A stretch of DNA of 64,000 bases, taken from the NCBI GenBank assembly GCA_964344635.1, contig CAYFOE010000003.1, forward strand, positions 24,389 to 88,388, written 5' to 3'. Positions within the stretch are counted from its first letter, which is position 1. Every line of letters begins with the position of its first letter. Origin of the DNA: Candidatus Woesearchaeota archaeon (GTDB lineage Archaea > Nanobdellota > Nanobdellia > SCGC-AAA011-G17 > UBA489). Under the pieces are notes generated by a model, which worked only from the letters and a program-made list of their open reading frames with translations, was not told the DNA's origin and did not search any database. Positions 1-64,000 of this stretch are shown piece after piece. A program made the position numbers and the translations under genes.

Positions 1-153
1 AGGCATTAAGTACATGCTACCGTCTGTAGCGTCAGCCATCAAACTAAGTCTTCCATAGTGTTTTCTTCCACCAAACCTACCAAAGTCTTCCCACTTGATA
101 GTATCTGTTGTTTCTATTTCAAATTCGTAATTTTTTTCTGGTTCCATTTTTGG
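1..153 (-). CDS. hypothetical protein, N-terminal fragment (gene continues beyond the window start)
   Basis: Reverse strand reads ATG at 151-153 then MEPEKNYEFEIETTDTIKWEDFGRFGGRKHYGRLSLMADATDGSMYLMP, open to the window edge. A TATA-like ctttataaagc lies about 35 bp upstream. Confidence 0.3.
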
Positions 154-285
154 TTTGCCTTTGATTTTTATGGATATCATCCTTTATAAAGCTTTTCTTT
201 AGTAGTTACTATTGAATGACAACACCAATGAAAATATTTAATAACCAGTTAGATACTAAAAAAACAGAAAGCAGAGATAGCAAAG

Positions 286-915
286 ATGAACCAAAGAGAC
301 TTTTACGCAATAACAGAAGGACCGAATTTTATTGGAGGAAGGGAATCCGTGGTCTACAAGCTCCCAAAACACCTTGAACGAGGACTTGGCCCTAGCGTAG
401 TAAAACTATTCCTACCCTTCGTAGAACATAAAAATGGAGTAAGAGATATTAGAACTCCTGACGACTTAGAGCACCTAGCCGCTAACGAATTCTGCATCGG
501 AATGGGCTTAGAAGACCTAGGAATTAATGTTCCAAGAATGCACACAGTCGTAGATTTTCCATCTCCAGGAAAAGAACACCCTCACTACAACGAAGGTAGA
601 AGGATTCCAGGAGTAATCATGCAAGAACTAACCGGCATGAGAGAATTCAGAGAACTAAGCTGGAACGAAAAAGGAAAAGCACTAGACAGTTTTGCATTAG
701 GCGTTGTAAAAGCAATAGGCGGAGGATTTAGACCCTTTGACACATACCACCTAAGAAATGCAATGTATGATGTCGAAGGCGAAGCTCACTTTTTTGACTT
801 CTGCCAATGGTCCGAAGGAGAAATGAAGGCTGGAGAAGGAATGAAATACCTCCAAGAAGAATTTGTTTTACCAAAAGATACATGGGAAAAGAAAGGACTA
901 GAACTAGCTATTTAG
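286..915 (+). CDS. hypothetical cytoplasmic protein (209 aa)
   Basis: Long ORF with protein-like composition. No motif I can assign with confidence. Confidence 0.45.
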   Translation: MNQRDFYAITEGPNFIGGRESVVYKLPKHLERGLGPSVVKLFLPFVEHKNGVRDIRTPDDLEHLAANEFCIGMGLEDLGINVPRMHTVVDFPSPGKEHPHYNEGRRIPGVIMQELTGMREFRELSWNEKGKALDSFALGVVKAIGGGFRPFDTYHLRNAMYDVEGEAHFFDFCQWSEGEMKAGEGMKYLQEEFVLPKDTWEKKGLELAI

Positions 916-1549
916 AGCTCATCTCTTGCGATTTAGGCTGTTTAGCCTCATTATTCTGAAAATAAGACTTACCCTTCTCAGTAATTGCAATATAAGTCTG
1001 CTTACCCTTTCTTAATTTGTGAATCAACCTCGCATCAACCAAGATCCCAATATACTCAGAAACAGTAGACCTCACTTTATCATACGTTTTCCCAGGATAC
1101 AAGTCCATAGCAAGAGTTTTTAGAGCAGTCCACTCTTGACCAGACTCCCTTTGGAAAGCACCCAATCTAAAAAATATAGCTTTTTGCGTTTCCGTTAAAT
1201 CATCCAAAGGACTCCTAGTCATTTTTGGAGGAAGATTTGACTCTTCATCATCATAATATAATTTTTCTTTAGAAGTTTCTCTCTTTTTGGGTTGAGCCGG
1301 AGTAGAATTTTCTCTTTCTGCTAGGTAGGAAATGACTTGACTGATCTCTTCAATTCTAGATTCTAGGTTTTGGAATCTTTCTCCGTACTCTTCATCCCTC
1401 GTTTTGAAAAAAGAAAGCCAATCTCTGATGACTTTTATGTCTGACTTTATCCTTGTGAACGAATTTTTTAGGTTTTCAGAGATTTGGTTAATGTGACTAA
1501 CAGCTTCGTTTACTTCTGACCTCTTTTTTCTTGAGAATAAAAAACCCAT
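908..1549 (-). CDS. coiled-coil protein with C-terminal winged-helix (MarR/ArsR-like) DNA-binding domain; paralog of 2197-2841
   Basis: N-terminal heptad-rich region (ENLKNSFTRIKSDIKVIRD...LESRIEEISQVISYL). C-terminal block AIFFRLGAFQRESGQEWTALKTLAMDL...KLRKGKQTYIAITEKG has the shape of a wHTH. TATA tttataaata lies about 25 bp upstream on its strand. Confidence 0.5.
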   Translation of the reverse strand: MGFLFSRKKRSEVNEAVSHINQISENLKNSFTRIKSDIKVIRDWLSFFKTRDEEYGERFQNLESRIEEISQVISYLAERENSTPAQPKKRETSKEKLYYDDEESNLPPKMTRSPLDDLTETQKAIFFRLGAFQRESGQEWTALKTLAMDLYPGKTYDKVRSTVSEYIGILVDARLIHKLRKGKQTYIAITEKGKSYFQNNEAKQPKSQEMSSK

Positions 1550-1559
1550 ACAACCTCTA

Positions 1560-1800
1560 TGTCGACGTTATTTATAAAGGTAACTCAAGTGTCGGGGACG
1601 TCCCTGTACAGACGTAGACGGGTGTAGACGTGTCTTAGACGGTTCGTCGACGCGTTAATCGACGCAATACCGACGTTATTTATAAGGAAAATGGACTTTT
1701 TCCGACGGAATCGACGCATCTTTCGAAGAATCATCAAAACATACAAGAAGTGAGAATTTAGTCATCGACGCGTAAAAAAATTGAATCGACGCGTAAAAAA
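1560..1800. promoter_or_regulatory. GC-rich island in non-coding DNA with about five (A/T)TCGACGC motifs, three TAGACG(G/T) motifs and a duplicated 17-mer CGACGTTATTTATAA(A)GG (a TATA-box-containing promoter module)
   Basis: Read directly. TCGACGC at about 1647, 1657, 1708, 1766, 1786. ATCGACGCGTAAAAAAA occurs twice, 20 bp apart. cgacgttatttataaagg at 1562 and cgacgttatttataagg at 1672. Composition contrasts with the AT-rich surroundings. Confidence 0.4.
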
Positions 1801-1894
1801 AGCGTCTATTCTTTCGGTTAGGCAATAGTAAGGTTTAGAATACGGCCCTAAAGGCATAGGATAAATCATAAGAATTACTGTGAAAAGGGCTTAA

Positions 1895-2180
1895 TTTTGC
1901 AAAAGTGAGAGTAATAGGGAAACTATAACAAAAATAATGAAAAAGATAGGTAATATGCACCTGAGAATAGGGGTTTTAGAGTACTATTAATACAGGAGAT
2001 TAGAGGTAGATATGCCCTCAAAACCAGAAAAGTGAGAGTTAGATAGGAGTTTTTAATGAAAATATGCTATTCTGGTGCAAAAAGAGATATTGGAGAAGTA
2101 AGGAGAACTGTAAGAAACAATAAATGTTATGAGAAAAAGCTCAAAAAATGCTCAGAATCAAAAAAGTGAGAGTTAAATTA
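1895..2180. repeat. three copies of AAAGTGAGAGT(A/T)A about 126-134 bp apart, each followed about 14-18 nt later by TAATGAAA
   Basis: Copies at about 1902, 2030 and 2164. Each is followed by a tiny ATG-initiated ORF (17, 36 and 5 codons). Related AAAAGTGAG also occurs at 2401 and 3503. Confidence 0.4.
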
Positions 2181-2196
2181 ACCAAATTTAATGAAA

Positions 2197-2841
2197 TTAT
2201 TCAAATAAGGTCCTTTGGTCAGAAGGATTCTGTCTCAAACGGATTAATTTATTCAAGAGATTAAGGTCGTGAAAGTCTTCTTTTATCATAAGTGAGACTT
2301 TACCATTAAAATGGCGTGCTTTTTTGATTGGAAGGCCTTTAGAGATAAGACGATTAGAAGTGCCTCTAATGGTAGTCTCCGTTAAATTAAGGTGGTTTGC
2401 CAAAAGTGAGTAATTAACGTCTCCAACCTGCGATTCAAGCTCTAGAATGGCCATAAACACCGAGAATTCCCTGTCTGTAAGGGTTTTGAACTGTTTCTCA
2501 AAGTCCATTTCTAGGACTTTTAGCGTGTTTTTCGGAATATTTTGTTGTCTTTCGTTGATGGTTGTTGACTGTTGATTGTTGACTGTTGACTGTTGATGAT
2601 TGTTGATGACCCCATCATTTCCGATGGAATCCTTTTTAAAAGAAGTTAAAATATCTTTTATTTCGCCTAAATTTGATTTTAATTCATCTATTCTAGAATT
2701 TAAGGCTAAAATATCCTCTTTATTGTCTTTTGAACTGTTTTTTAATTCAGTTACGCTTAATTTTAGGTCTGAAATGTCATTTTTCGCATTAGAAAAAGAA
2801 TTCCTTATTTTTTCCCTAAAAAGCGCTTTATTCTCAGCCAT
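2197..2841 (-). CDS. coiled-coil protein with C-terminal winged-helix DNA-binding domain; contains a QQSTVNN repeat linker
   Basis: N-terminal coiled coil (DISDLKLSVTELKNS...LNSRIDELKSNLGEIKDIL). Linker NNHQQSTVNNQQSTTINERQQ is encoded by the heptanucleotide repeats. C-terminal FSVFMAILELESQVGDVNYSLLANHLNLTETTIRGTSNRLISKGL is HTH-like. Same architecture as 908-1549. Confidence 0.55.
   Translation of the reverse strand: MAENKALFREKIRNSFSNAKNDISDLKLSVTELKNSSKDNKEDILALNSRIDELKSNLGEIKDILTSFKKDSIGNDGVINNHQQSTVNNQQSTTINERQQNIPKNTLKVLEMDFEKQFKTLTDREFSVFMAILELESQVGDVNYSLLANHLNLTETTIRGTSNRLISKGLPIKKARHFNGKVSLMIKEDFHDLNLLNKLIRLRQNPSDQRTLFE
2553..2610. repeat. heptanucleotide tandem repeat (TGTTGAY)n, about 6 units, inside the coding sequence of 2197-2841
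   Basis: tgttgac tgttgat tgttgac tgttgac tgttgat gat tgttgat gac, read directly. On the minus strand three units make 21 nt and encode QQSTVNN. Confidence 0.75.
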
Positions 2842-2885
2842 TTTCTTAAGGATTTAGAGGGCCTTACAATTATTTAAGACTTACC

Positions 2886-2933
2886 TGTTTGGCATTGTTT
2901 GGTATTGTTGTTCATTGTTGATGATTGTTGATG
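2886..2933. repeat. degenerate copy of the TGTTGAY heptanucleotide repeat in the 100-bp spacer between two minus-strand genes
   Basis: cattgtttggtattgttgttcattgttgatgattgttgatgaa. A 25-codon minus-strand ORF here reads MGNKGVHQQSSTMNNNTKQCQTGKS, resembling the GNDGVINNHQQST segment of the neighbouring gene. Confidence 0.55.
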
Positions 2934-2940
2934 AACCCCT

Positions 2941-3465
2941 TTATTTCCCATGGAACTCTTTAGAAATCTTATAGTACAAGCCCAGAAAAGCCTCTTTTTG
3001 AGGGTTAAGGCCTGAGGAAAGTAATTTCTTCGCCAAATCCTGCCCAACATCCTTGTTGGTGCCTTCAGGAGGCCTATAACAGATAATTCGACGCAAAGTC
3101 TTGTTTGCAACAAAGCCCTCATTGACCTGTAAGCATAGTTTTTGGCCAGTTTTAATGCTTTTCACATTATAATTATTGAGATTCACCATTAAATCGCCCT
3201 TAGAATAGTGCTGATCAACCTTTGAGAAACCATTTGCCAAGAGCAACTCATCAAACATAGCCCTCACAGTCTCTTTTGGACTCTGTTGAGCATTGTTGAC
3301 TGTTGATTGTTGATGATTGTTTAGCTCAATAACACGACCCAAATAAGCAGAAACCTTCTGTTTAGGATGCTTTTTAGACCTTTTACGGCGTTTCGTAAGA
3401 ACCAAATAAGCATACTTCCTAACATCTCCAGAAACATTCTTTCTTGTCTTAGTGCGTATATACAT
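2941..3465 (-). CDS. hypothetical protein with very basic N-terminus and a QQSTVNN repeat segment
   Basis: MYIRTKTRKNVSGDVRKYAYLVLTKRRKRSKKHPKQK is followed by LNNHQQSTVNNAQQS, encoded by the third heptanucleotide repeat. No family assigned. Confidence 0.45.
   Translation of the reverse strand: MYIRTKTRKNVSGDVRKYAYLVLTKRRKRSKKHPKQKVSAYLGRVIELNNHQQSTVNNAQQSPKETVRAMFDELLLANGFSKVDQHYSKGDLMVNLNNYNVKSIKTGQKLCLQVNEGFVANKTLRRIICYRPPEGTNKDVGQDLAKKLLSSGLNPQKEAFLGLYYKISKEFHGK
3284..3322. repeat. third TGTTGAY heptanucleotide repeat tract (about 3-4 units) inside the coding sequence of 2941-3465
   Basis: ctgttgagcattgttgactgttgattgttgatgattgttt, read directly. Confidence 0.65.
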
Positions 3466-3521
3466 ACATAGTGGGCACTACAAAGAAATATATAAAACTA
3501 TTCAAAAAAGTGAGGATAAGG

Positions 3522-3974
3522 CTATGAAGCCTTAGGTTTAGATTCTTCCTTTGACTCCCCTTGAGCCTTAGCCTTAAGAGAAATCTTAGGCATAGCAATA
3601 TGTGGAGGGAGACCAACTTGTTGAGATAAAGAAAGAGCCATAACCCCACACTTAGCAAAAACATAATTTACTAACTGGCCTGAGAAAGAAGGTTCAATCT
3701 TCTTTTCCTTGTCCCAATCTTCTAAAATCTTATCTTTAGCATCCTTACTTGTTAAATAATGAATATAACCAACAATCTCAGTCTTAGCAATATTAGGCAA
3801 GTAATCCACCGAATAAGTGAATTTGAACTTCAAAAGAGCCTGATTATTCATACCCTCAGGAGTAGGATGCTCAGCAATATCTGTAAATTTAATGCCATTC
3901 TTAGCTTCTATTTTACCCTTCAAAGGGCCAGTCTTGTCAACCGATATTTTATCTAGTGTTAAGTTGATTATCAT
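3522..3974 (-). CDS. hypothetical protein (150 aa) with Lys/Glu-rich C-terminal tail
   Basis: ORF downstream of lonB on the same strand. No recognisable motif. Confidence 0.4.
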   Translation of the reverse strand: MIINLTLDKISVDKTGPLKGKIEAKNGIKFTDIAEHPTPEGMNNQALLKFKFTYSVDYLPNIAKTEIVGYIHYLTSKDAKDKILEDWDKEKKIEPSFSGQLVNYVFAKCGVMALSLSQQVGLPPHIAMPKISLKAKAQGESKEESKPKAS

Positions 3975-4021
3975 GTTGGTTGAAATAATCTTAAGAGATT
4001 ATAAAACTTACGATTAAGAAA

Positions 4022-5899
4022 TTAGATACTTTTGAACTTCCTCAAAATACTTTCCTTACCCTTCCACTCCAAAGCATGCTCCAAAACCTCCTTCAGAGTT
4101 TCAGCATGAATAATCTTAACCTTTCTCTTATTACTAGGACTCAAAATCACATCCTGAGCATTAGCCTTAGGAATAATTACAGTTTTAATACCAGCATGAA
4201 TTGCTGCCTCAATCTTTTGAGTAACCCCACCAACCGCTAAAACTTCCCCCCGAACAGACAGAGAACCAGTCATTGCAACATTCTGCTTTATAGGAATCTG
4301 TTTCAAAGCCGAAATAATAGCCGTTGCAACAGCAATCGAAGCAGAATCTCCTTCCACACCACCAGACTCAGAAGCAGTCTGCAAAAACTGAATAAAAATA
4401 TCATACTTCTCCTTAATATCCTCACCAAAATATTTCAAAATAATAGCCGAAACATTCTGTACCGCTTCCTTCGCTATCTCACCAAGCTTACCAGTCGCAA
4501 TAAAATCAGACCTCTTCCCACCAGGCGTAACCTCCGACTCAATAGGCAAAACCAAACCCGAAAGATAAGAATCAGAACCCATCACAGCAAGACCATTAAC
4601 ACGCCCAACCCTCGACCCACTAGTAACAATAACCTCATACTTCTTTTTATTCTCAATATACTTATCAACAATCTGTTGCTCCAAAGTTCTTGCAAAAGAC
4701 TTTGCCTTAATCACATGATCAGGCTCAACAAACTTAGAATTTTGTTCCAATGCCAAATCACCAGCAGCCCTCACCAAACCACCAAGCTCCCTCAAACGCA
4801 AAGTAAGCTTCTTAGAAGTACCAGAACGAATCCTAGACTCCTGAATAATCTCCTCCACAGCAGCCTTAGTAAAATGAGGAATCTTCTTATCCTTATTAAC
4901 TTCCTGAGCTACAAAAATAGCAATCCGCCTTTGATTCTCAAGAGTATCCTCCATCGTATGATTCATATTAATCTCATAACCATAACCCCTAATCCTAGAT
5001 CTCAACGCAGGATTCATCTTCTTAATCGTATCAGGAGTACCAGCCGCAACCAAAATAAAATCAGTAGGCACTTCCTCTGAACGCACCATCGCTCCAGAAG
5101 ACCTTTCTGACTGTCCAGTGATAGGATATTTCCTTTCCTGCATACAAGTAAGAATCTCTTGTTGTGCAACAGGATCCATATTCCCAATCTCATCAATAAA
5201 TAACACACCCTTGTTTGCCTTATGGATCATACCTGGCACCAACCGCTCATAAGCAGGCGTACCCAAACCACCAGATTGAAGAGGATCATGAAGAACATCA
5301 CCCAACAAAGCTCCCGCATGAGAACCAGTAGCATCAATAAAAGGCGCCTTTACCTTCTTTGAATTATCAATAAGAATCTTTGGAACCTTAGTTCCCTTCC
5401 TTGCCTTTTTATTAAGATTAAGGAACAAAATAAATATTGCAATAAACATCATAGAAGAAATCAACGACGCAGCCGCCATAATATCACCATACTGTTTCCT
5501 AACCCACCACGGAGAAAAAATAGAAATAGCAATCAAAATATAGAAAAAAATCATTTGACCCTTGAACTGTTTCATAGACTCAATCTTAGATTGTTGGACC
5601 TGCAACTTACCCTTACCTTTAGACATAACCCTAATCAAAGGATTATGCTCATCAGAAGGATTATCAAAAGACAAAACATCATCCAAATCACCATTAGGAA
5701 TTAATTCGGCCAAAGCCTGTCCCGTCAAAGATTTACCAGTACCCGGCTCACCAATCAACAAAACATTTCTCCTCTGCCTAGCAGCTTTCTTAATAATAGT
5801 AACAGCCTCTTCCTGGCCAATAATCTGATCAACAACAGAATCTTTAATAGAGATATCTTTAGTCGTTTTGAAATCTTTGAGAGTTTTGGAACTAACCAT
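4022..5899 (-). CDS. lonB: archaeal membrane-bound Lon protease (LonB): AAA+ domain with a transmembrane insertion plus S16 protease domain
   Basis: Walker [13 protein letters not shown]. Two hydrophobic helices are inserted in the ATPase domain ([16 protein letters not shown]...[11 protein letters not shown]). Walker B LFIDEIG. Protease domain has Ser-Lys dyad context [26 protein letters not shown]. Confidence 0.9.
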
Positions 5900-5924
5900 T
5901 TTAGATATGTAGAATGCTGAAAGA

Positions 5925-6188
5925 CTAAATTATGTCTTCTTCAGATACAACAACAAAGTCACCAATCGCGATTACAGATGAATAAGGAATTAACAAACTG
6001 TTATTTTGATCTCTCTCAAGATCCATCCCCTCTGTATAAGTTGTCGGATTCTTTAATATGATCTGCATTAATTCACCAGTTCTAACTTCAAAAGTAATGT
6101 TTCCAACTTCCCCAAACCTTTTACCAGTTTTAGTTACAACAGTCTTACCTAATAACTGCTTAGAATAGTTTTTTTCTTCCTCTGTCAT
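5925..6188 (-). CDS. PRC-barrel domain protein
   Basis: About 87 aa with [34 protein letters not shown], typical PRC-barrel shape. Confidence 0.5.
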
Positions 6189-6257
6189 TTTAGGTAATGT
6201 TAACCCTATATGGTATATAAAGCTTTTTGTGTGGTTTTTAAGTTGTAATAAAATTTA

Positions 6258-6884
6258 TCAATCTGAGACTAATTTATTGATAAACTCTGAAGGAAAAATA
6301 GAAAGCAGAGATATAGCCTTGATAGGAGGCTTTATTGAAACATCATTATTCTTGTAAGAATCCAAGAAAACAGGAAGCCTTTTTTGGTTAGGTAGATTCT
6401 GTAAGACATCTGAAACCGCTAAAGAAAATGCCATATCAACTTTATCTTGGTCAACATCATTTAGTAAATCCAAGATCTCTGACTTCTCAAAAGAAATATT
6501 TTCCGACAGAGTGATATTATCTGAAAGCAGGTTAGGAAATGAATCATTCGTGAATGTGAACACCTTGAAAAAACCTTGATCTGAGGAATTTTGATAATAA
6601 GTGTTTAGATCACCAGATTCAATGAAAAAAGTATCTGAATCTGAAAAATTAATTATCATAGTCGATTCTATGTTGTTATCTACCTTATAGAAGAATGCCG
6701 ATTGAGATGTTTCAAGATTTGAAAGACTTTTAGCATCAGAAATTATCAGAATAGTAGTCAATAATATGAATCCAAAGATCAACAATGAAAATATGAATAG
6801 AGTTTTGAGTATTTTTTTAACAACAAAAAACAAAATTAATAGAACAATTATTGAAACAATTGCAATTGTTGTAAGTATCTCCAT
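6258..6884 (-). CDS. hypothetical membrane-anchored protein (two N-terminal TM helices, extracytoplasmic Asn/Ser/Asp-rich domain)
   Basis: MEILTTIAIVSIIVLLILFFVV...LFIFSLLIFGFILLTTILII followed by a polar domain. Confidence 0.4.
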   Translation of the reverse strand: MEILTTIAIVSIIVLLILFFVVKKILKTLFIFSLLIFGFILLTTILIISDAKSLSNLETSQSAFFYKVDNNIESTMIINFSDSDTFFIESGDLNTYYQNSSDQGFFKVFTFTNDSFPNLLSDNITLSENISFEKSEILDLLNDVDQDKVDMAFSLAVSDVLQNLPNQKRLPVFLDSYKNNDVSIKPPIKAISLLSIFPSEFINKLVSD

Positions 6885-6959
6885 TGTTTAAACCTTGAAT
6901 TATTGATATAAATAGGTTGTTAATTCAAGATAAGTAAAAAATAATTGGGTAAACTAAAG

Positions 6960-6984
6960 ACCCCACACCAACATTTCGTATGGA
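6960..6984 (-). promoter_or_regulatory. origin recognition box (ORB), inverted orientation
   Basis: Reverse complement reads TCCAtacGAAAtgttggtgtGGGGt. This fits the archaeal ORB pattern TCCA-N3-GAAA-N9-GGGG. Confidence 0.6.
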
Positions 6985-7039
6985 AAAAAATATTTCGGAA
7001 AAAAACGTAAAACATACGAGTTACACTGTTTAAAGTTAA

Positions 7040-7200
7040 AATTAAAGAATTTTTATAAATTTTTTATTTTTTTATATTTTATTTATAAATTTTTTTATTA
7101 TTTATTATTTATTATTTAATTTATTTTTTTTATTATATATTTTTCAATTATTTATTTTTAGAATGCTGAAATATTTTTGGTTTTTTGATTTATTTTTTTA
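7040..7200. repeat. AT-rich duplex unwinding element with (TTTAT)n-like microsatellite between the two ORBs
   Basis: tttattatttattatttattatttaatttatttttttt and similar text, essentially devoid of G/C. Read directly. Confidence 0.6.
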
Positions 7201-7210
7201 TAAAAGAATA

Positions 7211-7236
7211 CTCCAGTGGAAACTATGGTGTGGGAG
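7211..7236 (+). promoter_or_regulatory. origin recognition box (ORB)
   Basis: cTCCAGTGGAAACtatggtgtGGGag. The TCCAGTGGAAAC core matches the canonical mini-ORB. It lies 55 bp upstream of the cdc6 start. Confidence 0.65.
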
Positions 7237-7290
7237 TTTCATATGATAGTATAGATATGCTTAAATAAAACATGAAATATTTTTGTAGTT

Positions 7291-8508
7291 ATGGCCGACG
7301 TTAAAGACTTTCTACGAGATTACGCAAAAAAAGAGGGTTTATTCAAAAATAAAAAAGTTCTACAATCAAATTACACACCAGAAAAAGTACCATACAGAGA
7401 AGACCAAATAAACATGTTAGCAGGCATACTCGCACCTTCCCTGCGTATGGAGCGGCCCAGCAACATATTTCTCTACGGAAAAACAGGCACAGGAAAGACA
7501 CTAGCAATAAAACATGTAATAGACCAAATAGACGAAGTTGCAAAAGAAAGCAAACTCAATCTAAAAATAGTCTACCTAAATTGTAAACTAAAAAGAGTTG
7601 CAGACACAGAATACAGACTAATAGCACAAATCTCAAGAGAACTAGGACAAGAAATACCACCAACAGGATTACCAACCGACGAAGTTTACAAAATATTCGT
7701 AAGACTAGTCGAAAAAGAAAAAATGCTACTTCTCTTAGTCTTAGACGAAATAGACGAAATCGTAAAAAACACAGGAGACAAAATATTATACAATCTAACA
7801 AGACTAAATGCTGAACTAGAAAACAGCGAAATCTCAATCGTAGGCGTAAGCAACGATCTAATGTTCATCGACCAAGTAGATCCAAGAGTTAAAAGCAGCC
7901 TAAGTGAAGAAGAACTAGTCTTTCCACCATACAACGCAATACAACTACAAAAAATATTGAAAGAAAGATCCCAAATCTCATTCGGAACAGAAGTAATTGG
8001 CGAAGGAGTCATTGAAAAATGTGCAGCATACGCAGCAAAAGAACACGGAGATGCAAGAAGAGCCTTAGAACTACTAAGAGTTGCAGGAGAACTAGCAGAA
8101 AGAAACAACTCAGATAAAATAGAAATCAAATTCATAGACCAAGCCGAAGAAAAAATAGAAAGAGACAGAGTCGTAGACATCGTATCAACACAACCAAAAC
8201 AATTCAAAATCACCCTATACAGTATCTTACAATTCACAAGTTTAGACAGTTCTAAAACGAATTCCCAAGGAATATACACCGGAGATATATATGAACTCTA
8301 CAAAGAGAATTGCATTAAATGCGGAACCAAACCCTTAACCCAAAGAAGGATTGGCGACATAATTGCCGAACTAGACATGCTCGGAATAATCAATGCAAGA
8401 GTCATAAGCAAAGGCCGATACGGCAGAACACGGAGTATCACACTAGGAATTCCTGAGAACATAGTGAAAAAAATACATGTTATGTTACAGGAAGGTCTAG
8501 GTATATGA
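7291..8508 (+). CDS. cdc6: Orc1/Cdc6 replication initiator
   Basis: Walker A LYGKTGTGKT. Walker B LLLVLDEIDE. C-terminal winged helix. Located next to the ORB/DUE origin as in Pyrococcus-type origins. Confidence 0.92.
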   Translation: MADVKDFLRDYAKKEGLFKNKKVLQSNYTPEKVPYREDQINMLAGILAPSLRMERPSNIFLYGKTGTGKTLAIKHVIDQIDEVAKESKLNLKIVYLNCKLKRVADTEYRLIAQISRELGQEIPPTGLPTDEVYKIFVRLVEKEKMLLLLVLDEIDEIVKNTGDKILYNLTRLNAELENSEISIVGVSNDLMFIDQVDPRVKSSLSEEELVFPPYNAIQLQKILKERSQISFGTEVIGEGVIEKCAAYAAKEHGDARRALELLRVAGELAERNNSDKIEIKFIDQAEEKIERDRVVDIVSTQPKQFKITLYSILQFTSLDSSKTNSQGIYTGDIYELYKENCIKCGTKPLTQRRIGDIIAELDMLGIINARVISKGRYGRTRSITLGIPENIVKKIHVMLQEGLGI

Positions 8509-10205
8509 AGAAAGAAATAAACAAAGAAATTCTAGAATCCTTTTTAGACAAAGGCTACCTGCTAGCCCCAGACATCGTAGAAGAAGACGGTTTTGATTCT
8601 GATTTCCTACACCTAGTCGATACCAAAATACTATCCAAAGACAAACCAGTAGTAATAGGTTCAGACATCTACAAAGGAGTCTCAAGAAAAGGAGTCTCAG
8701 GAATCAACTGGATAGAATTCGAAAAAAGCAGAGTACTACACGAAAAAGGAAAAACCAACAGACTATACTCCTCATTTCTAGAACTAATATTTGACGAACC
8801 ACAAGAAGAAAACCTAGGCTACTCCGTAGTTACCAAAAAAGAAGAACCAGTCAAACAAGTCGAAGAAGTTGTCGAAACCGTTAAAGAAGAAATCAAAGAA
8901 GTTCCACCCGACCAAACAAGCCTACTAAGTGTAGAATATCCACTGAAAGTACTAACTAACTACGAAGACGAATCCAAACTAAGAGAAGTCAAAGACTTTG
9001 TCTACCACTACAAAGAAAGATACGAATTCTTGAAAAACATTGTAGCAAAAAGACAAGAAATGCAAAATGTCATATCCATCAGCCGCGCATTCTCCAGAGA
9101 AAAGGGAGAAGAAGTCGCCCTCATCGGATTAATCTATGAAAAAAGACTAACCAAAAAAGGAAACACCATGATCAAACTAGAAGACACAACAGGCTCAATG
9201 AACGTTATCTTCGACTCAACAAAAACCAACGACCTAGATCTACTTTGTGAAGATGAACTAATCGGAGTTGTTGGAACAATGAGTAACGGCTTCCTATACG
9301 CAAGAGAAATAATATTCCCAGACATCCCAGCACAAACAGAAGTGAAAAAATTTAACGAAGACATCTGCGCAGCATTCATATCGGACGTACACATCGGAAG
9401 CGACCTATTTATCGAAGACAAAATGCTAGAACTAATAGCATGGCTAAACGGAAAACACGAAGACCCAAAAATGGTCGAACTAAGCAAAAAAGTCAAATTT
9501 TTGTTCATAACCGGAGACGTAGTAGACGGAGTAGGAATTTACCCCGGACAAGACAAAGAACTACACATCAAAAGCATCCAAGGCCAATACGATAGATGTG
9601 CCGAACTATTAGACATGATCAGAAAAGACATCAAAATTGTTCTATGCCCAGGAAACCACGATGCAAGAAGAATTGCAGAACCCCAACCCGCATTGGACAG
9701 ATATGCCGAATCCTTAAAGAAAATCGAGAACCTAACCTTAGTTTCAAACCCCTCAATGGTCAACGTGTTAGGAAACGAAACCTTTAGCGGATTCAACGTT
9801 TTAATGTATCATGGTTACAGTTATGACTACTACGCTGCAAACATAGAACCCATCGCCCAAAATGGAGGTTATGATCGCGGAGACCTAATCATGAAATTCT
9901 TATTACAAAAAAGACACCTAGCCCCCGTCCATACATCAACACTATTTGTTCCCAATGGCAAAGAAGACTACCTAGTCATCGACCAAATACCCGACATATT
10001 TGTATCAGGACACATACACAAAAGCAGTATATCCAAATACAAAGGAGTTACAAACATCGTAGGTTCTTGTTGGCAATACAAAACAGACTTCCAAGAAAGA
10101 GTCGGACACCACCCAGAATATTGTAAAGTCCCAATATTCAACTTTGGAACAGGAGAAGGAATGATCCTAGATTTCGCAGGAGAAGAAGAAAATGCAAATG
10201 AATGA
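8505..10205 (+). CDS. polD1: DNA polymerase D (Pol II) small subunit DP1, calcineurin-like phosphoesterase 3'-5' exonuclease
   Basis: OB-fold N-terminal part. Phosphoesterase motifs FISDVHIG, FLFITGDVVDG, GNHD and SGHIH. Start overlaps the cdc6 stop (ATGA). Confidence 0.9.
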   Translation: MKKEINKEILESFLDKGYLLAPDIVEEDGFDSDFLHLVDTKILSKDKPVVIGSDIYKGVSRKGVSGINWIEFEKSRVLHEKGKTNRLYSSFLELIFDEPQEENLGYSVVTKKEEPVKQVEEVVETVKEEIKEVPPDQTSLLSVEYPLKVLTNYEDESKLREVKDFVYHYKERYEFLKNIVAKRQEMQNVISISRAFSREKGEEVALIGLIYEKRLTKKGNTMIKLEDTTGSMNVIFDSTKTNDLDLLCEDELIGVVGTMSNGFLYAREIIFPDIPAQTEVKKFNEDICAAFISDVHIGSDLFIEDKMLELIAWLNGKHEDPKMVELSKKVKFLFITGDVVDGVGIYPGQDKELHIKSIQGQYDRCAELLDMIRKDIKIVLCPGNHDARRIAEPQPALDRYAESLKKIENLTLVSNPSMVNVLGNETFSGFNVLMYHGYSYDYYAANIEPIAQNGGYDRGDLIMKFLLQKRHLAPVHTSTLFVPNGKEDYLVIDQIPDIFVSGHIHKSSISKYKGVTNIVGSCWQYKTDFQERVGHHPEYCKVPIFNFGTGEGMILDFAGEEENANE

Positions 10206-13200
10206 AGACACCAACAAGTACTTCGAAGACATAAAATCCGATGTAAACATTGCATTCAGTCTAGCAAACAAATGTAGAGCCAAAAATCTAGACCCCGAAG
10301 ACCATGTAGAAATAATGCTAGCTAAAGACATGGCCGAAAGAGTAGTAGGTCTAATCTCAGTTGTAGCTCCCGAACTGAAAAAAACCAACCTAGTAGAACG
10401 AATCAAAGAACTAGAAGAAAAATTCGGAACACAAGACTGGAGAGTTGCCCTAACCGTAGCATTAGAAGTCGCCCAAGAAAAATTTGTCAAATTCGAAACA
10501 AAAGAACTGGCAATGGAAATAGGCCTGAGAGTTGGACTCTCCTACATCACTAACGGAGTTGTTTCTTCACCACTAGAAGGATTTACCAAACTACAAGTAA
10601 AAAAAAGAAGAGACGGAAAAGACTACCTTGCTTTGTTTTATTCCGGACCAATCAGAAGCGCAGGCGGAACCGCAAGTAGCGTTTCTTTACTAATTGGAGA
10701 TTACATCCGGAAAAATATGGGCTACGAACCCTACGATCCAGACGAAACAGAAATCAAAAGAATGTGCACAGAACTAACAGACTATCACGAAAGAGTAACC
10801 AACCTACAATACATGCCCTCAGATGCAGAAATCAGATACTTAGTTGAAAACATTCCCATCCAAATCGACGGAGACCCAAGCGAGAAAATAGAAGTCAGTA
10901 ATTACAAAGGACTAGACAGAGTTGAAACCAACCGTGTAAGAAACGGAGTTTGCCTAGTAACAGGCGAAGGCATTGCACAAAAAGCCCCAAAAGTATGGAA
11001 ACAACTCGCCAAATGGGGAATAGACCTAGGAATGGAACAATGGAATTTCCTAGGAGATTTCGTCAAACTCCAAAAAGAAATTAAAGCCAAAAAAGCAGTC
11101 AAAAAAGACGATGACAGTGACCAAAAACTAAAACCCGACTACACATTCATCAAAGATATCGTTGCAGGAAGGCCAGTGTTCAACCACCCATTAGCCGACG
11201 GAGGATTCAGACTAAGATATGGACGTTCAAGAATCTCAGGACTATCAGCAAACAGCATGAACCCTGCAACCATGGCAGTATTGAACGACTTCATCGCAAT
11301 AGGAACACAACTAAAAACCGAAAGACCAGGAAAAAGCACAATCATTTCTAACTGTGATTCCATCGAAGGACCAATCGTAAAATTAGTTGACGGCTCTGTC
11401 TTAAAATTAAACACCTTAGAAGAAGCTAACAAAGTCAAAAACAAAGTCGAAGAAGTAATCTATCTAGGAGACATGCTAATCTGTTACGGTGACTTCTTTG
11501 ACAGAGGCCACACCCTAATCCCTGCAGGGTATTGTGAAGAATGGTGGGCACAAGAAGTTCTAGAAGCTGCCGAGAAAAAACCCAAAGAAAACTTCGAAGA
11601 ACTATTAGAAAAACTAAAAGACGATTACTTCACAGAAATCCCATTCAAAGAAGCAATAAAAATCTCTGAACATTTTGGAGTTGCACTACATCCAAAATAT
11701 ACCTACAATTGGAAAGCAATAACCATCGAAGATCTAAAGATCTTAGACGAATGGATAAAAAATGGAAATTTCATCGAAGGTAAAGTTGTATTGCCCTTCC
11801 CTGAAGAAAAAATTAAAAGAACTTTGGAATTAGTAGGAATCCCACACAAAGTTGTAGGAAAAGAATACTTAGTAATCATGGGCCTAGATTCTGAATTAGT
11901 TAAATTCTATTTCGAAAACTTAGACCTTACAAAAAACAACATCTTAGAATGCTTCAACAAAAAATACCCCATAGCAGACAAGTTGGGAACGACAATCGGA
12001 GCAAGAATGGGACGTCCAGAAAAAGCAAAAATGAGAAAATTAACTGGAAGCCCCCACGTACTATTCCCCGTAGGCGATGAAGGTGGCAGATTAAGATCCT
12101 TCCAAAGCTCCCTAGACATTGGAAAAGTAAAAAACCAATTTCCAACCTATGTCTGCGAATGCGGAGAAAGTTCAGTCTATCCCAGCTGTCTAAGCTGTGG
12201 AAAAAAAGCAAAGAAAAAATATCAATGCAACATGTGCGGAGAACTAGGCGAAAAATGCAAACACGACTTTGTAAACGCCTATAAAAGTATGGATCTAGAC
12301 ATTATCAAATATTTCAACAATGCAACCAAACTTTCAGGAATGAACAGAAGTATGTTACCAGAACTGATCAAAGGCGTAAGAGGAACAAGCAACAAAGAAC
12401 ACATTCCTGAACATTTAGTTAAAGGTTTATTGAGAGCTAAAAATAAAATCTACGTTAACAAAGACGGAACCACCCGTTACGACATGACAGAAATGCCCAT
12501 CACACACTTCAAACCAAAAGAAATAGGAACCAGTGTCGAAATGCTAAAAAAACTAGGTTATCTAAAAGACGTAAAAGGCAGAGAGTTAACCAATGAAGAC
12601 CAAGTACTAGAACTAAAAATACAAGACGTCATATTACCCGCATCAAAAGAAGCAATGGATGAAGGCTGCGATGAAGTTTTCAAAAGAGTTGCACAATTCG
12701 TAGACGACCTATTAGTTAATGTCTACAGAGAAAAAAGCTTCTACAATGTAAAAGACAGAACAGACCTAGTTGGACAATTAGTTCTGGCTTTAGCCCCACA
12801 CATAAGTGCAGGCGCAGTAGGAAGAATAATCGGTTTCAGCAAGACCCAAGGAATTCTAGCTCACCCCTACTTCCATTGCATGGTTAGAAGAGACTGCGAT
12901 GGAGATGAACTATGCTGTTCACTATTATTAGACTCACTGATCAACTTTTCAAAACACTATCTGCCAGCACACAGAGGGAGCACACAAGACGCCCCACTAG
13001 TTTTAACAAGTGTTTTAACACCAACAGAAGTAGACGACATGGTATTCAACATGGACGTTTGTTGGAATTATCCACTAGAACTATACAGAGGAGCCCAAAA
13101 TTACCTCAAACCATGGGACATCAAAATAGACCAGCTAAATGGAAGACTGGGAACCGAAAAACAATTTTGTGACATGGGCTACACACATGAAACCACAGAC

Positions 13201-13650
13201 TTGAACAATGCAATTCCCTGCAGTGCATACAAATCTTTACCCACAATGGACGAAAAAGTTCAAGGCCAAATGGAAGTAGCAAAAAAAGTAAGGGCAGTGA
13301 AAACCGACGACGTTGCAAGACTAGTTATTGAAAGACACTTTATCAGAGACATAAAAGGAAATCTGAGAAAATTTAGCATGCAACAATTTAGGTGCGTAAA
13401 ATGTAACGAAAAATATAGACGCCCCCCAATAGCAGGCCATTGTATCGCACCCAAATGTTTCGGTAAAATCATATTCACAATCTCACAAGGAAGCATAGTA
13501 AAATACTTAGAACCAAGCCTAAAACTGGCAAGGGAATTCGAGATATCTCCATATTTACAAGAAACCCTAGACATCACCAAAATGAGAGTGGAAAGCATCT
13601 TCGGGAAAAACGAAGAAAAACAAGAAGGACTAACCACATTCTTCAAGTAA
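10192..13650 (+). CDS. polD2: DNA polymerase D (Pol II) large catalytic subunit DP2; no intein
   Basis: 1152 aa. N-terminal MQMNEDTNKYFEDIKSDVNIAFSLANKCRAKNLDPEDHVEIMLAKDMAERV is typical of DP2. Several Cys4 clusters (CECGESSVYPSCLSCG, CNMCGELGEKC, CVKCNEKYRRPPIAGHCIAPKC). Overlaps polD1 by 14 nt. Confidence 0.9.
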   Translation: MQMNEDTNKYFEDIKSDVNIAFSLANKCRAKNLDPEDHVEIMLAKDMAERVVGLISVVAPELKKTNLVERIKELEEKFGTQDWRVALTVALEVAQEKFVKFETKELAMEIGLRVGLSYITNGVVSSPLEGFTKLQVKKRRDGKDYLALFYSGPIRSAGGTASSVSLLIGDYIRKNMGYEPYDPDETEIKRMCTELTDYHERVTNLQYMPSDAEIRYLVENIPIQIDGDPSEKIEVSNYKGLDRVETNRVRNGVCLVTGEGIAQKAPKVWKQLAKWGIDLGMEQWNFLGDFVKLQKEIKAKKAVKKDDDSDQKLKPDYTFIKDIVAGRPVFNHPLADGGFRLRYGRSRISGLSANSMNPATMAVLNDFIAIGTQLKTERPGKSTIISNCDSIEGPIVKLVDGSVLKLNTLEEANKVKNKVEEVIYLGDMLICYGDFFDRGHTLIPAGYCEEWWAQEVLEAAEKKPKENFEELLEKLKDDYFTEIPFKEAIKISEHFGVALHPKYTYNWKAITIEDLKILDEWIKNGNFIEGKVVLPFPEEKIKRTLELVGIPHKVVGKEYLVIMGLDSELVKFYFENLDLTKNNILECFNKKYPIADKLGTTIGARMGRPEKAKMRKLTGSPHVLFPVGDEGGRLRSFQSSLDIGKVKNQFPTYVCECGESSVYPSCLSCGKKAKKKYQCNMCGELGEKCKHDFVNAYKSMDLDIIKYFNNATKLSGMNRSMLPELIKGVRGTSNKEHIPEHLVKGLLRAKNKIYVNKDGTTRYDMTEMPITHFKPKEIGTSVEMLKKLGYLKDVKGRELTNEDQVLELKIQDVILPASKEAMDEGCDEVFKRVAQFVDDLLVNVYREKSFYNVKDRTDLVGQLVLALAPHISAGAVGRIIGFSKTQGILAHPYFHCMVRRDCDGDELCCSLLLDSLINFSKHYLPAHRGSTQDAPLVLTSVLTPTEVDDMVFNMDVCWNYPLELYRGAQNYLKPWDIKIDQLNGRLGTEKQFCDMGYTHETTDLNNAIPCSAYKSLPTMDEKVQGQMEVAKKVRAVKTDDVARLVIERHFIRDIKGNLRKFSMQQFRCVKCNEKYRRPPIAGHCIAPKCFGKIIFTISQGSIVKYLEPSLKLAREFEISPYLQETLDITKMRVESIFGKNEEKQEGLTTFFK

Positions 13651-13761
13651 AAAATAGTTTTGAGGTAGATTTTAAGGGAGTTGGTTAGTTTTTTCCGCAT
13701 ATTTTCTGGTAATTCCAAAAGGATAATCTTTTAAATTAACAATAGTTAATTTAGGTTCAAA

Positions 13762-14145
13762 ATGGACCCAAATTTAAAGGTAATTCAGCCTCAAGAGATA
13801 GAAGCATGGTATATCCTGCCCCTAATAAGAAAAGAGCTAGCCCTAGCTATGAAAGAAGAAGGTCTAGACCAGAAGAGCATTGCAAAAATGCTAGGAGTTA
13901 CAGCCGCAGCAATTTCACAGTACGTGAACAATAAAAGAGGCAACGACCTAAAAATTGACAACCACCTAAAAGAACACTTTTCACAATCAGCAAAAAACAT
14001 CGTCAAAGATTCAAGCCTAATATTTGCAGAAGTCCAAAAATTGTTGAAATTATTGTGGAATGAAGGCGTAGTCTGTAAAATACACAGGGAGAAAAGCTGG
14101 CATCCTGAAGACAAGGATTGCGGAATTTGTTTCAAAAATGAATAA
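13762..14145 (+). CDS. small HTH (XRE-like) protein with C-terminal Cys/His cluster; candidate regulator of the downstream Fe-S operon
   Basis: SIAKMLGVTAAAISQYVNNKRG is a helix-turn-helix. C-terminal CKIHREKSWHPEDKDCGIC. Stop overlaps the iscS start. Confidence 0.45.
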   Translation: MDPNLKVIQPQEIEAWYILPLIRKELALAMKEEGLDQKSIAKMLGVTAAAISQYVNNKRGNDLKIDNHLKEHFSQSAKNIVKDSSLIFAEVQKLLKLLWNEGVVCKIHREKSWHPEDKDCGICFKNE

Positions 14146-15328
14146 AAAAATCTACATGGATAATTCAGCAACAACCAAAATAGATGAAGTTGTTAAAGAA
14201 GAACTTATCAAATACTTAGAAGTATACGGAAACCCAGGAAGTTTTCACACCATAGGGTTAGAATCAAAAAGAGCCCTAGCAAATGCACGTGAAAGAATTG
14301 CTAAAATCTTGAATTGTAAGAGCTCCGAATTAATATTCACTTCAGGAGGAACAGAAAGCATCAACCTTGCATTGAAAGGACTGGCCTTTGGAAGTAACGG
14401 CAAAAAAAATAAAATTATTACAACCGAAATAGAACATCCTGCAGTCTTAGAAACCTGCGAATTCTTGAAGAAAAAAGGTTTTGAAATTATCTTTGTTAAG
14501 ATGGATAGAACAGGATTAATCGACATGGAGGACCTAAAAAACAAAATCTCTGAAGAAACCCTACTAGTTAGTATAATGTACGCAAACAACGAAGTTGGAA
14601 CCATCCAAAACATTAAAGAAATTGGAAAAATCTGCAAAGAAAAAAACATTAAACTTCACACAGATGCCTGCCAAGCCGCAGGTTATTTAGAATTAAATGT
14701 CAAAGAATTAAATTTAGACATGATGACTCTAAACTCAAGCAAAGTATACGGACCAAAAGGTATCGGGCTACTATATGTTAAAACAGGAATTGTACTAGAA
14801 CCGCTAATCCATGGAGGCGGCCAAGAAGGGAACAAAAGATCAGGCACAGAAAACCTAGCTGGAATAAGGGCATTCACCAAAGCACTAGAAATTGCAGAAG
14901 AACAAAGAGAAAACGAAACCCAAAGACTATCAGAACTAAGAGACTACATGATTGAAGAAATACTAAAAAAAATTCCCAAATCCATATTAAACGGCCACCC
15001 GTCGATGAGACTTCCCAACAATATAAACATCAGCTTCTTAGACGTCGAAGGAGAAGCAATCTTGCTCTATTTAGACTCTATGGACGTTTATGCATCAAGC
15101 GGAAGTGCATGCACTTCAAAAACATTGGACCCATCCCACGTAGTTGTTGCCCTAGGCGTACCTTATGAATATGCACATGGAAGTATAAGATTCACCCTGG
15201 GGAAAGACACGACAAAAGAAGATATAGACTACGTTCTAGAAATCTTACCCAAAATTGTCAAAGACCTGAGAAAAATATCCCCATTCAACGTAGACAGTGA
15301 AAAACTAGAGAAGGAGATCAAAAAATGA
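14138..15328 (+). CDS. iscS: cysteine desulfurase (IscS/NifS class I, PLP-dependent)
   Basis: TSGGTESINLAL. PLP-lysine region SSKVYGPKGIGLLYV. Active-site loop SSGSACTS. Confidence 0.88.
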   Translation: MNKKIYMDNSATTKIDEVVKEELIKYLEVYGNPGSFHTIGLESKRALANARERIAKILNCKSSELIFTSGGTESINLALKGLAFGSNGKKNKIITTEIEHPAVLETCEFLKKKGFEIIFVKMDRTGLIDMEDLKNKISEETLLVSIMYANNEVGTIQNIKEIGKICKEKNIKLHTDACQAAGYLELNVKELNLDMMTLNSSKVYGPKGIGLLYVKTGIVLEPLIHGGGQEGNKRSGTENLAGIRAFTKALEIAEEQRENETQRLSELRDYMIEEILKKIPKSILNGHPSMRLPNNINISFLDVEGEAILLYLDSMDVYASSGSACTSKTLDPSHVVVALGVPYEYAHGSIRFTLGKDTTKEDIDYVLEILPKIVKDLRKISPFNVDSEKLEKEIKK

Positions 15329-15984
15329 GCCTAGTCAAATTAGGAGACGGAAAAAGTCATGACGGCAGAGACTGGTTTTACACAGATACAGTCAAAGAAC
15401 ATTTCTTCCACCCACGAAACATCTTCAAAACCGCAGACGAAGTCAAGAACTTTAATGCAGACGGAGTAGGTTTAGTCGGAAGTCCAGCCTGTGGAGACGG
15501 AATGAAAATTTTCATAAAAGTTAACCCCCAAGAAGATAAAATTGTAGACCTAAAATGGCAAACCTATGGATGCGGAACTGCAATCGCAAGCACATCAGCA
15601 TTTAGCGTGATGATACTAGAAAAAGGTGGAATGAAAATCGAAGAAGCACTAAAAATCAAACCCAAAGACATTGCAGAATATCTAGGAGGAATTCCGCCAA
15701 GAAAATTCCATTGCAGCGTTTTAGCTGACAAAGCATTCAGAGAAGCAGTTAACGATTATTTTAAAAAATCCGGCCAACAAGACAGAGTCGTTGAAGGAGT
15801 TGCAAAGATCATAGACAAAGTGCTAAAAATTACAGACCACGACATCGAACACGCAGTCTTAGAAGGGACCATGGATCTTGAAGCAGTACAAAAGAAAACC
15901 AAAGTTGGAATTCACGACAAAGATTGCATCTCCCAAGTGCAAAAACTTATAGAAGAATACAAAGAAAAATATTTCGGAGATTAA
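15325..15984 (+). CDS. iscU: IscU/NifU-like Fe-S cluster scaffold with C-terminal extension
   Basis: Three scaffold cysteines in GSPACGDGMKIF, YGCGTAIASTSAF and KFHCSVLA. Overlapping start with iscS. Confidence 0.8.
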   Translation: MSLVKLGDGKSHDGRDWFYTDTVKEHFFHPRNIFKTADEVKNFNADGVGLVGSPACGDGMKIFIKVNPQEDKIVDLKWQTYGCGTAIASTSAFSVMILEKGGMKIEEALKIKPKDIAEYLGGIPPRKFHCSVLADKAFREAVNDYFKKSGQQDRVVEGVAKIIDKVLKITDHDIEHAVLEGTMDLEAVQKKTKVGIHDKDCISQVQKLIEEYKEKYFGD

Positions 15985-15985
15985 A

Positions 15986-16573
15986 ATGGACAAATTAGAC
16001 GAAACAAAAAAAATAACAAAAGACATGACAATCGGATCTATCCTAGAGAATTACCCAGACAAAGCAATGAAGCTATCAGAAATAATGGCTGCCGCAGGAT
16101 TACACTGCGTAGGTTGTGGAGCAGCAACCTTCGAAACCTTAGAACAAGGAGTGATTGGACATGGATTCGATGAAAACGTTTTGAATAAACTTGTCGAAGA
16201 TCTAAATAGTGTTTTCGATAAAAATGAAGACATCGAAATTTCTGACGAAGAAGTTATCACCCTAGACAAATCAGCAGTAGACAAAATAAAAGAAATAAGA
16301 AAATCAGAAAACAAAGAAGGATTTGGACTAAGAGTCACAGTATTGGCCGGCGGCTGCGCAGGCTATTCATACGCCCTAGACCTGAAAGAAGGACCCGAAG
16401 AAGACGACATGATACTAGAAGAAGAAGGAATTAAAATCTTCATCGACAAAGACAGTGCCAAAGTTTTGAAAGGCACCAAAATCAAGTATGTCGAATCCTT
16501 AGAAGAAAGCGGGTTTAAATTTGAAAACCCCAACATATCATCAAGTTGCGGTTGTGGAAAATCATTTAATTAA
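15986..16573 (+). CDS. fusion of DUF1858-like redox CxxC domain with A-type Fe-S carrier (IscA/HesB)
   Basis: N-terminal LHCVGCGAATFETLEQG. C-terminal half GLRVTVLAGGCAGYSYALDL...FENPNISSSCGCGKSF carries the IscA/HesB signature. Confidence 0.65.
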   Translation: MDKLDETKKITKDMTIGSILENYPDKAMKLSEIMAAAGLHCVGCGAATFETLEQGVIGHGFDENVLNKLVEDLNSVFDKNEDIEISDEEVITLDKSAVDKIKEIRKSENKEGFGLRVTVLAGGCAGYSYALDLKEGPEEDDMILEEEGIKIFIDKDSAKVLKGTKIKYVESLEESGFKFENPNISSSCGCGKSFN

Positions 16574-16704
16574 TTGAAACAGGAACACCCCCAACATCGA
16601 ACTGATTAGTGAAAGACCCAATAGCCTTTTTTCAATTTTTAACAAAACCATGAATCAAACAAGAAAAGTTAATTTAAATTAATGTTGCGACAATCTCCGA
16701 AGAA

Positions 16705-16956
16705 TCAACAATAAAACTCTTCTTCAGACCTATCAACCCATTTATATGCAACCGGTTTAGCCTCACAACAATTCTCATAAGTTGTAGCCCTAGGAATAGT
16801 AGTATGCACATAATCATAACATTGACCTAACTCAGGAACATCCTGTGGCTGAGTTGCCAACCCAGTAGGGTTCAAAATCATCTGTGCAGAAAGCAAAGTT
16901 GCCGCCAACACAAATGTTACAGCAAGAATAAAACTCGTACTTTCACCTTTTTTCAT
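16705..16956 (-). CDS. small secreted protein with signal peptide and four cysteines
   Basis: MKKGESTSFILAVTFVLAATLLSAQM, then a Cys-containing 55-aa domain. Confidence 0.35.
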   Translation of the reverse strand: MKKGESTSFILAVTFVLAATLLSAQMILNPTGLATQPQDVPELGQCYDYVHTTIPRATTYENCCEAKPVAYKWVDRSEEEFYC

Positions 16957-16972
16957 AAAGCTATATTCGCTT

Positions 16973-17644
16973 TTATTTATTTAAGCCTTTGTATTCATGG
17001 TTGATAGCATCAATTATTTTTTCTGCTTTTTTCTCACCCATCTTATCTATCTTCCTCAACTCCAACTCCGACGCAGAGAACACATTCCTAACAGTTTTGA
17101 ATTTCTTCAAAAGTGCCTTTGCCAAAGTAGGCCCCACACCCGGAAGAGCCTCAATCAAATACTCCTGTTGCTCCTTTAATGAAGCAGACTTCCTTTTAGG
17201 AATCAAAGAATAATGCCTTGCAGGCTTTTCCAACCTTTTTGCAATCACCGAGAGAAGAGACGCAGTATCCTTCGTAGTCTTAGTATAAACCACCGGAATC
17301 TGAAAGTCAATAGCAATCGAAGCCAACATGCCACGTATTGCATTAGGGTGGATGTTTCTCAAAGTATAAATATTCTGGTCCCCCTCAATTATCAAGAGCT
17401 GCTTGGTGAAATTCCTTTTCAGTTCTAACAACTGCCTCAGAATTCTTTTATCCATCATAGAATTAAGAAAATCCTCCTGAGTCTTTTTCTCAATCCCCAA
17501 CGCATGAACATTACCCTGCTGATCCCTAGTTTTCAAAATAAAATCAGCAACCTCCAACTGTTTTACCTGAGTATCAAATCCCTTTTTAGCAAGATCTACA
17601 ATTATCCTCGACCTTCTCTCCCTAGTATCAACGATTATCTTCAT
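16973..17644 (-). CDS. hef: Hef/XPF nuclease part: ERCC4 endonuclease domain plus C-terminal HhH2
   Basis: IIVDTRERRS...ADFILKTRD...LGIEKKTQEDFLNSMMDKRILRQL matches the ERCC4 (GDxnERKx3D) pattern. C-terminal LPGVGPTLAKALLKKF is an HhH. Start overlaps the end of the helicase ORF by 17 nt in another frame. Confidence 0.75.
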   Translation of the reverse strand: MKIIVDTRERRSRIIVDLAKKGFDTQVKQLEVADFILKTRDQQGNVHALGIEKKTQEDFLNSMMDKRILRQLLELKRNFTKQLLIIEGDQNIYTLRNIHPNAIRGMLASIAIDFQIPVVYTKTTKDTASLLSVIAKRLEKPARHYSLIPKRKSASLKEQQEYLIEALPGVGPTLAKALLKKFKTVRNVFSASELELRKIDKMGEKKAEKIIDAINHEYKGLNK

Positions 17645-19133
17645 TTTTGTTTAGATTCCTCTGCATATAACTCAACAAGTTATGCATTTTAACCTCCTTT
17701 CTTTTAGCAGTCCACAACATCGCCTCATCAAGAGTTTTTTCAGCAATTAAATTTATTATCTTACCCGGCTTAATTCTTGCAACCCTTCCGGATCTTTGAA
17801 TCTTTCTTATTTCAGAAGCAGTATGATCATAGAATATTGCCAAATCAAGAGACCCTATAGAAATACCCTCCTCCCCTATCGAAGTACAGATCAAAGTGTT
17901 AAACTCATTATTGTTAAACCTTTCAATAGTATCTAGTTGATCCTTCTGAGTGAAACCATCCTTTTGTCCAACCAACATTATAGGTTTGACCGAAGGAATC
18001 TCTTCTAAACCTTCCTTGATCTCCCTTACAGTAGACCGATAATTTGCAAAGATTATAGTCTTAGTTTTCGGATTTTTTTTAGTTTCTTCCCCTATAAGTT
18101 CAAGTAGCTTGTCATATTTAGGATGGTTTTGATTATCCTCAACCAATTCATTTGTCAATTGCACGGACTTTTCTATACCCTTATTATTCAGTAAATTTTT
18201 AGACGCCTTTGAAGTTTCATTCTTTAACTTTTCAAAATACTCCTTAAGTGCAAGAGGAGTTTGAGTTTCAATCAAGCCCAAAGCATGATTTGCCTTAATC
18301 ATTTCTGCAATTTCTGAAACCCCTCGGTAAGCCATATAGTCCCCCTTTTTGATCCGTTGTTGCAAGCTTTGCTGGTACAAGAGCAGATCAGTTTTATTTA
18401 TAGCAGAAGGCGGCTTAGTGAATCCATACTTTCTTAAATTTCCAGCCTTAATCTTATAGAACTGCCTTAACGCACCCTGAATTTTTTGAAACTTAGGAGG
18501 AAGCCGAACCTTGATATTCTCATTTTCCTTAACCTGAATGTGCTCCGATAAATCCTCATCAGTCTCAGTCCTCAACTCAACATTCTCAATAAACAAGTTA
18601 GAACAAACCTCTGAAACTTTTTCCTTAGTAGAACCAGGAGAAGCAGTTAGAGCCAGAATCAATCCATCTTCAGATTGTCGGTTATACTCCTTCGCAACAA
18701 TAGTATTTGCAAACTTTTCCTTAGACCTATGACACTCATCAACCACCAACAATGTAGTATTTTTTAATGAAACTCTTTCATTCTCCAAATCAAACTGAAT
18801 CGTCTGAGGAGTTGCAACTATCACCCTTGAATTCTGAAATATCTTGCTCCGTTCTTCAGGCTTGATGGTTCCAGTCAAAAGATTTATTTCTTCAGAAGGT
18901 ATCGAAGTACACTCTTTTACCTCCTCAGCAATCTGGGATGAAAGAGGTTTCGTAGGAGAAATAATCAAAATCTGCTTACCAGGATATTCATTCAGCCTCT
19001 TGATAAGAAGGCTTATCGCAAGCTTAGTTTTGCCAGTCCCAGTAGGTAGACAAACTAAAGTATTCTTGTTCGAAATCGTATTCAGGATATTTTCCTGATA
19101 TTTTCTTGGTTCGAAACCTTTTATTTGGTACAT
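17628..19133 (-). CDS. hef: Hef helicase part: SF2 DEAH-box helicase
   Basis: Motif I LVCLPTGTGKT. Motif II LLVVDECHRS. Motif III LTASPG. Motif VI QRSGRVAR. It ends where the nuclease ORF begins. Confidence 0.8.
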   Translation of the reverse strand: MYQIKGFEPRKYQENILNTISNKNTLVCLPTGTGKTKLAISLLIKRLNEYPGKQILIISPTKPLSSQIAEEVKECTSIPSEEINLLTGTIKPEERSKIFQNSRVIVATPQTIQFDLENERVSLKNTTLLVVDECHRSKEKFANTIVAKEYNRQSEDGLILALTASPGSTKEKVSEVCSNLFIENVELRTETDEDLSEHIQVKENENIKVRLPPKFQKIQGALRQFYKIKAGNLRKYGFTKPPSAINKTDLLLYQQSLQQRIKKGDYMAYRGVSEIAEMIKANHALGLIETQTPLALKEYFEKLKNETSKASKNLLNNKGIEKSVQLTNELVEDNQNHPKYDKLLELIGEETKKNPKTKTIIFANYRSTVREIKEGLEEIPSVKPIMLVGQKDGFTQKDQLDTIERFNNNEFNTLICTSIGEEGISIGSLDLAIFYDHTASEIRKIQRSGRVARIKPGKIINLIAEKTLDEAMLWTAKRKEVKMHNLLSYMQRNLNKNEDNR

Positions 19134-19174
19134 CGTGAATAAAAACTTAAAAACCTCTTTAAATTTTTTTTATT

Positions 19175-19450
19175 ATGTTAATTCAATTTTTCGGCATTCT
19201 AGATTTGAGCATTGCAATCCTACTGATCATGGCCAGATTTGGCTTCGAAGGACCACTAGTTAGCTTATTTGTAACCCTACTCATGATCAAATCCCTGGCA
19301 TTTTTTGGAGGCCTTCTGAGTGTATTAGACATTTTAGGAGGACTTTACCTGATTTCTATAGTAACCGGATTATTACCTATTTATCCATTTATTGTTTGGA
19401 CCTTTGTAGTATGGTTTTTGCAAAAAGGCATTTTTAGCTTCTTACACTAA
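19175..19450 (+). CDS. small hydrophobic membrane protein (3 TM)
   Basis: 91 aa, almost entirely hydrophobic helices. Confidence 0.35.
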   Translation: MLIQFFGILDLSIAILLIMARFGFEGPLVSLFVTLLMIKSLAFFGGLLSVLDILGGLYLISIVTGLLPIYPFIVWTFVVWFLQKGIFSFLH

Positions 19451-20190
19451 AGAATAAAAGTTTTCACATAATAAACAAACATGAAAACTAGTGAAGCAAG
19501 AATACTGATTAGCAAAGAACTTCCAATATCCAAGGCCTGTGAAATAAAATATGAAAAAACTATGAACGCCATAGAAAATGCATAAAGCGGCGGCGAACCA
19601 ATATACGCATGCATTCCATTTAGTCTAGGAAGCGGAAGCATTGTACAAAAAGCAATCGAGAACGTAATCATTGCAAGCTTTGAAAATTCAGGAGTCTGAA
19701 ACCCAGACAATAAAATTCCAGTTATTGCCAAAGTAAGTGGTCCAATCAACGCAACCAAACCTAACTCTCTCTCAGTAGGTCTTTCAAATTTCTTAGAAAT
19801 CCTTGAATGCTTTGTATGTGCAAATGTTGGAGAAATTATAACTGAAAAAAACAATTTACCCATACTAACCAGAGTGGTAAAAGCAGGCAGTATTAACCAG
19901 AGAGGAATTCCATCCCCCTTCGAAACTGCATCCCTTGTAAGCCCATGCCTCTTTGCAGTCCAAAGTCCAAAGTTCACAAAAATACCCTTAGATTTAGCAT
20001 AGGCCTTAGTAGACCTGATGAACAAAGAAAGAATCACCAAAGACGAAATTATTTGGACAAACAAATTCTTAGCCCAATCCAGTTTAATAAATGTCTGAGA
20101 ACCATCATCAAAACCAAAAGATAAACCTAAAACCAACGAAGCAATGACCAGAACTTTTAGTTCAGCTAAATTATATTTTGTCTTATCCAT
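19447..20190 (-). CDS. polytopic membrane protein, function unknown
   Basis: Six or more hydrophobic helices. No HExxH or other catalytic motif seen. Confidence 0.4.
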   Translation of the reverse strand: MDKTKYNLAELKVLVIASLVLGLSFGFDDGSQTFIKLDWAKNLFVQIISSLVILSLFIRSTKAYAKSKGIFVNFGLWTAKRHGLTRDAVSKGDGIPLWLILPAFTTLVSMGKLFFSVIISPTFAHTKHSRISKKFERPTERELGLVALIGPLTLAITGILLSGFQTPEFSKLAMITFSIAFCTMLPLPRLNGMHAYIGSPPLYAFSMAFIVFSYFISQALDIGSSLLISILASLVFMFVYYVKTFIL

Positions 20191-20857
20191 TTTTTTTGAG
20201 ATTTGAAATTATTCCCTTAATGTGGCCCGCACCAACAATGACCAACACTTTATCACTAGGATTATCCTCAGAGATTTTATTTAAATTTTTTGACATGAAA
20301 AAATCCCTATCAGTAATCAGACTTTTGTAGATCGAAGGGTAATCTTTCTTCATTTTTTTACTTAAAATTTCAATTTGTTTTTCTGTAGGAACCTTATTGA
20401 AGTTTATTTTAGTAATCTCTTTCTTTGAAAACATTGCTTTGAAAAATTCTGAAACAAACTTTCCTTTTTCCTTCCAAGTTATCCTAGAAGATATATTTTT
20501 TAGGGTGACCCTTATTGGCTGATCTATTAGTGCGATAGGAATCTTTTCCTTTTTAGATAATCTAATCGCAGTCCTCATCTCCGAACCCGGAGCAACACCC
20601 GTTAATTTTCCAATCTTAGCCTCCACAAATGCCCCTAAGAGTCCAAATAAGTAGCCTTTGAACCCAATACTCTTAATAGATTTTATCGAAGGTTTCCCTC
20701 TTTTTTTCCGAGTCATCGCAACAAACCTTTCCCTATCAAGCTCAATTGCAACAACCTTCGGTTCTTCTTTTAAGATAAGTTTTTTAACAGAATCCACACT
20801 CTCCTTTGACACATGGGACGTCCCAAGGAATACAAGGTTTTTATATCTTTTAACCAT
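20183..20857 (-). CDS. TraB/PrgY (GumN) family protein
   Basis: N-terminal LVFLGTSHVSKESV...VAIELDRERF and C-terminal VIVGAGHIKG are the conserved blocks of the TraB family. Confidence 0.6.
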   Translation of the reverse strand: MVKRYKNLVFLGTSHVSKESVDSVKKLILKEEPKVVAIELDRERFVAMTRKKRGKPSIKSIKSIGFKGYLFGLLGAFVEAKIGKLTGVAPGSEMRTAIRLSKKEKIPIALIDQPIRVTLKNISSRITWKEKGKFVSEFFKAMFSKKEITKINFNKVPTEKQIEILSKKMKKDYPSIYKSLITDRDFFMSKNLNKISEDNPSDKVLVIVGAGHIKGIISNLKKNG

Positions 20858-20925
20858 TATATCTCAATGCACGGAAACTTTTATAAAGATTAGGCATTCA
20901 ATTAGCATGTTTTGGAGGCTTACAA

Positions 20926-21231
20926 ATGCTTAAACTAAAAAAGATGACTTCTGTTTACGACATGAAAGTTTTTACAGATAGCGGTGATTACTTTGGTGAT
21001 GTTGAAGAAGCAATTGTTACTATGACCAAGATATTTGGTTGGAGAATTAGAGCTACTAGAAATTCCTCTCTCTCGAGAGTTTTAGGTGGCGCAAAAGGAG
21101 TAATTGTTCCACACAGACTTGTAAAAGCTGTGGGAGACATAATGGTGATCAGTAAAACAGCTATCCCCGAATACGGAGAAGTAAACGAAGGAGAAACTGT
21201 TGAAGGCGAGGCAATGAATGAAGGAGCTTAG
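20926..21231 (+). CDS. PRC-barrel domain protein
   Basis: VYDMKVFTDSGDYFGDVEEAIV...VPHRLVKAVGDIMVISK. Confidence 0.45.
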   Translation: MLKLKKMTSVYDMKVFTDSGDYFGDVEEAIVTMTKIFGWRIRATRNSSLSRVLGGAKGVIVPHRLVKAVGDIMVISKTAIPEYGEVNEGETVEGEAMNEGA

Positions 21232-21252
21232 CTCTGGATTTGAGGTGATTAA

Positions 21253-21786
21253 TTGACTTCCCCACTATACGGCGCAATCGAATTCATGAAATCCTTCGGG
21301 ATTTTTGACATAGTTCTACCATTCTTACTGGTATTTACAGTAGTATACGGGATTTTTGAGAAGACCAAAGTCTTCGGTGCCGAAGGCGATAAAAAGAATT
21401 TGAATGCAATGGTCGCATTCGTAATCGGATTCTTCGTAGTTGCAGCAACACAAATCGTGGACATCATGCAAGCAGCCCTACCCTACATCATGTTATTACT
21501 CGTTTTAATAATAATGTTCATGGTAGTATTCGGAGCAACACTAGCAGGCGGCGAAATAAATATCTGGGAACACATGGGAAGCTCAAAAATGAAAGGCATT
21601 TTCGCTTTCGGACTATTCATGGCAATCATTGCAATTGTTTTAGGTGCAATTGGAAGTTTACAAGACTTAATCGATTGGATATTCTTGAAATTCACAGGAC
21701 CAGTACTATCAACAATAATCCTATTATTAGTAGTAGGGATCTTCATGTACCTAGTTGTTGGAAAGAGTTCTAGCGGCTCTGATTAA
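21253..21786 (+). CDS. membrane protein, paralog 1 of a tandem triplet
   Basis: N-terminal SFGIFDIVLPFLLVFTVVYGIFEKTKVFGAEGDKKNLNAMVAFVIGFFVV. Five predicted TM helices. Confidence 0.5.
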   Translation: MTSPLYGAIEFMKSFGIFDIVLPFLLVFTVVYGIFEKTKVFGAEGDKKNLNAMVAFVIGFFVVAATQIVDIMQAALPYIMLLLVLIIMFMVVFGATLAGGEINIWEHMGSSKMKGIFAFGLFMAIIAIVLGAIGSLQDLIDWIFLKFTGPVLSTIILLLVVGIFMYLVVGKSSSGSD

Positions 21787-21842
21787 AGATATAAAAAGTA
21801 TTAAAAAGAGTGAGAGCAACAGAATTATGAGGTGCACAATTA

Positions 21843-22400
21843 ATGGACTTTTATGAGCTATTAGGAAATTTTGATCAAATCGGCGGTTTCGATTTACTAC
21901 TACCATTCTTACTTGTATTCACATTAATATTTGCAGTCTTACAAAAAATTAGTTTATTTGGGAAAGATAAACATAACATAGATATGATCGTAGCATTAGT
22001 AATGTCTATTTTCTTCCTGAATAATACCTATTTGATATTTATCTTACAGAAATTTTTACCTAGTGTTTCACTCATCTTGATAGTCGTTTTGATGTTTCTA
22101 TTGGTATTTGGATTATTTGGAAAGAAAACTGAATTCAAAGAGCATATGAGGGGCTGGGCATTTCTCTTCTCATTAGTGGCCATTCTTTTTGCATTATTTT
22201 CAGATCTATTTGTTCCGGGAGGAATGTATCCCGGATACGGAGTTGGAGGATTCTTAGACGGACTGTTTGGACCAGGAAACACTGCAATGGTGTGGGCATT
22301 AGTATTCATTGTAATATTTATGATGTGGATAAAGCCTAAGGATAAAGAAGAAGATATTACCTTCTCAAAAATTTTGAAGAATATCGGGAAAAATACCTAA
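21843..22400 (+). CDS. membrane protein, paralog 2 of tandem triplet
   Basis: IGGFDLLLPFLLVFTLIFAVLQKISLFGKDKHNIDMIVALVMSIFFL. Same block order as neighbours. Confidence 0.5.
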   Translation: MDFYELLGNFDQIGGFDLLLPFLLVFTLIFAVLQKISLFGKDKHNIDMIVALVMSIFFLNNTYLIFILQKFLPSVSLILIVVLMFLLVFGLFGKKTEFKEHMRGWAFLFSLVAILFALFSDLFVPGGMYPGYGVGGFLDGLFGPGNTAMVWALVFIVIFMMWIKPKDKEEDITFSKILKNIGKNT

Positions 22401-22407
22401 TTAGAAG

Positions 22408-22923
22408 ATGGCAACTTTATTGGAAGCAAGCGGACTAGGAAACATGATGGCAATGATCTTCGTATTTCTACTTGTATTCGTAGTTACATTTGCACTATTA
22501 AAAAAAATAAACTTCTTCGGAAAAGATGGCTTTGACGCACTAATCGCATTCGTGATTGCAATATTCACAGTAATGATACCAGAAACAACAGTCGTGATAG
22601 GCAACTTCCTGCCATGGTTCTTTGTATTCCTATTACTAGCATTAGTAATCATGATGTTCTTCATGATGATGGGCGTAAAAGGAGAAACAATCGCAGACCT
22701 AACCAAAACACCAATAGTCCAAACAATAGGAATCGGAGCAATCGTAATAATATTCTTAATCTCAATGACCCAAGCATTCGGACCATTCCTAATGGTCGAC
22801 CCAATGGCAACCGGATTCTGGGCAACAACCAAAAGACTAATCTTCAAAAGAGAATTCTTAGGAGTATTATTATTGCTGTTCATAGGAGCATACGCAATAA
22901 TGTACCTATCAAGTCAAGATTAA
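22408..22923 (+). CDS. membrane protein, paralog 3 of tandem triplet
   Basis: LGNMMAMIFVFLLVFVVTFALLKKINFFGKDGFDALIAFVIAIFTV. Confidence 0.5.
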   Translation: MATLLEASGLGNMMAMIFVFLLVFVVTFALLKKINFFGKDGFDALIAFVIAIFTVMIPETTVVIGNFLPWFFVFLLLALVIMMFFMMMGVKGETIADLTKTPIVQTIGIGAIVIIFLISMTQAFGPFLMVDPMATGFWATTKRLIFKREFLGVLLLLFIGAYAIMYLSSQD

Positions 22924-22928
22924 AAAAT

Positions 22929-23645
22929 TTAATCTTTCAAATTTTTAACAATACCCTGTAATTCTTTTACATTGCTTGTCAAAGGATTAATTATATTAGA
23001 AAGTAATTTACCCAGCGCCTTTATTTCAACACCCACTTCACCAACAGATTGATCATACTCCCTAACCTTACCAATTACCGAATTTTGTAAATTTTCGAAC
23101 CTATTTTCAACCCTCATAACCTCTTGCTTAATTGCATCAAGATCATTGTTTATCTTTTCCTTCCAAGACATAATATCTCCAAGATCTTCTGTTAATTTTT
23201 GCCACTTTTCATTAATTATCGATTCTGCAATCTCTTCAATGTCTTCAGAAGTAGCACCCAAACTTGTAGAATTAAAATTCATAGGCTGGCTTTCCGGCCA
23301 TGCCTGAGGCTGATAAGTGCCCTCAAAAGATTCAGTAGCCGGAGCAGGACTACTACCTGGCGTCGGAACAGGAATATCTGTCTCCGAGTTTAACTTTTCA
23401 GAATATATCACCGAAGGTTTCATCTCAGAAGGATTTTGTTCCACAGGCTGAGATTCTTGAGCCATCTCCTGTTGAGGCGGTTGCACTTGAGGTTCAACGC
23501 TAGCCTTAGCCTGAGCTTGATTCAAAGCTTCAGAAATCTGTTGGAAAGAATAACCCTGACCTTGAAGAGTCTGAATTATTTCAGTATTAGATTTACCCTC
23601 TGCTTGAAGTTCAATCGCTTTTTTCGTTGGAGTTTCTTCTGGCAA
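22929..23645 (-). CDS. coiled-coil protein with small N-terminal helical domain and Pro/Gln-rich linker
   Basis: N-terminal AIELQAEGKSNTEIIQTLQGQGYSFQQISEAL. Linker VEPQVQPPQQEMAQESQPVEQ. C-terminal about 110 aa heptad-rich. Divergent from the pilus ATPase gene. Confidence 0.45.
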   Translation of the reverse strand: MPEETPTKKAIELQAEGKSNTEIIQTLQGQGYSFQQISEALNQAQAKASVEPQVQPPQQEMAQESQPVEQNPSEMKPSVIYSEKLNSETDIPVPTPGSSPAPATESFEGTYQPQAWPESQPMNFNSTSLGATSEDIEEIAESIINEKWQKLTEDLGDIMSWKEKINNDLDAIKQEVMRVENRFENLQNSVIGKVREYDQSVGEVGVEIKALGKLLSNIINPLTSNVKELQGIVKNLKD

Positions 23646-24060
23646 CTTTTTTTACCTCTTTCTTATTTGTTGGATTTAGTTCAGATTTAAACCTTTCTAA
23701 TTTTTTATCTAGTTGTTCAGTAGTTACAAGTTCCAAAATATTGATCATATCTATGTATTTTTCTAAAACTTTTAACTGATCTTTTTTTGCAAAGATCTTC
23801 ATCTCCTTAACAACATCCTTCACAACTTCCTGCGTGTGTTCAGTCTTTATCCTAGACTGTTTTGTTTCATTAGATACATTACGAAGCTCTTTCATAATCT
23901 GTTTGTATTCCTCAATCATATTCTGATTGACAACCAACAATCTTTCAGTTAGTACATTATACTTATTTTCTAACGCCCTAATCCTTCCATTAAGATCTAG
24001 AATTAACTGACTAGGATCATTTTGACTAAATTGTTGTTCCGGCACTTTCTTTTTCCCCAA
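23611..24060 (-). CDS. coiled-coil protein (149 aa)
   Basis: Almost entirely heptad-repeat sequence. Overlaps the preceding gene end by 35 nt. Confidence 0.4.
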   Translation of the reverse strand: MGKKKVPEQQFSQNDPSQLILDLNGRIRALENKYNVLTERLLVVNQNMIEEYKQIMKELRNVSNETKQSRIKTEHTQEVVKDVVKEMKIFAKKDQLKVLEKYIDMINILELVTTEQLDKKLERFKSELNPTNKKEVKKVARRNSNEKSD

Positions 24061-24107
24061 CCTATTTAAGTTTAGGGCTATTTAAATACTTTTTCAGGAG
24101 AAATAGG

Positions 24108-24120
24108 AGCAATTTATATA
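24108..24120 (+). promoter_or_regulatory. TATA box / promoter of the pilus ATPase operon
   Basis: atttatataaatt lies about 25-35 bp upstream of ATG 24144. Confidence 0.35.
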
Positions 24121-24143
24121 AATTTGACAATAAGGAATACCAT

Positions 24144-26423
24144 ATGGCATTTAGAAAAGAGGGTCCTTATCAAGTAGTTAGAGAAGGTAATGAAGAAGTT
24201 TTGAGAGTAAACGCAATTTCTTGGAGCTATATCCCCTCAATTGAAGACATCCCACAAGTTATGTCCGAAGTTATAGACCACTTAGTTTCCTCTCCAGGCA
24301 TTAGGAGAATTGAATTCAACCAAAGAAAAAGATTTGCCTATTTTTATGACCAGACTCAAATGCTTTTAGAAATTGCAGGAATCTATTCTCACCTGATCAA
24401 AAACAAAAAAGCACTAAGTGTTTCAAGATGGGGCTTCGATGAAAAAAGTGCTAGATTCTTTGGAGGAAAACTAGGAGAATTACAACACTTAATCATGAAT
24501 CTCCTGAAGAGTGATCCAATTGGTGCATATGTTGAAACACTAAGAATAATCAGAGAAGAAAGAATCCTATTACAAAGAGACAAAGACGAAAAAATTGCAA
24601 GTGCTAGAACAAGTTACATTAAATTATTGGCAGAAATGGCAGACCTCCTAGGGAAAACCAAACTAATCCAACTAGCTGGCGACAGAATAGCAGGACACCA
24701 TGTAGGCGACAGAAAACTTTACAGGGATTACTTCCGTGCAACAATCACCCCAGATTTTATGTACACCAGACTAAAATCTAATCCGCCCCTGAAAGGAGAA
24801 GAGTTAGACTTCTACCAAGTAGGTTCAAATGAAGTTTCAATCTTTAGAATGCCTAACGACATCAAAAACTATTATCACTCCGTTCCCGTAGAATTCAAAT
24901 TAAGAGAAGACGAATATGAACTATTAGACCTTGCAAAAAACGTACTCGCAGGACATAAACCAAGAAATGAAGAATTTTTAGATCCCGAAAGAATGAGAAC
25001 AACATTCTTCAACATAGGAAAAGACCTATTGGACGAACTTGCAAAAAACAAAGGATACAATATCCCCTACGCAAGAATCTGCGACCTCGCCAGCATCCTA
25101 GTAAGATACACAGTAGGTTTTGGATTAATTGAAATATTACTAGCAGACAAAAAAGTACAAGACATTACAATAAACAGTCCCATCGGAAAATCACCAGTAT
25201 TTTTAGTACACCAAGATTACGGAGACTGCTACACCAACATCATGCCAAGTTTTGATGATGCACAAAGCTGGGCAACCAAATTTAGATTAATCAGTGGAAG
25301 ACCCTTAGACGAAGCAAATTCAGTTTTAGACACCGAACTAAATATTCCTGGAGGACGAAGCAGAGTAGCAATCATGACCAAACCCCTAAGTCCACAAGGG
25401 TTAGCCTTCGCATTCAGAAGACACAGAGATAGGCCATGGACACTACCATTATTCATTGAAAACAGAATGATCAGCCCACTAGGTGCAGGACTAGTTAGCT
25501 TCATGATCGACGGCGCTAGAACCATGTTAGTTGCAGGAACAAGAAGTAGCGGAAAGACAAGCTTACTTGGAAGCTTCTTAGTCGAAATAATGAGAAAATA
25601 CAGGATTATCACAGTTGAAGATACCTTAGAACTGCCTGTTGATTATATGAGGGGACTAGGATATAATGTTCAAAACATGAAAGTTCGTTCCGCACTAGCA
25701 CAAGGCGGTTCAGAGTTAGGCGCAGATGACGGAATTAGGACAAGCCTAAGACTGGGAGATAGCAGTTTGATCGTCGGAGAAGTAAGAAGTCTAGAAGCAA
25801 AAGCACTCTACGAAGCAATGAGAACCGGAGCACTAGCAAACGTAGTTGCAGGAACAATACACGGTGCAGATCCCTACGGAGTATTTGACAGAGTTGTAAA
25901 TGACCTCGGCGTTCCAAAAACAAGCTTCAAAGCAACAGACGCAATCATTGTCTCAAACCCAGTGAAAAGTGCAGATGGCCTGAGAAGTTGGAAAAGAGTC
26001 CTACAAATCTCAGAAGTCAGAAAACATTGGAATGACGACCCACTCGCAGAAAGAGGCTTTGTTGACTTAATGAAATATGACACTAAGAAAGACGAGTTAG
26101 TGCCCACCGCAGACCTGTTAAACGGAGAAAGTGACGTGATCAAATCCATCGCAGGAAACGTAAGAGAGTGGGTTGGAAACTGGGATGCAGTCTGGGAAAA
26201 TATCTTACTAAGAGCCAAGATAAAACAAACCTTAGTAGAATATTCCAGAAAAGCAAACAATAGAGAAATACTAGAATCCAATTTCGTCGTAGCATCAAAC
26301 GATGCATTCCACAGAGCCATCGAACAAGTTAGGAGAGAAGTCGGCGGCATCGATTCAAAGAGAGTTTTCTTTGAATGGGACGATTGGACAAGAAAGGCAA
26401 TAAAAAACCTTAAGAAAAAATAA
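24144..26423 (+). CDS. type II/IV secretion system ATPase (archaeal FlaI/PilB/GspE family) with about 300-aa N-terminal extension
   Basis: Walker A VAGTRSSGKTSLLGS. Walker B or Asp box IITVEDTLEL. His box VAGTIHGAD. 759 aa total. Confidence 0.85.
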   Translation: MAFRKEGPYQVVREGNEEVLRVNAISWSYIPSIEDIPQVMSEVIDHLVSSPGIRRIEFNQRKRFAYFYDQTQMLLEIAGIYSHLIKNKKALSVSRWGFDEKSARFFGGKLGELQHLIMNLLKSDPIGAYVETLRIIREERILLQRDKDEKIASARTSYIKLLAEMADLLGKTKLIQLAGDRIAGHHVGDRKLYRDYFRATITPDFMYTRLKSNPPLKGEELDFYQVGSNEVSIFRMPNDIKNYYHSVPVEFKLREDEYELLDLAKNVLAGHKPRNEEFLDPERMRTTFFNIGKDLLDELAKNKGYNIPYARICDLASILVRYTVGFGLIEILLADKKVQDITINSPIGKSPVFLVHQDYGDCYTNIMPSFDDAQSWATKFRLISGRPLDEANSVLDTELNIPGGRSRVAIMTKPLSPQGLAFAFRRHRDRPWTLPLFIENRMISPLGAGLVSFMIDGARTMLVAGTRSSGKTSLLGSFLVEIMRKYRIITVEDTLELPVDYMRGLGYNVQNMKVRSALAQGGSELGADDGIRTSLRLGDSSLIVGEVRSLEAKALYEAMRTGALANVVAGTIHGADPYGVFDRVVNDLGVPKTSFKATDAIIVSNPVKSADGLRSWKRVLQISEVRKHWNDDPLAERGFVDLMKYDTKKDELVPTADLLNGESDVIKSIAGNVREWVGNWDAVWENILLRAKIKQTLVEYSRKANNREILESNFVVASNDAFHRAIEQVRREVGGIDSKRVFFEWDDWTRKAIKNLKKK

Positions 26424-26437
26424 CCTGGTGAAATTAA

Positions 26438-28582
26438 GTGGCAGACAAAGTTGACGATATTTTAAAGAAGTACGAAAGAAAACTTGGAGACGAGTATGGA
26501 GAAAACTACCTAGAAGATTTCGAACCAAGGTTGACCCACAAAGAATACGAAATATTTCGTTCAGAAGTTCTAGAAAGAAAAGTCACCAACTATGAAAAAT
26601 GGTGTTATTTTGCTGAAAAAATTTTGAAAGTAACCCCCTCCAAAAAAGACTTACCCGAACTTGAAAAAAGCATAGAAGTTGCACACCTAAACATAACTCC
26701 TAGATCTGCAGCAAGCCTTGGGGCTTTGTCTGGTCTGTCTTTAATATTCCTAGGAATTTTAGTGCTAGTAATGAGCTATGTTTTCGGAAGTTTAAGCATA
26801 TTTTTCCCATTATTCTTGATCATAGGCGGAGCTTTAATAATAAAGCCCCTGAGCAATGCTCCAAACTACTTAGCCAACCGTTGGAGACTAGAAGCAAGCA
26901 ACCAGATGGTTTTGTGTATACTATACATTGTCATGTACATGAGACACACAAGCAACCTGGAACACGCAGTTAAGTTTGCAGCAGAACACGTCGGACCCCC
27001 ACTAAGTCTAGACTTAAAAAAAGTATTCTGGGATATCCAAACTGAAAGATTCTTCAGCATAAAAGAAAGCCTAGATAACTATCTAGAAAGTTGGAGAGAT
27101 CACAACTTAGAATTTGTAGAATCATTTCATTTAATCGAAGGAAGCTTATACGAATCCAATGAAGGAAGAAGAGTCGAGTTATTAGAAAAAGCCTTGGAAG
27201 TTATGCTTGATGGAACCTACAACAAAATGTTACATTATGCACACAACCTGAAAGGGCCAATCACACTACTCTACATGCTAGGAGTAATCCTACCAATCCT
27301 AGGATTGGTTATCTTTCCACTAGTTGGAAGCTTTATGGGCGGAGCAGTCAGGTGGTACCACCTGGCAATGTTGTACAATGTAATCTTACCCATTGTCCTG
27401 ATAGTCATGGGCAGCAACATGTTAGCCAAAAGGCCTACCGGCTATGGAGAAAGTGAACTGTTAAAGACTAACCCAGAATTTAGAATTTATGAAAAATGGA
27501 TAATCAATGACAAAGTCGTTCCATTGAATCCCAAAGTTGCAAGCATCTTATTAGGAAGCTTCATTGCATTCATAGGTTTTCTACCTCTATTAATACACTT
27601 AGTTAATCCAGGATATGATGTCTCTCTGGGAAACCTAGGACACTTCTTAGACTTCAAAGACAGTAGCGGACCTTACGGAACAGGCGCATTGTTAATGAGT
27701 TTACTAATTCCACTAGGAATTGCATTAGGAATTTCCATGTACTACGGAATTAAAACCAATCGCTTAATCAAAATAAAAAAGAAAGTTGACACACTCGAAG
27801 AAGAATTCAGCGGAGCAGTCTTCCAATTAGGAAACAGAGTCGGCGATGGAATCCCCTCAGAAGTTGCATTCGGAGAAGTAGCCAAAACCATGAGCGGAAC
27901 TCCTACCGGAAATTTCTTCAGCACCGTCGATAGAAACATTAGAAAGTTAGGCCACGACATGCGAAGAGCAGTATTCGACGCAAGAGTCGGAGCAATACTA
28001 CTATTCCCAAGCAATCTAATCAACAGCACCATGAAAGTTTTAATCGAAAGTGCAAAAAAAGGGCCCCTAGTTGTAAGTACAAGTTTAATCACAATCAGCA
28101 AATACGTCGATAGAATCAAACAAGTCAACGAGAGACTGAAAGACCTACTTGCAGATGTACTAAGTAGCATGACCAGCCAGATCAATTTCCTGACACCATT
28201 GATTGCAGGAATTGTTGTAGGTGTAGGAAGCATGGTAACTGCAATCATCAATAAGCTAGGATCTGCGTTTAAAGGCATCGGAACTGGAGGTGCAGACGTT
28301 CCCACAAACCTCGGAACCATTGCAAGCATAATGAGAATAGAAGACGCCATCCCAGGATTCTACTTCCAACTAGTCGTAGGAATTTACGTTTTACAAATCA
28401 CCCTGATACTCACACTATTAAGCACAAACATCGAAAGAGGATCTGACATGACAACAGCAAAACACAGAATGGGAAAAAACGTCAGAAAAAGCGTAATCTT
28501 TTACGTAATTGTTTCATTGATTGGCGTAATACTATTCAATCTATTAGCCAACACAGTAAATTTTGCAACCGGAAGCGTTTAA
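26438..28582 (+). CDS. polytopic platform membrane protein (FlaJ/TadC/GspF-like)
   Basis: 714 aa. Two soluble domains each followed by clusters of TM helices. Positioned immediately after the ATPase as in archaellum and archaeal pilus operons. Confidence 0.65.
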   Translation: MADKVDDILKKYERKLGDEYGENYLEDFEPRLTHKEYEIFRSEVLERKVTNYEKWCYFAEKILKVTPSKKDLPELEKSIEVAHLNITPRSAASLGALSGLSLIFLGILVLVMSYVFGSLSIFFPLFLIIGGALIIKPLSNAPNYLANRWRLEASNQMVLCILYIVMYMRHTSNLEHAVKFAAEHVGPPLSLDLKKVFWDIQTERFFSIKESLDNYLESWRDHNLEFVESFHLIEGSLYESNEGRRVELLEKALEVMLDGTYNKMLHYAHNLKGPITLLYMLGVILPILGLVIFPLVGSFMGGAVRWYHLAMLYNVILPIVLIVMGSNMLAKRPTGYGESELLKTNPEFRIYEKWIINDKVVPLNPKVASILLGSFIAFIGFLPLLIHLVNPGYDVSLGNLGHFLDFKDSSGPYGTGALLMSLLIPLGIALGISMYYGIKTNRLIKIKKKVDTLEEEFSGAVFQLGNRVGDGIPSEVAFGEVAKTMSGTPTGNFFSTVDRNIRKLGHDMRRAVFDARVGAILLFPSNLINSTMKVLIESAKKGPLVVSTSLITISKYVDRIKQVNERLKDLLADVLSSMTSQINFLTPLIAGIVVGVGSMVTAIINKLGSAFKGIGTGGADVPTNLGTIASIMRIEDAIPGFYFQLVVGIYVLQITLILTLLSTNIERGSDMTTAKHRMGKNVRKSVIFYVIVSLIGVILFNLLANTVNFATGSV

Positions 28583-28626
28583 ATAGATTAAAAACGATTA
28601 TAAATGATTGAATTAGGTGTTAATGT

Positions 28627-30915
28627 ATGGCAAAAGAGAGTGTTAACAGTTTTTACAAGAAGAGCATAATTCTATTTTCTAGTATGTTTTTGATACTAGC
28701 TGGATTTTTTTCAAAAACTGTAGATGCCGTAGTATATTTTGGGAATTATTATGGCGGAGGACTGTTTGGCTTTGGAGGTTCAGATTTATTGAGCCTTTAT
28801 TATTCCGCAAGCGGATGGTTTGATTTTGCACTGTTCTTCATGTTTTTCTATTCAATAGCAGACCTAGTCTTCAGTAAGAAATTTGGAGAAGAAAGATCTG
28901 CAAAAGGCTTAGCTTTAGCAGTGGGGTTGATGCTCTCATTAGGAGCCACACTATACCAAATGGCTAACGGCCTAGTCCTCTGGGATTGGGCAGGCCCAAT
29001 CGTAATCATGCTAGGAGTGTTACTAACATTTGCAACCGTGTTCTTAGCATTGAACCTACTGGGATTTCTCAAATGGTTATCAGCAATCCTTTCAGCAATA
29101 GTTACGTTGTTTGTATGGACTAGACTATGGGACAACAACTTCATCGATCTTGGCGATTTTTCAAACCCACTTGGAGCTGCAGGCCAATTTGTACTAGGAT
29201 TTATAGTTCTATTCTTAGCTGTAAAAATCCTAGCAGGATTAGCCAAACACAAAGGGAAGATTAAATTTCCAAAAATCAGAAGAAACAAAACCTCTTCTGT
29301 TCCTCCGCCCGTTCCAGACATCATAGACGACGTAGAATATACTGTAAGTCCTGTAGGCGAACCAATTCCTCGAAGTAAAGGCGCATTACTTCCTGGAAAA
29401 GAACAGAAAGCCTCAGAGGAATCAAAAGATTATTGGAAACAAACAAACATCAGCAAAGAAAGAATCTTACAATTATATTTAATTGTTAGAAAGATAAGAT
29501 CACTTTTGACTAACTGTTCAAAGAAAAGTAGACAAATAGAAGGGAGACTTGCAGGATTAAAAATTGAAATCCAAAAAGAAACAACCCTCTCAAGAGATAT
29601 AAAAAATTTAAACAAAAGAATCGACAAAGCCTACAAGGACTTATCTTATTTTGAAAAAACACTCCATTCAGAAAGCATTACCCTAGACGGCATTGAAAAT
29701 CTTAAAACATTCTTCGAAGGAATCATGAGAGACATTAACAAGATCTTGTCAGAAGTAAGTCATGTCAATTCAGTTAAGATGGACGTTAAAGCCATAGTTA
29801 GCTATTCTTCCAGTACTTGGAATGAAACCCTCAAAGATCTGAAAGAGAACGTTGTCGTTCTTAGATCCGAATTAGAAAGACATTTGAAAAAAAGCGCAAG
29901 AGGACTAACCCTCAGACAAGTACTGACCATACTGTCTACCTGGAAAAAGAACCTTCGTTCAGGAAGTTCAAGGCAAGTTACAAACTCCACAGCGAAACAG
30001 AAAGATTCTAATCAAGAAAATGTCGAAAGCGTATTTAGAGAAGTTGTCCTTAAGACTCATCCAGATAAAACTAGAAACTTTGATGAAGCTAGACGTGAAA
30101 AGTTGAGAAGACTGTTCGAACAAGCAACAGCATACAGAAAAGTAGGCGACCTGAATTCTTTAATCGGTGTCAGAGAAGAAGTTGACAGAATCTATAGCGA
30201 CTATGAAGCAGAAAGAGCTGAAGTTAAAAGAAAAAATTTAGCAGCAGGCGTAGACATCGAAGAATTTGAAAACCTACTATCCTTCCAAATAATGATTCCG
30301 AAATCCCATAAGAAAACTTTTGTTTCAGGGACAATGAAAAAAAGAAAGAGAGGATTAAACGTTGCCAACTTTGCATCCCACGTTATTTTCACACCGCCTA
30401 CAGGAGGAGAAGGAAACGCAAAAATAATGAGGCAACAACTAACAGAATTCATTCCAAACGCAATGAGTGCAGTCGAAGAAATAAAAAAATACCTAGACAA
30501 AATGGCATACTACTCAAGAGATTCCAAAACCTACAAACAATTTACCGAAATTCACAACAAAATAATCAAATACAAATCCATCGTAGATGACATCCAAACC
30601 AAAGTCCTTAGCAAAGGAATAATAAGATCTAGCTATAGGTCATTTACAAGATTAACTCAAGCAGACCCAACATTTATTGAAAAACTCTCAAAAAAATTCA
30701 AAATAGACCCATCAAAAATTACCTGGGGAAGCGTCGTTTCAGACCCAGACAAACTAGCATTCTTCTTAATGTATCCCGGAAAAAATTACGGACAAAAAGG
30801 ATTGTACGATTTCTTCGATAGAGCTTATGACTACTTTATAGATCTAGACATACAACTTGAAAAGATGAGGAATCTAATAAGTAGAAAGATCAAAAAAGGT
30901 TTGAAATATATTTGA
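28627..30915 (+). CDS. large membrane protein: N-terminal about 200-aa polytopic domain plus about 550-aa cytoplasmic coiled-coil region containing a J-domain-like HPDK segment
   Basis: TM helices to about residue 210. Then SVFREVVLKTHPDKTRNFDEARREKLRRLFEQATAYRKVGDL, which aligns with J-domain helices II and III around the invariant HPD. Confidence 0.45.
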   Translation: MAKESVNSFYKKSIILFSSMFLILAGFFSKTVDAVVYFGNYYGGGLFGFGGSDLLSLYYSASGWFDFALFFMFFYSIADLVFSKKFGEERSAKGLALAVGLMLSLGATLYQMANGLVLWDWAGPIVIMLGVLLTFATVFLALNLLGFLKWLSAILSAIVTLFVWTRLWDNNFIDLGDFSNPLGAAGQFVLGFIVLFLAVKILAGLAKHKGKIKFPKIRRNKTSSVPPPVPDIIDDVEYTVSPVGEPIPRSKGALLPGKEQKASEESKDYWKQTNISKERILQLYLIVRKIRSLLTNCSKKSRQIEGRLAGLKIEIQKETTLSRDIKNLNKRIDKAYKDLSYFEKTLHSESITLDGIENLKTFFEGIMRDINKILSEVSHVNSVKMDVKAIVSYSSSTWNETLKDLKENVVVLRSELERHLKKSARGLTLRQVLTILSTWKKNLRSGSSRQVTNSTAKQKDSNQENVESVFREVVLKTHPDKTRNFDEARREKLRRLFEQATAYRKVGDLNSLIGVREEVDRIYSDYEAERAEVKRKNLAAGVDIEEFENLLSFQIMIPKSHKKTFVSGTMKKRKRGLNVANFASHVIFTPPTGGEGNAKIMRQQLTEFIPNAMSAVEEIKKYLDKMAYYSRDSKTYKQFTEIHNKIIKYKSIVDDIQTKVLSKGIIRSSYRSFTRLTQADPTFIEKLSKKFKIDPSKITWGSVVSDPDKLAFFLMYPGKNYGQKGLYDFFDRAYDYFIDLDIQLEKMRNLISRKIKKGLKYI

Positions 30916-30938
30916 GGAAACTTTATATAGCTAGATAA

Positions 30939-31373
30939 TTGGTGTTAAATATGGCAGATTTGGTGATACTTCCAGCGATTTACATGGGATTGATTATTGG
31001 GATTTATGAAGCTATCCTGTTACACAGAGATGTTAGTGTTCCAAAACATAGATTTGGACATATGATGCACGCATTAATTTTCGCAATGATTGCAGTTTTT
31101 GCAGCAATGAATGTCGAATTTGTTTTAGCCTTGATCCCAGCAATAGCGACAATACCTTACTTAGGAGAACCAATTGTATTTAGAATAGCAATCGCCTTGA
31201 TCGCAATCATTAAGATTCACGCAATAAGCGCTGCAGCTCCAGGAATTGCAGGCGGAAGTGTGGGCATGAAAGAAAAATGGAGTCACAGCTTCATAATCGG
31301 AGCACTAATCGTTGCAGCACACTACATATGGCCATTCATCGAACCAAGGGTAGGTTTTTTACCAGGAATATAA
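30939..31373 (+). CDS. membrane protein (4 TM), unknown
   Basis: Hydrophobic ORF within the pilus locus. Confidence 0.4.
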   Translation: MVLNMADLVILPAIYMGLIIGIYEAILLHRDVSVPKHRFGHMMHALIFAMIAVFAAMNVEFVLALIPAIATIPYLGEPIVFRIAIALIAIIKIHAISAAAPGIAGGSVGMKEKWSHSFIIGALIVAAHYIWPFIEPRVGFLPGI

Positions 31374-31375
31374 AC

Positions 31376-31630
31376 ATGGCTTATGGTTTAGAATCTAGCA
31401 TCTTGGCATACATGCCTTTCTTATTGATACCCTCAGTTCTTTTAGGAATCCTCGTATGGGAATTATTTTGGAAAGGACTAGGCCTCTGGGTTTCTGCAAG
31501 AACAGGACAAAGAAACTGGTTCATCTCAATACTAGTTCTGAATACACTAGGATTATTACCAATAATCTATCTAGTTTTCTTCCAAAAAATCTTACCCTCA
31601 AAAGGCAAAGTCAAGAGAAAAAAGAAATAA
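31376..31630 (+). CDS. small membrane protein (2 TM, Lys-rich C-terminus)
   Basis: ATG at 31376 (MAYGLESSILAYMPFLLIPSVLLGILVWE...). The listed ORF with an earlier start overlaps the upstream gene and is unlikely. Confidence 0.4.
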   Translation: MAYGLESSILAYMPFLLIPSVLLGILVWELFWKGLGLWVSARTGQRNWFISILVLNTLGLLPIIYLVFFQKILPSKGKVKRKKK

Positions 31631-32176
31631 TCACTTCTTATCATGAGGATGGTGGTGACCCGTCGTTCTTTCAAAGTAAGGCAATATCTTAACTAACCTA
31701 GGAATTCGAGTTATCGGCCTCAAAAACCTCACAGCAAACTTAGACCTCGAGAACCTGGTCAACTTTTCCGCCTCCCTTGCAATCTTGGCAGTCTCCTTCT
31801 CTACCGCACTAAGCTCTTTCACCCCCAAACTCGCATGCAATGCAGACTGACCCTCCTTCACAGTATCAGAAAAACGCAACAAGAAATATATCTCTTCTGC
31901 AGCTCTCAAGAATAAGTAAAACGGAAATACGGCAATTATATCTAACCAGTAAGACCTAACAAAAGGCTTAATTTTTCTAACCCTAATGAACTTGAACACA
32001 AGATCCACCACAAATAAAGAAATTATTGAATACTCTATCAATTCAAGAGCATGTTCATAATGGTGTGCGAAATCTTGAAAGAAAAAATGAATAATAATCA
32101 CAATAAGTAAGATAAAAATTGCATAAGGAATTATTTTATCAACCAAATGCTCCGCCCTATGAAACCCCTTTTTCAT
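31631..32176 (-). CDS. stand-alone voltage-sensor-domain-like membrane protein (S1-S4) with His-rich C-terminus
   Basis: S2-like SLFVVDLVFKFIRVRK. S3-like WLDIIAVFPFYLFL. S4-like RFSRSKFAVRFLRPITRIPRLVKIL with basic residues every third position. Ends GHHHPHDKK. No pore domain. Confidence 0.4.
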   Translation of the reverse strand: MKKGFHRAEHLVDKIIPYAIFILLIVIIIHFFFQDFAHHYEHALELIEYSIISLFVVDLVFKFIRVRKIKPFVRSYWLDIIAVFPFYLFLRAAEEIYFLLRFSDTVKEGQSALHASLGVKELSAVEKETAKIAREAEKLTRFSRSKFAVRFLRPITRIPRLVKILPYFERTTGHHHPHDKK

Positions 32177-32256
32177 AAATTATTTATTCTCAAATGAATA
32201 TTTAAGTTTAATGTACTTGGAAAGGCTTAAATATTTAGTTCAGGTGATTTAATCCT

Positions 32257-32367
32257 ATGAGGGGTCAGTACGGAACCAAGCATCTTGGTGTCTTAATCTT
32301 AGCAATCGTATTTTTCTTAATCATATTCTTAATTGTGAGAAACATCCTCGGAGGAGTGTTTAACTAA
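32257..32367 (+). CDS. possible small membrane peptide (36 aa)
   Basis: MRGQYGTKHLGVLILAIVFFLIIFLIVRNILGGVFN. It ends 1 nt before the next gene. Confidence 0.25.
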   Translation: MRGQYGTKHLGVLILAIVFFLIIFLIVRNILGGVFN

Positions 32368-32368
32368 A

Positions 32369-33268
32369 ATGAATAAAAAAGCAGCAATAGACATGCCCGC
32401 ATCTTTCTTGATTTCAGTAATCCTAGTAATGATAGTTGTAGCTGCATCCATCTTTTATTTTATGACAATTGCAGAAGTTTCTGAAGACATCGCCTTAGAT
32501 GATGCATGCAGGGCTAGTGTAGAAGCAAAATCCAGATTCAAGACAGACATTGCAGGAAGTCCTCTTTCTTTGAAATGCAGTCAAGAAGAAATAGTTTCTG
32601 AAGCAAAAACCAAAGAAGAAATCAGCTTAGAACTCACCCAAGAAATGTACAGTTGTTGGTACAAATACGGCGAAGGCCAAGTAGACTGGTTGAGCGATTG
32701 GGACTTTGGAGAAACAGACTTCCACTGCAGAATATGTTCCAGAATCTCTTACGGCGAAGATCACGAAGATTTAACCTTTGGCGAGTTTTACTCCTACCTA
32801 AACAATAAAAAAATACCCGGGAAAGACATTAGCTTTGCAGGATACTTCTCAGGAAATGAAAACGCAGTCCTACAATTTGGCGGTTCAGGGATGAACCAAT
32901 ACGACGCAATGGACTTAGATAAATCCGTTTACGTGGTTTATACAATCACCAAATTTGATCAAGATCGCTTAGATGACTTACAGAGACAATATGCATCATT
33001 CGAAGGAGGGGCAGCCTATGGAATGGGAAGCCTACCTGATGAAGTCGGTTCCGAAATTGATCCAGACCTAGTCAAAACAGGAGGAGCGGCAGTAGTTACC
33101 GGAGTAGCAGGAACAATCTTAGGATTCACACCAGTCGGATGGATCATAGCATTCGGCGCACTATCCAGCTGGGCAATATATGAACTATCCGGATCAGCAG
33201 AAATCCCATACTATTCGCTGGCTTTATTAAGTGCAGACGACATCGCAGGAATGTGTAGTGGGAGTTAA
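32369..33268 (+). CDS. pilin-like protein with class-III-type N-terminal signal/anchor
   Basis: MNKKAAIDMPASFLISVILVMIVVAASIFYF, then a Cys-containing extracellular domain. Confidence 0.45.
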   Translation: MNKKAAIDMPASFLISVILVMIVVAASIFYFMTIAEVSEDIALDDACRASVEAKSRFKTDIAGSPLSLKCSQEEIVSEAKTKEEISLELTQEMYSCWYKYGEGQVDWLSDWDFGETDFHCRICSRISYGEDHEDLTFGEFYSYLNNKKIPGKDISFAGYFSGNENAVLQFGGSGMNQYDAMDLDKSVYVVYTITKFDQDRLDDLQRQYASFEGGAAYGMGSLPDEVGSEIDPDLVKTGGAAVVTGVAGTILGFTPVGWIIAFGALSSWAIYELSGSAEIPYYSLALLSADDIAGMCSGS

Positions 33269-33273
33269 ACAAA

Positions 33274-33408
33274 ATGGAAGGAGAGACACTAGGAAAACTT
33301 ATATTTTATGTAGCACTACTAATCCTATTAATATTAATAATAACAGAATTTTCACAAGGACAATTTAACCTATTAGAAAAACTAGAGGGGGTATTAAGAT
33401 TCAAATGA
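33274..33408 (+). CDS. small pilin-like peptide (44 aa)
   Basis: MEGETLGKLIFYVALLILLILIITEF. Confidence 0.3.
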   Translation: MEGETLGKLIFYVALLILLILIITEFSQGQFNLLEKLEGVLRFK

Positions 33409-33548
33409 TATACGGAAAAAAAGGTGCAGAACTAGCTATTGAAAAATTAATCAAATGGATAATAATCATAGCCATGATAGTAATCTTATTCTACTTTTTA
33501 ACAGGAATCAAGGAGGTAAGTGAAGCTTTCCTAAGCATCTTTAACTAA
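33405..33548 (+). CDS. small pilin-like peptide (47 aa)
   Basis: MIYGKKGAELAIEKLIKWIIIIAMIVILFYF: KKG followed by a hydrophobic helix. ATGA overlap with the previous ORF. Confidence 0.3.
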   Translation: MIYGKKGAELAIEKLIKWIIIIAMIVILFYFLTGIKEVSEAFLSIFN

Positions 33549-33549
33549 A

Positions 33550-35112
33550 ATGAACAAAAAAGGAGACGCATTAGCCTTACGAAACATGATAGTGTTAATC
33601 ATCTTGATTCTTGTACTAGTGTGGGCCCTTGCAGGGCCTCTAAAATCCAGCCAACTTCTAGGCAGAGACCTAGGAGAAAAATCCTCAGAATTTGGTGAGT
33701 CATTCAAAGCATTAGAAATAGAAAGACTACTCACAATCGATAAAGATAAACTAAGTGACGAAGAAAGAGAACTCTTAGAAAGCGATGAAGTCGCAAATGC
33801 AAAAAGCAGCATAAATCTTGCAAGGAAATACATAGACGAAAGCAGGTATGAAGATGCAAGACAAGTATTAACAGAATCAAAAGAAAGTTTAGACTCTATT
33901 CGAGATTTTGAACTATTGAATGAAATCGATTCCCTAGTTGAAAAAACCAGAGAATACGAAAGACAAGCCCCATGGGAAGAAGAACTAGAAGTTCTAGAAC
34001 AAAGATACAGCCTATACAAAGGAACTAACGAAAAAGAAAAACTAGAACAATTAAGATTTGATGTGTTGAACTTCATGGAAGGAAAATACGGAAGAATTGC
34101 AGACGAAGCTAACGATCTATTGAAATCTATTGAAACAGACTTGAAGAGGTTGGGCGTTAGTTTTGTTGAAGGCGAAGCGAATTTAATCTCAGAGTATGAA
34201 CTTTTGATTACAACCGAAGGCGAAGACTATGAATATCTCTCCTTAGCAAGAGAATTTGTAGAACACTTCCCAACAAAAATTAATGAAATATTCAACTTGT
34301 ATAAACATGCAGAAGAAAAAGCAACAGACGATTATACCAAAGCAGTCTCAATCTTAGAATTAGCAACATTCTTTTACAACAAAGAAATGAAGTCCAATGC
34401 AGCATACGAATACAACAGAATTTACGCAGACATCTCCCTGAAATCCTCACTGAGTTCGGAAGATCTCAAAACATTACTGCGCAATAGAGGACTATTGTTA
34501 GATGAAGGATACTCTGAACTATTTTATTGGGATTTCATTGCAGTCAGCAAATTAACCTACAAGACAGGAATATTTTCATGGACTAAAATTGTAAGAGTTA
34601 ATTTCCCTTTTAATTTCCATTTTAAAGACGGCAGAACAACCGAGGTCTCCAAGTTTAATTCACTATTTGATAAAAAAGACTTCCAAACATTCGATGACCA
34701 GAAAAAGAAAGTTTCATTCTTTGTAGACTACTGGAAGAATATTGGAGCTTATAGCTCAAACGTTAGAAGTTTAACAGACGGAAACGATTTCCGAGGCCTT
34801 TATGACGGAAGTGATAACTTTGACTTTGTAGTAAGACTCTGGGGCGTAAACCAAGAATTCTTAGGCTGGTGTGCAATAGCAGAAGATTCAACAAAACCCC
34901 TACAAGAATACCTAGATAACAACATACCCGTAATCGGAAAAGATACAAGGGGCCGCACACATTGTATCGGTGCAAACGGAAACGAAGTTAATCCGTACAT
35001 GCTAGTTAATGTAATGAGTATCGAAGAATTAGACGACTCAAGCAGGATAACTCTGAGTCTAGAACTGTTAAAAGAATTCAAACCAGTCAAGCCTTACGAA
35101 TTGCAAGTATAG
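33550..35112 (+). CDS. large pilin-like / pilus-associated protein (520 aa) with class-III-type N-terminus
   Basis: MNKKGDALALRNMIVLIILILVLVWALAG, then a long acidic coiled-coil-rich and Cys-containing domain. Confidence 0.45.
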   Translation: MNKKGDALALRNMIVLIILILVLVWALAGPLKSSQLLGRDLGEKSSEFGESFKALEIERLLTIDKDKLSDEERELLESDEVANAKSSINLARKYIDESRYEDARQVLTESKESLDSIRDFELLNEIDSLVEKTREYERQAPWEEELEVLEQRYSLYKGTNEKEKLEQLRFDVLNFMEGKYGRIADEANDLLKSIETDLKRLGVSFVEGEANLISEYELLITTEGEDYEYLSLAREFVEHFPTKINEIFNLYKHAEEKATDDYTKAVSILELATFFYNKEMKSNAAYEYNRIYADISLKSSLSSEDLKTLLRNRGLLLDEGYSELFYWDFIAVSKLTYKTGIFSWTKIVRVNFPFNFHFKDGRTTEVSKFNSLFDKKDFQTFDDQKKKVSFFVDYWKNIGAYSSNVRSLTDGNDFRGLYDGSDNFDFVVRLWGVNQEFLGWCAIAEDSTKPLQEYLDNNIPVIGKDTRGRTHCIGANGNEVNPYMLVNVMSIEELDDSSRITLSLELLKEFKPVKPYELQV

Positions 35113-35153
35113 CATGAAAAGGTTTATATATTGATTAAGGAGTGTTTATAATA

Positions 35154-35603
35154 ATGGAAAAAAGAGTTGCTTTAAGGAATTACTTAAAGGATAAGAGAGG
35201 TGTCGAGCTTACACTTAATACCGTTATAATTTCAATACTAGTTGTTTTAGTCCTAGTTGTAATTATTGCATTCTTTTTAGGTGGAACCACCAAAGCAAAA
35301 GGTACTATTGCAGAAATTTATAACGTAGGATCCGCAGGTGCAGACATAGAACAAGCAATCCTTCTTTGTAACAACTACTGTGACCAAGCAAGAGATTGGA
35401 ATCCGACACTGCAAACAAACTCGCCCTACTGTACTAAAGCGTTCAAACTAGACCTAGATGGTGATGGCGAAGCAGATAAAATTGAATCTACAGGGGGATA
35501 TGAAGAATATTACTGTGCAGGTTCAACTTTGAATGTCAGGTGTCCAGATATTTTGAATACTCCAGGCGTGACCTGTAAGACCGAAGACGTAGTGGCTAAT
35601 TAG
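35154..35603 (+). CDS. pilin-like protein
   Basis: MEKRVALRNYLKDKRGVELTLNTVIISILVVLVLVVIIAFF. C-terminal Cys-rich domain with DLDGDGEADKIE. ATG at 35154 preferred over the upstream GTG of the listed ORF. Confidence 0.45.
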   Translation: MEKRVALRNYLKDKRGVELTLNTVIISILVVLVLVVIIAFFLGGTTKAKGTIAEIYNVGSAGADIEQAILLCNNYCDQARDWNPTLQTNSPYCTKAFKLDLDGDGEADKIESTGGYEEYYCAGSTLNVRCPDILNTPGVTCKTEDVVAN

Positions 35604-35637
35604 TCAAGTTTATATAATCTTCAATTAATTTTATTCT

Positions 35638-36126
35638 ATGAGATTTTTTGATAAAAGAGGAGAAATTTCTGCAGATTGGACTGGCGCGACACTTGTAGAA
35701 GCAGTAATATTAATGCTTATGATCGCTGCAGCAGGATCAGTCCTCACAATTTGGTTTCAAAATGATGATGAAGGCCTAGGAAGCTTCAACTCACTAGATA
35801 CCGCCATAAGAAACGTTCATGCAGGAAGATCAACAAGTGAAAGTGTTGATGTAAACCTAGGCAAAGAAAAATCTTTAGTCTTATTTGGAAATTCTACAGA
35901 AGAATGTACTTTAGATAAGCCCATGATCTGTGAAGGTGAAGCCTGTCTATGCTTATGTGATGTCGCAGAAGCTTCAGTTAGCTGCGGAACCTCAAAAGAA
36001 CTATGTAAAACATACAGGGACGATGTTGAATTCATAAAAGGTTGTCCATTTCTTCCAGGAAGAGAAAGCAGATATTCTATAAAAGTCATGAAAAATTCCG
36101 AAGACAGAATTTATTTAAGCACTTAG
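35638..36126 (+). CDS. pilin-like protein with bacterial-type-IV-pilin-like N-terminus
   Basis: GATLVEAVILMLMIAAAGSVL has Glu at +5 after Gly. Cys-rich C-terminal domain. Confidence 0.45.
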   Translation: MRFFDKRGEISADWTGATLVEAVILMLMIAAAGSVLTIWFQNDDEGLGSFNSLDTAIRNVHAGRSTSESVDVNLGKEKSLVLFGNSTEECTLDKPMICEGEACLCLCDVAEASVSCGTSKELCKTYRDDVEFIKGCPFLPGRESRYSIKVMKNSEDRIYLST

Positions 36127-36160
36127 AAAACAATATAAACTTTTTTGACATTTTTATCCT

Positions 36161-36529
36161 ATGAACAAAAAGGGGTACGATATGTCTTTGATACATGTCA
36201 TTTATTTAGTCATAGGATTAATCATCCTAATCTCAGCACTAGGAAAAATCTACATGAATAAAGACGACACAGGATATTACCTAGAATACTATTCTAAAGA
36301 TCTCTCAGTAGGGATCGAAGCATTCCTCCAATCAGACATAGAAGGAAGTTTCGTATATGGATTGAGAGAAGGTTTTGAAGTTAAAATAGATAATTCCGAA
36401 GGCAAAGTTTACGTAAAGAACGATAACGCCATAGTAGATGATGACTTTAGGACAAGAGATGGTTTTTTCATAAATTTGAAAACTGAGGAAAATAATTTGA
36501 TCATCAACAAGAGAGAGGCAACAGTATAA
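36161..36529 (+). CDS. pilin-like protein
   Basis: MNKKGYDMSLIHVIYLVIGLIILISALG. Confidence 0.4.
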   Translation: MNKKGYDMSLIHVIYLVIGLIILISALGKIYMNKDDTGYYLEYYSKDLSVGIEAFLQSDIEGSFVYGLREGFEVKIDNSEGKVYVKNDNAIVDDDFRTRDGFFINLKTEENNLIINKREATV

Positions 36530-36936
36530 TGCCCGGAACTTTAATCATACAGGAAGAAATTAAGTGGACAGTCACCACAATAGTCCTCACAATCAGTTTG
36601 CTCATGGTTGTTGCAGGCATGGAAGCCTTTATCAACAGAGAGGTGAGATCCGAAAATGTTGAAATCTTATTAGAAAAAGAATTTGTCAAATCCAGTTTTT
36701 TGAAAGACGGAAATATTGATCTGAATGCATTAGAAAATCTAGAAATTAATGACAACTTCGGTTTAATGCTAGAAATTAAAGGAAATAGATACTATGCAAA
36801 CAAGCCAAGATACGACGAAGGAGTTTTTTGTGAAACCTGGGACAACTATTATTGCAGAAACTATGAAGAATTATACCTAGTTGACGGACAGCTTGAAAGC
36901 GTAAACTTTAGGATGGTGATGAGAGATGTTAGCTAA
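36529..36936 (+). CDS. pilin-like / membrane-anchored protein
   Basis: N-terminal TM WTVTTIVLTISLLMVVAG. Overlapping junctions with both neighbours. Confidence 0.4.
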   Translation: MPGTLIIQEEIKWTVTTIVLTISLLMVVAGMEAFINREVRSENVEILLEKEFVKSSFLKDGNIDLNALENLEINDNFGLMLEIKGNRYYANKPRYDEGVFCETWDNYYCRNYEELYLVDGQLESVNFRMVMRDVS

Positions 36937-37447
36937 AAAAGGAGCCTTTCCTTTAATCGACTTTTTTTCAGGACTTGCACTATTGTTTATTCTAAGCGCA
37001 TACCTCTACATTATGTCCTTCTCAAACATCGGAGACTTTTTAGGAGACAACGAAAGAATTGATTCAATTACCGCCCCTCACTCCCAAGATTATATTTTTG
37101 CAATGCTAAGCTCACCCGTTGAAGATTCAAACAGTGTTATAGATTATATCCTAAAAGAAAAAGATTCGGGGAACTATACTGCAGTGCAAAAATTCTTTGA
37201 AAGACACCTCAATGAAGACGGAGTTTATTGGACAGTAAAGTTTAGTTTTGAAGAAGACGACATAATAGAGTTTAGCAGACAAAATTGGATTTCAGAAAGA
37301 ATGTTTAAGACTAACGCAGAGTTCTTTGTTCCGAATTACTATGACCAAAGCCTGATCAAAGTTAATTTTTTGAAAGGAAAAGGAATCTCTCAAACCCAAT
37401 ACGATTATGAAAGACCGCCAGGCTATGCATTGAGAGGTGTAGTATGA
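36926..37447 (+). CDS. pilin-like protein
   Basis: MLAKKGAFPLIDFFSGLALLFILSAYLYI. Confidence 0.4.
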   Translation: MLAKKGAFPLIDFFSGLALLFILSAYLYIMSFSNIGDFLGDNERIDSITAPHSQDYIFAMLSSPVEDSNSVIDYILKEKDSGNYTAVQKFFERHLNEDGVYWTVKFSFEEDDIIEFSRQNWISERMFKTNAEFFVPNYYDQSLIKVNFLKGKGISQTQYDYERPPGYALRGVV

Positions 37448-38202
37448 ACTATTCAAAAAAAGGAATGTTTATCTTTTTCACACTAATGATTGTCGTATTC
37501 TTGATATTAGCAGTATTCATAGTATTCTTCTCAGACAGGCCCGACGTAGATGAAAGTCTGAAAATCGGAGAAGTAGTCATCGGAGTCTATGATGCAAATG
37601 CAGAACTAAAAGAATACAATTTTTTCTTGAAAAAATCAGCAGAATATGCCTTGATGAAAAGTTTAGAAGAAGGACTAAAAAACGGCCATGTTGACAAAGA
37701 AATCCTTTTAGAAGAAATGAAAACAAGTTTTAATGGACACCTTGACAACTATCTAAAAGATCGCCCCGAAATTAATTTTTCCGAAACTGAACTAAACTTC
37801 AATGGAAGCGGATTTTTTGCAAAAGGTATGGCCGAAAGTTTAGTAAGTGTTTCCGATAGGAGAAATTATAACCTTACGGGGAGGCCTAATTTTGATATCT
37901 ACTGGAAATATGATTTTGATTGGTATGAAGAAATGGAAAGAATACTAGTTGACAATTTTTACTGTCTAGAAATATCTAGGGATAATGCAATTTTAGCAGA
38001 CATTGCAAGTGAAAACCTTGAAGAAGAACTTCCCTCAAAGTGTTTGTTAGAATATCCTAAGTTTAAAAGTGTTGAAAAAACCGAAGGAGTTCTGACTTTT
38101 AACTATCTCGCAGAAGGTCACGAATTTGAAGACCAAATTGAGGTCCCTATGAAGGTTGTGCTTTCAGATTTAGAAGACTCTTTAAATAAAGACCTAGTTT
38201 AG
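37444..38202 (+). CDS. pilin-like protein
   Basis: MNYSKKGMFIFFTLMIVVFLILAVFIVFF. Confidence 0.4.
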   Translation: MNYSKKGMFIFFTLMIVVFLILAVFIVFFSDRPDVDESLKIGEVVIGVYDANAELKEYNFFLKKSAEYALMKSLEEGLKNGHVDKEILLEEMKTSFNGHLDNYLKDRPEINFSETELNFNGSGFFAKGMAESLVSVSDRRNYNLTGRPNFDIYWKYDFDWYEEMERILVDNFYCLEISRDNAILADIASENLEEELPSKCLLEYPKFKSVEKTEGVLTFNYLAEGHEFEDQIEVPMKVVLSDLEDSLNKDLV

Positions 38203-38262
38203 ACATTATTCCTGTTTTACAACAACAATCTATAAAAAGAGAATTTTCGTTTTCTGGTTAAA

Positions 38263-39267
38263 ATGATGGGCTTAAACTTCGATGAAATCGTTTCTCAAAT
38301 CAAAGAAAAAGCAGGATTATCCGAAGAAGACATCAAACTCAAAATTTCTCAAAAAAGAGACAAATTAAGCGGCCTCGTAAGTGAAGAAGGCGCAGCACAC
38401 ATTCTTGCAAATGAACTAGGTATTGATTTAATGGAATCAATCAGGAAACACGGTTTGAAGATTGACAAATTAAAAGCAGGAATGAGAGTCGGAGTTACCG
38501 GAAAAGTTGTGAAAATGTACGAAGTTAGATCCTTCCAAAAAAATGAAAGATCAGGAAAAGTTGGAAGTTTTTTGATCGGAGATGATTCAGGATTAATCAG
38601 GATTGTAATGTGGGATGAAGGACTAATCTCAAAAATGGAATCTGGGGAAATTAAACAAGATGTGATCGTTAAGATAGAGAACGGAAATGTAAGAGAAAAT
38701 AATGGATATAGTGAAATGCACTTAGGAAATTACAGCCAGTTAGAAGTAAACCCTCCCGGAGTTGGCGATATCCAAGTTGTTCAGAAAGGCTCTCTCTCAG
38801 GAGACATGGGCTCCTCAGAAATTAAGTTCGGAAAGTTAAGTGAAGCAGCAGTTGGAGAAAATGTTACAGTTTACGGAACCATTGTTCAATTGTTTGAACC
38901 TAGATCTTACGAAGGTTGTTCAGAATGTGGAAGAAAAGTAATCGAAGGCAAATGCAGTACACATCCTGATGGCACAGCTAAAAAAATTCCAATTGTCAAT
39001 TTTTTCTTAGATGACGGACACGCAGGAATGAGAGCTGTAGCGTTTAGAGATGTAGCTTCTAAATTATTAAACCTTGACGAGGCTAGCATGTTAAACGTGA
39101 TTGAGAACCCCTCAGCTTTTGAAGAAGTAAAGAAAAATGTATTAGGTACACAGAAAGTAATCAGTGGAAGAATTACATCCAACGAATTATACAACCGTAA
39201 CGAGTTCTTAGTCAGAGGCATCCATGAAATGGACACTGCTGAGATCTTACAAAAAATTGCAAATTAG
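38263..39267 (+). CDS. rpa: replication protein A (RPA/SSB) with OB folds and C4 zinc ribbon
   Basis: N-terminal SEEGAAHILANELGI block is characteristic of archaeal RPA. OB-fold-like segments. CSECGRKVIEGKCSTH. Confidence 0.7.
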   Translation: MMGLNFDEIVSQIKEKAGLSEEDIKLKISQKRDKLSGLVSEEGAAHILANELGIDLMESIRKHGLKIDKLKAGMRVGVTGKVVKMYEVRSFQKNERSGKVGSFLIGDDSGLIRIVMWDEGLISKMESGEIKQDVIVKIENGNVRENNGYSEMHLGNYSQLEVNPPGVGDIQVVQKGSLSGDMGSSEIKFGKLSEAAVGENVTVYGTIVQLFEPRSYEGCSECGRKVIEGKCSTHPDGTAKKIPIVNFFLDDGHAGMRAVAFRDVASKLLNLDEASMLNVIENPSAFEEVKKNVLGTQKVISGRITSNELYNRNEFLVRGIHEMDTAEILQKIAN

Positions 39268-39300
39268 TTTTTGATAAGTTTTTTAAAGTAGGTTATTCTA

Positions 39301-39678
39301 ATGAAAATTATGCCCAAGAAAAAAAAGAGTCTGAGTGGCTTTCCAATTCATTCTAGAAATTTCTTTTTCGTAATAGCTTTAGCATTTTTAGCATTCGTTT
39401 TGTTCTCCCACGAGGGCGAGAATAAACTAACCGAGAACATTGTCGATCCAGGAGTAAGAGATGAATCTTGGATTATAAACGAGTGTACATTCAGTTCAGC
39501 AGAAGACGCAGCGAATGAGTTTAAATGGGCCTTTGGTTGCAAAAAAGATTATTGCAAAGCTGCAGGTTACGGCATAGACCTACTGAGGAACATCCATTTA
39601 GAAGTCCCTTGTAGAACAGTGGACCAAAAGGTAGAATGGATAGACCATTGTACTGAGGCCTTTGAGAGTATTTGTTAG
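39301..39678 (+). CDS. membrane-anchored Cys-rich hypothetical protein
   Basis: N-terminal TM FFFVIALAFLAFVLF, then a 6-Cys extracytoplasmic domain. Confidence 0.35.
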   Translation: MKIMPKKKKSLSGFPIHSRNFFFVIALAFLAFVLFSHEGENKLTENIVDPGVRDESWIINECTFSSAEDAANEFKWAFGCKKDYCKAAGYGIDLLRNIHLEVPCRTVDQKVEWIDHCTEAFESIC

Positions 39679-39809
39679 ACCTGCATTTATCGCACTTACC
39701 GATAATTGGAAGATTCTTTATAAAACTCAAATATTTAACGAGATTGTCCTGAAAGGACATATAAAATCAAAACCCTATGGGGCTCTTAATACAAGAGTAG
39801 GAGGCAAAA

Positions 39810-40106
39810 ATGAAAAAAGAAGACGTAAAAATAAGTTCTATGGAGTCTGCTCCAAAGAGACCATTCAAAGAATGGAAAGCTGGAAATCTACAAGCCGCAT
39901 TGTGGAAAAACAAAAAAGCTATGGACGATGGTTCTGAAATTGAATTCAAAACCGTAAGTCTTACAAGAAGCTATAGGAAAACCGGCGAAGACATTTGGAG
40001 ACACGACGCGATCAACCTGAGAAGGAATGATCTACAAAAAGCAATCCTAGTATTGCAAAAGGCACAAGAAGAATTATTGATTTATTCAAAGGACGACGAG
40101 GAGTGA
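39810..40106 (+). CDS. hypothetical protein (98 aa)
   Basis: ORF with a plausible RBS-like ggaggc upstream. No motif assigned. Confidence 0.3.
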   Translation: MKKEDVKISSMESAPKRPFKEWKAGNLQAALWKNKKAMDDGSEIEFKTVSLTRSYRKTGEDIWRHDAINLRRNDLQKAILVLQKAQEELLIYSKDDEE

Positions 40107-40116
40107 GGTGATTTAG

Positions 40117-41103
40117 ATGGCAAAGAGTGCAGAAGTTCCTGAACAATTAAAAAATAAAGATGAAGTTAAAGTGACAGATTTGCCCGGAGTGGGCGCTGCA
40201 ACTGCTGAGAAATTAGCAGAAGCAGGTTTTGATTCCCTAATGGCTCTTGCTGTAGCAAGCCCGGCAACCGTTGTCGAAATTGCAGGCGTCGGAGAAGCTC
40301 CCGCAAGAAAAATAATCAACGCTGCTAGAAATTCACTAGACATGGGTTTCGAAAGTGGAATAGATTTACTAGACAAAAGATCGTCAGTCCTTAAAATTAG
40401 CACAGGCTCTAAAAATGTCGACGAAATGCTCGGAGGAGGCATGGAATCAGGAGCCATAACAGAATGCTACGGTGCATACGGTTCCGGAAAAACAAGTATC
40501 GCCCACCAACTTGCCGTTAACGTTCAACTACCTAGAGAACAAGGCGGAGCAGACGGCATCGCAGTCTGGATCGACACAGAAGGAACACTCAGGCCAGAAT
40601 ATCTGAAACCAATTGCAGAAGCAAAAGGCATGGACGTTGATGAAGCCCTAAAAAACTTTAGAGGAGTTAGAGCATTTAATTCAGACCATCAAATGCTTCT
40701 AGCAGAAAAAGTCGAAGACCTTATCAAAAAAGACGGATTGCCAGTGAGATTGATTATCATCGATTCATTAATGGGACATTTTAGAAGTGAATTCTCAGGA
40801 AGAGGAACCCTAGCAGACAGGCAACAAAAACTGAACAAACACCTACACGCACTGCTGAAAATAGCAACACAATACAACATCGCAGTCTACATAACCAACC
40901 AAGTTATGTCCAAGCCAGACACCTTCTTCGGAGATCCTACAGAAGCTATCGGTGGACACGTAGTTGCACACACCAGCACAGTAAGAGTATATCTCAGAAG
41001 AGGAAAAAAAGGAACCAGAGTTGCAAAATTAGTAGATGCACCAGCATTACCTGATGGAGAAGCAGCATTTATGGTGACAAACGAAGGAATCAAAGACGTT
41101 TGA
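40117..41103 (+). CDS. radA: RadA recombinase
   Basis: N-terminal HhH LPGVGAATAEKLAEAGF. Walker A GAYGSGKTSIAHQLA. Walker B LIIIDSLM. Confidence 0.92.
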   Translation: MAKSAEVPEQLKNKDEVKVTDLPGVGAATAEKLAEAGFDSLMALAVASPATVVEIAGVGEAPARKIINAARNSLDMGFESGIDLLDKRSSVLKISTGSKNVDEMLGGGMESGAITECYGAYGSGKTSIAHQLAVNVQLPREQGGADGIAVWIDTEGTLRPEYLKPIAEAKGMDVDEALKNFRGVRAFNSDHQMLLAEKVEDLIKKDGLPVRLIIIDSLMGHFRSEFSGRGTLADRQQKLNKHLHALLKIATQYNIAVYITNQVMSKPDTFFGDPTEAIGGHVVAHTSTVRVYLRRGKKGTRVAKLVDAPALPDGEAAFMVTNEGIKDV

Positions 41104-41111
41104 TTGCTTTA

Positions 41112-41185
41112 TGTCCCTGCCAGGATTTGAACCTGACTCTCAACCTCCGCAAGGTTACGTGCTATCCAGACTACACCACAGGGAC
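41112..41185 (-). tRNA. tRNA-Arg (anticodon GCG); no encoded CCA
   Basis: Reverse complement folds as: acceptor GTCCCTG/CAGGGAC; D arm GTGT-AGTCTGGATA-GCAC; anticodon arm TAACC-TTGCGGA-GGTTG; T arm TCAGG-TTCAAAT-CCTGG; discriminator A. 74 nt. Confidence 0.85.
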
Positions 41186-41273
41186 TTACCCGTTCTCGAG
41201 GTTCCCAGCTTTAAAAGGCTTATTAGGCAGTTTAGTAAGTTTTATAAAGCCCCTCCGGGTTTTTCACGATACA

Positions 41274-41450
41274 ATGGATAACAAAATCTACAAATGCGTA
41301 AGTACTGGAAATTCAGTAACAAATGACAAAGGAAGCTCTATTTTTGATTGCCCAGGCTGCGGAAAACAAAAAGTAGTGAGATCTTACAACGCAAGACAAA
41401 TATCTGCAAAATATGTTTGTCCAGAATGTGGTTTTGAAGGTCCAAACTAG
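41274..41450 (+). CDS. small zinc-ribbon protein (58 aa, two CxxC pairs), conserved neighbour of aEF-1beta
   Basis: MDNKIYKCVSTG...DCPGCGKQ...VCPECGF. The listed longer ORF from 41100 would overlap the tRNA and is rejected. Confidence 0.5.
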   Translation: MDNKIYKCVSTGNSVTNDKGSSIFDCPGCGKQKVVRSYNARQISAKYVCPECGFEGPN

Positions 41451-41464
41451 GAGAGTGTAGATTT

Positions 41465-41743
41465 ATGGCAAGAGTTATTGTAACATTCAAAGTTATGCCT
41501 GAAAGCATGGATGTAAACTTAGACGACATTAAAGGATTAGTTAAGCAACACGTTGAAACTTTTGAAGGGACTATGAATGGCGACATGACTGAAGAGCCTG
41601 TAGCTTTCGGTCTGAAAGCAGTTAAAGCATCATTTTCATACGATGAATCTAAAGGTTCATCCGACGAACTAGAAGAAAAGTTAGTAGCTGAAGACATCAT
41701 CCAAAGCGTTGAAGTTTTGAGTGTTGGAAGAGCAATGGGATAA
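41465..41743 (+). CDS. translation elongation factor 1-beta (aEF-1beta)
   Basis: About 90 aa. MARVIVTFKVMPESMDVNLDDIKGLVK...FGLKAVKASFSYDES...EDIIQSVEVLSV matches the archaeal EF1B fold. Confidence 0.8.
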   Translation: MARVIVTFKVMPESMDVNLDDIKGLVKQHVETFEGTMNGDMTEEPVAFGLKAVKASFSYDESKGSSDELEEKLVAEDIIQSVEVLSVGRAMG

Positions 41744-41773
41744 TTTTTTATATCTCCCTTTTACTTTTATTTT

Positions 41774-42286
41774 ATGTCTGAAGAAAATAAGTGCATTTTT
41801 TGTAGCATTATAGATGGTTCTGCACAAAGTGTTAAAGTTTATGAAGACGAATTTATTCTAGGCGTTCTGGATATTTTTCCCGCAACACCCGGACATGTAT
41901 TAATCATCCCAAAGAGACATGTCGCAACTAGTTCCCAATTAGAAGATAAAGAAGAAGCACATTTTTTTAAGATGGGCAACAAAATTGCAAGCTGTGTTTT
42001 TGAAGCAATGGAAGCAAAAGGCACAAATCTACTAGTATCTAACGGAACTCATGCCGGACAGAAAGTCGGACATGTGACTATGAGTGTAATACCCAGATAT
42101 GAAAATGATGGAGTTAACATTTCCTGGGACGCAAAACAAATTGACGAAGAGTCTCTGAAAAATTCTTTTGAAAAAATAGTAAGCAGGACGGCAAACCTGA
42201 TGAAAGAAACTGCCCCTAAAAAAGAAGAAGTTCAAGCAATGGAAGAATTAGAAGAAGAAACTTTTGACAATTATAGAATTCCTTAG
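41774..42286 (+). CDS. HIT-family (histidine triad) nucleotide hydrolase
   Basis: CIFCSI...PATPGHVLIIPKRH and histidine triad HVHMSVIP-like GHVTMSVIP. Confidence 0.75.
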   Translation: MSEENKCIFCSIIDGSAQSVKVYEDEFILGVLDIFPATPGHVLIIPKRHVATSSQLEDKEEAHFFKMGNKIASCVFEAMEAKGTNLLVSNGTHAGQKVGHVTMSVIPRYENDGVNISWDAKQIDEESLKNSFEKIVSRTANLMKETAPKKEEVQAMEELEEETFDNYRIP

Positions 42287-43161
42287 ATTAAAGGAAAGAA
42301 CAATGCACTTCCAGTGATCAACGTTATTACGGTCCCTATGAAAAATGGAGGTACAAACGGAATACCTTCACTAACCACTATCGATTTTATTTTCTCTTTT
42401 TTTAGAAGCTCAATACCCTTTTTGTCAATGCCGTAAGGACTCACTTGATAAATCAGTCTTCTATTCTTGTAAACATCACTCTGTACCCAATCCCCCTCAG
42501 TCAGTTTATTCACCGGGATCTCCTTGTACATGCATGCAAGTTCTATAGCCTTTAATACAATCAATATGTAAGGAATCACTAGGATTGTTATAGACATTAA
42601 ACCACCTAGATGTTTTAGTTCTGAAGGAAGGAAAGTAAACGCAGTGATGAATATCAAAAGTGCGATAGAGAGCATACTAATCTTCATACTTCTAGTTTTG
42701 GCATCCAAGTTTAATTTTCTAAACTCTCTTTTGAATTTCCCCCAGTGTTTTATTGTAAGATATAATGCATAAAGCATCCCATAGATTGCTCCCGTGATTA
42801 ATATGTTCAATAATAATTTTGCAGGGAAAGGTACAATTGACGCAACATTAATGTACGAAGGTGTTGTAGCGAATGCACTTCCAATTACTGCAATGAGTTT
42901 TGTATCTCCACCACCCCACTGCTTTGTAAAATACATTAAGTTTCCAAATGCAAAAAATATTGCGAATACCATTGTGGTTTGGAGGATGAATTCGGAATTT
43001 CTCAAAATTAATGATTCGATAATTCTTGCCGAAAAAATGTAGAATAAAGATCCGTAACTTAACCAATCAGGAATTTCCCTTGTTTTTAAGTCCGAAAGTG
43101 ACGCAAACAATAGCGCAATCAGCACTGGAACTGCGATTAGAACATCGAAGAGTAAAATCAT
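42283..43161 (-). CDS. A24-family prepilin/preflagellin peptidase (PibD/FlaK-like) with extra C-terminal membrane domain
   Basis: First catalytic Asp block ASLSDLKTREIPDWL. Second block WGGGDTKLIAVIGSAF. Polytopic. Confidence 0.7.
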   Translation of the reverse strand: MILLFDVLIAVPVLIALLFASLSDLKTREIPDWLSYGSLFYIFSARIIESLILRNSEFILQTTMVFAIFFAFGNLMYFTKQWGGGDTKLIAVIGSAFATTPSYINVASIVPFPAKLLLNILITGAIYGMLYALYLTIKHWGKFKREFRKLNLDAKTRSMKISMLSIALLIFITAFTFLPSELKHLGGLMSITILVIPYILIVLKAIELACMYKEIPVNKLTEGDWVQSDVYKNRRLIYQVSPYGIDKKGIELLKKEKIKSIVVSEGIPFVPPFFIGTVITLITGSALFFPLI

Positions 43162-43194
43162 AATTGAATCTTCTAATTAAAGGATTTATAAGTT

Positions 43195-43524
43195 TTAATC
43201 TTTTTTTCTAAGTAAAGAATATGCTGCAAAAACTCCACCTGCAACTGCTCCCCAAACAAGTGGGTTGTTATAATCGGTCTCGCTTTCCATCTTTACAGGA
43301 GTTGAGCGTACAAAATAGCGAGTATTTGATTCAGAGTTATTTGGAGAATATACATAGGTCGTTGCCAACAGTGTAGTTAGTCCAATGGAACCCCAGAATA
43401 ATCTTTTCATAGTTTGTTTAACATAGGCTTTACTATTTTCGTTTTCTATTGTATTAATAGTGTTTACTACATTGACTAGTGTTTTAGCCGAGTCTTCTAT
43501 GCTTTTTCCAAATCCCCAAGTCAT
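43195..43524 (-). CDS. small protein with C-terminal TM anchor
   Basis: 109 aa ORF. GAVAGGVFAAYSLL hydrophobic tail. Confidence 0.3.
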   Translation of the reverse strand: MTWGFGKSIEDSAKTLVNVVNTINTIENENSKAYVKQTMKRLFWGSIGLTTLLATTYVYSPNNSESNTRYFVRSTPVKMESETDYNNPLVWGAVAGGVFAAYSLLRKKD

Positions 43525-43634
43525 ATTCTTTGAAGAAGTTTAAACGTTTTTAAAGGTTTGTGTTATTCATTACTTGGGAGTAGTATTTTAAAATTGGAGA
43601 ATATGTTTAAATAATTTTTAGACTTATAGAATAC

Positions 43635-44159
43635 ATGGGCCTAAGAGAAAAATTAAAACAATATTCTTCTAATACAAATTACAAAATCTATAATTGTCTG
43701 ACAGGTTTAGCCTTATTAACAAGTAGTTCCTGCGGAAATTCTTATGAACACCCCGAAGCAGACACAAGATACTACCTTAACAATGGAAGATTAGACGATA
43801 AAGTTAAACCCAACGGAGGAGTTTTTGAAGCATTTAGTGCGTATTATCAAAGAGATCTTGAACCTTTTTCCGCTCCAGGAATGATCCACCTAGGCTTAGG
43901 TATGGGAACAGCTTTCGCATTAGGCACTAAAAAAAGTTGGTTAGGTCTACCCCTAGGCTGGACTTTATCAATGGTGCCCGAAATGTTTAACCTAAGCAAT
44001 GATTACATAAATGGCGAAGAATTCATAGAACATGGATTCAACCATCTGCTAGGCGTTGGATTTTTTTGGTGCACAGGAATTTTATCAAGAAACTATTCAA
44101 ACAATTCCAATAGAAATGATAATTCCAGCGGTGGCGGAAGGAATTGGCATAAAAGATAG
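43635..44159 (+). CDS. hypothetical secreted/lipoprotein-like protein
   Basis: N-terminal LTGLALLTSSSCGNS looks like a signal peptide or lipobox. Confidence 0.35.
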   Translation: MGLREKLKQYSSNTNYKIYNCLTGLALLTSSSCGNSYEHPEADTRYYLNNGRLDDKVKPNGGVFEAFSAYYQRDLEPFSAPGMIHLGLGMGTAFALGTKKSWLGLPLGWTLSMVPEMFNLSNDYINGEEFIEHGFNHLLGVGFFWCTGILSRNYSNNSNRNDNSSGGGRNWHKR

Positions 44160-44205
44160 TTTAGCAAGATTTAAATACTGTTGAAGGTGTTTTATCTTAA
44201 TAGAG

Positions 44206-45411
44206 GTGTTCAAGATTATCAGATATAAAAAAGACGGGCAAGCTAGAGGCGCAGCCTACCTGATAATGATGATCGCATTATTTCTCGCAATCTATGTCGT
44301 AATATTACCTGACCAAGAAAAAGCAGAATTATTAGGCGAAGAAAGTTATCCCGGAACATTCATAGGCTCAGAAAACATTGGATCACCCAAGCTAGCATTT
44401 AGACCATTACTATCAGATTCGCCAGGCCTAGTTAAACCATACTTACAAGATGTCTACCAAAAAAACTTAGCAAGTGTTAATCTATTTTCACTAGCAGACC
44501 AACAATATGACACAGTCACCAATAACTTACACTTAGAAAGTTCAACATTTTCAAGCGATAAAGCAAAATACTCATTTTCACTAGACAATTTTGAAGACCT
44601 AAGAGATTTGAAATTGTTACTCTTTGTAGTCTCAAGTGAAGGTGAGATGACCATTAAACTAAACGGAGCTAAAATCTTATCCGGAGAAATAACAAGCGAA
44701 ATGTTACCAGTCGTATTACCAAGAAGCTTGCTTGGAGAAACCAACGAATTAGAATTTGAAGTTGAACGCCCAAGCTTATTCCAATTTGTTTCATCCAACG
44801 AATACCTATTGAAAGATGTTGTATTGATAAAAGAATACCTAGTTCAGAACAATTACGAAGCTAGACAGTTTGTATTGGACGAAGAAGATTTAAGAGATTT
44901 GAATCACATGTCTTTATTGTTCAGACTCAACTGCATGACCTATAACGAAGAAGGAAGGATCAAAGTCCTATTGAATGGAATACTAGTTCATGATTCATTA
45001 GCAGTTTGTGACGCAGGAGTGACCGAAGTGGATTTCAGTCCTAGCGACTTAGTCATTGGAAGGAACGTACTCGAGTTCTTTGTTGATAAAGGACAATATG
45101 TTCTTGAGAACCCAGTTGTAGAGTCTGATTATTCACAAAAAGAGTTTTACAAATCATACTTTACACTCAATCCAAATGACGTAATGGATATTCTGAACGG
45201 TGCAGATGTCATGCTTGAAGCAGGCTTCTTTAATGATGGATTGCTTAAGTCAGGAGTATTCATTGTGAACGGATATCCTGTAGAGTTTAGTACAAGTCGT
45301 GGAGATTTCGTTACCGATCTGAACGGATTAGTTTATGAGGGTCAAAATGTAATAACTGTTGTTCCTGATACTGTTTTTGAAATAGTGACTTTAGATATCT
45401 TCCTTGCTTAG
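44206..45411 (+). CDS. secreted protein with pilin-like N-terminus (401 aa)
   Basis: KKDGQARGAAYLIMMIALFLAIYVVIL, then a beta-rich-looking domain. Confidence 0.4.
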   Translation: MFKIIRYKKDGQARGAAYLIMMIALFLAIYVVILPDQEKAELLGEESYPGTFIGSENIGSPKLAFRPLLSDSPGLVKPYLQDVYQKNLASVNLFSLADQQYDTVTNNLHLESSTFSSDKAKYSFSLDNFEDLRDLKLLLFVVSSEGEMTIKLNGAKILSGEITSEMLPVVLPRSLLGETNELEFEVERPSLFQFVSSNEYLLKDVVLIKEYLVQNNYEARQFVLDEEDLRDLNHMSLLFRLNCMTYNEEGRIKVLLNGILVHDSLAVCDAGVTEVDFSPSDLVIGRNVLEFFVDKGQYVLENPVVESDYSQKEFYKSYFTLNPNDVMDILNGADVMLEAGFFNDGLLKSGVFIVNGYPVEFSTSRGDFVTDLNGLVYEGQNVITVVPDTVFEIVTLDIFLA

Positions 45412-46867
45412 TTTATTTAATGGTGTGAAATTGGCAGACAATGATGAAAAAAATTCAGGACCCAGTAAAAAGAACAAATCTAATTTTCTTATAAACCTTT
45501 TAGGAGCTTCTCCAATGTTAGCGTTACCAGTGGCAGGTATCTGGTTTGCAGGTTTTTTCTTTAAAGGCTCGCCATTCATCTGGCTAGTCTGGCTGGTACT
45601 AGGAGGATTTTTCATATACCAAATTGTAAGATTAATTCCCATCCCTGAAGGAGTTAAGAAGGCGATAGGTGGTTTATTGAGTATTGCTATTTTGATTGGT
45701 GCAGGCGTCTTTCTTTATGCAGGATGGCAAACAGGAGGATGGAAAGAACTAGTTTTAGGAGTTGAAAGAACTGGGGCCGAACAAGCTGCAGGAACAACTG
45801 CAACCAAACTCCTAGATTATGTTAAGAACCCAGGCAGACTATTCAGTGATTTTAGCGATTTTACAGACCCCAGCGTCAAAGAAAAAGACGTAAAGAGAGG
45901 AGTAGAAATCTACGACCTCACAACTAGAAGGGAAAGTTTTGAAGAAAGTTCAGAGGTTATAATAAGAGGCTCTGCAAAAGTTAGTGCATTTGACGAGAAA
46001 GATTCAAATGTTAAATTTGGATGTTACTGGGATGAAGACCTAGAATTTGACGGATTTGTAAAAGAAGGAAGCCTAAGATTGATAGGTTATGAAGGTAGTG
46101 TGTTCACAGTCTATGCAGGCCATGACGAAATTGTCGATTTTGAATGCAAGCTAAAAGGATTACAACTAGACATTGGCGAAGGATTAAGGAGTGATGATTT
46201 TAAAGATTCCAGAACCTTTATTGCAAAAATTAACGGAGACTACGAAGACTTCAGCACCACTTCCATCTTGAAAGTTTATAATCTGAAAAAAGAAGAATTA
46301 GACTTAATGGAAGACCCCTGGGACGGAATAATCCAACCATTGAAAGGAAGAGATGATAAATTAAGAAGTGAATGTGAGCTCGGTTGTGGTTTGACCAGGC
46401 TTTCGTTGAAGACATCCAAGCAACCACAAACTGAAGTTGGAGGCCCTTACCCTCTAGACATTGCATTAAAAAGAGATTCTGACTGGTATGGTGAAATTTC
46501 TAACGTTGAAAGAATCGAAGTCAGGGTACCTGATAACTTCCAGTTGAAAGGGTGTCAAAACTTTGGAAGTGACGCAGTACTGGATATGAATGACCTTTAC
46601 CTTGCAGAAGTTAACGAGGAAAGGATGGATGGACTGGGAAGTTACAAAGATATTCTATTCTTCTGTGATTACGACATCATAAGGCCAATGGCATTTATGC
46701 AACCCAGTGAAATATCTGTTGACGCAGTTTATGACTACACAGTTGAACTAGGGAAAGCAATTAATATCGTCGAAAAAAAAGTATTTGATGAATCCACTCA
46801 AGACTTCCAAGACTTTGAAGATGAAGGCGTTGTTTTCGATGAAGAAGACACGAGGTACCTAACATGA
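45404..46867 (+). CDS. membrane-anchored extracellular protein (487 aa)
   Basis: Two or three N-terminal TM helices, then a large acidic domain. Confidence 0.4.
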   Translation: MLSLFNGVKLADNDEKNSGPSKKNKSNFLINLLGASPMLALPVAGIWFAGFFFKGSPFIWLVWLVLGGFFIYQIVRLIPIPEGVKKAIGGLLSIAILIGAGVFLYAGWQTGGWKELVLGVERTGAEQAAGTTATKLLDYVKNPGRLFSDFSDFTDPSVKEKDVKRGVEIYDLTTRRESFEESSEVIIRGSAKVSAFDEKDSNVKFGCYWDEDLEFDGFVKEGSLRLIGYEGSVFTVYAGHDEIVDFECKLKGLQLDIGEGLRSDDFKDSRTFIAKINGDYEDFSTTSILKVYNLKKEELDLMEDPWDGIIQPLKGRDDKLRSECELGCGLTRLSLKTSKQPQTEVGGPYPLDIALKRDSDWYGEISNVERIEVRVPDNFQLKGCQNFGSDAVLDMNDLYLAEVNEERMDGLGSYKDILFFCDYDIIRPMAFMQPSEISVDAVYDYTVELGKAINIVEKKVFDESTQDFQDFEDEGVVFDEEDTRYLT

Positions 46868-47838
46868 TCAGAAACTATGTATTCATTTTCGGAATGCTGC
46901 TCTTAGTAGGGTGTATGCCATTCCAAGGGGGAGATTTTTCCTTTGACCAAGATTCAAAGACTGGAGAGTTTGAAGAACAAAAATTTGTTTTGAGTGGTCC
47001 ACAGAAAGGCGTCGTTTTAAATTTTAGAGCTGGTCAACCCAGCAATCCCATAATTGGACCATTTTCTACAACAGTCGAGATATCAAATTATTTGGATGAT
47101 TTTGTAACATACAATCTGGACGTTTATGATTCGACATCCCTAGAAGGGTTTGACTCAGTTAAAGATATCCAAGGAAACATAGGGCCAGCAATTTATGACG
47201 GAGATAGATTTTATCAGCCCCAAAGAGAAGTTTATTCCATGGACTCCACAGTTTACTCAGGTGTAAGAGACGGCTCGGAAACACAATTCATTGCAAAAGT
47301 TAAGTACGAAGTTAATTCTGATGCAGAAATTAATTTTTGTGTGACAGGTAGTGGGGGCTCACAAAGAGATTGTTCTTCAACACAAACTCTGTCCGGAAGC
47401 TCAATGGGCGAAGCCAATTATAGATCTCCGGTTTTGATAAAGAACGTTAAAAAAACAATCGGCAGTGAAAACACCGAAGGTTTTGCTACAATGATGCTGG
47501 AAATATCCATAGAGGATGATGGGAAAGGAAAAGTTTGGAACATATTCGATGACAATTTTAGAGAAGAAATAATTAAATTTAACATTATTCCATTATATGG
47601 AGTTGATGAATTTAGGTGTAGTTCAGATAACTCTGTTAGCCAAATTGGAAGGCATGACCTAAGCGGAATAGACTTGCCAATGAAAGTTAGACTAGAAAAA
47701 GGAAGAGCTAAAGTTGTTTGCCAAAGCGAAGTCATGGTTGATGAAACCATAAATAATATCAAATCAATCTTGAATCTAAATTACGGTTACGAGTATCAGA
47801 CAGAAACAGATTTGATAGATGTGAGGGCCGGAAACTAA
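46864..47838 (+). CDS. secreted/lipoprotein-like protein
   Basis: MIRNYVFIFGMLLLVGCMPFQGG looks like a signal peptide with lipobox. Confidence 0.4.
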   Translation: MIRNYVFIFGMLLLVGCMPFQGGDFSFDQDSKTGEFEEQKFVLSGPQKGVVLNFRAGQPSNPIIGPFSTTVEISNYLDDFVTYNLDVYDSTSLEGFDSVKDIQGNIGPAIYDGDRFYQPQREVYSMDSTVYSGVRDGSETQFIAKVKYEVNSDAEINFCVTGSGGSQRDCSSTQTLSGSSMGEANYRSPVLIKNVKKTIGSENTEGFATMMLEISIEDDGKGKVWNIFDDNFREEIIKFNIIPLYGVDEFRCSSDNSVSQIGRHDLSGIDLPMKVRLEKGRAKVVCQSEVMVDETINNIKSILNLNYGYEYQTETDLIDVRAGN

Positions 47839-47848
47839 ATTTTAACTA

Positions 47849-48847
47849 ATGGTTAGTTTTTTAAATAAAGGTGTATTGAGAATGAATATGAATATTTCAA
47901 AAAGAGGCTTTAAACTTGGCTTTCTAGCATTATTATTAATTGGAGCTTTATTCATCACAGGATGCCAACAAAAAGTAACCGAGCCAAAAATGGAAGGTCC
48001 ATATATAGGAGGGGTGACCGGTCTGGAATTTGCATTCCAAGAAAATGAACCACCACAAGCAGTTTTAGACGATTCACAAGAACAATTTTATTTCACATTA
48101 GTTGTTAGAAATCTAGGAGAATACACAGTTGAAGTTGGAAAAGCAATAGCTTCATTGAGCGGTGTCGATGCAAACGCATTTGGAATGAATTCATTAGACA
48201 CTAAGAATGAAGTTGAGATCACAGGAACTTCCCCTGACAATGGCTTTGTTATTTCCGGAGCAGAAGAATTATTAGAATTTGAAGAGGCAAGCTACATTAA
48301 CGATGTTGCAACTACCTTTGACGTCCCAATAAGAGCAGACCTTTGTTACGGGTATCACACCGAAGCACTAACAGCACCATGTTTAAAGAAGAATGTAGTT
48401 AGAGAATCAATCGGAGATGTTTGTGCTACAAGCAATCCCGAATTACAATTATCAAATTCCGGTGCACCAATCCAAGTTACAGGGATGAGACAAAAAGCAG
48501 TCGGTTCAAATAAAGTTCAATTATCCTTCGCAGTAGAAAATGTAGGACAGGGCCTAGTTTATTTGCCAGATTCATTCACTGATTCTTGCAGAGGTAACGA
48601 AGACAATAAAGATATGGTTAAAGTTACATTAAGAAACCCTCAAGAAAACTTCGTAGTTGAATGTACCGCATTGGGCAAAAGCAATACTGGAAACATCAGA
48701 TTAGTTAATGGAAGGAAGGAATTGACCTGTACAATAAATACAGAAAACCTTCAAGATGTAAGCTACCAAGACATTCTATTTGTAGATGTGGATTACATGT
48801 ACAGGGAAGCGATCACTACTAGTTTAAGAGTAGAAAACGCAATTTAA
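47849..48847 (+). CDS. secreted/lipoprotein-like protein
   Basis: SKRGFKLGFLALLLIGALFITGCQQ. Confidence 0.4.
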   Translation: MVSFLNKGVLRMNMNISKRGFKLGFLALLLIGALFITGCQQKVTEPKMEGPYIGGVTGLEFAFQENEPPQAVLDDSQEQFYFTLVVRNLGEYTVEVGKAIASLSGVDANAFGMNSLDTKNEVEITGTSPDNGFVISGAEELLEFEEASYINDVATTFDVPIRADLCYGYHTEALTAPCLKKNVVRESIGDVCATSNPELQLSNSGAPIQVTGMRQKAVGSNKVQLSFAVENVGQGLVYLPDSFTDSCRGNEDNKDMVKVTLRNPQENFVVECTALGKSNTGNIRLVNGRKELTCTINTENLQDVSYQDILFVDVDYMYREAITTSLRVENAI

Positions 48848-48881
48848 TTAGATTTAAATAATGCATTTATTTTAAGTTTCT

Positions 48882-49436
48882 ATGAGTTTGAATGTCTTAA
48901 AAGAAAAATATTCTAATTGCAATCTATGTACAGAATTGGCAAATTATAGGTCCCAAGTTGTTTTTGGTTCGAATTATACTGAAGATTGTAAAATTATGAT
49001 TATTGGCGAAGCTCCGGGAAAAGAAGAAGATCTTAAAGGAGAACCTTTTATTGGACGAAGCGGCCAAATTCTAAATAAGTTTTTAGAGGAAATTGGCCTG
49101 AGTAGGAACGATGTTTTTATTACAAATACCGTTTTGTGTAGGCCTCCAGAAAATAGGAATCCCAAGACTGAAGAATTAAACTATTGCAGGGAAAGGCTGG
49201 ATAAAACGATTAAATGCATAAATCCCAGAGTGATCATCACCTTAGGAAATTTTGCTACGAAATATCTCCTAGAGACAAAGGAAGGGATCACCAAATTGAG
49301 AGGAAAGATCTATGAGAAAAATGGAATGAAAGTTGTTCCTATGGCCCACCCGGCAGTTGTACTGTATAATGGCGGTTCTGAGGCAATTATGGCCCAGTTT
49401 AGGGGCGATTTTGAACTGGTTAAGGGCTTATTATAA
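48882..49436 (+). CDS. udg: uracil-DNA glycosylase, family 4 (Fe-S type)
   Basis: N-terminal CNLCTEL. Motif A GEAPGKEED. FIGRSGQIL. C-terminal HPAVVLY. Additional Cys residues for the 4Fe-4S cluster. Confidence 0.8.
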   Translation: MSLNVLKEKYSNCNLCTELANYRSQVVFGSNYTEDCKIMIIGEAPGKEEDLKGEPFIGRSGQILNKFLEEIGLSRNDVFITNTVLCRPPENRNPKTEELNYCRERLDKTIKCINPRVIITLGNFATKYLLETKEGITKLRGKIYEKNGMKVVPMAHPAVVLYNGGSEAIMAQFRGDFELVKGLL

Positions 49437-49489
49437 ACCAAAACCTTATATATTCTTTAAAGTATATTTTACTCCATAGGAGTGGTAAA

Positions 49490-50098
49490 ATGTTCAAAAA
49501 CAAGACACTATATTTAATATTGGCAGTTATAATTGCAGCCATTGCAGTTAGCAACGATGCCGAAGCAAGTTACCTTGGAAGATACTACGGATCAGGGGAA
49601 TCCATGTTTAATTCAAGAGACAGTCACAATGAATTTTCAAATTCATTCAATAATTATGATTTTTCAAATCGTGATTCCAGAAGCCAATTCTCAAACAACA
49701 ACTACGAGTATGGTTTGAATGGGCATACAAACAGCAATTATGGCTCATTTAATCAAAATGGTTACGTTTCTATGAGTGACGGATATTCATTCACAAAGAA
49801 ACCATGTTCAACAAGAACAGTCACAGGAAACGGTCATGGAAGATACCACGATTATACCGTCAAAGAAAAAATCTGCGATGGAATCTCAGGAACCTTCTAT
49901 AAAGACAACGGTTACGTGAACAACGTTAACAATCAACAAGGTTACAACCAAAATGATTATTCAACTAACGTTCTTCAAAACTCACAAAACAGTGAATCTT
50001 CACTCAGTGAACAAAACATAGTTTCAAACTGGAATAACGGTTATTCATACGGAGAATCAACCACCTTCGGTGTAGGAACTAGAATTTTATTTTATTAA
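49490..50098 (+). CDS. secreted low-complexity Asn/Ser/Tyr-rich protein
   Basis: Signal peptide MFKNKTLYLILAVIIAAIAVS, then N/S/Y/G-rich sequence. Confidence 0.35.
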   Translation: MFKNKTLYLILAVIIAAIAVSNDAEASYLGRYYGSGESMFNSRDSHNEFSNSFNNYDFSNRDSRSQFSNNNYEYGLNGHTNSNYGSFNQNGYVSMSDGYSFTKKPCSTRTVTGNGHGRYHDYTVKEKICDGISGTFYKDNGYVNNVNNQQGYNQNDYSTNVLQNSQNSESSLSEQNIVSNWNNGYSYGESTTFGVGTRILFY

Positions 50099-50877
50099 CC
50101 AATGTAGTGGTGAAGCTTGTCTTCATCATTACTGTTATTTTCTTCAACTTTTTTAGCAGTCTTTTTCTTAACACTCTTCTTTTTAGGGATTACCGTTTCA
50201 GTCTTCAACTCTTTATCAATTTTCTTTTCATTCAATTTTAAATTTAATTTTTTATTAAGATGTTTAATCACCTTTTTAGCTTCATTCAACCCAATGTAGC
50301 CCGGGTTTTCAAAAGTTTCAACCAGCATTGTAACTGCTGGGATATTCTTCTTACTTGCAAGTCCAGGAAGTAGCCCAGTAACACCCATGATTGGACCAAT
50401 AAACTCATGAAGTTGTTTTTTAGGAGTAGCACCATTCGCATATTTCTTCAACATCGAAGACTTGTTTGCAGTAAAATACATATTTGGTTTTTGAGGTACA
50501 TCTTGCAACGCAATTCCCCCCAAAGTGATTATCTCCTTTCCCTTACTCTTTTTGAAGGTCTCAATAACAGTGTTACAAAATGAATGGCATGAATTCTCTG
50601 AAGCAGGCTGGATATCTCCAGAAAGCAAAAGGATATTTCTTGCTCCAATCTTTGCAGAATATATCTCAATTGAAGGAAGCTCTATCAGGTTTTCCTCATT
50701 CACGAAAACATAGTGGGGCATCTCATTAGACCTCAAGTCATAAACTTTCTTAGCATCTAATGCATCAATCAAGTACTCTACCGCAATTTTCCCAACATTA
50801 CCTACACCCGGAAGACCCTCAATTAGAGTAGGATTCTTAATTACTGCCTTTGAAGTTTTGTTAATTTTCCAAGTCAT
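50095..50877 (-). CDS. PAC2-family (proteasome assembly chaperone-like) protein with Lys-rich C-terminal tail
   Basis: N-terminal LIEGLPGVGNVGKIAVEYLID matches the PAC2/COG1938 G-rich block. Confidence 0.55.
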   Translation of the reverse strand: MTWKINKTSKAVIKNPTLIEGLPGVGNVGKIAVEYLIDALDAKKVYDLRSNEMPHYVFVNEENLIELPSIEIYSAKIGARNILLLSGDIQPASENSCHSFCNTVIETFKKSKGKEIITLGGIALQDVPQKPNMYFTANKSSMLKKYANGATPKKQLHEFIGPIMGVTGLLPGLASKKNIPAVTMLVETFENPGYIGLNEAKKVIKHLNKKLNLKLNEKKIDKELKTETVIPKKKSVKKKTAKKVEENNSNDEDKLHHYIG

Positions 50878-51031
50878 TTTGTTTCTTTACCATCCTTCTA
50901 TAATGCCCATATTTGTCTTCTGGACTAAATTTAGCAGGCTTAGTTGTTATCGTTCTATTATTACAATCCTTACAAACTTTTTCTAACGTGTGCTTTTCAC
51001 ACCTATCGCATTTAAGAATCTCAACTTTCAT
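50861..51031 (-). CDS. nop10: H/ACA RNP protein Nop10
   Basis: MKVEILKCDRCEKHTLEKVCKDCNNRTITTKPAKFSPEDKYGHYRRMVKKQNDLEN has a zinc ribbon plus the PxKFSPxDKY...YRR Nop10 motif. ATGA overlap with the aIF2alpha stop; overlaps the next gene start by 17 nt. Confidence 0.7.
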   Translation of the reverse strand: MKVEILKCDRCEKHTLEKVCKDCNNRTITTKPAKFSPEDKYGHYRRMVKKQNDLEN

Positions 51032-51825
51032 TTCTTTGCTTTTTGAATCTCTAAAGTTCCATTTGCTTTCTCTATTTCTTTTCTTAGTTCGTTAATTATT
51101 TCTTCAGTCTGAGATTCTAATTGTTTAGGTTCTGACGAAACAATCGATAAACAATATTTTGGAGCAGAAACATAACTTATCTTTGCATTGTACTCCTTTT
51201 TCTTAGCAAGATCTAAAGCCTTTTTAATTGACTTCTTTATCGAAACTATCCCATCTCCTGCCGGACAAGTAATCATTAAGTCTTTAGTATTCTTTATTTC
51301 TTGAGGCTTAAGCCTTGCCTTGATAGTTTCTTCAAGCGCAGAACTTATCTTCTTTTCAACACCTAAACTTTCCAAAGAAATTTCCGACTCCTCAGCAATA
51401 TCCTGGAATGCTGCACCTATAGAATCATACTCCTTCGATATTTTTTTGTTAAGATCTGTATAAACTTTAGTGAAATCAAGTTTCATTTGTTTTGAAACCG
51501 ATTCAATTATTTTCTTACACTTGTCCTCAAGTTTTACTTCCTTTAACTTGTTTAATTTTTGACCAGTTGTAACCCTCCTAAGAGAAAGATCAAGGTTTCC
51601 ATATCTCTCGTTTTTTCTCAGAACTTTACAAACAACCCTCTTACCTTCCTTTACAAAATCTCTGATAGTTCTAATTCTACCAGGAGAGATTTCTGAGATG
51701 TGAATAATTCCTTCCTTGTTTTCATACTCTTCAAGCTTAACGAAAACAGTAGTTCTTTGAATTTTCTTAACTATGCAGAGGACGATTTCTTCTTCTTGAG
51801 GGAATCCACTCTTCTTTATCTGCAT
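51028..51825 (-). CDS. eif2a: translation initiation factor 2 alpha subunit (aIF2alpha)
   Basis: N-terminal S1 domain GFPQEEEIVLCIVKKI...GIIHISEISPGRIRTIRDFVKEGKRVVCKVL plus helical and alpha-beta domains. Conserved position between rps27e and nop10. Confidence 0.85.
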   Translation of the reverse strand: MQIKKSGFPQEEEIVLCIVKKIQRTTVFVKLEEYENKEGIIHISEISPGRIRTIRDFVKEGKRVVCKVLRKNERYGNLDLSLRRVTTGQKLNKLKEVKLEDKCKKIIESVSKQMKLDFTKVYTDLNKKISKEYDSIGAAFQDIAEESEISLESLGVEKKISSALEETIKARLKPQEIKNTKDLMITCPAGDGIVSIKKSIKKALDLAKKKEYNAKISYVSAPKYCLSIVSSEPKQLESQTEEIINELRKEIEKANGTLEIQKAKK

Positions 51826-52013
51826 TAGCTCAGTACCTCTAGAATTCTGGCCTTTATCTCACCCTTACCGCCTTTCGGCTCAGCAAGAGTCTTTCCACAA
51901 ACAGAACAAACTACCTGTGACGATGGCTTTCCAAAGATTGTTTGGTTATTCTTGCATTTAGAGCAACTTACTTTGATAAATTTACTTTTTGGCTCTTGGA
52001 TTTCTTGAGTCAT
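51825..52013 (-). CDS. rps27e: ribosomal protein S27e
   Basis: FIKVSCSKCKNNQTIFGKPSSQVVCSVCGKTL is a C4 zinc finger typical of S27e. Confidence 0.88.
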   Translation of the reverse strand: MTQEIQEPKSKFIKVSCSKCKNNQTIFGKPSSQVVCSVCGKTLAEPKGGKGEIKARILEVLS

Positions 52014-52101
52014 TTTATTGGTTTTTCTTGGATTTTTGTTTATAAATCTTGTCTTTTGAGGATTAGTAATATTTATAAGTTTCTTATATATTATTCTTTT
52101 A

Positions 52102-52328
52102 TGAAGGGTGTGAAGGTGAAAAGGCTTAATGGAAGTTACTCAACCCATAAGCTATTAGACTGCGTGGCAGTGGTTCTAGGAATCTTAACAGTTTTATTAA
52201 TTGCATTATCTAGGAATCTTGTTGGCAGTGGCCAAGTTTTAAAGGGTTCAGGCATGTTCGCTCCAATCTTATTGATCGTACTAGTCGTAGTATTAATTGG
52301 TGTTTATTTGAAAATTTCAGAAAATTAA
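52102..52328 (+). CDS. possible small membrane protein (75 aa) encoded between rps27e and rpl44e on the opposite strand
   Basis: MKGVKVKRLNGSYSTHKLLDCVAVVLGILTVLLIALS...MFAPILLIVLVVVLIGVYL. TATA-like tttataaat upstream. Confidence 0.3.
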
Positions 52329-52645
52329 TGTTTTTCTTCAATTGATAACTTTTTAGATCTAACCACTGAAGACTTAACCTGGGACTTTTTACAAACCTTA
52401 CAAGTTAATCTGAAATCTGATTTCTTAGAAGTTTTAGCACCATACCTCTTCCATTTAGAGATTGCCCCCCTAGATTTCGAACCATGATTTCCAAAGCCAG
52501 CCATTCCCCTTCCTCTAGCTCCTAACCTGGAAAGAGATCCTCTCTTTAGAGTTCCTCTCTCTTTCTTTTTAGCAAGAGCTACAGTTTGCTCGGTTTGAGC
52601 CTTACACTTCGGACAAAATGTCTTTTTAGTCTTTGGTACTTTCAA
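52325..52645 (-). CDS. rpl44e: ribosomal protein L44e
   Basis: MKVPKTKKTFCPKCKAQTEQTV...CKVCKK zinc ribbon plus basic tail. Confidence 0.88.
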   Translation of the reverse strand: MKVPKTKKTFCPKCKAQTEQTVALAKKKERGTLKRGSLSRLGARGRGMAGFGNHGSKSRGAISKWKRYGAKTSKKSDFRLTCKVCKKSQVKSSVVRSKKLSIEEKH

Positions 52646-53255
52646 CTTTTATTTCCTCTGCCCTCTTCCTTTTTATCAAGAGTTCAGCTGTTTTCCTCGG
52701 TAAATATGAAACATCCTCCTGTTCGAAGGGACCATACGTATTGAGGTCATTGGCTACAAATTTTGGCACAGAATGCAAAAATCTAACCATTTTGTTTTTT
52801 TCAGATTGGCCATGCTGGCTTTTTATATCTTTTGGTGTCTCAATTTTCCTACTAACCTCTACCTTTTTACCCTTAAGCACATTATACAGGATTCCGTTCC
52901 TATAATCTCCAAAAGTCTCCAAAAGTTCATTGTAGAGCTTTTTCTCTTCCTTTAGCATATTTGTCCCGGATTCCTTGATGCCAGCCCTGGAAGACAGCAT
53001 TGCAAGATTTACGATCTTATTCTCCCGCTTTTCATAGAATTCCTTGATTATTTTTTTCGCATTGTCCAATTGGAGCTGAGTTTTTTTGGAATCAGAAGAA
53101 AAAATTGAATCCGAATCTTGTTCCGTTTTCAAGATTGCAGCCTTTTCTTGAAGATATTGAATAGTCTGATTAAAGAATTCTTCATCCAACTTCTGGAGCT
53201 CTTGGTTTATCTTTTCTTTCCTAAGTAGCTCAAAAAGTGTCTCAAATGTTAACAT
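52626..53255 (-). CDS. GINS complex subunit (Gins51-like)
   Basis: N-terminal A-domain pattern MLTFETLFELLRKEK...LDEEFFNQTIQYL. C-terminal B-domain VRFLHSVPKFVANDLNTYGPFEQEDVSYLPRKTAELLI. Confidence 0.5.
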   Translation of the reverse strand: MLTFETLFELLRKEKINQELQKLDEEFFNQTIQYLQEKAAILKTEQDSDSIFSSDSKKTQLQLDNAKKIIKEFYEKRENKIVNLAMLSSRAGIKESGTNMLKEEKKLYNELLETFGDYRNGILYNVLKGKKVEVSRKIETPKDIKSQHGQSEKNKMVRFLHSVPKFVANDLNTYGPFEQEDVSYLPRKTAELLIKRKRAEEIKVESTKD

Positions 53256-53340
53256 TGTGCCCCCAGCTAATCCAGTGAGATCTGGGTTATTAAGTCTTAT
53301 GGCTAGGAAAGCTTATAACTTGTTTTTAAATGGTGTTAGT

Positions 53341-54276
53341 ATGAAAATTAAGGTCGTGGAAGAAGACTTCAAAGTCGATGAAATTTTTGATTTATCCCTG
53401 AAAAAATTTGAAGATCTAGGTGAACACCCCTATGCATATTTTTTGATCACCAAGAAAGGAAGAAACACACCTGACGTAGTTAATGAAATTGCTAGACGTC
53501 TAAGGATTAATACAAAATCTGTAGGCTTTGCAGGAAACAAAGACAAACACGCAATTACCAGCCAATATGTTTCAATTCCTTTTGAAAACCAAACAGACGT
53601 TGAAAACTTTTTGAAAATACAAATCGAGAACGTTTCTATTGATTTTATAGGCTGGAGCGACGAAAGAATAAACCTTGGAGACTTAATCGGAAATAAATTT
53701 GAAATCATTGTAAGGGGTTTAGATGACATAGTCGAATTTAAACAAAACAAGATCAAAAACTATTTCGGACCACAAAGATTCGGAATAAAAAACATCAATG
53801 TAGATGTTGGAAGAGCGATCATCAAAAAAGATTTTAGAAAAGCATGCAAACTAATAGGCCTTGAAGTCGAAGAAAATAATTATGTCAATGCATTAAAAAG
53901 ATTAGAAAATAGAACATTAAGGTTTTATGTTGGAGCATACCAATCCTATCTCTGGAACTATGTCGCTGAAAGAATTGACGGTTTAGACAAGTTAGAAGTG
54001 TTAGGATTTTTCACAGAATTCGAAGATGAAACTGCAGGGAAAATCTACAAAGAGATTATGGACGTTGAGGGAATAAAAAAAGAAGACTTTATGATTAAAC
54101 AAATCAAAGAAGCAAGTGTCGAAGGAACTGAAAGAAAATTATACCTAGATGTTCAAAATTTTAAATTTAGTTGGACTGACGACGACATGATTCAAGGAAA
54201 GAAAAAATGCATTCTCTCATTTGTTCTAGGAAAAGGATCATATGCAACAGTAGTTGTTGATTCCTTGTTTAGCTAG
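53341..54276 (+). CDS. truD: tRNA pseudouridine synthase TruD (Pus7 family)
   Basis: GFAGNKDKHAITSQ (TruD G-x-KD-K-x-A motif). FGPQRFG. Start taken at MKIKVVEEDF; an upstream in-frame ATG at 53257 is possible. Confidence 0.65.
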   Translation: MKIKVVEEDFKVDEIFDLSLKKFEDLGEHPYAYFLITKKGRNTPDVVNEIARRLRINTKSVGFAGNKDKHAITSQYVSIPFENQTDVENFLKIQIENVSIDFIGWSDERINLGDLIGNKFEIIVRGLDDIVEFKQNKIKNYFGPQRFGIKNINVDVGRAIIKKDFRKACKLIGLEVEENNYVNALKRLENRTLRFYVGAYQSYLWNYVAERIDGLDKLEVLGFFTEFEDETAGKIYKEIMDVEGIKKEDFMIKQIKEASVEGTERKLYLDVQNFKFSWTDDDMIQGKKKCILSFVLGKGSYATVVVDSLFS

Positions 54277-54294
54277 TCTTGGAAAGATATATAA

Positions 54295-56112
54295 GTGAGT
54301 ATATTTTATTTTTTTATTATGAGGGGTGTGGATAGGGAGAGAAGATTGCTCCACGAGCATGAAATCGTTTTATTTTCTTTTGCATTCGCGTTTTTTGTAA
54401 TCGGATTATTCATCTGGGGGTTTGATGTAGATGCTTTGGAGTATACCTTAGGTGGAGTTTCTGTAGTGGACGGCGGGTCCATTGACGTCTATGCAAACAA
54501 AGGTGTAGACAGAATAGTCGATTTGGTCATAAGCAATACTAAAGAAGATGAAGCAGTCGATTCTGCAGTAGTCCTCCTAGAAGTAGACCATGTTTGTGAA
54601 GTTTTTAGCGAAGATACAGAACTTGAAGATAACGGTTTAGATTGTGGATATGTTAGTTATGAATTAGTTGAAGGCTCAGTGATTTATCCTGAAGAGTCCA
54701 TAAAATTGAGAGTTAGTTTCTCTTCAAATCAAGACGTGAATATGAAAAGCGTTTTCAATTTGATTACAGATCAAGGAATCAGCACAATAACAATGAAGTT
54801 TAAGACAGTCGATGACTTAATCTCCGATGGAATCGTTAATGCTGAAGAACTAGACACAGGAAACCCCTTCATCGATGTTTTGGTGGATGTTTTTGGTCTA
54901 GAAGAAACAGATGGCAGTGTTGCTGACAAAACAGAAATCGTATATGTGGACGGCCAAACAAATCTAGGTTTGACAAAAAGACCACAAATGTTATTTGGTT
55001 CCTTAGATGTTTCGGAATTTGAACAAGAAACAAAAGTAGTCGAATTTGAAAATTTAGGCCCCGACGAAATATCTTTCTTAGGAGTCCAAGGAAAAATTCC
55101 AGGAATAATATTGGAAGGAGACTTTATGACCACCTCTGATGTAGGTGAAAGAAGGGCCTTAGACATTACCTGTTCTCCAATAGAAGTCGGAGAACTAGTT
55201 GGCGAAAAAATAACTGTTTTGACATCAAGAGGGAATGTAGAAATAGAGATTTATTGTAATGGAGTGGATGGAGTTAATGAAGTTGCAGACTTAATCGCAC
55301 CCCATGTAGAATTCATGGAGCCAGTAGAAGGAATTGCAAGTGGCAAAACCAAATTCAAGCTAGCAGCATACGACGACGGAACAATTTATGACGTGGCTGT
55401 TTTGAAAATTTATGTTAATTCCAAATTGGTGAAGAGATTTACCTCGCCCCAACTTGAAGGAAGCTCTATTTACGAATTTGATTACGATGTTAGCGATTTG
55501 AAAGGTATTCTGGATGTACATGCAGTGGCTGTAGATCATGCAGGAAATCAAGCTGTCTCAAAAAAGATTAAACTGTGGATAACTGAAAAGAAAGATGAAA
55601 TAGTTTCAGAAGAAGTTGAAGAATTACTAGAAGAAGAGGAAGAAGATCCAAAATTTATCTCATCAATGAAAATTAACTTTGGTTCAGGATACAAAGATGT
55701 AACCGAAGACGATATCAAACTTGGAGGCAAAGTAGATGTCAAGTTTGATTACTACCTTGCAGATTTCAATGATGTCAAGTTTGAATTTAAGTCAGTTAAT
55801 TTAGATAAGTTGAATCTCGCAAAAATCAGCAAAAAAAATGTTGCTAAAAAAGCATTGGAAGGAAATATAGAAATTATCAACATGCCTGACTACATTATTG
55901 AATATTTTGTTGAAGACTTGGAAGCAGAATCAATCATGATGCCAATGCCTGCCCCAGAAGGATACAGCCTAGGCGATGACTTAGAAATTATTTACTACAA
56001 GGAAACAGGAAACTCATTCAAAATAAAATCCAGAGAAATAGTTTCTGTGAATGACCAAGGTAACGGTTTATTATATGTTGAAGTTGAGGCAGATGCCCTA
56101 ATAGGAGGATAA
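54295..56112 (+). CDS. large acidic extracellular protein with N-terminal TM anchor
   Basis: FSFAFAFFVIGLFIWG, then about 550 aa of Asp/Glu/Val-rich, beta-like sequence. Confidence 0.4.
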   Translation: MSIFYFFIMRGVDRERRLLHEHEIVLFSFAFAFFVIGLFIWGFDVDALEYTLGGVSVVDGGSIDVYANKGVDRIVDLVISNTKEDEAVDSAVVLLEVDHVCEVFSEDTELEDNGLDCGYVSYELVEGSVIYPEESIKLRVSFSSNQDVNMKSVFNLITDQGISTITMKFKTVDDLISDGIVNAEELDTGNPFIDVLVDVFGLEETDGSVADKTEIVYVDGQTNLGLTKRPQMLFGSLDVSEFEQETKVVEFENLGPDEISFLGVQGKIPGIILEGDFMTTSDVGERRALDITCSPIEVGELVGEKITVLTSRGNVEIEIYCNGVDGVNEVADLIAPHVEFMEPVEGIASGKTKFKLAAYDDGTIYDVAVLKIYVNSKLVKRFTSPQLEGSSIYEFDYDVSDLKGILDVHAVAVDHAGNQAVSKKIKLWITEKKDEIVSEEVEELLEEEEEDPKFISSMKINFGSGYKDVTEDDIKLGGKVDVKFDYYLADFNDVKFEFKSVNLDKLNLAKISKKNVAKKALEGNIEIINMPDYIIEYFVEDLEAESIMMPMPAPEGYSLGDDLEIIYYKETGNSFKIKSREIVSVNDQGNGLLYVEVEADALIGG

Positions 56113-56116
56113 AGAT

Positions 56117-57295
56117 TTGAAAAAATTAATTTTAATCTTAATTACACTAACTCTAATGAGTACATTAGTTTTTGCAGGAGGACTTGGTCCACCCGGGGGA
56201 GGAGGCATTACGCCAGAACCTAAAGTTTTCTTAACCAATCCACCCGCAGACGTTACTGCAGTCTCAGCAAATAACATCTCCTTAAACCTAGTTACAGAAG
56301 GAGTCGATGGAGAAGACATTGAAGATGCAATCCTATTAAAAAAATACGGCAACGTCTACTATCCTGCAGCAAGACTAGAAATTAATTATAAAGCTGAATC
56401 CGAAGACCCCTCAAACGTATCCATCGCAGACTTTATTACTGACTTTGAAAAAGCTACAAACAGAATCGTAGCACACAGTGATGGAATGACAGGAGTTTCA
56501 ACAATAAAGAAATTATTTTTGTTAAAGAGCGAAGGAACCAATGCAATTGTGATCTGTAGTGGTGCAACTTCATTGGAACAAACTGGTTCGGGCTGTGGAT
56601 CAAACGAAGGCGTTGTCGAAGAAATAATTAGTTTAACAGGAGGATACACAGGAAGGTATTCAATTAGTGATTATACTTATAATAACAAAAACTTCTGGAT
56701 AATTTCTGGAATTACTGGGACAGGCGCACAATCCATCAGTCTTGATTTTGGCGGCGGAGACGATTTAAATTTTGTAAATGAAGATGATTTAATCAATCTT
56801 GACGAAGACCTTTCCAGGAAGTATAATTCCCGCGAGGGGCTGAGCTATTATGTTTTATTCAATGGAGAAAAATATATGTTTAGGGTCAACGCAGTAAGTG
56901 CAGGCAATGATTTCGCTTCGATTTACGTCGAATCTAAAGGAAAAACCTACATCCTAAGTCCCGAAGAAAGTTTAGATCTTGACTTAGATAATGACGGTTC
57001 ATTTGATGTAACCTACCTAATTGAAGAAATAAATTATCCAGACGTGTATTCCATGATCTCGCTCTATTCCTCCGATGGCAGGCTAAGCTTTATCCCTACA
57101 ATGGATGAAATCTCGAGGAGTGAAAGAGGAGTAAGAGGATTTTCTTCAAGAGAAGGCATTTGGAGCAGATTTGTGAAAAGTTCAGGAATTTCAGAAACAC
57201 AATTATTCTTAGCAATAGGAGTTATAGCAGTATTCCTAATTGCAATGGTGAGCTTTGGAAGAAATTTGATCATGAAAGTTTGGCGTGCAACTTAG
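56117..57295 (+). CDS. cell-surface protein with signal peptide and C-terminal TM anchor
   Basis: MKKLILILITLTLMSTLVFAGG ... C-terminal LFLAIGVIAVFLIAMVSFGRNL plus basic tail. Confidence 0.45.
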   Translation: MKKLILILITLTLMSTLVFAGGLGPPGGGGITPEPKVFLTNPPADVTAVSANNISLNLVTEGVDGEDIEDAILLKKYGNVYYPAARLEINYKAESEDPSNVSIADFITDFEKATNRIVAHSDGMTGVSTIKKLFLLKSEGTNAIVICSGATSLEQTGSGCGSNEGVVEEIISLTGGYTGRYSISDYTYNNKNFWIISGITGTGAQSISLDFGGGDDLNFVNEDDLINLDEDLSRKYNSREGLSYYVLFNGEKYMFRVNAVSAGNDFASIYVESKGKTYILSPEESLDLDLDNDGSFDVTYLIEEINYPDVYSMISLYSSDGRLSFIPTMDEISRSERGVRGFSSREGIWSRFVKSSGISETQLFLAIGVIAVFLIAMVSFGRNLIMKVWRAT

Positions 57296-57330
57296 TAAAT
57301 CTTATATATCTTTTTTGAAGGTTTTAATTT

Positions 57331-58386
57331 ATGTTTAAATTTTTCAAAGACAAAGTTAAAGGCGCTTTAGATAAAATCAACCAGAAAGTTGAAGAAGAAG
57401 TTCCTGAAGAAGAAACCACCCTAATCGAAGAAGTCGTTTCTGAGAGTCCGAAAGGCGAAGTAAAGACTAAACCAATTGAAGAAGAAGAAATTAAAGAAGT
57501 GAAGGCTAAAGGCTTAATCAACAAGATTAAACAAACCATCAAAACTAAAAAAATAAGTGAAAACAAATTTGATGAATTATTCTTCGATTTAGAGATCGCA
57601 TTACTTGAAAATAATGTCGCATTAGAAGTGGTAGATAAAATTAAATCCGACCTAAAAGAAGATTTGGTTGATAAGCCCATCGAGAGATCAGAAGTTTCTA
57701 AAGTTGTATTACAAAGACTGAGAAAGAGTATAGAAGAACTATTCGAAGTAGGTTCAGTTGACTTAATCAAAAAGGTTAAGGAAAAAAAAGGCGAACCTTT
57801 TGTTGTCTGCTTTTTAGGAGTTAATGGTGCAGGTAAAACAACAAGTATTGCGAAACTTGCAAATTACTTGGTTAAAAAAGACCTTAGTGTTTTGTTAGTT
57901 GCAGGAGATACCTGGAGGGCAGCAAGTATCCAACAATTAGAAGAACATGGAAACAAATTAGGACTGAGAGTCATAAAACATAATTACGGCAGCGATCCTG
58001 CAGCAGTTGCCTTTGATGGAATAAAAGCTGCAAAAGCAAACAATATCGATGTTGTTTTAATCGATACTGCAGGAAGACAACAAAGTAATAAGGATCTAAT
58101 GAGGGAATTAGAAAAGATTGTCAAAGTCGCCAATCCCGATTTAAACATTTTTGTTGGTGAAAGCATTACAGGAAATGATTGTGTTGTCCAAGCCAAAGAG
58201 TTTGGAGATTATGTAGAGATTGATGGAGTCGTTTTAACAAAAGCAGATGTAGACGAGAAAGGTGGCTCTGCAGTTTCTATCGGATATGTTACCGGTAAGC
58301 CAATTTTGTTCTTAGGAGTTGGACAAGAGTATGACGATTTTGAAGTATTTGATAAAAATAAAGTGATCGAAACTCTAGGAATCTGA
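57331..58386 (+). CDS. ftsY: signal recognition particle receptor FtsY
   Basis: FLGVNGAGKTTSIAKLANYL, DTAGRQQ, TKADVDEKGG (SRP GTPase G1-G4). Confidence 0.88.
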   Translation: MFKFFKDKVKGALDKINQKVEEEVPEEETTLIEEVVSESPKGEVKTKPIEEEEIKEVKAKGLINKIKQTIKTKKISENKFDELFFDLEIALLENNVALEVVDKIKSDLKEDLVDKPIERSEVSKVVLQRLRKSIEELFEVGSVDLIKKVKEKKGEPFVVCFLGVNGAGKTTSIAKLANYLVKKDLSVLLVAGDTWRAASIQQLEEHGNKLGLRVIKHNYGSDPAAVAFDGIKAAKANNIDVVLIDTAGRQQSNKDLMRELEKIVKVANPDLNIFVGESITGNDCVVQAKEFGDYVEIDGVVLTKADVDEKGGSAVSIGYVTGKPILFLGVGQEYDDFEVFDKNKVIETLGI

Positions 58387-58436
58387 TTTTATTCTTTTAA
58401 AAAGGTTTAAATATACACAATATCTTGGTTTTATAG

Positions 58437-59573
58437 ATGGTGGCAAAAAAGAAGGTTACTAAAAAAAGAGCTGTGACACATAAATGTCCTAGCTGTAAGA
58501 AAGTTATCAGCAAAGTTGCTAAATTCTGTAAAAATTGTGGCCACGATATTGTGCCTCATAAGAAAAAAGGAACACACAGGTGCCCTAGTTGTAAGGGCAT
58601 GATCGAAGGTCATTCAAGATATTGCAAACATTGTGGAGCAAATGTAGACACTTACGCACACCATTCCTTTGTGAGATTACTTCTATTTTTTATAGTATTT
58701 TTAATTGCAGCATTCGCATTACTGCTATTTTATTCTCCAGAATTTGTTAACTTTGGAGTTGTTTCTCAAGAAGTTGTTGAGGAACCAGTTGAACCTTTCT
58801 TAAAGATGGGCAGCGCAGTTTGTACATGGAAAGATGATTCTTTTACCCTGTGTGCAAATGTTAACTGGGATGGAAATGACGGAGATTATGTGCAATGTAG
58901 TTTTTCAGGAAACACAGATGGAAAAGTTTGGTCTTCAAGTCCGCTCACCTGTTGTGGAGATGTAGGGACTAACGAGGGAGTTAAATTAGTAAGGTCCTTC
59001 TTGTTTGATAAGGAAGGAAATACCTACAAGGATGAAGCCATGAGTGTTAATTGTCTAGGCAAAACCTCTGAAGAATCACTGATACCAGTCAAAGAAGAAG
59101 AAAGTTTGTTTATAGAAAAATCATTTTGGTTTACAGCTATGCCGGAGAGCTCATCGGCAAGCGGAGAAGACACAATTAGTTTTAATTTTGATAGGAATGT
59201 TAGGAATTGTGAACTCTCAGGAACATGGATTACTACCCGAAATGGAAAATATGATGCAGAATGTATTGGTGCCACAGGCAGTTTCAATGCACAGGCAGAT
59301 TTGTTTGCACAAACAGTTTTAGATAATCCTGGTGCGTTCAGATGGTCTGGTGGAAGAAGTGATGTGCTGGATCCAGTCGCACAAGCTTATTCAGGAGAAG
59401 TGTTACACACAAATCTTTGCGACACAAATTATAATGTTCAATCCAAAAACATGGTTACTGCAAAACTTAGCGGATTTGAAACAAAAACACTAACTTATGA
59501 ATGGGAGTATGTAAGCGATTATCCAAGACCTCATTTAGACGTTTTTGTAGACATGTCTTGTGAAGTTTATTGA
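58437..59573 (+). CDS. membrane protein with N-terminal double zinc ribbon and extracellular Cys-rich domain
   Basis: HKCPSCKK...CKNCGH and HRCPSCKG...CKHCGA. Then TM LLLFFIVFLIAAFALLLF. Then a 9-Cys domain. Confidence 0.4.
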   Translation: MVAKKKVTKKRAVTHKCPSCKKVISKVAKFCKNCGHDIVPHKKKGTHRCPSCKGMIEGHSRYCKHCGANVDTYAHHSFVRLLLFFIVFLIAAFALLLFYSPEFVNFGVVSQEVVEEPVEPFLKMGSAVCTWKDDSFTLCANVNWDGNDGDYVQCSFSGNTDGKVWSSSPLTCCGDVGTNEGVKLVRSFLFDKEGNTYKDEAMSVNCLGKTSEESLIPVKEEESLFIEKSFWFTAMPESSSASGEDTISFNFDRNVRNCELSGTWITTRNGKYDAECIGATGSFNAQADLFAQTVLDNPGAFRWSGGRSDVLDPVAQAYSGEVLHTNLCDTNYNVQSKNMVTAKLSGFETKTLTYEWEYVSDYPRPHLDVFVDMSCEVY

Positions 59574-59630
59574 GTTTGGAAAGACTTATAAGTTTGTAGA
59601 AAAATAAAATTAGGAAGGTGAGGTGTTAAT

Positions 59631-60215
59631 ATGAGGAATCATACAATTTTTGCAATTACGTTTTTAGTATTTTCAATAGGAATCTTTGGTTATAGTAATG
59701 GTGCTGTAACCGGCCAAGCATTCACTGATAATTTTTATACAGGTCCTGTAACGACCTATGCGCATAGAGCAGCCCTTTCAGACGATCATGCTATCACGGG
59801 GAGCGGTCTGAGGGTAAGGAGCATGTTGGACGAAGAAAAAGTAAAACTAGATAAGTCCACAGTACAACTTTGTGTCGAGAGGGCACTGAAATTTTCAAAT
59901 AGGATATCCTATGATGGAGCAAGATACTATTTTAATTTTGTAGGCGTTTGTGATTCTATCGATCCAGAAGATCTAGACTTAGATAATGATGGCTGGATAA
60001 GCCGTAAAGATGTTAGTGTCGCAAATTCATTATTTAGCTTTAGTGGATTAAATCTGGCACAGAAAAATAAAATTAATAATTATATCCTTTGTGGAGAAAG
60101 CAATGCAGGAAAGACTCTATGGTTTTCTATGTATGGAGAGCATAGGACGTGTACCAATCTAAAACATGAAGATGGATTTGAATTTTTGAATTTTGATGTT
60201 TATGCTTATTATTAA
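59631..60215 (+). CDS. secreted protein with dockerin/EF-hand-like Ca-binding repeat
   Basis: Signal peptide FAITFLVFSIGIFGYS. DPEDLDLDNDGWISRKDVSVANSLF. Confidence 0.35.
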   Translation: MRNHTIFAITFLVFSIGIFGYSNGAVTGQAFTDNFYTGPVTTYAHRAALSDDHAITGSGLRVRSMLDEEKVKLDKSTVQLCVERALKFSNRISYDGARYYFNFVGVCDSIDPEDLDLDNDGWISRKDVSVANSLFSFSGLNLAQKNKINNYILCGESNAGKTLWFSMYGEHRTCTNLKHEDGFEFLNFDVYAYY

Positions 60216-60226
60216 GCAAATCCTGA

Positions 60227-60931
60227 ATGGAAAGGCTTATAATTAACTATCTATTGGTGGTAATTATGGCAAAAATGGATGAAACTACACAGAAGATAAT
60301 TTTATTTCTAGGCTTAGTTGTACTAGTTGGAGCGATTGTAGCGCTAACAATTAGTCTAGTAGGGAATGATGCTAACCAATTAGGCGATCTTGGAAAAGAT
60401 TTGGAAAATCTAGACGAAGACTTTGAAATCGACTTTGAAGAAGAAACTTTTGAACTAGATGAAGATCTATTGACTTTTTCAGACTCAGTCAAACCAGACC
60501 ACATCCAAAAAGGCAGTTTAAAGATTTATTTAAATGATGTTTACGCAAAAGACTCTGGTGACGGATGGGACCTGTATTTTGAAGTTGTAGGCGAAGATTT
60601 AATCATTGACGAAGAACAAAGTAAAGACCAAGGCAATTTTTATTTTAGGAGTCCATTCTCCTGGAACGCAGACCTATTAAGACATAGGAGCGAATTAGTT
60701 CCATTATTAACCTGCGATTACAACACTGAAGGAAGATTCTGGAATAGCACATACTGTATTTCCCTGGAAGAATTAGATGACAGTTATTTCGGACAGACTG
60801 TAAGATTGGTTTATACTGACCTAAGTGTTGCAGATGTTGAAGAATCATCACTCCTAGCACTGACAAGGGAAGACAGGACCTTTGTTTTTGAATTAAGTGT
60901 TCCTGCTGAATTTTATGAGAACAATGACTAA
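60227..60931 (+). CDS. membrane-anchored acidic protein
   Basis: TM KIILFLGLVVLVGAIVALTISLV, then an acidic domain. True start may be the internal ATG of MAKMDET. Confidence 0.35.
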   Translation: MERLIINYLLVVIMAKMDETTQKIILFLGLVVLVGAIVALTISLVGNDANQLGDLGKDLENLDEDFEIDFEEETFELDEDLLTFSDSVKPDHIQKGSLKIYLNDVYAKDSGDGWDLYFEVVGEDLIIDEEQSKDQGNFYFRSPFSWNADLLRHRSELVPLLTCDYNTEGRFWNSTYCISLEELDDSYFGQTVRLVYTDLSVADVEESSLLALTREDRTFVFELSVPAEFYENND

Positions 60932-60968
60932 GAGGCAATTTTATAAAGCTCTTTGAGGTATTTGAGTT

Positions 60969-62321
60969 ATGGTGCTTGACAACCTCGGCGGAGCATTGAA
61001 AGACGTTTTTAAGAAAATTACTGGCTCAGTTTATATTAGCGAACGCCTCATTGACGAAATTGTAAAAGAAATTCAACGAGCACTTCTAGGATCAGATGTT
61101 AATGTACAACTAGTTTTTGAATTAACTAACAGCATAAAAAAAAGAGCCCTTGATGAAAAAGCACCCACAGGAGTTACCCCAAAAGAACATGTTGTAAAAA
61201 TAGTCTACGAAGAATTAGTTAAATTCTTTGGAACAGAAAAAAAAGGAGTTATTCTTGATGAAAAAAAGAAACCGTTCTTTATCATGCTGGTTGGACTTTT
61301 TGGTGCAGGTAAAACTACCACCATCGGGAAGCTTGCAAAATATTATTCTAACCGAGGAAAAAAAGTTGCAGTTGTAGGTCTTGACGTACATAGGCCAGCA
61401 GCACATTTACAGTTGAAACAACTTGCAGAAAAGATGAAAATCGATTCTTACGGAGATGGAAAGCAAAAAGACCCAATAAAACTATGGAACTCTTTCAAGA
61501 AAGATTTAAACGATTATGACCTAGTCCTAGTAGATACCGCCGGAAGGGATGCATTAAGTGACGACCTGGTTGAAGAAATTTCCAAAGTTCACAAAATGAT
61601 CTCCCCAGATGAAATCTTATTAGTTCTAAGTGCAGATATGGGTCAAGCATCACAAAAACAAGCCGAAATGTTTCATGAATCTTGCGGTGTAACAGGGATA
61701 GTTGTGAGCAAGCTAGATGGAACTGCTAAAGGTGGAGGAAGCCTAAGTGCTTGTGCAGTTACAGGCGCACCAATCAAATTCATAGGGGTCGGTGAGAGAC
61801 CCGAAGACATCGAAGAATTTAATCCAGAAGGTTTTGTAGGAAGACTTCTAGGCCTAGGCGATTTGGAAGCATTGCTTGAAAAAGCAAAAGGAGCAATGGA
61901 CGAATCTCAAGCAGAAGAGATGAGCAAGAAGTTCTTGAAAGGAGAATTTAATCTGATAGACATGTACGACCAGATGAAAGCTATGAAAAAAATGGGCCCT
62001 CTAACCAAAGTTATGGAAATGATCCCTGGAATGAGCGGTGCAAACATTCCCAAAGGAGTTTTAGAAGGTCAACAAGACAAGATGGATTCTTGGAAAATCA
62101 TACTAGATAGTTGCACCAAAGAAGAATTAGAGAACCCCGAAATAATTGGAAGGAATAGAATAGAGAGAATTGCAAGAGGCAGTGGAAGAGATATTACAGA
62201 CATCAGGGAATTATTAAAACAATACAAACAAAGCAAAAAGATGATGAAAATGATGAAAGGCAAAAATCCAGAAAAGATGATGAAGAAGTTTGGCAAAGCC
62301 GGAATGAACCTCAAATTTTAA
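60969..62321 (+). CDS. srp54: signal recognition particle protein SRP54
   Basis: N-domain, G-domain GLFGAGKTTTIGKLA, DTAGR, SKLDGTAKGG. Met-rich M-domain KKMMKMMKG. Confidence 0.92.
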   Translation: MVLDNLGGALKDVFKKITGSVYISERLIDEIVKEIQRALLGSDVNVQLVFELTNSIKKRALDEKAPTGVTPKEHVVKIVYEELVKFFGTEKKGVILDEKKKPFFIMLVGLFGAGKTTTIGKLAKYYSNRGKKVAVVGLDVHRPAAHLQLKQLAEKMKIDSYGDGKQKDPIKLWNSFKKDLNDYDLVLVDTAGRDALSDDLVEEISKVHKMISPDEILLVLSADMGQASQKQAEMFHESCGVTGIVVSKLDGTAKGGGSLSACAVTGAPIKFIGVGERPEDIEEFNPEGFVGRLLGLGDLEALLEKAKGAMDESQAEEMSKKFLKGEFNLIDMYDQMKAMKKMGPLTKVMEMIPGMSGANIPKGVLEGQQDKMDSWKIILDSCTKEELENPEIIGRNRIERIARGSGRDITDIRELLKQYKQSKKMMKMMKGKNPEKMMKKFGKAGMNLKF

Positions 62322-62350
62322 TACCTATCCATCTTAATAATATTTATTAA

Positions 62351-62487
62351 TGAATCTTTTTTACTTTTTCTCAGAGGTGATCGTAGTGAGAATTCGATGT
62401 GAACTTTGCGAAAAAGAAGCAGCAGGTCTTGATGAATCTTCAGGTTTATTAGGCGATTATTACTGTGAAGAGTGCAGAAGCGAATGA
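62351..62487 (+). CDS. possible small zinc-ribbon protein (45 aa)
   Basis: MNLFYFFSEVIVVRIRCELCEK...YYCEECRSE. Overlaps the listed start of the kinase gene. Confidence 0.25.
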
Positions 62488-63124
62488 TAAAATTTTTAAG
62501 GAATTCAATGTCATTCAGTGTATGAAAGAAATAGGAAATGGAGCGGAAGCGAAAGTATTTCTCAAAGAAGGTTCTGTCTTAAAAAAGAGAATTTCTAAAT
62601 CCTACAGAGTTTCTAACCTAGACAAATTGTTGAGAATTAGAAGAACAAGGAGGGAGGCAAAGATTATCGAAAAATTAGACGGCATTTCCCCAAAATTAAT
62701 CGATGTCAATGAAAAAGAATGTGAGATAGAGATGGAGTTTTTGGACGGGCCCATGCTGAAAGACGTAGTTGACGATATGCCTGGCAAGGATGCTTTGAAA
62801 GTCTTTGAAAAGTTGGGCCAAATTGTAGCCAAAATGCATGATATCGGCGTGGCTCACGGAGATCTCACCACCTCGAACATGATCCACTTAGGTGACGAAG
62901 TTAAGCTAATTGACTTCGGACTATCTTTTGTTACAGACAAAGTCGAACATTTAGCAGTAGACATTCACTTGTTTAAACAAGCCCTCGAAAGCAAACACCA
63001 CACCCACTTTGAAAAATATCTTGATTCATTTTTAGAAGGATACAAAAATTGTTCCTTACATTCAACCGTTCTCGAAAGATTGGAAAAAGTTGAAAAGAGG
63101 GGACGATACAAACGAAAAGAATAG
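62465..63124 (+). CDS. bud32: Bud32/PRPK-type small atypical protein kinase (KEOPS subunit)
   Basis: GNGAEAKVF glycine loop, catalytic HGDLTTSNMI, LIDFGLS. About 200 aa. Real start possibly at MKEIGNGAEAK (62522). Confidence 0.65.
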   Translation: MKSAEANDKIFKEFNVIQCMKEIGNGAEAKVFLKEGSVLKKRISKSYRVSNLDKLLRIRRTRREAKIIEKLDGISPKLIDVNEKECEIEMEFLDGPMLKDVVDDMPGKDALKVFEKLGQIVAKMHDIGVAHGDLTTSNMIHLGDEVKLIDFGLSFVTDKVEHLAVDIHLFKQALESKHHTHFEKYLDSFLEGYKNCSLHSTVLERLEKVEKRGRYKRKE

Positions 63125-63163
63125 TAAGCTATATAAACCATTTTTTTGGCATAGAATAATTAT

Positions 63164-63236
63164 AGCCCTGTAGTGTAGTGGTCAAGCATAGGGGATTTTG
63201 GGTCCCTTGACCCAGGTTCAAATCCTGGCAGGGCTA
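63164..63236 (+). tRNA. tRNA-Gln (anticodon TTG); no encoded CCA
   Basis: Acceptor AGCCCTG/CAGGGCT; D arm GTGT-AGTGGTCAA-GCAT; anticodon arm GGGGA-TTTTGGG-TCCCT; T arm CCAGG-TTCAAAT-CCTGG; discriminator A. Confidence 0.85.
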
Positions 63237-63344
63237 TTTAATCAAAAGTCTTATAAATGGCTTAGAAGAGGAGTAAATAAGAAGGGTGGAATGGTGAAGG
63301 CTGTTTCATACTGGATATGATTCTAGTGACCCTTAACAAATAAA

Positions 63345-63800
63345 ATGGCAAGAAGATATTCAAAGAAAAAAGGAACCAGTGGGAGCACAAAACCGGTTAA
63401 CGTAGATAATTCAGGTTGGGTTAACAAAGATTCTAAAGCCATTAAAGAAGTTATTGTAGAATTAAGTAAAGCAGGAAAATCCAATAGCGAAATCGGACTT
63501 GTTCTGAGAGATTCTTATGCCGTTCCAGACGCAAAAATTGTTTTGGGAAAAAGTATTGGTAAAATTTTGGAAGAAGAAGGCATCAAGAAAGAAGTTCCTG
63601 AAGACCTGCTAGCTTTAATCAAGAGAGATATTGCCCTAAATAAACATTTTGAAGTTAACAAAAAAGACATGACAGCTAAAAGAGGCCAACAACTAACGAT
63701 TAGCAAGATCAACAAGCTAATCAGATACTATAAATCCACAGGAATTTTAGAGGCTTCTTGGAAATACGATAGAGCTAAAGCAGTTCAATGGATTATTTAG
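63345..63800 (+). CDS. rps15: ribosomal protein S15 (uS15, eukaryotic S13e type)
   Basis: MARRYSKKKGTSGSTKP N-terminus and about 150 aa length typical of archaeal S15. Confidence 0.88.
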   Translation: MARRYSKKKGTSGSTKPVNVDNSGWVNKDSKAIKEVIVELSKAGKSNSEIGLVLRDSYAVPDAKIVLGKSIGKILEEEGIKKEVPEDLLALIKRDIALNKHFEVNKKDMTAKRGQQLTISKINKLIRYYKSTGILEASWKYDRAKAVQWII

Positions 63801-63865
63801 TTGTTTAATATATTTCTTAGTTCAGATATCTACTTAAAACAAATTTCTTTAGATTGCACATGGGG

Positions 63866-64000
63866 GATGATTTTTTTAATTACTTGAATTCTAAAGTTGA
63901 AGACTTTATTAGCACAGTAAGGAGTTTGGACTGCCCAGTAAGAGTTATAGGGAATCTAGACACCGACGGAATAACCTCCACATCAATAATATGTAAAGCA
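63866..64000 (+). CDS. DHH-family phosphoesterase, RecJ-like/GAN, N-terminal fragment (continues beyond window)
   Basis: VIGNLDTDGITSTSII is DHH motif I-II context. The S15-recJ-like adjacency is common in archaea. Confidence 0.5.

Follow-up and report, generated by a model that had tools for sequence, protein, structure and literature searches.

By sequence, the voltage sensors closest to the protein family described here are those of KvAP and of the BacNav channels NavCt and NavAb. In the voltage-sensing phosphatases (Ci-VSP/TPTE), movement of S4 within an S1–S4 sensor controls an effector that is not a pore. Hv1 is a voltage sensor without a separate pore domain, as is the protein reported here, and the Zn site of Hv1 lies on the extracellular side. 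TMEM266 (HVRP1), a vertebrate protein with a long cytoplasmic tail, is pore-less and apparently non-conducting. It offers the nearest functional parallel to a sensor of unknown effector, a parallel of function alone that is not based on sequence. The sensor of TMEM266 is described as being regulated by extracellular Zn2+ (Papp et al. 2019, according to its citation in PMC13095418). For pore-less sensors it was written in 2019 that "prokaryotic counterparts ... have not been reported" (PMC6768053), and both Hv channels and pore-less sensors are stated to be absent from prokaryotes (PMC10377628, PMC13095418). Proteins consisting of a voltage-sensor domain (VSD) only were previously known only from eukaryotes.

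The gene studied here lies at positions 31631-32176 (minus strand, stop codon included) of the window, the whole 64-kb stretch of Woesearchaeota DNA that was analysed. It is an ATG...TGA open reading frame and encodes exactly the 181-residue protein quoted in an earlier note made from the DNA letters. That note had read the product as a pore-less voltage-sensor domain, and the reading is supported by a Pfam match to S1–S4, by profile matches in the PDB and by the distribution of charges. Residues 20-170 of the protein aligned to positions 8-114 of the 241 positions of the Ion_trans profile, which is the S1–S4 half only, with a score of 27.6 bits against the curated cut-off of 25 and an E value of 2e-6. 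Ion_trans was also matched individually by 51 of 61 family members. An NCBIfam search with the window protein returned nothing above threshold, and neither Pfam nor NCBIfam showed a further domain in it. A Pfam T4SS_pilin match was rejected; it reached E=0.021 and 15.3 bits against a cut-off of 26.6, and it spanned the hydrophobic S1 only.

When a family profile of 133 sequences was compared with all PDB sequences, the top matches were exclusively voltage-gated channels. NavCt (4bgn), KvAP (6uwm) and the isolated KvAP sensor (1ors) were matched at E=3.5e-4, 5.8e-4 and 4.9e-3, respectively, and the six best matches were NavCt and KvAP chains with E values of 3.5e-4 to 0.02. The S4-to-S4 matches with KvAP and NavCt were weak and collinear with the rest of the sequence. 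A phmmer search of the PDB with the single protein yielded noise from His-tags only, and Foldseek gave no significant match in the PDB, the best being NavAb at E=2.5. Alignments of the family made with hhalign to single KvAP and Hv1 sequences, which served for residue correspondence only, were weak and partial and covered S1–S3 and S2 only, respectively. AlphaFold with a 61-sequence alignment produced a confident model for S1–S3 only. With 133 sequences the model had a pLDDT of 82.7 and a pTM of 0.64, the pLDDT over residues 151-160 was 83, and helices were predicted at residues 3-32, 41-66, 77-83, 86-116, 122-140 and 144-155. The isolated KvAP VSD superimposed on 113 of 132 residues. From sequence and predicted structure taken together, the window protein is very probably a homologue of S1–S4 that is encoded on its own. 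The observation is not due to chance, since the curated Pfam threshold was passed and homologues of the same length occur in 149 species genomes.

The four segments could be placed on the protein and on the minus strand. S1 comprises residues 15-33 (32078-32134), as judged by hydropathy, column counts and comparison among clades. S2 comprises residues 43-66 (31979-32050) with E48, F55, D58 and K62, as judged by hydropathy, conservation and alignment to KvAP, NavCt and Hv1. S3 comprises residues 77-100 (31877-31948) with W77, D79 and P85; it was placed by conservation, and its stretch WLDIIAVFPF aligns to LYEIPALVP in S3 of KvAP. A helical hairpin, predicted to be extracellular, connects S3 to S4 over residues 101-143 (31748-31876), as indicated by the AlphaFold helices and the conserved Q110 and H114. 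S4 comprises residues 144-166, RSKFAVRFLRPITRIPRLVKILP (31679-31747), on the strength of conservation, the weak KvAP and NavCt matches and the pLDDT. The translation ends with a His-rich stretch, GHHHPHD, at residues 173-179 (31640-31660), predicted to be cytoplasmic. Four hydrophobic segments had been claimed in the earlier note; S1 to S3 are indeed strongly hydrophobic on the Kyte-Doolittle scale, but the fourth (144-166) is an amphipathic, basic stretch. On the same scale it scores at best 0.78 over 19 residues, within the range of 0.67-1.4 computed for canonical S4 segments. The charges of the loops are compatible with four transmembrane segments in an N-in/C-in topology: both termini and the S2–S3 loop are basic, while the S1–S2 loop is acidic.

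The motifs that had been pointed out in S2 and S3 proved sound: FVVDLVFKF holds F55, D58 and K62, and AVFPFYL holds P85, which is invariant in the family. Among the 133 representatives, the conserved columns of S2 were D48 (127), F55 (129), D58 (132) and K62 (113, or 85%), and those of S3 were W77 (132), D/E79 (132) and P85 (133). In S4 they were R144 (92), R/K147 (79), R150 (108), R153 (96), R157 (120), R160 (127) and K163 (70); position 144 is Arg in 69% and Arg or Lys in 81% of the representatives. The median number of basic residues at positions 141-166 was 7. The family consensus of S4 thus runs R144, R/K147, R150 and R153, then shifts by one residue and continues with R157, R160 and K163. 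S4 of the window protein has seven Lys or Arg residues, namely R144, K146, R150, R153, R157, R160 and K163, position 147 is Phe, and R153 and R157 are spaced by four residues. A basic residue at every third position, as claimed earlier, is therefore imperfect in the window protein (141, 144, 146, 150, 153, 157, 160 and 163) but is cleaner in the family consensus. Two moderately conserved prolines, P154 and P159, also lie in S4.

The outer acidic residue of S2 is E48 in the window protein, and the family has D at this position. The charge-transfer centre F55/D58/D79 is present in the window protein. The conserved residues of the family align with D62 and E93 of KvAP, and F55, D58 and K62 align to F150, E153 and K157 of Hv1, respectively. 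Judged from these residues, the family keeps the full set that lets S4 arginines cross the membrane field: D/E48 as the outer acidic residue, F55 as the hydrophobic plug, D58 with D79 as the inner acidic pair, and an S4 that bears five to seven basic residues.

The absence of S5-P-S6, also noted earlier, was confirmed: the window protein stops 15 residues past S4, and only the first half of the Ion_trans profile is matched. There is no room for a pore after S4, because the stop codon of the VSD gene abuts the stop codon of a convergent gene. This neighbour (31376-31630, plus strand) encodes a small membrane protein of the DUF5652 family (Pfam E=3.9e-21). No selectivity-filter motif was found in the VSD open reading frame or in any neighbouring open reading frame of the window. 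On the other side, an intergenic region (32177-32368), read from the sequence, is common to the VSD gene and a divergent gene at 32369-33268. The motif TTAAATA, which resembles an archaeal TATA box, begins 29 nt upstream of the VSD ATG and may act as its promoter.

A word-indexed search turned up 66 close homologues, each of about 100-230 residues. The few with named sources belong to Woesearchaeota or Nanoarchaeota and are annotated "hypothetical protein" or "ion transporter" (for example MDP3917527.1 and MBW2965128.1). When 1.84 billion cluster representatives were searched exhaustively with a profile, there were 661 matches at E<=1e-3, these being clusters at 50% identity, and 153 of them at E<=1e-30. 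The best 150 of the 661 were all short (90-351 residues, mostly 160-220) and aligned end to end. Family members are about 150-250 residues in size, and no pore signature was seen in the longer members that were inspected. By a pattern scan, 149 GTDB species genomes were found to contain relatives. Among the 80 of these that were listed, the titles were Woesearchaeota, Nanoarchaeota/Nanoarchaeia, "archaeon", one Nanohaloarchaea, one Nanobdellati and 10 "uncultured Methanosarcinales"; we regard the last label as doubtful in these 10 cases, because the sequences and their neighbours cluster with DPANN loci. In these searches the VSD-only family was found only in DPANN-type archaea (Woesearchaeota/Nanoarchaeota).

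The VSD-only family and the KvAP and BacNav sensors have in common the S2 pattern D...F..D...K, the S3 pattern D..A..P and the arginine ladder of S4. A further likeness to NavCt and NavAb is a proline followed by basic residues past the S4 ladder, which resembles the hinge between S4 and the S4–S5 linker; the exact register is ambiguous. Unlike KvAP and BacNav, the VSD-only protein is without S5-P-S6, has prolines within S4 and carries a tail rich in Lys and His. In addition, S3 and S4 are linked by a helical hairpin of about 45 residues, whereas KvAP and BacNav have a short paddle turn. Across the family, a median of 45 residues separates R91 from R144, and the hairpin residues Q110 and H114 are conserved in 124 and 127 of the 133 representatives, respectively.

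The gene neighbourhoods of 88 VSD-only loci, counting that of the window, were clustered, and two protein families were found to recur next to the VSD gene, never together. The first is represented in the window by a gene at 30951-31373 (plus strand) encoding a His-rich protein of 140 residues with four predicted transmembrane segments. In 16 of the 88 loci, which span two clades with VSDs that are 34-49% identical, a member of this family is encoded no more than 6 kb from the VSD gene, in most cases as its immediate neighbour. The two genes converge in the marine clade to which the window belongs; in the other clade they mostly diverge and are about 0-50 nt apart. In a reverse test on independent metagenome loci that carried a homologue of the 140-residue protein and at least 1.5 kb on both sides of it, a VSD-only gene was found within 1.5 kb in 23 of 35 loci, always on the opposite strand. 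NCBI locus tags confirm the adjacency (HOF78_00345/_00355 and CL617_00055/_00060), and many homologues of the 140-residue protein share their longest contig with VSD proteins. Homologues of the 140-residue protein number 537, with a uniform length of about 140 residues and without a Pfam domain, and those with named sources come from Woesearchaeota, Nanoarchaeota and unclassified archaea. No relative of the 140-residue protein was found in Pfam, NCBIfam or the PDB. Its conserved polar and charged residues E20, N54, K88 and H90 lie in or at the ends of the predicted transmembrane helices, and a cluster of histidines (H25, H33, H37, H40 and H112) would lie on the cytoplasmic face in the predicted topology.

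The best explanation of these observations is a stand-alone VSD that acts in trans on a neighbouring membrane protein, and we lean slightly towards it. S4 would move with the membrane potential, and its movement would be read out by a separately encoded membrane protein; a readout in trans is proposed because nothing is attached to S4. In the window, the best candidate for the partner is the 140-residue protein two genes away, which could supply a permeation or effector function by means of E20, N54, K88 and H90. In other lineages, the partner would be a divergently encoded K+ channel with six transmembrane segments and an uncharged fourth helix. Split channels have been reported, and a free VSD functionally co-assembles with the pore-only Kir2.1 (bioRxiv 10.64898/2026.08.07.743441), which makes coupling in trans plausible. 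Those pairs were engineered or heterologous, whereas the DPANN pairing would be natural and has gene linkage as its sole support. The coupling mechanism itself, argued from gene linkage and not from physical interaction, we regard as close to evenly balanced at best. It is possible, though on the whole rather unlikely, that a voltage-gated system of two genes occurs naturally in DPANN archaea, in which a free S1–S4 domain would gate a separate permeation protein in trans, this being the 140-residue protein in some lineages, the window included, and the K+ channel in others. Several points speak against the trans model: the prolines in S4, Phe147, the outer acidic residues lost in the clade of the window (see below), the lack of a Pfam, NCBIfam or PDB relative for the 140-residue protein, the inflation of the synteny counts by shared descent, and about half of the VSD-only loci having neither type of partner nearby.

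The second recurrent neighbour is this K+ channel, a protein of about 300-340 residues with a Pfam Ion_trans_2 match (E values of 5e-8 to 7e-12), a T-x-G-Y-G filter and four N-terminal helices without S4 charges. It lies immediately upstream of the VSD gene and divergent from it in 16 of 77 evaluable loci, which are scattered on the VSD tree. Between VSDs paired with the channel, identity drops as low as 38%. Among four further contexts of the channel, two have a divergently adjacent VSD-only gene, one of them marine (L089). The N-terminal helices of the channel showed no detectable relation to the VSD family (E=0.62) or to the 140-residue protein. Much of the synteny given here comes from related small genomes, and its counts are inflated by their shared descent. 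These pairs, with the filter and the uncharged helices of the channel, would also suit a VSD that serves a K+ channel from another part of the genome as an accessory subunit for voltage sensing, the local neighbours being irrelevant. We consider this improbable for the window protein. No homologue of the channel and no pore was found within the 64-kb window, and none of 98 channel homologues lay on the longest contig of a VSD from the clade of the window, with contigs reaching 223-299 kb. The mutual exclusion of the two partner types in the loci examined also counts against it.

A second reading, to which we assign a similarly small chance, makes the VSD itself the permeation path, as a voltage-gated proton or cation channel of the Hv1 kind that may be modulated by metal at its histidines. 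The earlier note had drawn the analogy to Hv1, and it holds for the architecture, a sensor without a pore, but fails for the signature residues of Hv1. At the S1 core positions 17-29, no Asp or Glu was found in the window protein or in 132 of the 133 representatives, so there is no equivalent of Asp112, the selectivity-filter residue of Hv1. The Trp of S4 (RxWRxxR), which has been called totally conserved in Hv1 (PMC10377628), is absent from the window protein, and a Trp anywhere in S4 was found in 13 of 133 members. The VSD-only protein also has no coiled-coil tail of the type found in Hv1, and the hhalign alignment to human Hv1 extended over S2 only. Furthermore, the intact F55/D58/D79 plug and the full arginine ladder are typical of non-conducting sensors and make self-conduction less likely. 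With regard to the voltage-sensing phosphatases, which the earlier note had also named as pore-less sensors, the window protein differs in having no PTEN-like phosphatase or other domain after S4. As the S1 Asp, the S4 Trp and the phosphatase domain are all absent, the window protein belongs to neither the Hv1 nor the VSP family and is like them only as a sensor to which no pore is attached.

The case for permeation through the VSD is helped by the outer face of the family. The conserved His114 of the hairpin and an outer acidic cluster (E30, D48, E115 and E118), present in most of the family, recall the extracellular Zn sites of Hv1 and of TMEM266, the latter as cited in PMC13095418. Position 30 in S1 is Glu or Asp in 121 of the 133 representatives and His in the window protein, and most of the family bears the outer-face acids E/D30, E115 and E118. 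The marine clade of the window is without all three: it has H, T, S or L at position 30 and A, G or L at position 115, and position 118 is Gly in six of its seven loci, the window among them. With Phe147 and the loss of these acids in the clade, the voltage dependence of the window protein may be atypical. The tail had been proposed earlier as a possible metal site. GHHHPHD is present, but it is not a feature of the family, and by the predicted topology it is cytoplasmic, whereas the Zn site of Hv1 is extracellular. Past S4, 11 of the 133 representatives have HH.H and 41 have three or more His, which makes the tail specific to clades; a looser His-cluster pattern, usually HHxH, occurs in about half of the GTDB loci, again in particular clades.

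The VSD gene lies in the middle of a locus resembling archaeal type IV pilus loci, on the strand opposite to the pilus-like genes. The upstream half (24144-30915, plus strand) encodes a T2SSE-type ATPase (24144-26423, plus strand; Pfam T2SSE E=2.8e-14) and two large proteins, and was assigned by synteny. The downstream half (32369-38202, plus strand) encodes several small pilin-like proteins, in which N-terminal K/R-G motifs are followed by a hydrophobic stretch; these families are also found in the loci of relatives. The position within this locus had been called unexplained, and it is now partly explained by the recurrent 140-residue partner, which closes the upstream pilus operon. Its gene starts 23-35 nt, depending on the start codon, past the last upstream pilus-like gene on the same strand. 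In the window, the DUF5652 gene alone separates the 140-residue gene from the VSD gene, and it is conserved in the closest relatives only (5 loci). The pilus-like synteny is common to the close marine relatives (L003 and L008-L012) and to L036, a distant locus (36% VSD identity) with the same kind of locus and the VSD gene in another position and orientation. Homologues of the T2SSE-family ATPase lie within 6 kb of the VSD gene in four further loci. These placements, together with the 140-residue partner trailing the ATPase operon on the same strand, would suit a VSD that is a component or regulator of the pilus-like machinery and, for example, couples pilus activity to the energisation of the membrane. 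We think this less probable still, as 77 of the 88 loci (the window counted) have no pilus-like locus near the VSD gene and the T4SS_pilin match was below threshold, and pilus systems are not known to include a VSD. In one clade, large proteins with Ig-like domains adjoin the VSD gene; no functional lead came from them.

That the gene is a functionless, decayed remnant of a channel with six transmembrane segments, left by truncation or splitting, would agree with its nearest detectable relatives being sensors of full-length channels. This reading is effectively refuted, because the family keeps its length, its end points and its key residues in 149 species and in 661 clusters (50% identity). 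The stop codon of the VSD gene also abuts a convergent neighbour, and a simple frameshift split is excluded because a channel gene, in the loci where one is adjacent, lies on the opposite strand.

No earlier description of the VSD-only family was found in a literature search, and neither voltage nor ion channels nor potassium come up in a paper on DPANN protein families (PMC8204110). Public records of the family exist and are auto-annotated only. The family, with a clean and conserved set of gating-charge residues and members in about 150 archaeal species, contradicts the general form of the statement that there are no pore-less sensors in prokaryotes. Because it occurs in a single archaeal lineage only and is most closely related to the sensors of full channels, it was probably derived by loss of a pore and is probably not primordial, and this limits any evolutionary claim.

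If the stand-alone VSD does act in trans within a two-gene system, it would be the first stand-alone voltage sensor from a prokaryote and a living example of the unfused stage of sensor plus pore through which voltage-gated channels are postulated to have arisen, and the 140-residue protein would be a new kind of voltage-controlled effector. The conserved linkage of the VSD to a K+ channel without S4 charges or to a four-TM protein makes both natural voltage sensing in trans and the origin of 6-TM channels by fusion of modules testable. With about 180 residues, the protein is a small natural isolated sensor that is useful for biophysics and sensor engineering. A further question posed by the finding is the significance of membrane voltage for the tiny, probably host-dependent cells of DPANN archaea.

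The most consistent neighbour of the VSD-only genes, which encode a stand-alone S1–S4 voltage-sensor domain, was a four-TM protein of 140 residues. In the window its gene lies at 30951-31373 on the plus strand, and the protein carries His, Glu, Lys and Asn residues that are conserved and lie in or near the membrane. The family of this protein has at least 537 members, and those with an organism name were assigned to Woesearchaeota, Nanoarchaeota or unclassified archaea. No relative of this family was found in Pfam, NCBIfam or PDB. A gene encoding a small DUF5652 membrane protein (31376-31630, plus strand; Pfam E=3.9e-21) was located between the 140-residue gene and the VSD-only gene (31631-32176, minus strand), and the stop codons of the DUF5652 and VSD-only genes abut directly. 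The DUF5652 gene was kept at this place in the closest marine relatives only.

An archaeal type-IV-pilus-like locus occupies 24144-30915 and 32369-38202 of the plus strand. It encodes a 759-residue T2SSE-type ATPase and a run of small pilin-like proteins in which K/R-G motifs precede a hydrophobic N-terminus. It also encodes large proteins for which Pfam gave no above-threshold match; in one of these (762 residues) the N-terminus contains several TM segments, and a DnaJ-like stretch scored below the threshold. The G+C content of the window is 36.9%, and Rfam and ARAGORN gave no matches in it beyond tRNA-Arg(GCG) (41112-41185, minus strand) and tRNA-Gln(TTG) (63163-63237, plus strand).

In DPANN lineages other than that of the window, the VSD-only gene was head-to-head with a gene for a 6-TM K+ channel, as at locus L006 (4898-5923, minus strand), and the same pair was present at L049, L055, L038, L021, L015, L023, L088, L089 and others. 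This channel has the TxGYG filter, lacks a charged S4, and carries a long, charged, EKE-rich C-terminal tail. In one clade (loci L013, L016, L030, L032, L052, L053 and L059), one family of large proteins divergently precedes the VSD-only gene (L013, 2414-9936, minus strand). Where complete (L013 and L030), these neighbours span 1,170-1,330 residues; they gave weak Ig-like (Big_13) matches and are probably surface proteins. VSD-only genes were also found in MAG records labelled 'uncultured Methanosarcinales archaeon' (among L015, L023, L038, L048, L054, L055, L060, L072 and L083). This label looks doubtful, because these genes and their neighbours group with loci of Woesearchaeota and Nanoarchaeota.

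The VSD-only family is otherwise single-domain, with a rare fusion at L023 (10001-11056, plus strand). In this 352-residue member, the VSD is followed by a C-terminal extension with an additional TM helix and a ~150-residue Cys-containing domain. In the marine clade, formed by the protein of the window and its close relatives (L003 and L008-L012), the outer-face acidic residues E/D30 in S1 and E115 and E118 in the S3-S4 hairpin (numbered as in the 181-residue protein of the window) are replaced, whereas the rest of the family retains them. Q110 and H114 are retained in the marine clade. A change in an extracellular cation site, or a shift in the voltage range, may lie behind the loss of the three outer acidic residues in this clade.
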